In this document: piece after piece, positions 1 to 64,000 of the stretch | Numbering within the stretch: the stretch's first letter is position 1 | Layout of the letters: every line of letters starts with the position of its first letter | Source: Escherichia coli | GTDB lineage: Bacteria > Pseudomonadota > Gammaproteobacteria > Enterobacterales > Enterobacteriaceae | DNA length: 64,000 nt | Assembly (NCBI RefSeq): GCF_041248615.1 | Contig: NZ_CP158426.1 | Strand: one strand, 5' to 3' | Made by a program: the position numbers and the translations under genes | The notes under the pieces: model-generated | Database searches by the model: none | Told to the model about the DNA's origin: nothing | What the model saw: the letters and a program-made list of their open reading frames with translations, nothing else

Positions 1-75
1 TATGTGCGTTCCTATGCACCTGCACAGCAAAGTGTTGCGGCAGGGAGCGAATGGCCCGGGATGCAGGTGAAATAA
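1..75 (+). CDS. yfaS: 3' end of upstream gene, probably alpha-2-macroglobulin family yfaS (partial)
   Basis: Frame open from window edge to TAA at 73-75, immediately before the GTG start of yfaQ at 76. Assignment rests on conserved yfaS-yfaQ-yfaP order; 25 codons cannot confirm the frame. Confidence 0.35.
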   Translation, partial: YVRSYAPAQQSVAAGSEWPGMQVK

Positions 76-1725
76 GTGAACTGGCGCAGAATCGTCTGGC
101 TATTAGCGTTGGTTACTGTGCCAACGCTTGCGGAGGAGACGCCGTTACAACTGGCGCTGCGGGGCGCGCAGCATGACCAACTGTATCAGCTGTCGTCATC
201 AGGCGTGACCAAAGTCTCAGCATTACCTGACATGCTCACCACGCCGTTAGGGAGTTTGTGGAAACTGTATGTTTACGCCTGGCTGGAGGATACCCATCAA
301 CCGGAGCAGGCCTACCAGTGTCGTGGAAACTCCCCGGAAGAGGTTTATTGTTGTCAGGCTGGGGAGAGCATAACGCGCGATACCGCGCTGGTACGTTCCT
401 GTGGGCTCTATTTTGCGCCGCAGCGGTTGCATATTGGCGCAGATGTGTGGGGGCAATACTGGCAACAGCGTCAGGCACCTGCGTGGTTAGCGTCTCTTAC
501 TACGCTGAAGCCAGAAACCTCGGTAACGGTTAAATCACTGCTTGATTCATTAGCGACGTTACCCGCGCAAAACAAAGCTCAGGAAGTCTTACTGGATGTG
601 GTGCTGGACGAGGCGAAAATCGGTGTCGCATCTATGCTCGGTAGTCGGGTACGGGTGAAAACCTGGAGCTGGTTTGCCGATAATAAACAGGAAATCCGTC
701 AGGGTGGTTTTGCTGGCTGGTTAACCGATGGTACACCGCTGTGGGCTACTGGCAGTGGCACCAGCAAAACGGTACTAACCCGTTATGCGACGGTGCTTAA
801 TCGAGTTTTGCCAGTGCCGACGCAGGTTGCCAGTGGGCAATGTGTAGAGGTGGAACTGTTTGCCCGCTATCCGCTGAAGAAAATCACAGCGGAAAAGAGT
901 ACGACGGCAGTAAAACCCGGCGTACTTAATGGGCGCTATCGTGTGACGTTTACTAATGGTAACCACATTACGTTTGTCAGCCACGGTGAGACGACCTTAC
1001 TGAGCGAAAAGGGCAAACTGAAATTGCAGTCGCATCTTGATCGTGAAGAGTACGTTGCCAGAGTTCTGGATCGCGAGGCGAAAAGTACGCCCCCTGAGGC
1101 AGCGAAAGCCATGACCGTGGCGATTCGCACTTTTTTACAGCAAAACGCCAATCGGGAAGGCGATTGCCTGACCATCCCCGACAGTAGCGCCACGCAGCGT
1201 GTTTCTGCTTCGCCAGCGACCACGGGGGCGCGAACGATGACCGCCTGGACGCAGGATCTCATCTATGCGGGCGATCCGGTTCATTATCACGGCAGTCGCG
1301 CTACCGAAGGGACGCTTTCCTGGCGGCAAGCCATGGCCCAGGCGGGGCAGGGGGAGCGTTACGACCAGATACTCGCGTTTGCTTATCCCGACAACAGCCT
1401 TAGCCGCTGGGGAGCGCCACGCTCAACCTGCCAGTTATTACCCAAAGCGAAAGCCTGGCTGGCGAAAAAAATGCCGCAGTGGCGGCGTATATTACAAGGT
1501 GAGACGGGGTACAACGAACCAGACGTGTTTGCGGTTTGCCGTTTAGTCTCAGGTTTCCCCTATACCGATCGGCAGCAGAAACGGCTGTTTATTCGTAACT
1601 TCTTTACGCTTCAGGATCGGCTCGATTTAACCCATGAGTATCTGCATCTGGCCTTTGATGGTTATCCCACCGGGCTTGATGAGAACTATATCGAAACGCT
1701 GACCCGACAATTATTAATGGACTAA
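76..1725 (+). CDS. yfaQ: YfaQ, DUF2300 family secreted protein of the alpha-2-macroglobulin operon
   Basis: 549-aa ORF with GTG start and AGGTGA Shine-Dalgarno upstream; N-terminus MNWRRIVWLLALVTVPTLA is signal-peptide-like; length matches recalled YfaQ. Confidence 0.9.
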   Translation: MNWRRIVWLLALVTVPTLAEETPLQLALRGAQHDQLYQLSSSGVTKVSALPDMLTTPLGSLWKLYVYAWLEDTHQPEQAYQCRGNSPEEVYCCQAGESITRDTALVRSCGLYFAPQRLHIGADVWGQYWQQRQAPAWLASLTTLKPETSVTVKSLLDSLATLPAQNKAQEVLLDVVLDEAKIGVASMLGSRVRVKTWSWFADNKQEIRQGGFAGWLTDGTPLWATGSGTSKTVLTRYATVLNRVLPVPTQVASGQCVEVELFARYPLKKITAEKSTTAVKPGVLNGRYRVTFTNGNHITFVSHGETTLLSEKGKLKLQSHLDREEYVARVLDREAKSTPPEAAKAMTVAIRTFLQQNANREGDCLTIPDSSATQRVSASPATTGARTMTAWTQDLIYAGDPVHYHGSRATEGTLSWRQAMAQAGQGERYDQILAFAYPDNSLSRWGAPRSTCQLLPKAKAWLAKKMPQWRRILQGETGYNEPDVFAVCRLVSGFPYTDRQQKRLFIRNFFTLQDRLDLTHEYLHLAFDGYPTGLDENYIETLTRQLLMD

Positions 1726-1729
1726 TGCT

Positions 1730-2506
1730 ATGCGAAAGATTTTTCTTCCGTTGTTACTGGTGGCGCTTTCGCCTGTTGCCCATGGCGAAGGTGTGCAGGA
1801 AGTCGAGATTGATGCACCGCTCTCTGGCTGGCATCAGGCAGAGGGCGAAGATGCCAGTTTTTCACAATCGATCAATTACCCGGCGTCGTCCGTCAACATG
1901 GCAGATGATCAAAATATCTCAGCGCAGATCCGCGGCAAAATAAAGAATTATGCTGCGGCGGGTAAAGTTCAGCAGGGCCGGCTGGTGGTCAACGGTGCCA
2001 GTATGCCGCAGAGAATTGAATCCGATGGTTCATTTGCACGCCCTTATATTTTCACTGAAGGCAGCAACAGCGTGCAGGTCATCAGCCCGGATGGGCAAAG
2101 CCGACAAAAAATGCAGTTTTACTCAACGCCGGGCGCTGGAGCGATCCGCGCGCGTTTACGGCTGGTTCTCTCCTGGGACACGGACAATACCGATCTCGAC
2201 CTTCACGTTGTTACGCCCGATGGCGAACACGCCTGGTACGGTAACACCGTGCTGAAAAACAGTGGTGCACTGGATATGGATGTCACGACGGGGTACGGAC
2301 CCGAGATTTTCGCCATGCCAGCGCCAGTTCACGGACGTTATCAGGTGTATATCAACTACTATGGCGGACGCAGCGAAACGGAATTGACGACCGCCCAACT
2401 GACGTTGATCACCGATGAAGGATCGGTCAATGAGAAACAGGAAACATTTATTGTACCGATGCGTAATGCTGGCGAGCTGACGCTGGTGAAAAGTTTTGAC
2501 TGGTGA
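1730..2506 (+). CDS. yfaP: YfaP, DUF2135 family secreted protein
   Basis: 258-aa ORF starting 4 nt after the yfaQ stop; signal peptide MRKIFLPLLLVALSPVAHG; length matches recalled YfaP. Confidence 0.9.
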   Translation: MRKIFLPLLLVALSPVAHGEGVQEVEIDAPLSGWHQAEGEDASFSQSINYPASSVNMADDQNISAQIRGKIKNYAAAGKVQQGRLVVNGASMPQRIESDGSFARPYIFTEGSNSVQVISPDGQSRQKMQFYSTPGAGAIRARLRLVLSWDTDNTDLDLHVVTPDGEHAWYGNTVLKNSGALDMDVTTGYGPEIFAMPAPVHGRYQVYINYYGGRSETELTTAQLTLITDEGSVNEKQETFIVPMRNAGELTLVKSFDW

Positions 2507-2542
2507 TTAATGGGGTTACCTTCGCCGTCGATGTTCAAGAAA

Positions 2543-2577
2543 ACGCCCGATAACTTTCGCTATCGGGTGTTTTTATT
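2543..2577. terminator. Bidirectional rho-independent terminator between convergent yfaP and atoB
   Basis: Hairpin cccgata / tatcggg followed by a T-run (ttttatt). Confidence 0.6.
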
Positions 2578-2579
2578 GA

Positions 2580-3764
2580 TTAATTCAACCGTTCAATCAC
2601 CATCGCAATTCCCTGGCCGCCACCAATGCACAGTGTTGCCAGCCCCAGCGTTTTATCGCGTGCCTGCATGGCATGTAATAGTGTGACCAGAATACGAGCA
2701 CCACTGGCACCGATAGGATGCCCGAGCGCGATGGCCCCGCCGTTGACATTCACTTTCTCAGAATCAAAGCCCAGGGTTTTCCCAACGGCAAGGAACTGTG
2801 CAGCAAATGCTTCATTACCCTCAATGAGATCAATATCCGCCAGTTGCAGCCCCGCCAGTTGTAACGCTTTTTGCGTGGCAGGTACTGGCCCCATACCCAT
2901 CAATGCGGGGGGCACGCCACCGCTGGCATAACTTTTAATGCGAGCCAGGGGGGTAAGGCCTGCTGCCAGCGCCGCAGATTCTTCCATAATCACCAGAGCG
3001 GCAGCACCGTCGTTAATACCAGACGCGTTCCCGGCGGTGACTGTTCCTGCTTTATCGAAGGCCGGGCGCAATGCGCCTAACGCTTCAGTCGTAGAATCCG
3101 CTTTCGGGAATTCGTCTTGACTGAAGACGAAGGTTTTCTTCCGAGTGACAACATTTACCGGGACGATTTCGGCTGTAAAAGCACCGGACTCAATTGCGGC
3201 TGCCGCTTTACGCTGTGAATGTAGCGCCAGTTCATCCTGCATTTCTCGGGTAATTCCGTACTCTTTGGCCACGTTCTCGGCGGTAATCCCCATATGATAA
3301 CCATGGGTGGCGCACATCAGACCATCGCGCAGGATTACGTCATAAACCTGTCCGTCTCCAAGACGATAACCAGAGCGTGCTTTTGCATCGAGTAAGTAGG
3401 GCGCTAAACTCATATTTTCCATACCCCCCGCCACAATGCTTTGCGCCTGACCTGCCTGAATTGCCTGGGCGGCAAGCGCCACACTTTTAAGACCCGAACC
3501 ACACACTTTATTGACCGTGAATCCGCACACCGTTTCTGCCAGCCCGCTTTTTAACAGTGCCTGACGTGCCGGATTTTGCCCCAACCCGGCTTGCAACACG
3601 TTACCCATAATCACTTCATCAATGTGTAGTGAATCGATTTTTGCACGTTCAATGGCGGCTTTAATTACTGTCGCCCCCAGGTCGATGGCGTTGGTGGAAG
3701 CGAGTGAACCGTTAAAACTACCGATAGCAGTACGTACCGCACTGACGATGACACAATTTTTCAT
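2580..3764 (-). CDS. atoB: Acetyl-CoA acetyltransferase (thiolase II)
   Basis: 394-aa ORF, N-terminus [17 protein letters not shown]; thiolase active-site motifs; last gene of atoDAEB. Confidence 0.97.
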
Positions 3765-3794
3765 TTTTTATTCCTTCTGTCTGTAGGGTTGCCG

Positions 3795-5117
3795 TCAGAA
3801 CAGCGTTAAACCAATGACGAAAATGACGCCGGAGAAGAGCAGGGCAGTGATGCAATAGCCCATGATGTCGCGGACACCGAGTCCGGCGATTGCCAGTGCT
3901 GGCAGCGCCCAGAATGGTTGTGCCATGTTCATCCATTGCTCGCCGTAGGCGATCGCCATTACCGATTTACCGAGATCAGCGCCCAGCGCCTGGGCTGCGG
4001 GTATCACGAAAGGTCCCTGAATAACCCAGTGACCGCCGCCAGACGGAACGGCGAAGTTAATCAGTGCAGAACTAAAAAAGGTCATTACCGGGAAGGTGTT
4101 TTTGTTCGCAACATTGATGAAGAATTCGGTAATGAGTCCGCCCAGACCGGAATGCTCCATCATCAGTTGGATCCCAGCGTAGAAGGGGAATTGCACCAGA
4201 ATACCGGCAGTACTGCGTGCTGCCGCGCTGATAGCACGCATATAAGCCATTGGCGTTTTATGTAGCAGCAGACCCGCAATCATAAACATCAGGTTGACGG
4301 TATTGATGGTGATGTTGAAGCCATGTTCGTTGAAGTACATCGCAAGGTAAGCGATACCGAGTGCGCCGATGATCAACGTCAGAATGCGGCTTTCTTCCAG
4401 TCGCTCGGATGGTGGGGCATCTTTCGGTAGCTGCTTTTGGAAATCAGCCTCTTCCATGAGTAGTTTCGGATCGATACTCACCACGTCAGACGGTTTTGGC
4501 ATCATCATGCGGGTGATAAATGGCATCACCACAATCAACGCCACAGTGATGAAAATGTTAAAACCACTGAACAGAGTATCGCCCACCGGGATCAGCCCGG
4601 CGATATGCTCAACCGGGTTGCCCGGTGTTGCAGCCAACAGAGGCATTGAGCCAGAGAAACCGCCACCCCAGGTGAGAAAACCAATGTAGGCGCAGGCAAT
4701 GAGCAACGGATAATCAGAACCGGGTACTCGGCGGGCGACTTCACGGGCAAACATTGCGCCGACAACCAAACCAAATCCCCAGTTGATGACACAAGCGACT
4801 GAACCGAAGAAAGTAACCAGCATGACGCCCTGTACGGGCGTCTTTGCGGCGGAGGCGGCAGTACGCAGCAAACTTTTTACCGGAGCAGAGCTGGCAAGGG
4901 CATGACCGGTAACGATGATAAGCGCCATCTGCATACCAAACGCCAGCAAGTTCCAGAAACCGTCACCCCACATTTTCACCATGCTGATCGGCGTTTGTGG
5001 TGTTAACCAAAGCGCGATCACGAAAGTTAGCAATGTCAGCAACATGGCAAAGATCAGTGGATCGGGAAGCCACCGGCTGACAAAACGCGTCATAAAACGC
5101 GATATGCGACCAATCAT
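3795..5117 (-). CDS. atoE: Short-chain fatty acid transporter
   Basis: 440-aa polytopic membrane protein between atoA and atoB. Confidence 0.95.
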   Translation of the reverse strand: MIGRISRFMTRFVSRWLPDPLIFAMLLTLLTFVIALWLTPQTPISMVKMWGDGFWNLLAFGMQMALIIVTGHALASSAPVKSLLRTAASAAKTPVQGVMLVTFFGSVACVINWGFGLVVGAMFAREVARRVPGSDYPLLIACAYIGFLTWGGGFSGSMPLLAATPGNPVEHIAGLIPVGDTLFSGFNIFITVALIVVMPFITRMMMPKPSDVVSIDPKLLMEEADFQKQLPKDAPPSERLEESRILTLIIGALGIAYLAMYFNEHGFNITINTVNLMFMIAGLLLHKTPMAYMRAISAAARSTAGILVQFPFYAGIQLMMEHSGLGGLITEFFINVANKNTFPVMTFFSSALINFAVPSGGGHWVIQGPFVIPAAQALGADLGKSVMAIAYGEQWMNMAQPFWALPALAIAGLGVRDIMGYCITALLFSGVIFVIGLTLF

Positions 5118-5764
5118 AAATCACCCCGTTGCGTATTCAGATCGGCGGCAACTTCAAACCGAGCTTCTGTTTTGGCACACACGGTGGCTAAATCACACCC
5201 GTCGGCAATTTCGGTGAGCCACATTTTGCCGTCAATAAAACGAAAGACAGCCAGTTCAGTAACCAGCATATGCACCGCATGTTGCGCAGTGAGTGGCATG
5301 GTGCAGCGGCGCAAAATTTTTGCTGAACCATCTTTGGCACAATGTTCCATGGCGATGATCACTTTGCGCGACCCGGTCACCAGATCCATCGCGCCACCCA
5401 TACCGGGCACCATTTTCCCAGGCACTACCCAGTTCGCGAGGTTTGCTTCTTCGTCTACTTGCAAACCGCCGAGCACGCAGGCATCAATATGACCGCCGCG
5501 GATTAGCGCAAATGACATGGCGCTATCAAACATGGCTGCACCGGGTAAAACACCGCACGGTTGTCCGCCAGCGTTCACCAGATCTGGATGCGCTGTCGTG
5601 ACCGGGCCTAAACCGAGGAAGCCGTTTTCCGATTGCAGAGTGATATGAATACCCTCCGGTAAATAATTGGCGACCATTGTGGGTAAACCGATCCCTAAGT
5701 TAACGATGTCACCATCACGAAGCTCTTGCGCCACACGGCGCGCAATACGTTGTTTCGCATCCAT
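5114..5764 (-). CDS. atoA: Acetate CoA-transferase beta subunit
   Basis: 216-aa ORF; 4-bp overlap with the atoE start. Confidence 0.95.
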   Translation of the reverse strand: MDAKQRIARRVAQELRDGDIVNLGIGLPTMVANYLPEGIHITLQSENGFLGLGPVTTAHPDLVNAGGQPCGVLPGAAMFDSAMSFALIRGGHIDACVLGGLQVDEEANLANWVVPGKMVPGMGGAMDLVTGSRKVIIAMEHCAKDGSAKILRRCTMPLTAQHAVHMLVTELAVFRFIDGKMWLTEIADGCDLATVCAKTEARFEVAADLNTQRGDL

Positions 5765-6426
5765 TATTTGCTCTCCTGTGAAACGATGATGTGGTCGATA
5801 ACGGCACCAGGGGTGACAATATGGTCAGGTTGCAGCTCGCCGGTTTCGACCAGTTCATCTGGCTCTACCAGCGTGATATCAGCCGCAAGGGCTATCAGGG
5901 GGTTAAAGTTGCGGGCGCTAAGTTGATAGGTCAGGTTGCCAAGTGTGTCGCAACGATGAGCGCGAATTAGCGCCAGGTCGGCGCGCAGTGGGCGTTCGAG
6001 CAGCCAGGTTTTACCGTCGAGTGTCAGTGTCTGTTTGCCTTCCTCTACGACGGTGCCGACACCCGTTGGGGTGAGAAAACCACCAAGTCCAGCTCCGCCA
6101 CAGCGAATTTGCTCGATTAGCGTACCTTGCGGCACCAGAACGACGTCCATCTCACCAGATATCATGCGCCGACCTGTTTCCGGGTTGGTGCCGATATGTG
6201 AAGCAATCACTTTGCGGACTCGACCATTGACGATGAGCGGACCGATGCCGGTATCAACAAACGCGGTATCATTGGCTATCAATGTCAGGTCGCGAACACC
6301 TGATTCCAGTAATGCTTCAACCAGGCGGGATGGAGTGCCAATCCCCATAAATCCGCCCACCATGATGGTCATGCCGTCACGAAAGAAGCCGGTGGCATCT
6401 TGTAATGTCATCAATTTTGTTTTCAT
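5764..6426 (-). CDS. atoD: Acetate CoA-transferase alpha subunit
   Basis: 220-aa ORF, N-terminus [15 protein letters not shown]; first gene of atoDAEB. Confidence 0.95.
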
Positions 6427-6471
6427 TTTTTATCCCTCTTGCATACACCGTTGTGGGTACAGTCAGGGAAT

Positions 6472-6487
6472 AGCAAGGGGAGTGCCA
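6472..6487 (-). promoter_or_regulatory. Sigma-54 (-24/-12) promoter of atoDAEB
   Basis: Minus strand reads TGGCAC-N5-TTGCT (GG and GC correctly spaced), about 45 bp upstream of the atoD start codon. Confidence 0.8.
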
Positions 6488-6569
6488 GAATGAGATTATT
6501 GGGTTTTGTTATTTAACTAATTGAATATGAAGGGATAAATTGGATGAGGATTTATAAGGAGAATGAGCG

Positions 6570-6610
6570 GCTATGCAGAAAATTGCGCACTGTGCAAATT
6601 TCTGCATAGC
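6570..6610. promoter_or_regulatory. AtoC enhancer (upstream activating sequence): 40-bp imperfect palindrome
   Basis: gctatgcagaaaattgcgcac / ctgtgcaaatttctgcatagc are near-perfect inverted 20-mers, about 100 bp upstream of the sigma-54 promoter. Confidence 0.75.
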
Positions 6611-6621
6611 AAGTTTTGGCG

Positions 6622-8007
6622 TTATACATCCGCCGGATCGATACCGTATTCCTGGAGTTTATACATCAATGCACGGCGACTGATGCCCAGCATTAAAGCA
6701 GTGCGGGTTCGGTTTCCTTCTTGTTGTTCCAGCACTTCCATAATGATGCGTTTTTCGACGCGTTTAATTTCCTCTTTTAAATTACGCTCTCCGACAGGGG
6801 ATGTTTTTACCTCGCCAGCATTACAGACTGGCTGACGAATCTGCGGCGGAAGATCCTCAGAAAAAATGATCGGGCCTGAGTTCATCACGACGGCGCGTTC
6901 AATAACGTTGGAAAGCTCTCGAATATTTCCCGGCCATGACCAGGCGGTAAGCAGTGACATTGCCATCGGATCGATGTCGATAATATCGCGCTGATTCTCA
7001 CTACTGAATTTTTGCAAAAAGTGATTAGCTAACAGGGAAATATCTTCCCGGCGATCGCGCAGAGGCGGCAGTATTAAATGAATAACGTTAAGGCGATAAA
7101 AGAGATCTTCACGGAAGGTGCCTTCTTTTACCATTGCCTGCAAGTCACGGTTGGTGGCAGCAATGATGCGGATATCAACTTTTATGGTCTGATGGCCGCC
7201 AATCCGTTCAAATTCCCGTTCCTGCAGAATGCGTAGTAATTTGGCTTGCAGTACGAGCGGCATTTCGCCAATTTCGTCGAGGAGCAGAGTACCTTCGTTG
7301 GCACGTTCAAATAATCCCTGACGCAAGGTTTGTGCACCAGTAAATGCACCTTTTTCATGACCAAACAGTTCACTTTCGAGCAACGATTCCGGCAGCGCCG
7401 CGCAGTTGACTTTAATGAACGGCCCCTTTGCCCGCCGCGAATTGTAGTGAATCGCTCTGGCAATCAACTCTTTCCCGGTGCCGCTTTCACCGCTAATCAA
7501 GACGCTGGCCTGAGAAAGGGCAATTTTGGCGGTGTCTTTGCAGATGTCCATCATCGCCGGGCTGTTGGTGAGAATGTGCCCCCATTGCCAGCTAGTGCTC
7601 AGTGCCTGGTGCAGATGGCGGATCTCTTTTTTCATTGACTGGAGTTGTAAAGCGCGCTGAACGATTAAATTCAACTCATCGAGATCAAACGGTTTGATAA
7701 CATAGTCGAAGGCCCCGCAGCGTAGCGCTTCGACGGCGGTTTCCACTTCAGCATAGGCCGTCATCAGAATAACGGGGGTCCGTGTCTCATGGCTGCGCAT
7801 CTCCTTGAGTGCCTTGATGCCGTCCATCTCTGGCATGCGGATATCCATCAACACCACGTCAGGGTGAATATCAGCAAACAGGTGTAATGCTGTGCGTCCG
7901 TTGTTCGCACAATGTGTTTCGAAACCTTGTAGTGCAAAAGCGGTGCTCAGCATACGGCGAACATTATCTTCATCATCCACAATAAGGATGCGATTAATAG
8001 CAGTCAT
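6622..8007 (-). CDS. atoC: Sigma-54-dependent response regulator AtoC (NtrC family)
   Basis: 461-aa ORF with receiver domain, AAA+ GESGTGKE motif and C-terminal HTH. Confidence 0.97.
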   Translation of the reverse strand: MTAINRILIVDDEDNVRRMLSTAFALQGFETHCANNGRTALHLFADIHPDVVLMDIRMPEMDGIKALKEMRSHETRTPVILMTAYAEVETAVEALRCGAFDYVIKPFDLDELNLIVQRALQLQSMKKEIRHLHQALSTSWQWGHILTNSPAMMDICKDTAKIALSQASVLISGESGTGKELIARAIHYNSRRAKGPFIKVNCAALPESLLESELFGHEKGAFTGAQTLRQGLFERANEGTLLLDEIGEMPLVLQAKLLRILQEREFERIGGHQTIKVDIRIIAATNRDLQAMVKEGTFREDLFYRLNVIHLILPPLRDRREDISLLANHFLQKFSSENQRDIIDIDPMAMSLLTAWSWPGNIRELSNVIERAVVMNSGPIIFSEDLPPQIRQPVCNAGEVKTSPVGERNLKEEIKRVEKRIIMEVLEQQEGNRTRTALMLGISRRALMYKLQEYGIDPADV

Positions 8008-9830
8008 ACAGTCTGATTTCCCTGCGGGTTGATCGGTAAAATAAGCGTGAAGGTTGCGCCGTAGCCCGGCAAACTGGCGACGCGAATATCACCCTGATGG
8101 GCATTAATGATGCGTTGACTTAACGCCAGACCAAGCCCGGTTCCTGAGGCTTTGGTGGTGAAAAAGGGATCGAAGATCTTTTTTTGCAGCGAGAGATCAA
8201 TGCCACAGCCGTTGTCCTCTATCGAAATGGCCTGTTGTGAGTCGCTGTATTGCCAGGTTTGAATGCGAATTTTCCCTCGTGCGCTGATAGCCTGGACGGC
8301 ATTGATCAGGATATTCAGTAGTACCTGTTTGAGCAGTTCACGATCGGCGTTAATCGGGTTTAATTCATTATCCAGTTCGCTTATGAAGTCGACCCGCGCT
8401 TGTACGCCGGCGGTTTGTACCAGTACCAGAGTTTCTTCAACCAATGCATTGAGACTGACTTGTTGCCATTGACTGTGGCGTGGACGTGAAAATTCGAGCA
8501 ATTGCTGAATAACTTTGTTAATTGAATCGATTTCTTTGAGTACTACGGACAGATATTCCTGATGTATTAGGTCGCTGGTTTGTTGGCGCAAGATCTGTAC
8601 ATAACCACGAATAGCCGTTAGCGGATTACGTACTTCATGCGCGACGCCAGCCATCAGCTCACCCAGTGTGGCGAGGCGTTCTGCTTGCGCCATGCGGCGC
8701 TGGGTTTCTTTGCGGGCAGTTAAATCAGAGAAAATCACCAAAGCACCTATCATTTCACCATGCGTGTTATGAATACGACTGGTAGTGACACTGAGTTCAA
8801 TGGTGCGGTCACGGCCTGGAAAACTGATCTCCAGCGCTACATGTTCGGTGCCATGTTCCAGCGTATCCAGTACTGGACTGTAGAACTGAGTATTGTCGAA
8901 CAACATGGAGTAAGGCTGCCCTACCAGTTCATGACGTTGATAGCCAGTGATGACTTCTGCTGCCGGGTTCATGGTGGTTACATCACCCTGGCGGTCAATG
9001 GCAATGACGCCATCGGCAGCGTTTTCAATAATCAGATCGTTAAGTGTCCGCGTTTCACGCAGTGCCTGGGCGAGGTTGTTAACACTCTGACTGATTTGCC
9101 CCATTTCACCGGGCAATTGTGGTAATCGAGTGGGAATATTTTGCGCCAGAGTCGAGAGGCCATCGGTGATGATATCAATATTGGCGCTCAGGCGACGGGA
9201 GAAAAGGACAATCAACAGCAGGCTTATCAGCAAACCGGCGGTGAGCACAATGATAATCCTCACATCCATTTTCCAGGCCTGGCGGCGAATATCTTCGGTT
9301 AATTCATTGGCCCAGATATAGCCGAGGATTTCACCATTACGCTCAATGGGGATCATTGAATTCAAAATATCGCCGCGCACCTGCCTGCCTGAATAAACCA
9401 AAGGGGTATTTGTACGCATGACTTCGCGACCAGGGTGATCTGCGGCAATGGTAACGCCGACATTATTCTGATATAGCGCTGAAGGCGCGTAGGTGATTAT
9501 CGCATCCAGTGTTTTGTTGTAATAACCAGCGCCGATGCCAGGGAAGGCGTGAGTGATATTTTCGGTAATGGGGGCAAGTTCTGCATTTAATGCACGGATA
9601 CGCTCCTCACGTGGTAAGTCGATGTAGAGATCATAGCGATCGCCTAGTGCCTGATTAAGCAGGTTGACCACGGCAGAAAGTTTTTTCTCTTTTTCAGATA
9701 AGACTGCTGAACGTCCTTCTGTTTCTACGATATAACCAATAGTAAGCGTTGGGACAATGACCATCAGGATTGCCATCAGGATCATTTGATTGCGTAAGCG
9801 GCGTGGATAAATCCACTTCATATAATGCAT
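8004..9830 (-). CDS. atoS: Sensor histidine kinase AtoS
   Basis: ORF overlaps the atoC start by 4 bp; start set at MHYMKWIYPRRL (608 aa) rather than the first in-frame Met. Confidence 0.93.
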   Translation of the reverse strand: MHYMKWIYPRRLRNQMILMAILMVIVPTLTIGYIVETEGRSAVLSEKEKKLSAVVNLLNQALGDRYDLYIDLPREERIRALNAELAPITENITHAFPGIGAGYYNKTLDAIITYAPSALYQNNVGVTIAADHPGREVMRTNTPLVYSGRQVRGDILNSMIPIERNGEILGYIWANELTEDIRRQAWKMDVRIIIVLTAGLLISLLLIVLFSRRLSANIDIITDGLSTLAQNIPTRLPQLPGEMGQISQSVNNLAQALRETRTLNDLIIENAADGVIAIDRQGDVTTMNPAAEVITGYQRHELVGQPYSMLFDNTQFYSPVLDTLEHGTEHVALEISFPGRDRTIELSVTTSRIHNTHGEMIGALVIFSDLTARKETQRRMAQAERLATLGELMAGVAHEVRNPLTAIRGYVQILRQQTSDLIHQEYLSVVLKEIDSINKVIQQLLEFSRPRHSQWQQVSLNALVEETLVLVQTAGVQARVDFISELDNELNPINADRELLKQVLLNILINAVQAISARGKIRIQTWQYSDSQQAISIEDNGCGIDLSLQKKIFDPFFTTKASGTGLGLALSQRIINAHQGDIRVASLPGYGATFTLILPINPQGNQTV

Positions 9831-9996
9831 GCTGAAATCCACTAGTCTTGTCCGGTATATGACGATTATCAGAGGTTAAGGTGATGATTTCTCGGCGGTG
9901 TATCATATTCCAGAGAAGAGAGAACATTGCGGTAACACGCTTTTACCGCTACCTTAACCACACTCCATCGGTCACCTGAGGCGGAGCTTCGCCCCT

Positions 9997-12846
9997 TTGA
10001 AATACCTTGCTTCTTTTCGTACAACCCTGAAAGCCTCGCGCTACATGTTCAGAGCATTGGCGTTAGTGCTCTGGCTGTTGATTGCTTTTTCATCCGTTTT
10101 TTACATCGTTAATGCGTTACATCAGCGAGAATCGGAAATTCGTCAGGAATTTAATCTGAGTTCCGATCAGGCTCAGCGCTTTATTCAACGTACCTCTGAT
10201 GTGATGAAAGAGCTGAAGTACATCGCTGAAAATCGCTTATCGGCAGAAAACGGTGTGCTTTCCCCGCGTGGACGAGAAACGCAGGCGGATGTGCCTGCGT
10301 TTGAACCGCTGTTTGCCGACTCCGATTGTTCCGCAATGAGTAACACCTGGCGAGGCTCTCTGGAGTCATTGGCGTGGTTTATGCGCTACTGGCGCGATAA
10401 TTTCTCTGCGGCTTACGATCTCAACCGGGTATTTTTAATCGGCAGCGATAACCTCTGCATGGCCAATTTCGGTCTGCGTGATATGCCAGTGGAACGCGAT
10501 ACCGCGTTGAAAGCGTTGCATGAACGCATTAATAAATATCGAAATGCACCACAAGATGATAGTGGCAGTAACCTCTACTGGATCAGCGAAGGTCCGCGCC
10601 CTGGCGTCGGGTATTTTTACGCGTTGACGCCAGTTTATCTGGCGAACCGGTTGCAGGCGCTTTTGGGTGTCGAGCAGACTATCCGGATGGAGAATTTTTT
10701 CTTACCTGGTACGTTGCCGATGGGGGTTACCATTCTTGATGAAAATGGTCATACCCTGATTTCGCTTACCGGACCAGAAAGTAAAATTAAGGGCGATCCT
10801 CGCTGGATGCAGGAACGCTCCTGGTTTGGCTATACGGAAGGGTTCCGGGAGCTGGTGCTGAAGAAAAATCTGCCACCCTCATCGCTAAGCATCGTGTATT
10901 CGGTGCCGGTTGATAAGGTGCTGGAACGCATTCGCATGTTGATCCTTAACGCAATTTTGCTGAATGTGCTTGCCGGAGCTGCATTGTTTACTCTCGCGCG
11001 GATGTACGAGCGACGTATTTTCATTCCGGCGGAAAGCGACGCCCTGCGACTGGAAGAACATGAGCAGTTTAATCGCAAGATTGTCGCCTCCGCGCCAGTG
11101 GGTATCTGCATTTTGCGTACCGCTGATGGCGTCAATATTTTAAGTAACGAACTGGCGCATACCTATCTCAATATGCTTACGCATGAGGATCGCCAACGGC
11201 TGACACAAATTATCTGTGGGCAGCAGGTCAATTTTGTTGATGTCCTGACCAGCAACAATACCAATCTGCAAATCAGCTTCGTCCATTCGCGCTATCGTAA
11301 TGAAAACGTGGCCATTTGTGTGCTGGTGGATGTTTCTTCGCGCGTGAAGATGGAAGAGTCGTTGCAGGAGATGGCACAAGCAGCGGAACAGGCGAGCCAG
11401 TCAAAATCGATGTTCCTTGCCACCGTCAGTCATGAGCTGCGAACGCCGCTGTATGGGATTATCGGTAACCTGGATCTGTTGCAAACCAAAGAGTTACCGA
11501 AAGGCGTCGATCGTCTGGTGACGGCAATGAACAACTCTTCCAGCCTGTTGTTGAAAATTATCAGCGATATTCTCGATTTCTCGAAAATTGAATCAGAACA
11601 GTTGAAGATCGAACCGCGTGAGTTTTCACCGCGTGAAGTGATGAACCACATCACCGCCAACTATTTACCGCTGGTGGTACGCAAGCAGTTAGGCTTGTAC
11701 TGCTTTATTGAACCGGATGTGCCAGTGGCCTTAAATGGCGACCCAATGCGTTTACAGCAGGTCATCTCCAACCTGTTGAGTAACGCCATAAAATTCACCG
11801 ATACCGGCTGTATAGTTTTGCATGTTCGCGCTGATGGCGATTATCTCTCTATCCGTGTTCGCGATACCGGCGTGGGGATTCCGGCGAAAGAAGTCGTGCG
11901 CTTGTTTGATCCCTTCTTCCAGGTCGGAACGGGCGTACAGCGTAACTTCCAGGGGACCGGTCTGGGTCTGGCGATTTGTGAAAAACTGATCAGCATGATG
12001 GACGGCGATATCTCGGTAGATTCAGAACCGGGAATGGGCAGCCAGTTTACCGTGCGTATTCCGTTGTACGGCGCTCAGTACCCGCAGAAAAAAGGCGTGG
12101 AAGGGTTGAGTGGTAAACGCTGCTGGCTGGCGGTCCGCAATGCGTCGCTCTGTCAGTTCCTGGAAACCAGTTTGCAGCGCAGCGGCATCGTCGTTACAAC
12201 ATACGAAGGGCAGGAATCGACTCCCGAAGATGTGTTAATCACTGACGAGGTAGTGAGTAAAAAATGGCAGGGCAGAGCGGTAGTGACCTTCTGTCGTCGC
12301 CATATTGGTATTCCGCTGGAGAAAGCGCCAGGGGAGTGGGTACACAGTGTGGCTGCCCCGCATGAGCTACCGGCATTGTTGGCGCGTATTTATTTGATCG
12401 AGATGGAGAGCGACAATCCTGCTAACGCTCTGCCGTTAACGGACAAAGCGGTCAGCGATAATGACGATATGATGATTCTGGTCGTGGATGATCATCCGAT
12501 TAACCGACGTCTGCTGGCAGATCAGTTGGGATCGTTGGGTTATCAATGTAAAACCGCGAATGATGGCGTCGATGCGCTTAATGTACTTAGCAAGAATCAT
12601 ATTGATATCGTGCTTAGCGACGTCAACATGCCAAATATGGATGGTTACCGCTTGACGCAACGCATTCGTCAGTTGGGACTGACGTTGCCGGTAATCGGAG
12701 TAACTGCTAATGCGTTGGCTGAAGAGAAGCAGCGGTGTCTGGAGTCCGGTATGGACAGCTGCCTGTCGAAGCCGGTAACGCTGGATGTGATAAAACAGAC
12801 GCTGACGGTATATGCCGAGAGGGTCAGGAAATCGCGGGAATCGTAG
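9997..12846 (+). CDS. rcsC: Hybrid sensor kinase RcsC
   Basis: 949-aa ORF with N-terminal membrane/periplasmic region, HisKA/HATPase and C-terminal receiver. Confidence 0.97.
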   Translation: MKYLASFRTTLKASRYMFRALALVLWLLIAFSSVFYIVNALHQRESEIRQEFNLSSDQAQRFIQRTSDVMKELKYIAENRLSAENGVLSPRGRETQADVPAFEPLFADSDCSAMSNTWRGSLESLAWFMRYWRDNFSAAYDLNRVFLIGSDNLCMANFGLRDMPVERDTALKALHERINKYRNAPQDDSGSNLYWISEGPRPGVGYFYALTPVYLANRLQALLGVEQTIRMENFFLPGTLPMGVTILDENGHTLISLTGPESKIKGDPRWMQERSWFGYTEGFRELVLKKNLPPSSLSIVYSVPVDKVLERIRMLILNAILLNVLAGAALFTLARMYERRIFIPAESDALRLEEHEQFNRKIVASAPVGICILRTADGVNILSNELAHTYLNMLTHEDRQRLTQIICGQQVNFVDVLTSNNTNLQISFVHSRYRNENVAICVLVDVSSRVKMEESLQEMAQAAEQASQSKSMFLATVSHELRTPLYGIIGNLDLLQTKELPKGVDRLVTAMNNSSSLLLKIISDILDFSKIESEQLKIEPREFSPREVMNHITANYLPLVVRKQLGLYCFIEPDVPVALNGDPMRLQQVISNLLSNAIKFTDTGCIVLHVRADGDYLSIRVRDTGVGIPAKEVVRLFDPFFQVGTGVQRNFQGTGLGLAICEKLISMMDGDISVDSEPGMGSQFTVRIPLYGAQYPQKKGVEGLSGKRCWLAVRNASLCQFLETSLQRSGIVVTTYEGQESTPEDVLITDEVVSKKWQGRAVVTFCRRHIGIPLEKAPGEWVHSVAAPHELPALLARIYLIEMESDNPANALPLTDKAVSDNDDMMILVVDDHPINRRLLADQLGSLGYQCKTANDGVDALNVLSKNHIDIVLSDVNMPNMDGYRLTQRIRQLGLTLPVIGVTANALAEEKQRCLESGMDSCLSKPVTLDVIKQTLTVYAERVRKSRES

Positions 12847-12847
12847 G

Positions 12848-12928
12848 ACGGATAAGGCGTTTACGCCGCATCTGGCATTCAGTGCAAATGCCAGATGCGG
12901 CGCTAACGCGTCTTATCTGGCCTACAGG
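12848..12928. repeat. REP (repetitive extragenic palindrome) pair between convergent rcsC and rcsB
   Basis: gccgcatctggca ... tgccagatgcggc inverted units with the typical REP consensus. Confidence 0.8.
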
Positions 12929-12931
12929 TGA

Positions 12932-13582
12932 TTAGTCTTTATCTGCCGGACTTAAGGTCACAGAAGAGAGATAATTCAGCAGAGCAATATCGTTCTCGAC
13001 ACCCAGCTTCATCATCGCAGATTTCTTCTGGCTACTGATGGTTTTAATACTGCGGTTCAGCTTTTTAGCGATCTCGGTCACCAGGAAGCCTTCCGCAAAC
13101 AGGCGCAGAACTTCACTCTCTTTTGGCGAGAGACGCTTGTCACCGTAACCACCAGCACTGATTTTTTCCAACAGGCGAGAAACGCTTTCCGGGGTAAATT
13201 TCTTCCCTTTCTGCAGCGCGGCGAGAGCTTTCGGCAGATCGGTCGGTGCACCTTGTTTCAGCACGATCCCTTCGATATCCAGATCCAATACCGCACTAAG
13301 AATCGCCGGGTTGTTGTTCATGGTCAGAACGATGATCGACAGGCTTGGGAAATGGCGCTTGATGTACTTGATTAAGGTAATGCCATCGCCGTACTTATCG
13401 CCAGGCATGGAGAGATCGGTAATCAACACATGCGCATCCAGTTTCGGCAGGTTGTTGATCAGTGCTGTAGAGTCTTCAAATTCGCCGACAACATTCACCC
13501 ACTCAATTTGCTCAAGTGATTTGCGAATACCGAACAAGACTATCGGATGGTCATCGGCAATAATTACGTTCATATTGTTCAT
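12932..13582 (-). CDS. rcsB: Response regulator RcsB (LuxR/FixJ family)
   Basis: Start set at MNNMNVIIADDHPIV (216 aa); upstream in-frame extension ignored. Confidence 0.97.
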   Translation of the reverse strand: MNNMNVIIADDHPIVLFGIRKSLEQIEWVNVVGEFEDSTALINNLPKLDAHVLITDLSMPGDKYGDGITLIKYIKRHFPSLSIIVLTMNNNPAILSAVLDLDIEGIVLKQGAPTDLPKALAALQKGKKFTPESVSRLLEKISAGGYGDKRLSPKESEVLRLFAEGFLVTEIAKKLNRSIKTISSQKKSAMMKLGVENDIALLNYLSSVTLSPADKD

Positions 13583-13598
13583 GTAATAGGCTACCTTG

Positions 13599-16271
13599 CT
13601 ACAGCAAGCTCTTGACATAACTGTCAATGTCGCTGATGTATTTTTCTATTCCTGGAACATCCTTTTCACGAATCAGATGTTCCAGCGTTTCACATAACTG
13701 CTTGCCGGGTACCAGATTTAGCATGGCAAACACGCCTTTAAGACGATGAGCCGTTTGGGCTAACGCAGCAAAGTCACTGGTTGCTGCTTCAGTATACAGC
13801 CTCTTAACATCATCCGGTACTGTGTCTACAAAGAGCGCATAATAGCCGCTGGCATGGAGTTGCGCATTTTCATCTCCGCCCAGAGGCGATTCTGTCACCT
13901 CTTCCTGCGCCAGTTGCACTTCAATTAATTGTAAGACCGCTTCCTGCATAGCGTTGCTCATATTGAAGTTGACGCACAATTGACCAGGCCCAATTTCCCG
14001 TACGCCAGACTCATCATCGCTTAAAAGCAAGCCAGAGGCAGTAAGATTAGACGGATTATCCGTTAAAAAGATATCATAATCTTGACTAATTAATCTTTCA
14101 TCGGGTGTGATACAGGTTGCACCCCAATTTTCTAACTGGCGAGTGACAATATTCCGAATTTCTGCCGAAGTAACATCCACCATTACGCAGACATCATCCA
14201 GTAAACGCTCTTCTTCCTCTTCAACTTCCGGGTCAGCTGCGAGCATTTTGATATGCACAGAGTAGCGTGTACCAAGCCCATCCCGCGTTTTAATGTTTAA
14301 ATGACCGCCCAGTTTACGTGCCAGTTGATCGCTCAGCCAGAATGCCAGCGGGTCCGCCTTGCCATAGCGATCGTTTTGGGTCTGGTTGATAAACGGGAAG
14401 TGCAAATTATCCATTTCATGAATGCTTACGCCTTCTCCGGTGTCCAGAATGCGGAACGTCAGGCGGTCTTCGGAGGACTCATCCTGATCAACCTCAAGGG
14501 TGATTTTTCCCAATTGCGTTGAGGTCACGGCATATTGCATCAGTAGCAGCAAAATGCGTCGTAAGGCATCGCGATCGCCGCGGCGCATATCGTGTGCTTT
14601 CAGATGATTGTTAATCAGCAGTTGTAGACCTTTACGCTTGATGGCAGGCAACACTGAAGGCACAACTTCATCAATTAAATCCTGCACGGAGAACAGCACC
14701 GTCTCACTTTTCCAGCTATCGTCCGCAAGCATGTTCGCTAACTGTATTTCATCGACCAGCCGCACCAGCACATCTGCCTGATTCGCCAGTTGTTTGCTTT
14801 CCGGGGCGTTGAGTTTAGCCGCGCTCTCCGCCAGGGACTGTGCAGGTTCTTTCAGCGCATCGCCAATGTTTTTCATAAAGGTCATCCGCCCCTGCTGGTT
14901 TTTCTCATACAGACGCTGCGCCTGCTTGAGTTTCTTGTTTACCAGCACTTCGCGATCCTGATCGCGAATAATGAAAATTTGTGTGCGCGGCGCGACCTGG
15001 CTGCGGAACATGCGGATCTCATACAGCTCGTTATTGATCGTCGCCTGAATAATCCCCTGATGCTGTTCCGCCATGGTGGTGATGTTTTGCAGATTCAAAT
15101 GCGGCAGCAAATGATCGGCAATTTTGTTACTTATGACAGTGCGGTTCGATTCCTGATCGTGAACCAGCAGGCCAAGCGGCAGCAGTGAGACTATCTCTTC
15201 ATTGATTGCACGTAAAATGCGCAATTCGTTATTGACCGCCGTGCTGGGGACGTTTTCTGTACTGCGGCTGGAGAAATGGCGGAATGTGGTATAGCCAAAT
15301 AACGCCAGCGCCAGCAAACCGATATTCAGCAGCAGTGGCAGCAGAATGTTTTGCAACGTATCCAGCAGTAAGGTGCCATAAGGAACCTGCCAGACCAGGC
15401 GCATATCGGTAGAGTTGAGTGCCGAGGAGATTTCAATCTTCGTACTGTTAAAGTGGATACTGACGCTATCCGTCCCTTCTTTCTCATTATCATTGTTTCC
15501 CGTTGCCGTCGCGTCTGGCTCAAGGCGGAAACTGTCCAGCGGCATGCCCGGTGGGATCAAATCATTAATCGGCAGATCAAAAGCCACGACCGTTGCCAGA
15601 TGTCCCGGCTGGTTGAACGTGGTACGCAAGGTAAAGTAATGACCGTTCTGCCAGGCCAGGCGGCGCATGTTAGAAAAGCTTTCGCGTTCATCGAGGGCGT
15701 TGGCCTGTTGCAACATCTCTGCACGACGTGAATCAACAATGTCGCTGACGGTCGATTCTTTAAATCCGGAGGTGAGATCTTTAAGGGGCAGGGTTGAGAT
15801 CAGCACCAGACTGTTATCCTGACCATTCAGGTAATACATCGACCACGGTACATTTTCTGCGCCCCACAATGTATCCAGATAAGTGGACATCCGTTGAGTC
15901 ATCTCAAGCGTTGAGTTGTCGTGAGAGCCAAAGATTAACGCTTCCGTTTTGCGGCGTGGTTTCTCCAGATAGTAGACATCCTGTTTCAGGCGCGTCTCTT
16001 GTAAACCTTCGCCGGAGGAGGGGGTGGTCGTCGCGGCAATGTTGTCGTAGATCTGCCAGGTCACGTAACGCCAGGTATCGACGCGCTTTTGGATAGCGTG
16101 GGTAATGTCGACAATCTGGTAACTTTTATCTTTCAGCCAGGCGTTAACGGCGCTTTGTACCATTACACCCATCGTCACCAGTAACACAATGATCAACAGT
16201 AAAAAGAAGCGGGTAATGCTCCCCGGTAGGAGTGAAAAGCGGGTCGTGGCCGTTGTCTCTTTCTGACGCAT
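13599..16271 (-). CDS. rcsD: Phosphotransfer protein RcsD (YojN)
   Basis: 890-aa ORF, N-terminus MRQKETTATTRFSLLPG; C-terminal HPt domain. Confidence 0.95.
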   Translation of the reverse strand: MRQKETTATTRFSLLPGSITRFFLLLIIVLLVTMGVMVQSAVNAWLKDKSYQIVDITHAIQKRVDTWRYVTWQIYDNIAATTTPSSGEGLQETRLKQDVYYLEKPRRKTEALIFGSHDNSTLEMTQRMSTYLDTLWGAENVPWSMYYLNGQDNSLVLISTLPLKDLTSGFKESTVSDIVDSRRAEMLQQANALDERESFSNMRRLAWQNGHYFTLRTTFNQPGHLATVVAFDLPINDLIPPGMPLDSFRLEPDATATGNNDNEKEGTDSVSIHFNSTKIEISSALNSTDMRLVWQVPYGTLLLDTLQNILLPLLLNIGLLALALFGYTTFRHFSSRSTENVPSTAVNNELRILRAINEEIVSLLPLGLLVHDQESNRTVISNKIADHLLPHLNLQNITTMAEQHQGIIQATINNELYEIRMFRSQVAPRTQIFIIRDQDREVLVNKKLKQAQRLYEKNQQGRMTFMKNIGDALKEPAQSLAESAAKLNAPESKQLANQADVLVRLVDEIQLANMLADDSWKSETVLFSVQDLIDEVVPSVLPAIKRKGLQLLINNHLKAHDMRRGDRDALRRILLLLMQYAVTSTQLGKITLEVDQDESSEDRLTFRILDTGEGVSIHEMDNLHFPFINQTQNDRYGKADPLAFWLSDQLARKLGGHLNIKTRDGLGTRYSVHIKMLAADPEVEEEEERLLDDVCVMVDVTSAEIRNIVTRQLENWGATCITPDERLISQDYDIFLTDNPSNLTASGLLLSDDESGVREIGPGQLCVNFNMSNAMQEAVLQLIEVQLAQEEVTESPLGGDENAQLHASGYYALFVDTVPDDVKRLYTEAATSDFAALAQTAHRLKGVFAMLNLVPGKQLCETLEHLIREKDVPGIEKYISDIDSYVKSLL

Positions 16272-16582
16272 TCGTGTTTATGACCTGTTAAAACTTCGCG
16301 AAGTGATAGGGCAGTATAAAGGGTACAGTGTGAAATTCCAGACTCTTACCGGATTGATGATTCTCTATTCTCCAGTGATATTTATCATCCTGCATTGGGG
16401 GAAATAGATGTACAAGCGCCATTTTGCTGTACAAATAACCTACGAAAAGCCCAACGAAATTAATTGCAAATAAACGAAGATTGCTGGAAATTATGCTGAT
16501 GTTAATTATTTGTGAAATAGTTAACAAGCGTTATAGTTTTTCTGTGGTAGCACAGAATAATGAAAAGTGTGTAAAGAAGGGT

Positions 16583-16675
16583 AAAAAAAACCGGATGCGA
16601 GGCATCCGGTTGAAATAGGGGTAAACAGACATTCAGAAATGAATGACGGTAATAAATAAAGTTAATGATGATAGC
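16583..16675 (-). ncRNA. micF: MicF antisense sRNA
   Basis: Reverse complement matches recalled micF (GCTATCATCATTAACTTTATTTATTACCGTCATTCATTTCTGAATGTCTGTTTACCCC...), ending in a terminator hairpin and U-run; divergent from ompC. Confidence 0.9.
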
Positions 16676-16820
16676 GGGAGTTATTCTAGTTGCGAGTGAA
16701 GGTTTTGTTTTGACATTCAGTGCTGTCAAATACTTAAGAATAAGTTATTGATTTTAACCTTGAATTATTATTGCTTGATGTTAGGTGCTTATTTCGCCAT
16801 TCCGCAATAATCTTAAAAAG

Positions 16821-16880
16821 TTCCCTTCTATTTACATTTTGAAACATCTATAGCGATAAATGAAACATCTTAAAAGTTTT
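16821..16880 (+). promoter_or_regulatory. OmpR binding boxes (C1-C3) of the ompC promoter
   Basis: Three tandem 20-bp boxes TTTACATTTTGAAACATCTA / TAGCGATAAATGAAACATCT / TAAAAGTTTTAGTATCATAT upstream of a GAGAAT -10 at 16909-16914. Confidence 0.8.
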
Positions 16881-16994
16881 AGTATCATATTCGTGTTGGA
16901 TTATTCTGCATTTTTGGGGAGAATGGACTTGCCGACTGATTAATGAGGGTTAATCAGTATGCAGTGGCATAAAAAAGCAAATAAAGGCATATAA

Positions 16995-18137
<1,143 letters not shown>

Positions 18138-18156
18138 TTTCGATTTATATCGAACA

Positions 18157-18180
18157 AAGGGCCTGCGGGCCCTTTTTTCA
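18157..18180 (+). terminator. ompC rho-independent terminator
   Basis: aagggcc-tgcg-ggccctt hairpin followed by tttttt. Confidence 0.85.
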
Positions 18181-18248
18181 TTGTTTTCAGCGTACAAACG
18201 CGTTTTTTTGGTGTACTCTTGCGACCGTTCGCATGAGGATAATCACGT

Positions 18249-19304
18249 ATGGAAATAAGCTTTACCCGCGTGGCACTGCTGGCTGCCGCGCTCTTCTTTG
18301 TTGGTTGCGATCAAAAACCACAACCCGCCAAAACCCACGCTACCGAAGTTACCGTTCTTGAAGGCAAAACCATGGGAACCTTCTGGCGTGCCAGCATCCC
18401 TGGCATTGACGCCAAACGCAGTGCTGAACTTAAAGAGAAGATTCAGACCCAGCTGGACGCTGACGATCAGCTGCTTTCGACCTATAAAAAAGACTCTGCG
18501 CTGATGCGCTTTAACGACTCGCAAAGTCTGACACCGTGGCCGGTAAGTGAAGCGATGGCCGATATCGTCACCACCTCGCTACGTATTGGCGCAAAGACCG
18601 ATGGCGCGATGGATATTACTGTTGGGCCGCTGGTGAATCTGTGGGGCTTTGGCCCGGAACAACAACCAGTACAAATTCCGAGCCAGGAACAAATTGATGC
18701 AATGAAAGCCAAAACCGGCTTACAGCACCTGACTGTCATCAATCAGTATCATCAGCAGTACCTGCAAAAAGATCTTCCGGATTTATATGTCGATCTCTCC
18801 ACCGTCGGCGAAGGCTATGCCGCCGATCATCTGGCACGCTTGATGGAGCAGGAAGGTATTTCTCGCTACCTGGTGTCGGTGGGCGGGGCGCTGAACAGCC
18901 GTGGTATGAACGGTGAAGGCCAGCCGTGGCGAGTGGCGATTCAAAAACCAACCGATAAAGAAAACGCAGTTCAGGCGGTGGTGGATATCAACGGCCACGG
19001 TATCAGCACCTCCGGCAGCTACCGCAACTATTACGAACTGGACGGCAAACGCCTTTCTCATGTTATCGATCCGCAAACCGGACGACCTATCGAGCATAAT
19101 CTGGTGTCCGTGACGGTGATTGCACCGACGGCGCTGGAAGCCGACGCCTGGGATACAGGTTTGATGGTGCTCGGGCCAGAGAAAGCCAAAGAGGTTGTTC
19201 GCCGGGAAGGGCTGGCGGTTTATATGATCACCAAAGAGGGCGATAGCTTTAAAACCTGGATGTCGCCGCAGTTTAAAAGCTTCCTGGTGAGCGAAAAAAA
19301 TTAA
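18249..19304 (+). CDS. apbE: FAD:protein FMN transferase (lipoprotein ApbE)
   Basis: 351-aa ORF; lipobox (FVGC) in signal peptide. Confidence 0.93.
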   Translation: MEISFTRVALLAAALFFVGCDQKPQPAKTHATEVTVLEGKTMGTFWRASIPGIDAKRSAELKEKIQTQLDADDQLLSTYKKDSALMRFNDSQSLTPWPVSEAMADIVTTSLRIGAKTDGAMDITVGPLVNLWGFGPEQQPVQIPSQEQIDAMKAKTGLQHLTVINQYHQQYLQKDLPDLYVDLSTVGEGYAADHLARLMEQEGISRYLVSVGGALNSRGMNGEGQPWRVAIQKPTDKENAVQAVVDINGHGISTSGSYRNYYELDGKRLSHVIDPQTGRPIEHNLVSVTVIAPTALEADAWDTGLMVLGPEKAKEVVRREGLAVYMITKEGDSFKTWMSPQFKSFLVSEKN

Positions 19305-19325
19305 AGCGCAAGATTGTTGGTTTTT
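19303..19325 (+). promoter_or_regulatory. Ada box of the ada-alkB promoter
   Basis: AAAGCGCA motif followed by AGATTGTTGG, about 55 bp upstream of the ada start; overlaps the apbE stop codon. Confidence 0.6.
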
Positions 19326-19377
19326 GTGTGATGGTGACCGGACAGACTAAAGGCTATCCTTAACCAGGGAGCTGATT

Positions 19378-20442
19378 ATGAAAAACGCCACACGCTTAAC
19401 TGACGATCAACGCTGGCAATCTGTCTTAGCACGCGACCCGAACGCCGACGGCGAATTCGTTTTCGCCGTGCGCACCACGGGTATCTTTTGCCGTCCGTCT
19501 TGCCGCGCCAGACATGCCTTGCGGGAAAACGTTTCTTTCTATACGGATGCCAGCGAGGCGCTTGCCGCTGGCTTTCGCCCCTGCAAACGTTGTCAGCCAG
19601 ATAAAGCCAATGCCCAGCAACATCGCCTTGATAAAATTACCCACGCCTGCCGACTGCTGGAACAGGAAACGCCTGTAACGCTGGAAGCCTTAGCTGACCA
19701 GGTGGCGATGAGTCCGTTCCATTTGCATCGATTGTTTAAAGCGACTACCGGAATGACGCCGAAAGCCTGGCAACAGGCATGGCGTGCTCGCCGTTTACGC
19801 GACTCGCTGGCGAAAGGGGAGAGCGTGACTACATCTATTCTTAACGCTGGATTCCCCGACAGCAGCAGTTACTACCGTAAAGCCGACGAAACGTTGGGCA
19901 TGACGGCTAAACAGTTTCGTCACGGAGGTGAAAATCTGGCTGTGCGTTATGCGCTGGCTGATTGTGAACTGGGCCGTTGCCTGGTGGCTGAAAGCGAGCG
20001 GGGGATTTGCGCGATATTGCTGGGCGATGATGACGCGACATTAATCAGCGAGTTGCAGCAGATGTTTCCCGCTGCCGACAACGCGCCTGCCGATTTGACG
20101 TTTCAACAACATGTGCGTGACGTGATCGCCAGCCTCAATCAACGCGATACGCCGCTGACGTTACCGCTGGATATTCGCGGCACTGCTTTTCAGCAACAAG
20201 TCTGGCAGGCACTGCGCACGATACCTTGCGGTGAAACCGTCAGTTATCAGCAACTGGCTAACGCCATCGGCAAACCGAAAGCGGTACGGGCCGTTGCCAG
20301 CGCCTGTGCCGCCAACAAGCTGGCTATCATAATACCCTGTCATCGGGTGGTCCGTGGTGATGGCACACTTTCCGGTTACCGCTGGGGCGTGTCGCGTAAA
20401 GCGCAACTGCTGCGCCGCGAAGCTGAGAATGAGGAGAGGTAA
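19378..20442 (+). CDS. ada: Bifunctional transcriptional activator / O6-methylguanine-DNA methyltransferase Ada
   Basis: 354-aa ORF; N-terminal Cys cluster (CRPSCRARH, CKRCQP), AraC-type HTH, C-terminal PCHRV active site. Confidence 0.96.
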   Translation: MKNATRLTDDQRWQSVLARDPNADGEFVFAVRTTGIFCRPSCRARHALRENVSFYTDASEALAAGFRPCKRCQPDKANAQQHRLDKITHACRLLEQETPVTLEALADQVAMSPFHLHRLFKATTGMTPKAWQQAWRARRLRDSLAKGESVTTSILNAGFPDSSSYYRKADETLGMTAKQFRHGGENLAVRYALADCELGRCLVAESERGICAILLGDDDATLISELQQMFPAADNAPADLTFQQHVRDVIASLNQRDTPLTLPLDIRGTAFQQQVWQALRTIPCGETVSYQQLANAIGKPKAVRAVASACAANKLAIIIPCHRVVRGDGTLSGYRWGVSRKAQLLRREAENEER

Positions 20443-21092
20443 TGTTGGATCTGTTTGCCGATGCTGAACCGTGGCAAGAGCCACTGGCGGCTGGTGCGGT
20501 AATTTTACGGCGTTTTGCTTTTAACGCTGCGGAGCAACTGATCCGCGATATTAATGACGTTGCCAGCCAGTCGCCGTTTCGCCAGATGGTCACTCCAGGC
20601 GGATATACCATGTCGGTGGCGATGACCAACTGTGGGCATCTGGGCTGGACGACCCATCGGCAAGGTTATCTCTATTCGCCCATTGATCCGCAAACAAATA
20701 AACCGTGGCCCGCCATGCCGCAGAGTTTTCATAATTTATGTCAACGTGCGGCTACGGCGGCGGGCTATCCAGATTTCCAGCCAGATGCTTGTCTTATCAA
20801 CCGCTACGCTCCTGGCGCGAAACTGTCGCTGCATCAGGATAAAGACGAACCGGATCTGCGCGCGCCGATTGTTTCTGTTTCTCTGGGCTTACCCGCGATT
20901 TTTCAATTTGGCGGCCTGAAACGAAATGATCCGCTAAAACGTTTGTTGTTGGAACATGGCGATGTGGTGGTATGGGGCGGTGAATCGCGGCTGTTTTATC
21001 ATGGGATTCAACCGTTGAAAGCGGGGTTTCATCCACTCACCTCCGACTGCCGCTACAACCTGACATTCCGTCAGGCAGGTAAAAAAGAATAA
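20442..21092 (+). CDS. alkB: Alpha-ketoglutarate/Fe(II)-dependent DNA dioxygenase AlkB
   Basis: 216-aa ORF whose start overlaps the ada stop; N-terminus MLDLFADAEPWQEPLAAGAVILRRFA. Confidence 0.96.
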   Translation: MLDLFADAEPWQEPLAAGAVILRRFAFNAAEQLIRDINDVASQSPFRQMVTPGGYTMSVAMTNCGHLGWTTHRQGYLYSPIDPQTNKPWPAMPQSFHNLCQRAATAAGYPDFQPDACLINRYAPGAKLSLHQDKDEPDLRAPIVSVSLGLPAIFQFGGLKRNDPLKRLLLEHGDVVVWGGESRLFYHGIQPLKAGFHPLTSDCRYNLTFRQAGKKE

Positions 21093-21167
21093 AAATAAGA
21101 ATTATTATTGCTGTGCGCGCGAAGATGTTTAAACTGCGGGCTGTAATTCATTGTCCGGGTTTTCTGC

Positions 21168-22811
21168 ATGGAACTTCTTGTACTTGTCTGGCGGCAGTAT
21201 CGCTGGCCATTTATCAGTGTGATGGCGCTAAGCCTCGCCAGTGCGGCATTAGGCATTGGCTTAATTGCTTTTATCAATCAGCGTCTTATCGAAACGGCAG
21301 ATACCAGTCTGCTGGTGTTGCCGGAGTTTCTGGGATTATTGCTACTGTTGATGGCTGTCACTCTCGGATCGCAACTGGCGCTTACTACGCTGGGCCATCA
21401 CTTCGTTTACCGACTGCGTAGCGAATTTATCAAGCGGATTCTGGATACCCACGTCGAGCGCATTGAACAACTTGGTAGCGCTTCGTTGCTGGCGGGATTA
21501 ACCAGCGATGTGCGCAATATCACCATTGCTTTTGTGCGTCTGCCGGAACTGGTGCAGGGGATCATCCTCACTATCGGTTCCGCGGCGTACTTGTGGATGC
21601 TGTCGGGCAAAATGTTGCTGGTAACGGCTATCTGGATGGCAGTCACCATCTGGGGTGGTTTTGTACTGGTGGCGCGGGTGTACAAACATATGGCGACCCT
21701 GCGTGAAACCGAAGACAAGCTGTACACGGATTTTCAAACCGTACTCGAAGGGCGCAAAGAGCTGACTCTGAACCGGGAACGCGCCGAGTATGTGTTTAAC
21801 AACCTCTACATTCCTGATGCGCAAGAGTATCGCCATCATATTATTCGCGCAGACACCTTCCATCTTAGTGCCGTGAACTGGTCAAACATCATGATGCTGG
21901 GCGCTATCGGCCTGGTGTTCTGGATGGCGAACAGTCTCGGTTGGGCTGATACCAACGTTGCCGCGACCTATTCGTTGACGCTGTTATTCCTGCGTACGCC
22001 GCTGCTTTCGGCGGTTGGCGCATTACCGACGCTGCTGACGGCGCAGGTGGCGTTTAACAAGCTGAACAAATTCGCGCTCGCGCCTTTCAAAGCAGAGTTT
22101 CCGCGCCCGCAGGCGTTTCCCAACTGGCAAACGCTGGAGCTGCGTAACGTGACGTTTGCTTATCAGGATAACGCGTTTTCCGTTGGTCCGATTAATCTCA
22201 CCATCAAACGTGGCGAGCTGCTGTTTCTGATTGGTGGCAACGGTAGTGGAAAATCGACGCTGGCGATGTTGCTGACGGGCTTGTATCAGCCACAAAGCGG
22301 CGAAATCTTGCTGGATGACAACCCTGTCAGCGGCGAACAACCGGAAGATTATCGCAAACTGTTTTCGGCAGTGTTTACCGATGTCTGGCTGTTTGATCAA
22401 CTGCTGGGGCCGGAGGGGCAACCCGCTAACCCGCAACTGGTTGAGGAGTGGCTGGCGCAGCTGAAAATGGCTCATAAGCTTGAGTTAAGTAACGGGCGTA
22501 TTGTTAACCTGAAGTTATCGAAAGGGCAGAAAAAACGCGTGGCGCTGTTGCTGGCGCTGGCAGAAGAACGCGATATTATCCTGCTGGATGAATGGGCGGC
22601 GGATCAGGATCCACACTTCCGTCGTGAGTTTTATCAGGTGTTGCTGCCGCTGATGCAGGAGATGGGTAAAACTATTTTCGCCATCAGTCATGATGATCAT
22701 TACTTTATCCACGCCGACCGCCTGCTGGAAATGCGCAACGGGCAACTTAGCGAGCTGATAGGCGAAGAGCGCGATGCTGCTTCGCGTGATGCCGTTGCCC
22801 GGACGGCATAA
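21168..22811 (+). CDS. yojI: ABC transporter YojI (microcin J25 efflux), fused permease-ATPase
   Basis: 547-aa ORF with N-terminal transmembrane region and C-terminal Walker A (GGNGSGKST) and signature motifs. Confidence 0.93.
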
Positions 22812-23016
22812 TATTACGACGCTGACCTGGCGGACTGCTGTCGCCAGGTCAATATGCTAAAAATCCCTTCATTTCTAATAACCCTATAATTAATCAACGA
22901 AATTATAATGTTTCTAAAATTAGAATATAATTTATAAACATTATTTAAATGTTGTTACTTAAGTGTTACCGTTGATGCCGCGCAAATCTCACCTGCAATA
23001 AAGCGACTAAAAGTAA

Positions 23017-24675
<1,659 letters not shown>

Positions 24676-24679
24676 TGAT

Positions 24680-24812
24680 GTGCCACATCCGGCATGGTAT
24701 GCCGGATGTGGCGTATGCAGATAAGACGCGTCAGCGTCGCATCAGGCAACCGGCTCGGGCGTTGGATGTCGGATGCGGCGTGACCGCCTTATCCGGCCTA
24801 CGGGGTGGAGCA
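24680..24812. repeat. REP/BIME cluster between convergent mqo and eco
   Basis: Several gccggatg / cggatgcggcg / ccttatccggcctac units in alternating orientation. Confidence 0.8.
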
Positions 24813-24824
24813 CTTCACGGCAGT

Positions 24825-25313
24825 TTAGCGGACTACCGCGTTGTCAATTTTCTCTTCCGCCTTCCAGACGCGGTACTTCACATCCACATTGTCTGGCGTA
24901 TACACCACGATCGGCAGCTTGCTGTTGTAACGCAGCATTCCAGCATCGCCCAGATATGCGGTGACAAATTTCTTCTCTTTCTTGCCATCCGGGCAGGCCA
25001 TCATCGTGGAAACCGGCGAGCTAACTTTATCAAAGACATAATAATCATAGCCCCAGCCTTCCAGCGTTTTGCTTTCCAGCTTCCCGCCGAGACGATGCAA
25101 ATTGCAATCGACTTCCAGCGTCTGGCCGATTAACAGTTCTACTTTCAGGGTAGATTCATCTTCTTGCGGGGTTAACTGAATCACCTGACGCTTCATGCCT
25201 TTTTCAGCTTGTGGATAAGGCGCGATTTTTTCCAGTGGCTGGACGCTTTCCGCCGCCCAGGCGGAAGTGGTGGCGAAAGCGGCAAACAATACTGCAGGTA
25301 GAATGGTCTTCAT
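24825..25313 (-). CDS. eco: Ecotin, periplasmic serine protease inhibitor
   Basis: Start set at [20 protein letters not shown] (162 aa), not the upstream in-frame Met. Confidence 0.95.
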
Positions 25314-25498
25314 TTTTTTGCTTTCCTTCTTCATTTATAGGTTTTCACCGATGATGTCGCTGAAGGTTAACATATTCATCAGATTTATTAATTTGCTTTA
25401 TGAATAACTTAAAGAACATTCAGACAATTTTACCTGCTCTTTTAGTGTTAAATTCTGATGAGAAAACAAACCAGCAGAAATATCTCTGGCGAATTAAT

Positions 25499-25522
25499 CG
25501 CTATATAAATATGTTTATAACC
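25499..25522. promoter_or_regulatory. ModE operator of the napF promoter
   Basis: CGCTATATA-N6-TTATAACC dyad; centre lies exactly 89 bp upstream of the NarP site centre, matching the reported -133.5 / -44.5 architecture. Confidence 0.55.
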
Positions 25523-25572
25523 ATTTGAAATGTGAGCAAAAGCCCGTTTTTGCCACGCTTCCCGCCACTCTT

Positions 25573-25586
25573 TTGATCCTGCCACA
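25573..25586. promoter_or_regulatory. Probable FNR site of napF P1
   Basis: TTGATcctgCCACA; consensus left half-site only, but centred 20 bp upstream of the NarP site as expected for the -64.5 FNR site. Confidence 0.45.
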
Positions 25587-25591
25587 GGTTT

Positions 25592-25607
25592 TACCCCGAT
25601 CGGGGTA
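25592..25607. promoter_or_regulatory. NarP/NarL 7-2-7 heptamer pair
   Basis: Perfect palindrome TACCCCG-AT-CGGGGTA, followed by a TAATAT -10 at about 25628-25633. Confidence 0.85.
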
Positions 25608-25720
25608 TGCATCTTTGACACATCCTTTAATATCTTAGCGGCTATAAAAATGGCTTATTAATTATGCGGTTTATTTGGTCGCTCTCAATTTTCAGAGCGC
25701 GTTAATGATGGAAGGTCAAT

Positions 25721-26215
25721 GTGAAGATTGATGCATCCCGTCGGGGCATACTCACTGGTCGCTGGCGCAAAGCCAGTAACGGTATCCGTCCGCCCTGGTC
25801 CGGTGATGAATCTCATTTTCTGACCCATTGCACCCGCTGCGACGCCTGTATTAATGCTTGTGAAAACAACATTCTGCAACGCGGCGCGGGCGGCTATCCG
25901 AGCGTTAATTTCAAAAATAACGAGTGCAGCTTCTGTTACGCCTGCGCGCAGGCTTGCCCCGAATCGCTATTTTCTCCGCGCCACACCAGGGCCTGGGATT
26001 TGCTGTTCACCATCGGGGAGGCGTGCCTGGCGTATCAAACAGTTGAATGCCGCCGCTGTCAGGATAGCTGTGAGCCAATGGCAATTATCTTTCGCCCGAC
26101 GCTCTCCGGGATCTACCAGCCGCAACTTAATAGCCAACTTTGCAACGGATGTGGAGCATGTGCAGCCAGCTGTCCGGTATCAGCCATAACTGCGGAGTAT
26201 CTCCATGCACACTAA
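25721..26215 (+). CDS. napF: Ferredoxin-type protein NapF
   Basis: 164-aa ORF with multiple CxxCxxCxxxCP 4Fe-4S motifs. Confidence 0.95.
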   Translation: MKIDASRRGILTGRWRKASNGIRPPWSGDESHFLTHCTRCDACINACENNILQRGAGGYPSVNFKNNECSFCYACAQACPESLFSPRHTRAWDLLFTIGEACLAYQTVECRRCQDSCEPMAIIFRPTLSGIYQPQLNSQLCNGCGACAASCPVSAITAEYLHAH

Positions 26216-26468
26216 CTGGCAAGTTTGCAGCCTGGTCGTGCAGGCCAAAAGCGAACGAATTTCAGACATCAGCACCCAACTGAACGCCTTTCCCGGCTGT
26301 GAAGTTGCTGTCAGCGACGCGCCGAGCGGTCAGTTGATTGTGGTGGTGGAAGCAGAAGACAGCGAAACGCTGATCCAAACCATTGAGTCAGTACGCAACG
26401 TAGAGGGCGTGCTGGCGGTGTCGCTGGTTTATCACCAGCAGGAAGAGCAAGGTGAGGAAACACCATGA
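26205..26468 (+). CDS. napD: NapA chaperone NapD
   Basis: 87-aa ORF overlapping the napF end and the napA start. Confidence 0.93.
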
Positions 26469-28951
26469 AACTCAGTCGTCGTAGCTTTATGAAAGCTAAC
26501 GCCGTTGCGGCCGCTGCGGCGGCTGCCGGTCTCAGCGTGCCGGGCGTTGCCCGCGCCGTTGTTGGTCAGCAGGAAGCCATTAAATGGGATAAAGCGCCGT
26601 GCCGTTTCTGCGGTACTGGTTGCGGCGTTCTGGTCGGAACGCAGCAGGGGCGTGTGGTGGCCTGTCAGGGCGACCCGGACGCACCGGTTAACCGTGGCCT
26701 GAACTGCATTAAGGGCTATTTCCTGCCCAAGATCATGTACGGTAAAGACCGTTTGACGCAGCCGCTGCTGCGTATGAAAAACGGTAAATATGACAAAGAA
26801 GGCGAATTTACCCCAATCACCTGGGATCAGGCCTTCGATGTGATGGAAGAGAAATTCAAAACCGCCCTGAAAGAAAAAGGGCCGGAATCGATCGGTATGT
26901 TCGGTTCTGGTCAGTGGACTATCTGGGAAGGTTATGCCGCGTCCAAGCTGTTTAAAGCGGGCTTCCGTTCGAACAACATCGACCCGAACGCGCGTCACTG
27001 TATGGCGTCGGCAGTAGTTGGCTTTATGCGTACCTTTGGTATGGATGAGCCGATGGGCTGCTATGACGACATCGAGCAGGCTGACGCGTTTGTGCTGTGG
27101 GGCGCAAACATGGCGGAGATGCACCCGATCCTCTGGTCGCGCATCACTAACCGTCGTCTCTCTAACCAGAACGTCACCGTGGCGGTGCTTTCTACCTACC
27201 AGCATCGTAGCTTCGAACTGGCGGATAACGGCATCATCTTTACGCCACAGTCTGACCTGGTGATCCTGAACTACATCGCCAACTATATCATTCAAAACAA
27301 TGCGATAAATCAGGACTTCTTCAGCAAGCACGTTAACCTGCGCAAAGGGGCGACGGACATCGGCTACGGTTTACGTCCGACCCATCCGCTGGAAAAAGCA
27401 GCGAAGAATCCGGGTTCTGACGCCTCCGAACCGATGAGCTTTGAAGATTACAAAGCCTTCGTTGCCGAGTATACGCTGGAAAAAACCGCCGAAATGACTG
27501 GCGTACCAAAAGATCAGCTGGAACAACTGGCGCAGCTGTATGCCGATCCGAACAAGAAAGTCATCTCCTACTGGACGATGGGCTTCAACCAGCATACTCG
27601 TGGCGTGTGGGCCAACAACCTGGTCTACAACCTGCACCTGCTGACCGGCAAAATTTCCCAGCCGGGTTGCGGTCCGTTCTCCCTGACCGGGCAGCCTTCC
27701 GCGTGTGGTACTGCGCGTGAAGTGGGCACCTTTGCTCACCGTCTGCCTGCGGACATGGTGGTAACTAACGAGAAACATCGTGATATCTGCGAGAAGAAGT
27801 GGAATATCCCGAGCGGCACCATTCCGGCGAAAATCGGTCTGCATGCGGTAGCACAAGACCGTGCGCTGAAAGACGGCAAGCTGAATGTTTACTGGACCAT
27901 GTGTACCAACAACATGCAGGCCGGGCCGAACATCAATGAAGAGCGTATGCCGGGCTGGCGCGATCCGCGCAACTTCATCATCGTCTCCGATCCGTATCCG
28001 ACAGTCAGTGCTCTGGCCGCCGACTTGATCCTGCCGACCGCAATGTGGGTAGAAAAAGAGGGTGCTTACGGTAACGCCGAACGCCGTACTCAGTTCTGGC
28101 GTCAGCAGGTACAGGCACCGGGCGAAGCGAAATCGGATCTCTGGCAGTTAGTCCAGTTCTCCCGCCGCTTCAAAACTGAAGAAGTATGGCCGGAAGAGCT
28201 GCTGGCGAAGAAACCGGAACTGCGTGGCAAAACGCTGTACGAAGTTCTGTATGCCACCCCGGAAGTGAGCAAATTCCCGGTATCCGAACTGGCGGAAGAT
28301 CAGCTGAACGATGAATCCCGCGAGCTGGGCTTCTATCTGCAAAAAGGGCTGTTCGAAGAGTACGCATGGTTTGGTCGCGGTCACGGTCACGATCTCGCGC
28401 CGTTCGATGACTACCACAAAGCGCGCGGTCTGCGCTGGCCGGTGGTGAACGGTAAAGAAACGCAGTGGCGTTACAGCGAAGGTAACGACCCGTACGTGAA
28501 AGCGGGCGAAGGCTATAAGTTCTACGGTAAACCGGATGGCAAAGCGGTGATCTTCGCACTGCCTTTCGAACCGGCGGCGGAAGCACCGGATGAAGAGTAC
28601 GATCTGTGGCTCTCTACCGGACGCGTTCTGGAGCACTGGCACACCGGCAGTATGACTCGCCGTGTGCCGGAACTGCACCGCGCTTTCCCGGAAGCGGTCC
28701 TGTTTATTCACCCGCTGGATGCGAAAGCGCGCGATCTGCGCCGTGGCGACAAAGTGAAAGTGGTTTCTCGCCGTGGCGAAGTGATCTCGATTGTCGAAAC
28801 GCGCGGTCGTAACCGTCCGCCACAGGGCCTGGTGTACATGCCGTTCTTCGATGCCGCACAGCTGGTTAACAAACTGACGCTGGACGCGACCGATCCGCTC
28901 TCGAAAGAGACGGACTTCAAGAAGTGCGCGGTCAAACTGGAGAAGGTGTAA
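26465..28951 (+). CDS. napA: Periplasmic nitrate reductase catalytic subunit NapA
   Basis: 828-aa ORF with twin-arginine signal (SRRSFMK) and molybdopterin oxidoreductase motifs. Confidence 0.97.
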
Positions 28952-28957
28952 GCCATT

Positions 28958-29653
28958 ATGTCCCGGTCAGCGAAACCTCAAAATGGTCGCCGCCGCTTTC
29001 TGCGCGATGTTGTTCGCACAGCAGGCGGGCTGGCTGCCGTGGGTGTGGCGCTGGGGTTACAACAGCAAACCGCACGCGCATCTGGCGTGCGGTTGCGCCC
29101 GCCCGGAGCCATAAACGAGAACGCCTTTGCCAGTGCCTGTGTGCGTTGCGGTCAGTGTGTTCAGGCTTGCCCTTACGACACCTTAAAACTGGCGACGCTG
29201 GCCTCTGGTCTGTCGGCGGGCACGCCGTACTTTGTTGCGCGGGATATTCCTTGCGAAATGTGTGAGGACATTCCGTGCGCCAAAGTGTGCCCGAGCGGTG
29301 CGCTGGATCGTGAGATCGAATCGATCGACGACGCGCGGATGGGGCTGGCGGTACTGGTGGACCAGGAAAACTGTCTCAACTTTCAGGGGCTGCGCTGCGA
29401 TGTTTGTTATCGCGAATGCCCGAAAATTGATGAGGCAATCACCCTGGAGCTGGAACGCAACACGCGTACCGGTAAGCACGCCCGCTTTCTGCCGACGGTT
29501 CACAGCGACGCCTGTACCGGTTGCGGTAAGTGCGAAAAAGTGTGCGTGCTGGAACAACCGGCAATCAAGGTGTTACCGCTGTCACTGGCGAAAGGGGAGT
29601 TAGGTCACCATTACCGCTTCGGCTGGCTGGAGGGGAACAATGGCAAATCGTAA
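28958..29653 (+). CDS. napG: Ferredoxin-type protein NapG
   Basis: 231-aa ORF with Tat signal (RRRFLR) and four Cys clusters. Confidence 0.95.
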
Positions 29654-30503
29654 ACGTGACGCCGGGCGCGAGGCGCTGGAGAAAAAAGGCTGGTGGCGCA
29701 GTCACCGTTGGCTGGTGTTACGTCGCCTTTGTCAGTTCTTCGTGCTGGGGATGTTTTTGAGCGGTCCGTGGTTTGGTGTGTGGATCTTGCACGGCAACTA
29801 CAGCAGTAGCCTGTTATTCGACACCGTTCCACTGACCGATCCGCTGATGACGCTGCAAAGTCTTGCCAGCGGTCATCTGCCTGCCACGGTGGCGTTGACC
29901 GGTGCGGTGATTATCACCGTGCTCTACGCGCTGGCAGGAAAGCGATTATTTTGCAGCTGGGTCTGCCCGCTGAATCCGATTACCGACTTAGCGAACTGGT
30001 TACGCAGACGATTTGACCTCAATCAGTCTGCGACGATCCCTCGCCACATTCGCTACGTGCTGTTGGTGGTCATTCTGCTGGGATCGGCCTTAACCGGCAC
30101 GCTCATCTGGGAATGGATCAACCCCGTTTCCCTGATGGGGCGCAGTCTGGTAATGGGATTCGGCAGCGGCGCGCTGCTTATTCTCGCGCTGTTTTTATTT
30201 GATCTACTGGTCGTTGAACACGGCTGGTGCGGGCACATTTGTCCGGTTGGCGCGCTGTATGGCGTGCTGGGTAGCAAAGGTGTCATTACCGTTGCGGCCA
30301 CCGATCGGCAGAAATGTAACCGCTGTATGGATTGTTTTCATGTTTGCCCGGAACCGCATGTGCTACGTGCCCCGGTGCTGGATGAACAAAGCCCGGTGCA
30401 GGTCACCAGCCGCGATTGCATGACGTGCGGTCGCTGCGTGGATGTCTGTTCTGAGGATGTATTTACAATAACTACACGATGGAGTTCGGGAGCGAAATCA
30501 TGA
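29640..30503 (+). CDS. napH: Membrane ferredoxin-type protein NapH
   Basis: 287-aa ORF with transmembrane segments and C-terminal Cys clusters. Confidence 0.95.
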
Positions 30504-30949
30504 AAAGCCATGACCTGAAGAAAGCGCTGTGTCAATGGACGGCGATGCTGGCCCTGGTGGTGAGCGGCGCGGTTTGGGCGGCTAATGGCGTCGATTTTAG
30601 CCAGTCGCCGGAAGTATCCGGGACGCAGGAAGGGGCCATTCGGATGCCAAAAGAGCAGGATCGGATGCCGCTGAACTATGTGAATCAGCCGCCAATGATC
30701 CCGCATAGCGTTGAAGGTTATCAGGTAACGACCAATACCAACCGCTGCTTGCAGTGCCACGGTGTCGAAAGCTATCGCACCACTGGCGCGCCGCGCATCA
30801 GTCCTACTCACTTTATGGACAGCGACGGCAAAGTGGGCGCGGAAGTGGCTCCACGTCGTTACTTCTGTCTGCAATGTCACGTGCCGCAGGCTGATACCGC
30901 GCCAATCGTGGGGAATACCTTTACCCCGTCAAAAGGTTACGGGAAATAA
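30500..30949 (+). CDS. napB: Diheme cytochrome c NapB
   Basis: Start set at [13 protein letters not shown] (149 aa); two CxxCH motifs (CLQCH twice). Confidence 0.95.
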   Translation: MKSHDLKKALCQWTAMLALVVSGAVWAANGVDFSQSPEVSGTQEGAIRMPKEQDRMPLNYVNQPPMIPHSVEGYQVTTNTNRCLQCHGVESYRTTGAPRISPTHFMDSDGKVGAEVAPRRYFCLQCHVPQADTAPIVGNTFTPSKGYGK

Positions 30950-30958
30950 GAGGTTATT

Positions 30959-31561
30959 ATGGGAAATTCTGACCGTAAGCCTGGTCTGATTAAGCGCCTG
31001 TGGAAATGGTGGCGTACCCCCAGCCGTCTGGCGCTGGGGACGCTGCTGTTGATCGGCTTTGTTGGCGGCATCGTCTTCTGGGGCGGCTTTAACACCGGGA
31101 TGGAAAAAGCCAATACCGAAGAGTTCTGCATTAGCTGCCACGAAATGCGTAACACGGTGTATCAGGAATACATGGATTCCGTGCACTACAACAACCGTAG
31201 CGGCGTTCGTGCGACCTGTCCGGATTGTCACGTTCCGCACGAGTTTGTGCCGAAGATGATACGCAAGCTCAAAGCAAGTAAAGAGCTGTATGGTAAAATT
31301 TTTGGCGTTATTGACACGCCGCAGAAATTTGAAGCTCATCGCCTGACGATGGCACAGAATGAGTGGCGGCGCATGAAGGACAATAACTCGCAGGAGTGCC
31401 GTAACTGTCACAACTTCGAGTATATGGATACAACCGCCCAGAAATCGGTTGCCGCGAAGATGCATGACCAGGCGGTGAAAGATGGGCAAACCTGTATTGA
31501 TTGCCATAAAGGGATAGCGCACAAGCTGCCCGATATGCGCGAAGTCGAGCCAGGTTTTTAA
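30959..31561 (+). CDS. napC: Tetraheme cytochrome c NapC (NapC/NirT family)
   Basis: 200-aa ORF with four CxxCH motifs. Confidence 0.95.
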   Translation: MGNSDRKPGLIKRLWKWWRTPSRLALGTLLLIGFVGGIVFWGGFNTGMEKANTEEFCISCHEMRNTVYQEYMDSVHYNNRSGVRATCPDCHVPHEFVPKMIRKLKASKELYGKIFGVIDTPQKFEAHRLTMAQNEWRRMKDNNSQECRNCHNFEYMDTTAQKSVAAKMHDQAVKDGQTCIDCHKGIAHKLPDMREVEPGF

Positions 31562-31573
31562 CAGGGTTATTGC

Positions 31574-32197
31574 GTGGGTATGCTTGAAGCCAGAGAGTTA
31601 CTTTGCGAGCGGGATGAACGAACCTTATTTAGTGGCTTGTCATTTACGCTGAACGCAGGAGAGTGGGTACAAATCACCGGTAGCAACGGCGCGGGGAAGA
31701 CAACGCTTCTCCGTTTGCTGACGGGGTTGTCTCGCCCTGATGCGGGAGACGTTCTCTGGCAAGGGCAGCCCTTGCATCAGGTACGCGACAGCTACCATCA
31801 AAACCTGTTATGGATAGGCCATCAGCCGGGGATCAAAACCCGGCTGACGGCGTTAGAAAATCTGCACTTTTATCATCGCGATGGCGATACCGCACAATGT
31901 CTGGAAGCCCTGGCGCAGGCCGGGCTTGCCGGATTCGAAGATATTCCGGTAAATCAACTTTCTGCCGGGCAACAACGCCGCGTCGCTTTAGCGCGTCTGT
32001 GGTTGACCCGTGCCACGTTATGGATCCTCGACGAGCCTTTTACCGCGATTGACGTTAACGGCGTCGATCGTCTGACCCAGCGTATGGCGCAGCATACGGA
32101 GCAGGGGGGGATTGTGATTCTGACTACCCACCAGCCGCTCAACGTTGCTGAAAGTAAAATTCGCCGCATTTCACTGACGCAAACGAGGGCCGCATGA
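31574..32197 (+). CDS. ccmA: Heme exporter ATP-binding protein CcmA
   Basis: 207-aa ORF with Walker [10 protein letters not shown]. Confidence 0.95.
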
Positions 32198-32856
32198 TGT
32201 TCTGGCGCATTTTCCGTCTTGAGCTGCGCGTAGCGTTTCGCCATAGCGCCGAAATCGCCAACCCGCTGTGGTTCTTCCTGATTGTCATTACCCTTTTTCC
32301 GCTCAGTATCGGTCCGGAGCCGCAACTGCTGGCGCGTATTGCACCGGGCATTATCTGGGTTGCTGCGCTGCTTTCATCCTTGCTGGCGCTGGAACGATTG
32401 TTCCGTGACGATTTGCAGGACGGCAGTCTTGAACAATTGATGTTGTTGCCGTTACCCTTGCCCGCCGTTGTGCTGGCGAAGGTGATGGCGCACTGGATGG
32501 TAACCGGTCTGCCGTTACTCATCCTTTCGCCACTGGTAGCAATGCTACTGGGAATGGATGTTTATGGCTGGCAAGTGATGGCGCTGACGCTGCTGCTGGG
32601 AACGCCTACGCTTGGCTTTCTCGGTGCACCGGGCGTGGCGCTGACAGTGGGACTTAAGCGCGGTGGTGTGCTGCTCAGCATACTGGTGTTACCGCTGACT
32701 ATCCCATTACTCATCTTTGCCACCGCCGCGATGGACGCGGCTTCCATGCATTTGCCCGTTAACGGGTATCTGGCAATTTTAGGCGCGTTGCTGGCAGGCA
32801 CCGCGACATTAAGTCCTTTTGCGACGGCGGCAGCGTTACGAATCAGCATTCAATAA
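32194..32856 (+). CDS. ccmB: Heme exporter membrane protein CcmB
   Basis: 220-aa membrane ORF, 4-bp overlap with ccmA. Confidence 0.95.
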
Positions 32857-32897
32857 CGCTGGATTACTGATTTTTGTTCGAGTCTGGTATCGAAACT

Positions 32898-33635
32898 ATG
32901 TGGAAAACACTGCATCAACTGGCGATCCCACCACGGCTGTATCAAATCTGTGGCTGGTTTATACCGTGGCTGGCAATTGCCAGTGTGGTCGTGCTTACCG
33001 TCGGCTGGATCTGGGGATTCGGCTTTGCTCCGGCTGATTATCAGCAGGGAAATAGCTACCGCATTATCTACCTGCATGTGCCTGCGGCGATCTGGTCGAT
33101 GGGCATTTATGCATCAATGGCGGTGGCGGCGTTTATTGGCCTTGTCTGGCAGATGAAAATGGCCAACCTGGCGGTGGCGGCGATGGCCCCCATTGGTGCC
33201 GTGTTTACCTTTATTGCCCTGGTTACCGGCTCTGCATGGGGAAAACCGATGTGGGGCACTTGGTGGGTATGGGACGCACGCCTGACTTCTGAACTGGTGC
33301 TGCTGTTTTTGTATGTGGGTGTGATTGCCCTGTGGCACGCCTTCGACGACCGCCGTCTGGCGGGCCGTGCGGCAGGTATCCTGGTGCTGATTGGCGTGGT
33401 GAATCTGCCGATTATTCATTACTCCGTGGAGTGGTGGAACACCCTGCATCAGGGATCAACGCGGATGCAGCAAAGTATCGATCCGGCGATGCGTTCGCCG
33501 CTGCGCTGGTCGATTTTTGGCTTCCTGCTGCTGTCTGCCACGCTGACGCTGATGCGGATGCGTAATTTGATTTTGCTGATGGAAAAACGCCGTCCGTGGG
33601 TGAGTGAACTGATACTGAAAAGAGGCCGTAAATGA
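32898..33635 (+). CDS. ccmC: Heme exporter protein CcmC
   Basis: Start set at MWKTLHQLAIPPRLYQ (245 aa); WGxxWxWD tryptophan-rich motif present. Confidence 0.94.
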   Translation: MWKTLHQLAIPPRLYQICGWFIPWLAIASVVVLTVGWIWGFGFAPADYQQGNSYRIIYLHVPAAIWSMGIYASMAVAAFIGLVWQMKMANLAVAAMAPIGAVFTFIALVTGSAWGKPMWGTWWVWDARLTSELVLLFLYVGVIALWHAFDDRRLAGRAAGILVLIGVVNLPIIHYSVEWWNTLHQGSTRMQQSIDPAMRSPLRWSIFGFLLLSATLTLMRMRNLILLMEKRRPWVSELILKRGRK

Positions 33636-33841
33636 CCCCTGCATTTGCTTCCTGGAATGAATTTTTCGCAATGGGCGGTTACGCCTTTTTTGTCTGGCTG
33701 GCGGTGGTGATGACCGTTATTCCGCTGGTGGTTTTGGTCGTGCACTCGGTGATGCAGCATCGCGCAATTCTGCGTGGCGTGGCGCAACAGCGGGCGCGTG
33801 AGGCGCGTTTACGTGCTGCGCAACAGCAGGAGGCTGCATGA
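33632..33841 (+). CDS. ccmD: Heme exporter protein CcmD
   Basis: 69-aa ORF overlapping ccmC and ccmE. Confidence 0.92.
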
Positions 33842-34317
33842 ATATTCGCCGTAAAAACCGCTTGTGGATTGCCTGTGCCGTGTTGGCGGGGCTGGCGCTG
33901 ACTATCGGTCTGGTGCTGTATGCGCTGCGCTCGAATATCGATCTCTTTTATACGCCGGGGGAAATTCTCTACGGCAAGCGTGAAACTCAGCAAATGCCGG
34001 AAGTCGGTCAGCGTCTGCGCGTTGGCGGGATGGTGATGCCGGGTAGTGTGCAGCGCGATCCCAATTCGCTGAAAGTAACTTTCACCATTTACGATGCTGA
34101 AGGTTCAGTGGATGTCTCTTACGAAGGCATTTTGCCGGATCTGTTCCGTGAAGGGCAGGGCGTTGTGGTGCAGGGCGAGCTGGAAAAAGGCAATCATATC
34201 CTCGCGAAAGAAGTGCTGGCGAAACATGATGAAAACTACACGCCGCCAGAAGTTGAGAAAGCGATGGAAGCTAACCACCGTCGCCCGGCGAGTGTTTATA
34301 AGGACCCAGCATCATGA
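33838..34317 (+). CDS. ccmE: Heme chaperone CcmE
   Basis: 159-aa ORF, N-terminus [19 protein letters not shown]. Confidence 0.95.

Positions 34318-64000: not shown

Follow-up and report, generated by a model that had tools for sequence, protein, structure and literature searches.

The atoC-atoD spacer of an Escherichia coli chromosome as the known atoDAEB promoter region, with its AtoC enhancer and sigma-54 promoter

The stretch between atoC and atoD in the window analysed here, which is 64,000 nucleotides of Escherichia coli DNA (NZ_CP158426.1), is almost certainly the atoDAEB promoter region of the species (Pato), composed of an enhancer for the response regulator AtoC and a sigma-54 promoter. 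This control region is already known and well studied, as the switch for the genes that deal with acetoacetate and short-chain fatty acids. The original prediction had recognised it as the atoDAEB control region from the letters, a reading that is supported by the identity with K-12, by the domains of AtoC, and by the published occupancy of the region by AtoC and sigma-54.

The Ato proteins are encoded by six reading frames on the minus strand, between rcsC on one side and yfaP/yfaQ on the other, and the gene order (rcsC / atoS-atoC / atoDAEB / yfaP) is shared with the ato locus of K-12. The genes are the following:

8004-9830, minus strand: atoS, sensor histidine kinase (604 of 608 residues as in K-12)
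6622-8007, minus strand: atoC, sigma-54 enhancer-binding response regulator (460 of 461 residues as in K-12)
5764-6426, minus strand: atoD, alpha subunit of acetate CoA-transferase (Pfam CoA_trans), the first gene of atoDAEB (220 of 220 residues as in K-12)
5114-5764, minus strand: atoA, full length, annotated likewise in K-12 and in strain K_EC180
3795-5117, minus strand: atoE, full length, annotated likewise in K-12 and in strain K_EC180
2580-3764, minus strand: atoB, full length, annotated likewise in K-12 and in strain K_EC180

All six proteins are full length, with identities to K-12 of 98-100% (98-99.5% for AtoA, AtoE, and AtoB), and the two regulators differ from those of K-12 at 4 residues in AtoS and at 1 in AtoC. 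In Pfam, AtoS shows PAS, HisKA, and HATPase_c domains, together with a HAMP match that falls under the Pfam cut-off (20.2 vs 25 bits). AtoC is composed of Response_reg, Sigma54_activat (1.5e-75), AAA_lid_14, and HTH_8, a helix-turn-helix of the Fis type, and the GAFTGA loop that marks activators of the NtrC class is found at its residue 220. The claim that atoS and atoC are intact holds for their reading frames, both of which are uninterrupted and full length. Residue 421 of AtoS (codon 8568-8570, minus strand), which falls within the HisKA/DHp domain, is a leucine in the window and a proline in K-12 and in five Citrobacter species; since the exact AtoS sequence of the window is found on at least 1000 contigs, the form with L421 is a common natural allele. 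In strain K_EC180, the control region is 100% identical to that of the window, yet atoS is frameshifted.

The control elements lie between the stop codon of atoC (TAA, 6624-6622, minus strand) and the start codon of atoD (ATG, 6426..6424, minus strand). In the direction of transcription, they are:

6570-6610, minus strand: AtoC enhancer or upstream activating sequence, GCTATGCAGAAATTTGCACA-G-TGCGCAATTTTCTGCATAGC, a 41-bp palindrome and published AtoC site
6514-6526, minus strand: IHF-like site ATTCAATTAGTTA, with a single mismatch to WATCAANNNNTTR, between enhancer and promoter
6487-6472, minus strand: sigma-54 promoter atoDp, TGGCAC-N5-TTGCT, TGGCACTCCCCTTGCT, the single match in the window
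6461, minus strand: predicted transcription start, placed by sigma-54 promoter geometry 12 nt past the -12 C and 35 nt before the ATG
6427-6460, minus strand: 5' leader of atoD, with the Shine-Dalgarno sequence GAGGG at 6438-6434, strongly conserved as far as Citrobacter

The spacer between atoC and atoD is the same as in the atoDp/Pato region of K-12 MG1655 at 206 of 211 positions. The five single-base differences are spread over spacer and leader, and none of them falls inside the palindrome or the -24/-12 element, both of which are identical. One difference lies at position 6468 (minus strand), 4 nt past the GC of the -12 element, where the window has C and K-12 has G; because the C is shared by Citrobacter and a divergent Escherichia, the G of K-12 looks like the derived allele.

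The arms of the palindrome (6570-6589 and 6591-6610) are 20 nt each and are complementary at 18 of 20 positions (90%) around one central base, so the inverted repeat of 20 plus 20 bp that had been called near-perfect is confirmed, with near-perfect to be read as 18/20. The two 21-nt arm strings quoted with that claim are a plus-strand reading, and both of them include the central C at 6590. The palindrome begins 11 nt past the atoC stop and is the only one at 18/20 or better in the window, and in 100 sequences simulated with a first-order Markov model none reached 18/20, the best being 17. Four further 20+20 palindromes are found at 16/20 (12863-12903, 24677-24717, 41925-41965, and 58464-58506), which are probably hairpins of the REP or terminator type; that at 12863-12903 overlaps a match to naRNA4 just past rcsC.

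The distance of the palindrome to the promoter is 82 nt from edge to edge and 106 bp from its centre to the -24 GG, either of which agrees within rounding with the figure of about 100 bp first given. The proposal that this is the enhancer-to-promoter distance of the NtrC family is borne out as well, the centre-to-GG distance lying inside the range of about 80-150 bp upstream of the -24 element that applies to dyad-symmetric activating sequences. Written as hexamers, the palindrome reads TATGCA-N6-TGCACA-G-TGCGCA-N6-TGCATA, and from this pattern each 20-bp arm would consist of a pair of GCA/TGC sub-sites separated by one helical turn. With two such hexamers per arm, there may be room on the palindrome for two dimers of AtoC, as on an NtrC enhancer.

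For this sequence, AtoC binding is described in the literature as verified by experiment. According to PMC3118216, the site is a 40-bp palindrome ahead of the atoDAEB start, formed by a pair of inverted 20-bp sites, and its elements govern acetoacetate inducibility and AtoC binding. The same paper gives inducible binding of AtoC in vivo as confirmed by ChIP and atoDAEB expression as sigma-54 dependent, and cites Matta et al. 2007 (J Bacteriol 189:6324) for all of these statements.

The motif of the sigma-54 promoter is confirmed at 6487-6472 (minus strand), with 45 nt between it and the ATG of atoD, in agreement with the original prediction; the GG of its -24 element occupies 6486-6485 and the GC of its -12 element 6474-6473. 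The sequence CTGGCACTCCCCTTGCT upstream of atoD corresponds to the sigma-54 ChIP-seq site OS21 (PMC4591121). OS21 is marked with a C there, as are the classic sigma-54 promoters, which we take to mean that it had been confirmed previously (PMC4591121). Its motif lies 35 nt from atoD (PMC4591121), which puts the start of transcription at 6461, in agreement with the promoter geometry. In vitro, binding of the RpoN holoenzyme in the atoC/atoD spacer has been detected by genomic SELEX (gSELEX; PMC8743547).

Conservation beyond E. coli was examined by a scan for AtoC with one genome per species, which gave a divergent Escherichia (L003; AtoC 90% identical) and five Citrobacter species (L004-L008; 83-86%). 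In each of these loci, the same palindrome comes next after atoC, and then a -24/-12 element and atoD. In the alignment of Escherichia and Citrobacter, 31 of 41 columns (76%) are invariant in the palindrome and 11 of 16 (69%) in the -24/-12 element, as compared to 12 of 85 (14%) between them, and the GG and GC of the promoter are invariant across the seven orthologous loci. The distance from the palindrome centre to the GG varies between 106 and 109 bp across the orthologues. Both elements, and the distance between them, are thus conserved in spite of a diverged intervening spacer. The divergent Escherichia carries a symmetric pair of changes, in which a G of the left arm is replaced by A and the C at the mirror position of the right arm by T, so that the dyad is preserved.

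These data bear on whether the -24/-12 match and the palindrome could be a product of chance, or a relic, with atoDAEB being transcribed from an ordinary sigma-70 promoter. The promoter motif alone is not decisive here, since TGGCAC-N5-TTGCW, which occurs once in the 64 kb window, is expected 0.13 times from shuffled sequence, 13 of 100 window shuffles having given one match. The palindrome, on the other hand, surpassed all simulations, and a consensus scan for sigma-70-like promoters within 6300-6800 returned 0 sites, where 1.0 were expected. Both elements have been kept across genera together with their spacing, in a spacer that drifts, and sigma-54 occupies the site by ChIP-seq (PMC4591121) and gSELEX (PMC8743547). 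On the strength of the conservation and of the occupancy data, chance is excluded, and an ordinary sigma-70 promoter is scarcely credible.

Another possibility is that the palindrome acts mainly in RNA, as a hairpin at the 3' end of atoSC that would terminate transcription or stabilise the transcript and insulate atoDAEB from read-through, and not as an enhancer. The position of the palindrome, so close behind the atoC stop codon, would fit such a role, as would its RNA fold of -23.3 kcal/mol (z-score -3.86), and the symmetric change in the divergent Escherichia preserves the RNA stem as well as the DNA dyad. However, the stem is followed by no run of T/U, and a terminator scan of the minus strand gave nothing at this place; for lack of a U-tract, a terminator was ruled out as the main function of the palindrome. 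Moreover, binding of AtoC in vitro and in vivo has been published for the exact sequence (PMC3118216). The mismatches between the arms are U-U and A-C, not G-U, and therefore nothing favours pairing in RNA over the dyad in DNA. A hairpin as the main function is very unlikely; it is possible as a side effect of the palindrome, and is not needed to explain the conservation.

The palindrome could also be bound by a different regulator of the NtrC family or of the Fis type, through cross-talk, instead of by AtoC. NtrC-type enhancers have TGCAC half-sites, which the inner core of the palindrome, TGCACA-G-TGCGCA, resembles, and E. coli possesses about a dozen activators of this sort (PMC8743547). 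Against this, the palindrome adjoins atoC in every locus examined, two distant phyla included, and loss of atoC abolishes the activity of a Pato reporter (PMC7618054). This mutant phenotype contradicts recognition by another activator, a reading that is extremely unlikely.

With AtoC as the activator of the region, the response of the promoter is also documented. A fusion of Pato to GFP is induced by acetoacetate in three strains that have atoSC, namely K-12, NEB5alpha, and Nissle 1917, and the reporter is silent in atoS, atoC, and atoSC mutants (PMC7618054). The experiments that had been proposed along with the original prediction have, therefore, largely been done already, on identical sequence. 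The alleles of the window are expected to behave like those of K-12.

The mechanism can be outlined from published work on K-12 and on activators of the NtrC family, from which we infer the steps of oligomer assembly, looping, and use of IHF. Acetoacetate would be sensed by AtoS, leading to the phosphorylation of AtoC, which would then bind the 40-bp palindrome that starts 11 nt past its own stop codon and assemble into an active AAA+ oligomer. The sigma-54 RNA polymerase would be held at TGGCAC-N5-TTGCT in a closed complex. AtoC, bound about 106 bp upstream, could contact it there once the AT-rich spacer is bent, probably by IHF. ATP hydrolysis by the AAA+ ring would remodel the closed complex and open the promoter, so that transcription would proceed from near 6461, about 35 nt upstream of atoD, through atoDAEB.

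The IHF-like 13-mer in the spacer is partly conserved, 6 of its 13 columns being invariant, as compared to 14% over the whole spacer, and its consensus is a loose one. A literature search for a link between AtoC and IHF gave nothing specific. The abstract of the 2007 work by Matta and colleagues reportedly states that IHF is required. The AtoC site is also said to have been given there the coordinates -146 to -107, from which a transcription start at 6464 would follow, 3 nt from the 6461 predicted by geometry.

The atoD leader is conserved as well, with 21 of 34 and 11 of 14 columns invariant in the alignment of Escherichia and Citrobacter. Over 6427-6461 (GTACCCA...GTAT...AGGGA), conservation out to Citrobacter nearly reaches the level of coding sequence. 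In a passage of PMC7618054 that cites Beisel 2012, atoD is reported as a target of the small RNA Spot 42. In folding of the full-length duplex of Spot 42 with the atoD leader, 84% of shuffles were as good, and the longest Watson-Crick run between them, 7 nt (Spot 42 nt 4-10 with leader nt 1-7), was equalled by 33% of shuffles. No link between Spot 42 pairing and the leader conservation emerged from these tests, in which the pairing did no better than shuffled sequence. No Rfam family matches in or near 6400-6650. Elsewhere in the window, matches at the Rfam gathering threshold are the MicF sRNA (16583-16676, minus strand), naRNA4 (12846-12922, plus strand), a tRNA (41803-41876, minus strand), and the L25 ribosomal protein leader (45592-45617, minus strand), all of them expected in this region of the E. 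coli chromosome.

Within E. coli, the flanking genes are annotated as atoC and atoD in 3925 of 5426 complete genomes. A 49-mer containing the palindrome is identical to that of the window in 3539 of the 3923 genomes carrying it (90%). At the promoter, the corresponding 49-mer is the same as that of the window in 1793 genomes and differs slightly in 2129 (about 46% vs 54%), K-12-type strains belonging to the latter group. The atoC-atoD region has no match in 1501 of the 5426 complete genomes, which indicates that the ato locus is absent from more than a quarter of them, and one copy of the region in this set is borne on a plasmid. The atoD promoter of E. coli 23AR1101 (NZ_CM132250.1; L082, 3001-4280) is interrupted at its -12 element by an IS5-like ISKpn26 insertion, in a strain whose atoS carries a frameshift and whose atoC contains an internal stop codon. 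The insertion may represent a bypass of the lost activator driven by the IS element, or simple decay of the locus.

The arrangement of Pato is the one seen at other promoters of the NtrC class, such as glnAp2 (NtrC), pspA (PspF), zraP (ZraR), and prpB (PrpR), where a GG-N10-GC promoter is combined with a dyad enhancer about 100 bp upstream. Common to these promoters and Pato are also an activator with a receiver, a GAFTGA-containing AAA+ domain, and a Fis-type helix-turn-helix, as well as an AT-rich spacer that contains an IHF-like sequence. What distinguishes Pato is the signal, which is acetoacetate via AtoS, the recognition sequence, and the form of the enhancer as one continuous 40-bp palindrome that abuts the stop codon of the activator's own gene.

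AtoSC-like loci were also found at a greater distance, in metagenome-assembled genomes (MAGs) of a member of the Nitrospiraceae (L009, 3890-4007) and of a member of the Deltaproteobacteria (L010, 3873-4034), each with an AtoC that is 56% identical. In the former, atoS-atoC is followed by CoA-transferase genes and in the latter by a short-chain fatty acid (SCFA) transporter. As in E. coli, an enhancer core, AT tracts, and outer GCA/GCG hexamers come directly after the atoC stop, whereas the core, TGCRNA-GG-TGCGCA, has a central gap of 2 nt instead of the 1 nt of E. coli. The promoter is TGGCAT-N5-TTGCT in both, upstream of the CoA-transferase or transporter genes. The distances from enhancer to promoter are 85.5 bp in L009 and 129.5 bp in L010, each about two helical turns off the 106 bp of the E. 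coli window. Over 533 kb of sequence, the core pattern matches every ato locus at that position and only two other places; as the pattern was defined after seeing L009 and L010, this result is only suggestive.

That these two loci share the layout of atoSC, enhancer, and promoter with E. coli is suggested by their sequences and would be one modest extension of what is known. It is conceivable, although we put it somewhat below an even chance, that atoSC, enhancer, and sigma-54 promoter constitute an ancient and portable regulatory cassette in which an enhancer of four hexamers, GCA-N6-TGCRNA-N1-2-TGCGCA-N6-NGC, has been kept. If so, each 20-bp arm would be a complete dimer site, and the phasing of enhancer and promoter on the face of the helix would be under selection.

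As a characterised model sigma-54 promoter that is already in use as a part for acetoacetate biosensors, the region offers little in terms of discovery. It serves as a positive control, in which both elements and their spacing were located correctly from raw sequence. The footprint across genera, together with the two distant loci, gives a cleaner view of the constrained bases of the enhancer, which may be of help in the engineering of Pato and in studies of AtoC specificity.

Follow-up and report, generated by a model that had tools for sequence, protein, structure and literature searches.

REP elements at three convergent gene junctions of an Escherichia coli chromosome

The window analysed here, a 64-kb stretch (64,000 nucleotides) of an Escherichia coli chromosome, contains ordinary chromosomal REPs with a probable role at mRNA 3′ ends: one Y/Z2 pair at each of two convergent junctions, rcsC/rcsB and mqo/eco, which correspond to REP162 and REP161 of K-12, and a single Y unit at a third, yejK/rplY. 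All three elements are long-catalogued REPs, and only the strain-to-strain differences in copy number are new. REPs are imperfect palindromes of 30–40 nt that carry a GTAG foot and fall into types y, z1 and z2 (PMC3333891). BIME-1 elements consist of z1 and y units with a long L linker that often contains an IHF site, and BIME-2 elements consist of z2 and y units with a short linker, in tandem and with a copy number that varies among strains (PMC3333891). In K-12, the rcsB:rcsC element is named REP162 and the eco:mqo element REP161 (bioRxiv 10.64898/2026.03.23.713779 supplement).

Results

REP units in the window

The REP content of the window amounts to five full units and one half-REP palindrome, all of them within three convergent gaps (rcsC+/rcsB−, mqo+/eco−, yejK+/rplY−). 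The elements, together with the terminator beside the third, are as follows.

12843–12877, − strand: Y-type REP at rcsC/rcsB, reading TGCCAGATGCGGCGTAAACGCCTTATCCGTCCTAC on the − strand; consensus with 2 mismatches, HMM E=1.4e-11; first hairpin of the Rfam naRNA4 match
12878–12888, no strand: 11-nt head-to-head linker of the rcs pair, TTCAGTGCAAA; from sequence reading and folds
12889–12925, + strand: Z2-type REP at rcsC/rcsB, TGCCAGATGCGGCGCTAACGCGTCTTATCTGGCCTAC; HMM E=2.8e-11; second hairpin of the naRNA4 match
24682–24712, no strand: perfect 14-bp palindrome with a 3-nt loop at mqo/eco, its arms being halves of the REP "head"; HMM half-matches
24713–24748, − strand: Z2-type REP at mqo/eco with a degenerate foot; HMM E=1.5e-8; naRNA4 alignment on the − strand, 51.4 bits
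24749–24766, no strand: 18-nt head-to-head linker of the mqo/eco pair; from sequence reading
24767–24801, + strand: Y-type REP at mqo/eco, TGTCGGATGCGGCGTGACCGCCTTATCCGGCCTAC; consensus with 1 mismatch, HMM E=9.2e-11
45166–45200, + strand: lone Y-type REP at yejK/rplY; consensus with 3 mismatches, HMM E=5.2e-11
45243–45270, no strand: bidirectional intrinsic terminator AAAAAACCCCGCCGGAGCGGGGTTTTTT between the yejK REP and rplY; folds and a − strand terminator scan

A preliminary description of this DNA had placed REP units of one family at these three junctions and had named alignment to the REP consensus as the check that could refute this. All three loci align, with matches to both the consensus and a profile HMM. 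The 34-nt consensus, allowing up to 3 mismatches, gives one match per junction and none in 100 shuffles (3 against 0 expected). The HMM, built from 14 REP units at the same loci (five from the window and nine from K-12), returns five full-length units in the 64 kb with E values of 1e-11 to 1.5e-8; the window's own five units score by construction, and the informative part is the absence of other matches. Beyond these five, the HMM finds in the 64 kb only their opposite-strand images and the half-REP arms at 24681–24715, which match model positions 1–16 and 1–14 on opposite strands. Further REPs elsewhere in the window are ruled out by both regular-expression and HMM searches. At the level of the genome the family is abundant, with a REP-containing query matching 28 places in the median E. 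coli genome.

The units are imperfect palindromes of 35–37 nt, which fits the 30–40-nt definition, and they are extragenic except for a 4-nt overlap of the rcs Y unit with the end of rcsC at its stop codon. The GTAG/CTAC foot is intact in three units (GTAG at 12843–12846, CTAC at 12922–12925 and at 24798–24801) and lost in two, where 24713–24716 reads GTAT, with one base missing, and 45197–45200 reads CTGC, likewise in K-12. Judged by sequence, these two foot-less units are decayed REP members that otherwise match over their full length.

Some particulars of the preliminary description need adjustment. The rcs element, given there as 12848–12928, spans 12843–12925. The quoted 5′ string GCCAGATGCGGCG occurs exactly, three times. 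For the 3′ string given with it, CGCCTTATCTGGCCTAC, there is no exact match, only three with one mismatch; the quotation is therefore a composite. The mqo/eco element, described as a multi-unit BIME at 24680–24812, is indeed a BIME, but it extends over 24682–24801 and comprises one Z2+Y pair and the half-REP palindrome.

Class membership and the known K-12 elements

The rcs pair is arranged as Y(−), 11 nt, Z2(+) and the mqo/eco pair as Z2(−), 18 nt, Y(+), both being inverted head-to-head pairs. Because they join y and z2 units through short linkers, both are assigned to the BIME-2 class, and the yejK/rplY element is classed as a singleton Y REP. The variable tandem copy number of BIME-2 is also seen, with a single pair here at both loci and more units elsewhere.

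The K-12 sequences of the rcs, mqo/eco and yejK loci align unit for unit with the window. REP162 shares with the window its locus, units, head-to-head order and overlap with the rcsC stop codon, but consists of two tandem 114-bp units (4 REPs in a 199-bp gap) where the window has one (2 REPs in an 85-bp gap). REP161 shares its locus, the mqo-proximal palindrome and the Z2-linker-Y unit, and the 18-nt linker is conserved inside the 113-bp tandem unit of both K-12 and E. coli B. The hairpins of REP161 and REP162, including the mqo-proximal palindrome, are listed as bidirectional terminators of K-12 (bioRxiv 10.64898/2026.03.23.713779 supplement).

The window pairs resemble BIME-1 (RIP) elements in that two inverted REPs occupy an intergenic gap. 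The latter, however, combine z1 and y with a conserved long linker carrying an IHF site, whereas the window loci have no z1 unit and linkers of 11 and 18 nt. IHF binding is known for BIME-1 elements at other places in E. coli (PMC3333891), and the preliminary description had expected IHF binding at these junctions. This is a BIME-1 feature, and the IHF consensus WATCAANNNNTTR, which matches 8 places in the window, has no match in the three gaps (12847–12931, 24676–24824 and 45148–45285). With neither a z1 unit nor a long L linker, the reading of these elements as IHF-binding sites is contradicted at the sequence level and is extremely improbable.

The inverted doublets also recall REPIN/RAYT systems, in being able to form one long hairpin and, for three of the five window units, in combining a GTAG foot with a stem mismatch. 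The differences are that the other two units lack the GTAG required by TnpA_REP (PMC3333891) and that copy-number changes at the window loci take in flanking unique sequence, which suggests duplication or deletion in place and not transposition. No gene for a REP-associated transposase (Y1 transposase, RAYT/TnpA_REP) lies within the window.

The Rfam model RF02564 (naRNA4) matches 12846–12922 (+) with 71.7 bits against a gathering score of 59.5, over the full model (1–77); the mqo/eco pair (51.4 bits) and the lone yejK REP (38.4 bits) fall below threshold. Sub-threshold matches to miRNA and other sRNA families were set aside as generic hairpin or terminator matches. The naRNA4 RNA is one Y+Z2 unit of REP325 (PMC4550694), a two-hairpin unit like the rcs pair. 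REP325 lies at yjdM-yjdN, between tandem genes and with six units, whereas the window pairs lie between convergent genes. The full-length match above the gathering score would fit a role of the rcs pair as the source of an RNA resembling naRNA4, able to bind HU and to bridge DNA cruciforms. RF02564, however, models any Y+Z2 pair, so a match indicates class membership and not function; moreover, deletion or over-expression of REP325/naRNA4 leaves nucleoid size unchanged, and no stable ternary complex with naRNA4 and no long-range REP–REP contacts were found (bioRxiv 10.64898/2026.03.23.713779). That study shares an author with the 2015 naRNA4 paper, and the nucleoid role of naRNA4 is now disputed. 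Such a role for the rcs pair is thus very unlikely.

A further proposal is that the Y/Z2 pairs serve chromosome topology, as mainly strong, transcription-independent gyrase sites. Gyrase cleavage sites are, according to published work, over-represented in a subset of BIME-2 elements, mostly in Y units, and REP161 is itself a mapped gyrase target: the eco-mqo BIME-2 of K-12/W3110 contains 11 Cfx, 7 RifCfx, 2 microcin and 5 oxolinic-acid sites (PMC6379681 supplement), and 6 cuts are attributed there to Espeli & Boccard 1997. That array, however, has several Y units against one in the window strain, and most BIME-2 intervals in the same supplementary table have zero sites. These include intervals at W3110 2287344 and 2321405, which were left out of account because their assignment to the yejK and rcs loci is uncertain. 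A mainly topological role for the window pairs appears unlikely. Of the gyrase binding expected by the preliminary description, the mqo/eco locus of K-12/W3110 is the documented case.

Gene context of the three junctions

The window contains about eight convergent junctions, three of which carry REPs. In K-12, 207 of 704 convergent gaps contain a REP, and some 60% of REPs lie between convergent genes (bioRxiv 10.64898/2026.03.23.713779); the REP density across the window's convergent junctions is accordingly unremarkable. The preliminary expectation that the elements would lie in the 3′UTRs of the flanking genes agrees with this published genome-wide distribution.

The elements lie close to the ends of their flanking genes. 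On the + strand, the GTAG foot of the rcs Y unit includes the rcsC stop codon TAG (12844–12846), and the Z2 unit ends 6 nt short of the rcsB stop codon (12932–12934, − strand). The mqo-proximal palindrome begins 6 nt past the mqo stop codon (24673–24675), and 23 nt separate the mqo/eco Y unit from the eco stop codon (24825–24827, − strand). The yejK REP follows the yejK stop codon (45145–45147) after 18 nt.

This geometry bears on the idea of a translation brake, in which a REP hairpin no more than 15 nt from a stop codon would hold up the ribosome at termination and reduce the amount of protein made. Translational down-regulation has been reported for REPs at distances below 16 nt from the stop (Liang et al. 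2015, as cited in PMC12306157), and the overlap with the rcsC stop and the 6-nt distances at rcsB and mqo fall within this range. The distances at yejK (18 nt) and eco (23 nt) lie outside it. A brake of this kind, which would be compatible with a 3′-end role, is a real though minority possibility.

Downstream of yejK the order is REP, 42 nt, the bidirectional terminator at 45243–45270, and the rplY stop codon. Since this intrinsic terminator lies between the REP and rplY, the REP belongs to the 3′UTR of yejK only and is beyond the terminator of rplY. The K-12 rplY:yejK bidirectional terminator is likewise listed separately from REPs (bioRxiv 10.64898/2026.03.23.713779 supplement). Terminator scans found no intrinsic-terminator pattern (a GC-rich hairpin followed by a U tract) at rcsC/rcsB or mqo/eco, and the separate hairpin at 45243–45270 is the sole such pattern among the three junctions. 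With a canonical terminator already 42 nt downstream, the yejK REP may add little.

A perfect 16-nt palindrome, CGCCGGACGTCCGGCG, lies at 45124–45139 inside the last yejK codons, just upstream of the REP. It provides a weak second hairpin for the naRNA4 model, has one mismatch in K-12 and is probably coincidental.

Folding and conservation of the stems

As RNA, the gaps fold with energies between −55 and −79 kcal/mol, far below those of shuffles (z-scores −4.7 to −11), and the hairpin of the mqo-proximal palindrome folds with −27.8 kcal/mol on either strand. The minimum-energy fold is a long inter-REP hairpin for both the rcs and the mqo/eco pair. For the rcs pair, this hairpin, with the linker TTCAGTGCAAA as its loop, has an energy of −55.7 kcal/mol, compared with −12.2 and −20.8 for separate REP hairpins. 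Its Y head (12864–12876) and Z2 head (12890–12902) are the same 13-mer, GCCAGATGCGGCG, in the window strain, and this identity accounts for the preference for a single long hairpin. In K-12 the heads differ at two positions, unit 1 folds about 12 kcal/mol more weakly (−43.9 versus −55.7 kcal/mol), and unit 2 folds as two hairpins. The identical heads look like the product of conversion between the two arms.

In an alignment of the 14 units, 96.8% of the outer-stem cells are paired and every unit has an unpaired C/T bubble. Compensatory double changes affect three of nine stem pairs, the fourth position occurring as G-C, A-U and U-A and two others as C-G and U-A. The covariation score of these 14 units exceeds all 500 shuffles and every slid control, although the tandem copies among them are related by duplication, which inflates the counts.

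Copy number among E. coli genomes

Variation was assessed across 5,426 complete E. coli genomes. The yejK/rplY REP is nearly invariant, with the same length in 5423 of 5426 genomes and an identical sequence in K-12. Alleles of rcsC/rcsB contain one or two 114-bp units. The duplication junction is present in at least 2821 of the 5426 genomes, a lower bound set by the megablast word size, and the single-unit length occurs in 6 of 39 and 6 of 29 rows of evenly spaced ranking samples, or roughly 15–20%. On these counts the one-unit rcsC/rcsB allele is the minority form.

The mqo/eco array ranges from one to about seven 113-bp units, and the spans in other genomes correspond to 3–6 extra units. Its inter-unit junction is found in 2008–2260 of the 5426 genomes, and the one-pair allele is therefore the majority form, at about 60%. 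Rather than a long array, the window has this minimal one-pair allele, the shortest seen, against 3.9 tandem 113-bp units in K-12 and 6.9 in E. coli B. In K-12-type rows eco seemed to have diverged (66% coverage), but this is an artefact of joining repeated pieces; the eco 3′ end is about 98% identical (195/199 bases). Every E. coli allele among the sampled rows contains a REP, at each of the three loci.

The second rcs unit of K-12 opens with 19 nt that repeat, in diverged form, the end of rcsC (GAAATAATGGGAATCGTAG versus GAAATCGCGGGATTCGTAG), which therefore indicates a local tandem duplication that included coding sequence, and not REP transposition. The K-12 duplication linker was also considered as a family-wide BIME-2 motif; this is ruled out by the unrelated mqo/eco linker. 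At both loci the linker copies the locus's own flank, which again argues for local tandem duplication. That the two periods, 114 and 113 bp, are so close seems to be a coincidence.

The rcsB-rcsC gap across genera

In a comparison of one genome per species, anchored on a conserved rcsB 3′ pattern, 120 loci were found and 113 gaps delimited. In most genera (Klebsiella, Enterobacter, Pantoea, Serratia, Trabulsiella and Pseudocitrobacter), the gap measures 32–60 nt, lacks REPs and contains a plain GC-rich hairpin. The layout in Escherichia species is a head-to-head Y/Z2 pair with various internal deletions; remnants of two units persist in E. whittamii and in two divergent genomes named E. coli, which favours an origin of the one-unit rcs allele by deletion. 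Salmonella and many Citrobacter have two REPs tail to tail, opposite to the order in Escherichia. These differing layouts imply that the rcsB-rcsC junction was colonised more than once. The comparison is consistent with the rcs REPs sitting in a slot that a plain terminator hairpin holds in the REP-less genera. Creation of the RcsC C-terminus or stop codon by the REP is ruled out, as REP-less genera share ...RES* or close variants.

These data also bear on whether the elements are selfish or neutral passengers, harmless after stop codons and without host function at these loci. The layouts of the rcsB-rcsC gap (head-to-head in Escherichia, tail-to-tail in Salmonella and Citrobacter, no REP in most genera), the drift of copy number among strains and the two decayed feet would all suit such passengers. 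The yejK REP, however, is fixed in 5423 of 5426 genomes, compensatory changes keep the stems, and expression effects have been published for other REP loci (bioRxiv 10.64898/2026.03.23.713779). A purely passive existence is conceivable but rather unlikely.

The window and its surroundings

The gene order of the window is yfaQ-yfaP, atoBEADCS, rcsC/rcsB-rcsD, micF, ompC, apbE, ada-alkB, yojI, mqo/eco, nap-ccm, narP, yejO, proL, yejM-yejL, yejK/rplY and radD onwards. The window is near-identical to thousands of E. coli genomes. Its last 28 kb (36001–64000) correspond base for base to NZ_LT599825.1 (isolate NRZ14408) 1799672–1827671, and mqo/eco and yejA also match this record at 100% with the same offset. 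REP features are missing from the PGAP annotation of the source record.

Several further features were observed. The yejO gene is interrupted by IS1B (38705–39472), with a left inverted repeat at 38705–38727 and the transposase at 38760–39457; the remaining yejO (39467–41698) is annotated as an N-terminally truncated pseudogene, and yejO is intact in the close relative NZ_OW967178.1. In that genome, which is 100% identical over a 1,001-bp rcsC/rcsB query, yejO is followed by an integrase and a lambdoid-type prophage; the window has tRNA-Pro at this place, and its strain lacks the prophage. The yejA gene (53910–55724, − strand), which encodes the periplasmic binding protein of the YejABEF microcin C/peptide importer, has an in-frame stop codon at 54252–54254 ("RAMP*PSS"), given as an internal stop in the source annotation. 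The 201 bp around this stop have a match covering at least 80% in 5423 genomes, mostly at 95–99% identity. Rfam matches at the expected K-12 positions are MicF RNA (16583–16676, −), a tRNA annotated as tRNA-Pro (41803–41876, −) and the L25 ribosomal-protein leader upstream of rplY (45592–45617, −).

Discussion

The REPs at these junctions plausibly act as 3′UTR hairpins, either as terminators or as stabilisers. The steps of this role in the window strain are drawn from what has been published on REPs in general. Transcripts of each of the convergent genes would extend into the REP element, and the REP RNA would form very stable hairpins that attenuate read-through, partly via Rho, and block 3′-to-5′ exonucleases. 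The elements may thereby define and protect the mRNA 3′ ends of rcsC, rcsB, mqo, eco and yejK. At the DNA level, the Y units of BIME-2 arrays would be preferred sites of gyrase cleavage, and spread of the elements and changes in their number would come about through local tandem duplication or deletion and, in the past, through TnpA_REP (RAYT).

Deletion of REP325 shows it to be a partly Rho-dependent terminator that also protects the mRNA upstream of it, and across the genome convergent gene pairs containing REPs are more highly expressed (bioRxiv 10.64898/2026.03.23.713779). In the same work, terminal REPs showed no general difference in mRNA half-life and a large dependence on context. Stabilisation of the flanking mRNAs by the window REPs, which the preliminary description expected, may occur by extension from the family.

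It is improbable that the alleles of this strain, one-unit rcs together with one-unit mqo/eco, are functional dials rather than drift. If they were, the single 83-nt rcs hairpin could alter 3′-end formation, read-through collision or translation termination at the Rcs phosphorelay genes, and local gyrase site strength could also differ from that in K-12-type strains.

The value of these observations lies mostly in annotation. REPs are left unannotated in PGAP/RefSeq records and so appear in raw sequence as palindromes of no obvious origin; once recognised, they are not mistaken for sRNAs, terminators or novel repeats. Two findings are of mild use: the rcs variant with identical heads, which is specific to this strain, and the range of alleles at rcsC/rcsB and mqo/eco. 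With one or two units at the former locus and from one to about seven at the latter, E. coli offers a natural allele series that could be used to relate REP copy number to 3′-end formation, the expression of convergent genes and gyrase cleavage.

Follow-up and report, generated by a model that had tools for sequence, protein, structure and literature searches.

The stretch between positions 25497 and 25644 of the analysed DNA is almost certainly the control region of napFDAGHBC (periplasmic nitrate reductase), with sites for ModE, FNR and NarP/NarL and with a predicted P1 start near A25644. The analysis covered 64,000 nucleotides, here called the window, which is Escherichia coli chromosome. 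The napF control region within it is real, conserved and already known. It brings little new biology; the napF region is among the best-dissected multi-input promoters of E. coli and integrates oxygen, nitrate level, molybdate, carbon source and Fe-S status. What its recovery does illustrate is that real regulatory sites can be located from raw sequence at base-level accuracy. The genes around the control region are as follows.

23029-24675, plus strand: mqo, from the list of open reading frames.
24825-25334, minus strand: eco (ecotin), from the list of open reading frames.
25335-25720: eco-napF intergenic region, which holds the napF control region.
25721-26215, plus strand: napF coding sequence with a GTG start, first gene of napFDAGH, from the list of open reading frames, RefSeq and the K-12 annotation.

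The identity of the locus was established from its neighbours and from its matches. The region is flanked by eco on the minus strand and by napF in the open reading frames, in the RefSeq annotation of identical DNA and in K-12. In the list of open reading frames napF is followed by napD, napA, napG and napH, and the control region lies directly 5' of napFDAGH. A 461-bp intergenic query found a match in 5,421 of 5,426 complete E. coli genomes, in every case on the chromosome, and the annotations lying under the matched 461 bp were eco, napF and either yojO or a 'hypothetical protein'. From eco to the first napF codons, 394 of 401 positions are identical to K-12 MG1655 (NC_000913.3), with no gaps. 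Two of the seven differences fall inside sites, namely G25513 in the ModE spacer and C25583 in the right half of the FNR site, and the latter is the single difference between -80 and the start codon. The three sites named in the sequence-only reading, an earlier annotation made from the letters alone, are these.

25497-25524, plus strand: ModE operator-like dyad ATCGCTATATA-AATATG-TTTATAACCAT, centre 25510.5, which is -133.5 from A25644.
25573-25586, plus strand: FNR site TTGAT-CCTG-CCACA (14-mer TTGATCCTGCCACA), centre 25579.5, which is -64.5; only the left half matches the consensus.
25592-25607, plus strand: NarP/NarL 7-2-7 site TACCCCG-AT-CGGGGTA (TACCCCGATCGGGGTA), a perfect 16-bp palindrome, centre 25599.5, which is -44.5.

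All strings quoted in that reading were located by script where it had placed them, and each of the long strings occurs only once in the 64 kb. The centres are separated by 69 bp (ModE to FNR), 20 bp (FNR to NarP) and 89 bp (ModE to NarP). The spacing of 89 and 20 bp that had been claimed was thus borne out, both distances being measured to the NarP centre and not as consecutive gaps. When the NarP centre is set at -44.5, +1 becomes A25644, FNR lies at -64.5 and ModE at -133.5, and the arithmetic of the claimed -133.5/-64.5/-44.5 architecture is correct for this start. Stewart et al. 2003 and McNicholas & Gunsalus 2002 reportedly gave the values of -64.5 and -133.5. The description as 'textbook spacing' holds in the sense that the spacing is as published. 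The architecture itself is unconventional, the canonical class I and class II activator positions being -61.5 and -41.5. The napF 7-2-7 site has been placed at -40 to -49 (PMC4549865).

Conservation of these sites was analyzed by a NapF-based scan with one genome per species, which yielded at least seven usable orthologous loci among the matches listed: a divergent E. coli, E. albertii, four Citrobacter and Leclercia adecarboxylata. In the following, eight genomes denotes the Escherichia and Citrobacter sequences including the window, and nine denotes the same set plus Leclercia. All eight Escherichia/Citrobacter sequences have the same ModE-NarP distance (89 bp) and the same FNR-NarP distance (20 bp), and the geometry of FNR site, NarP site and -10 is kept in Leclercia too. 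Seven runs are invariant in the eight genomes.

25525-37: TTGAAATGTGAGC.
25572-79: TTTGATCC, which becomes TTGATC once Leclercia is added.
25590-95: TTTACC.
25602-10: GGGGTATGC.
25618-26: ACACATCCT.
25629-37: AATATCTTA.
25708-15: ATGGAAGG, the Shine-Dalgarno block.

All of these runs except TTGAAATGTGAGC persist when Leclercia is added. Invariant positions make up 38 of 50 within the sites of the sequence-only reading, compared to 54 of 97 elsewhere in -147 to -1 (Fisher p = 0.02), a contrast that is diluted because the outside set includes two further strongly conserved blocks. Variation within the sites is found where it would be expected to be tolerated, in the ModE spacer, at position 11 of the FNR 14-mer and at heptamer positions 5 and 7 of the NarP site.

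The NarP/NarL site had been described as a perfect palindrome, and indeed TACCCCGATCGGGGTA equals its own reverse complement. Each heptamer matches TACYYMT at six of seven positions. The degenerate 7-2-7 consensus is not rare, with two matches in the window at up to two mismatches (2.7 expected). Perfect 16-bp palindromes occur four times in the window (expected ∼1.0-1.25), and for a perfect palindrome with TACYYM arms the analytic expectation is ∼0.002 per window. The 7-2-7 site is kept in the nine genomes. In the eight genomes 13 of the 16 columns are invariant, and only heptamer positions 5 and 7 vary; the Citrobacter version, TACCCCAATTGGGGTA, is again symmetric. napF is one of four classic 7-2-7 promoters (PMC2718512).

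The FNR site was described as having one consensus half, which applies here even more than in K-12: the TTGAT half-site lies at 25573-25577, and the right half CCACA matches the consensus at 1/5 positions, compared to 2/5 for CTACA in K-12. With four of ten consensus positions mismatched, the 14-mer is, by consensus alone, indistinguishable from chance in a scan of the window. Support for the site comes instead from its exact position, its invariance across genera and a ChIP peak in K-12. TTGATC is invariant in the nine genomes and always lies 20 bp from the NarP centre. In K-12 an FNR ChIP peak with a weak PWM score was assigned to napF/yojO, and the co-regulators listed for it are NarL, NarP, IscR, ModE and BasR (PMC3688515). 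This ChIP-seq/ChIP-chip peak, 2301669 in U00096.2 coordinates, has a PWM ln p of -5.37, among the weakest in the table, and was called by two of four peak callers in cells grown in glucose without nitrate (PMC3688515). The weak score agrees with a half-consensus site. The peak maps to about window position 25572, within ∼8 bp of the centre of the 14-mer. For this mapping we used an offset from U00096.2 to U00096.3 that we take to be 1,977 bp, uncertain by ∼2 bp. In the leader, the 14-mer at 25675-88 resembles the FNR consensus more closely, but it is not conserved and was dismissed.

At position 25583 the window carries C in place of the K-12 T. This allele is rare: as an exact match, the window version of the 57-bp stretch containing the FNR and NarP sites was found in 4 of 5,426 complete genomes and the K-12 version in 4,933. 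Position 25583 is the only variable column of the FNR right half and can be A, T or C, with A in E. albertii and Citrobacter. Since the position varies across genera, the change to C is probably neutral. We consider it decidedly unlikely that C25583 lowers FNR occupancy and shifts nap control towards NarP, CRP and ModE, which would make it a natural regulatory variant of a model promoter.

These observations also bear on whether any of the motifs might be a chance match without function in this strain, the FNR half-site being the most plausible candidate. C25583 leaves six of ten FNR consensus positions, TTGAT occurs 110 times on the plus strand of the window, and the FNR consensus scan of the window did not recover 25573-25586 even at two mismatches. 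Moreover, the K-12 site is itself already among the weakest PWM scores of FNR peaks, and the degenerate 7-2-7 motif at up to two mismatches is as frequent in the window as in shuffles. However, none of the nine genomes shows a change in the half-site or in its distance of exactly 20 bp from the palindrome, and the calculated probability of finding it by chance at one pre-specified position is ∼224/64000 = 0.004. The altered base lies in a column that varies between genera and is unlikely to matter, and FNR occupies the K-12 locus in vivo (PMC3688515). A chance match is therefore hardly credible, and we retain the reading of 25573-25586 as the FNR site of the napF promoter.

The ModE dyad was likewise found at the place given for it. 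The arms as they had been quoted, CGCTATATA at 25499-25507 and TTATAACC at 25515-25522, are however separated by N7, and the claimed N6 spacer is obtained only with the 9-mer right arm TTTATAACC; this does not shift the centre. The 28-bp ModE pattern ATCGNTATATA-N6-TATATANCGAT, allowing up to three mismatches, has one match in the window (25497-25524, two mismatches) and none in 100 dinucleotide shuffles. An earlier pattern, TATATA-N7-TAYAT, had no match in the window. The best matches 5' of K-12 modA and moaA, GTCGTTATATTGTCGCCTACATAACGTT and GACGCTATATACATGATTACATAGCGAA, lie in the same frame as ATCGCTATATAAATATGTTTATAACCAT of napF, and the score in the 28-bp frame is 18/20 for napF and 16/20 each for modA and moaA. 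The three share the frame xxCGyTATAT-N-TAyATAryCGxx, and the left arm CGCTATATA is common to the moaA operator and napF. Unlike modA and moaA, napF has TTTAT for TAYAT in its right arm TTTATAACC and C for G at the outer CG. Whereas the operators of modA and moaA lie near the start, the napF site is located ∼133 bp 5' of it, a position reportedly described by McNicholas & Gunsalus 2002. In the eight Escherichia/Citrobacter genomes the arms are kept, the spacer is variable and the dyad is always 89 bp from the NarP centre. No ModE-like site was seen in the alignment of the Leclercia napF region. The spacer base G25513, which replaces the K-12 A, is at a non-conserved position.

Directly 3' of the ModE dyad lies a block that was absent from the earlier list of sites.

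25525-37, plus strand: conserved block TTGAAATGTGAGC, inside the CRP-like 22-mer.
25528-49, plus strand: CRP-like 22-mer AAATGTGAGCAAAAGCCCGTTT, centre 25538.5, which is -105.5 from P1 and 41 bp from the FNR centre.

TTGAAATGTGAGC is the longest invariant run of the control region (13 of 13 columns in the eight Escherichia/Citrobacter genomes). Compared with the TGTGA-N6-TCACA core, AAATGTGA is a perfect and invariant CRP left half; on the right, the core GCCCG agrees at 2/5 positions. A Crp site 5' of the Fnr and NarP sites at napF was reportedly described by Stewart et al. 2009. The block at 25525-49 probably corresponds to that site.

The same DNA carries an annotated open reading frame on the opposite strand.

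25448-25612, minus strand: yojO, a small open reading frame of 54 codons (b4604 in K-12), overlying the NarP, FNR, CRP-like and ModE sites.

The conservation described above could in principle be due to a protein encoded by yojO (25612 to 25448, minus strand), with the binding sites being incidental to its codons. K-12 and most RefSeq E. coli carry the annotation over exactly this stretch, and the 54 codons are intact in the window and in K-12. Among the nine sequences compared, however, these two are the only ones with an intact frame: in-frame stops are present in the divergent E. coli, E. albertii, the four Citrobacter and Leclercia, the last two genera also lack the ATG, and the open reading frame is not conserved across species. 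The DNA blocks stay conserved in spite of these stops. The conserved positions cluster into separate blocks at the binding sites, the DNA in between varies, and there is no codon periodicity. The 'conserved' YojO peptides HTPIGV, VAGSKE and AFAHIS are the translated NarP, FNR and CRP-like blocks. A coding origin of the conservation is therefore very improbable, and yojO is probably a chance open reading frame over regulatory DNA and a spurious annotation. It is annotated across the promoter in thousands of RefSeq genomes, and its apparent 'conservation' would be that of the transcription-factor binding sites beneath it.

Downstream of the NarP site, the promoter elements and the leader were assigned as follows.

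25618-26, plus strand: invariant block ACACATCCT, -26 to -18, in the spacer that separates the -10 hexamers from the poor -35 region; it too was absent from the earlier list of sites.
25628-25633, plus strand: TAATAT, -16 to -11 of 25644 and -13 to -8 of 25641.
25631-25636, plus strand: TATCTT, -13 to -8 of A25644, with a 7-nt discriminator.
25644-25720, plus strand: inferred P1 start A25644 (NC_000913.3 position 2303574, minus strand) and 77-nt napF leader, with +1 derived from the published site positions.
25708-15, plus strand: Shine-Dalgarno block ATGGAAGG, invariant.

TAATAT had been named as the -10 of P1. This is probably wrong, because the hexamer occupies -16 to -11 of 25644 and leaves a gap of 10 nt to the start, and its first T is not conserved outside Escherichia. 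TATCTT, by contrast, is invariant at all six columns in the nine genomes and is the only T-A-x-x-x-T hexamer within the invariant run AATATCTTA. TAATAT begins 3 nt before TATCTT, and each matches TATAAT at 4/6 positions. According to reports of the work of Stewart et al. 2003, napF has two starts ∼3 nt apart, the downstream of which, P1, is the one regulated by Fnr and NarP. The offset of the hexamers equals that of the published starts, which would pair TATCTT with P1 and TAATAT with P2. On geometry and conservation together, it is thus likely that TATCTT is the -10 of P1 and TAATAT that of an overlapping 5' promoter P2 with a start near 25641, and the assignment of -10 hexamers to starts would be corrected accordingly.

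Alternatively, TAATAT could be the functional -10, with the start at ∼25640-25641, which would place FNR at -61.5, NarP at -41.5, ModE at -130.5 and the CRP-like site at -102.5. The hexamer is well placed for a start at G25640 or G25641 (-13 to -8), its match to TATAAT is as good as that of TATCTT, and -61.5, -41.5 and -102.5 are usual positions for the FNR/CRP family and for class II activation. Against this stands the comparison between genera, where the first T of TAATAT is replaced by A in Citrobacter and Leclercia and TATCTT does not change. In addition, Stewart et al. 2003 are said to have inactivated each -10 separately and to have found that P1 carries the Fnr- and NarP-regulated expression, and that P2 is weakly activated by Fnr and inhibited by phospho-NarP and phospho-NarL. 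We consider a functional start from TAATAT in place of P1 unlikely and keep TATCTT as the probable P1 hexamer.

Neither hexamer has a good -35. A sigma-70 consensus scan gave no plus-strand promoter here and one minus-strand match, which is within chance expectation. The poor -35 fits an activator-dependent promoter; for such a promoter the empty plus-strand scan is expected, but it does not count as positive support. A perfect TTGACA at 25615-20 was rejected as a -35 element, being mis-spaced for every candidate -10 and unconserved. Folding of the napF leader RNA gave no significant structure (z -0.45). An IscR type-2 motif lies over 25620-44, exact in Citrobacter and with two of eight core mismatches in E. 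coli. This motif is too degenerate to serve as evidence; ACACATCCT matches it weakly.

The regulation of napF has been described in K-12. FNR and NarP activate napF and NarL antagonizes (PMC9262595), expression of napF::lacZ is NarP-dependent (PMC1802743), and ModE activates and IscR represses napF (PMC8139620). The mechanism outlined here is established for K-12 and is carried over to this strain by sequence identity. Under anaerobic conditions, the [4Fe-4S] form of the FNR dimer would bind the half-consensus site at -64.5. At low nitrate or in the presence of nitrite, NarQ and NarX would phosphorylate NarP, whose dimer would bind the 7-2-7 palindrome at -44.5, adjoining the poor -35 region. 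FNR and NarP together would recruit sigma-70 RNA polymerase to P1, with the start at ∼A25644. At high nitrate, phospho-NarL is expected to compete for the palindrome and to activate poorly, so that nap expression would peak at low nitrate. Molybdate-bound ModE at the -133.5 dyad would be required for full induction, the CRP half-site near -105.5 is probably behind the reported carbon-source effect, and IscR would repress the promoter in air. TAATAT (25628-33) would serve the weak overlapping P2, whose start is predicted ∼3 nt 5' of that of P1.

The closest known system is the napF promoter of E. coli K-12 (aeg-46.5) with its overlapping P1 and P2, which has the same locus, gene order and site centres. 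The NarP palindrome, the left half of the FNR site, the ModE arms, the -10 region, the leader and the start codon are identical, and inside the sites K-12 differs by A at 25513 and T at 25583. The K-12 region has reportedly been studied by Choe & Reznikoff 1993, Darwin & Stewart 1995, Darwin et al. 1998, McNicholas & Gunsalus 2002 and Stewart et al. 2003 and 2009.

A related arrangement is said to exist in Haemophilus influenzae Rd, where Stewart & Bledsoe 2005 reportedly described a nap operon promoter on which FNR, bound 5' in a class I-type position, acts jointly with phospho-NarP bound beside the -35 region. The sites there are reported to lie at -81.5 and -42.5, and NarL and NarP are said to be equally effective. 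By this description, to which the comparison is limited, the positions differ from the -64.5 and -44.5 of E. coli. We know of no ModE site or second overlapping promoter described for H. influenzae Rd napF.

Within E. coli, the classic 7-2-7 promoters are napF, nirB, nrfA and fdnG (PMC2718512). nirB and nrfA use the same regulators as napF and the same recognition of a 7-2-7 heptamer pair. At nirB and nrfA, FNR is positioned at -41.5 and the 7-2-7 site further 5', whereas at napF the order is reversed, with the response-regulator site promoter-proximal and FNR distal. At napF, NarL antagonizes rather than co-activating (PMC9262595).

An annotated small ORF lies opposite the napF control region, the intergenic DNA between eco and napF:
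25448-25612, minus strand: yojO (b4604), overlying the NarP, FNR, CRP-like and ModE sites
Among the genomes compared, the yojO frame was unbroken only in the E. coli window and K-12. Stop codons interrupted it in a divergent genome labelled E. coli (L002), E. albertii, Citrobacter and Leclercia. On this comparison the annotation of yojO is probably spurious, and its conservation would be that of the binding sites it overlies.

L002, from strain SCPM-O-B-8794, is a GTDB representative genome that carries the name E. coli:
NZ_JAATUR010000027.1, 1220-1510: L002 napF upstream region
This region is clearly more divergent than that of the window or of K-12. The left arm of its ModE site is CGCTATGTT and the right half of its FNR site is CAACA. 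The divergence, these two variants and the broken yojO frame suggest that strain SCPM-O-B-8794 belongs to a cryptic Escherichia lineage.

At position 25583, in the right half of the FNR site, the window carries C while K-12 carries T; the other genera have A. Of 5,426 complete E. coli genomes, 4 contain an exact copy of the 57-bp window version (25555-25611) and 4,933 an exact copy of the K-12 version. A further FNR-like sequence is located in the napF leader (positions relative to the inferred P1 start, A25644):
25675-25688: FNR-like 14-mer TTGGTCGCTCTCAA, +32 to +45, with 2 mismatches to the FNR consensus
TTGGTCGCTCTCAA is closer to the consensus than the functional FNR site. The alignment shows no conservation of this 14-mer in Citrobacter or Leclercia. 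A short inverted repeat (CGCTCT...AGAGCG) overlaps this 14-mer.

The promoter spacer and its surroundings contain the following elements:
25618-25626: invariant block ACACATCCT, -26 to -18, in the promoter spacer
25615-25620: perfect TTGACA, upstream of TATAAA
25643-25648: TATAAA, 5/6 to TATAAT
25661-25688, minus strand: promoter-like TTGAGA-16-CATAAT, 10/12, leftward and antisense through the napF promoter toward yojO and eco
The block is identical in 9/9 genomes; an IscR type-2 motif gave only a weak match overlapping it. TTGACA and TATAAA are unlikely to form one promoter, as they lie 22 bp apart and conservation of TTGACA was not found outside Escherichia in the genomes aligned. The single antisense match is at chance level (1.4 expected per shuffle).

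Downstream, at 25719-25724, ATG and TGA form a start-stop pair that shares bases with the GTG annotated as the napF start codon (CAATGTGAAG). Citrobacter and Leclercia have an in-frame ATG as the codon that follows the one aligned with the E. coli GTG.

The whole window holds 4 perfect 16-bp palindromes versus ~1.0-1.25 expected, three of them besides the NarP/NarL site:
35877-35892: GATATTCATGAATATC
38494-38509: GTGGATGATCATCCAC, containing the FNR-like TGGATGATCATCCA
45124-45139: CGCCGGACGTCCGGCG

Within the control region, no invariant run shared by the eight Escherichia/Citrobacter genomes is longer than that of a CRP-like block:
25525-25549, plus strand: invariant run TTGAAATGTGAGC with CRP half-site AAATGTGA
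AAATGTGA matches the CRP left half-site perfectly, and the 22-mer is centred at -105.5. A Crp site has reportedly been described for the napF control region by Stewart et al. 2009, and the block at 25525-25549 is likely to be that site.
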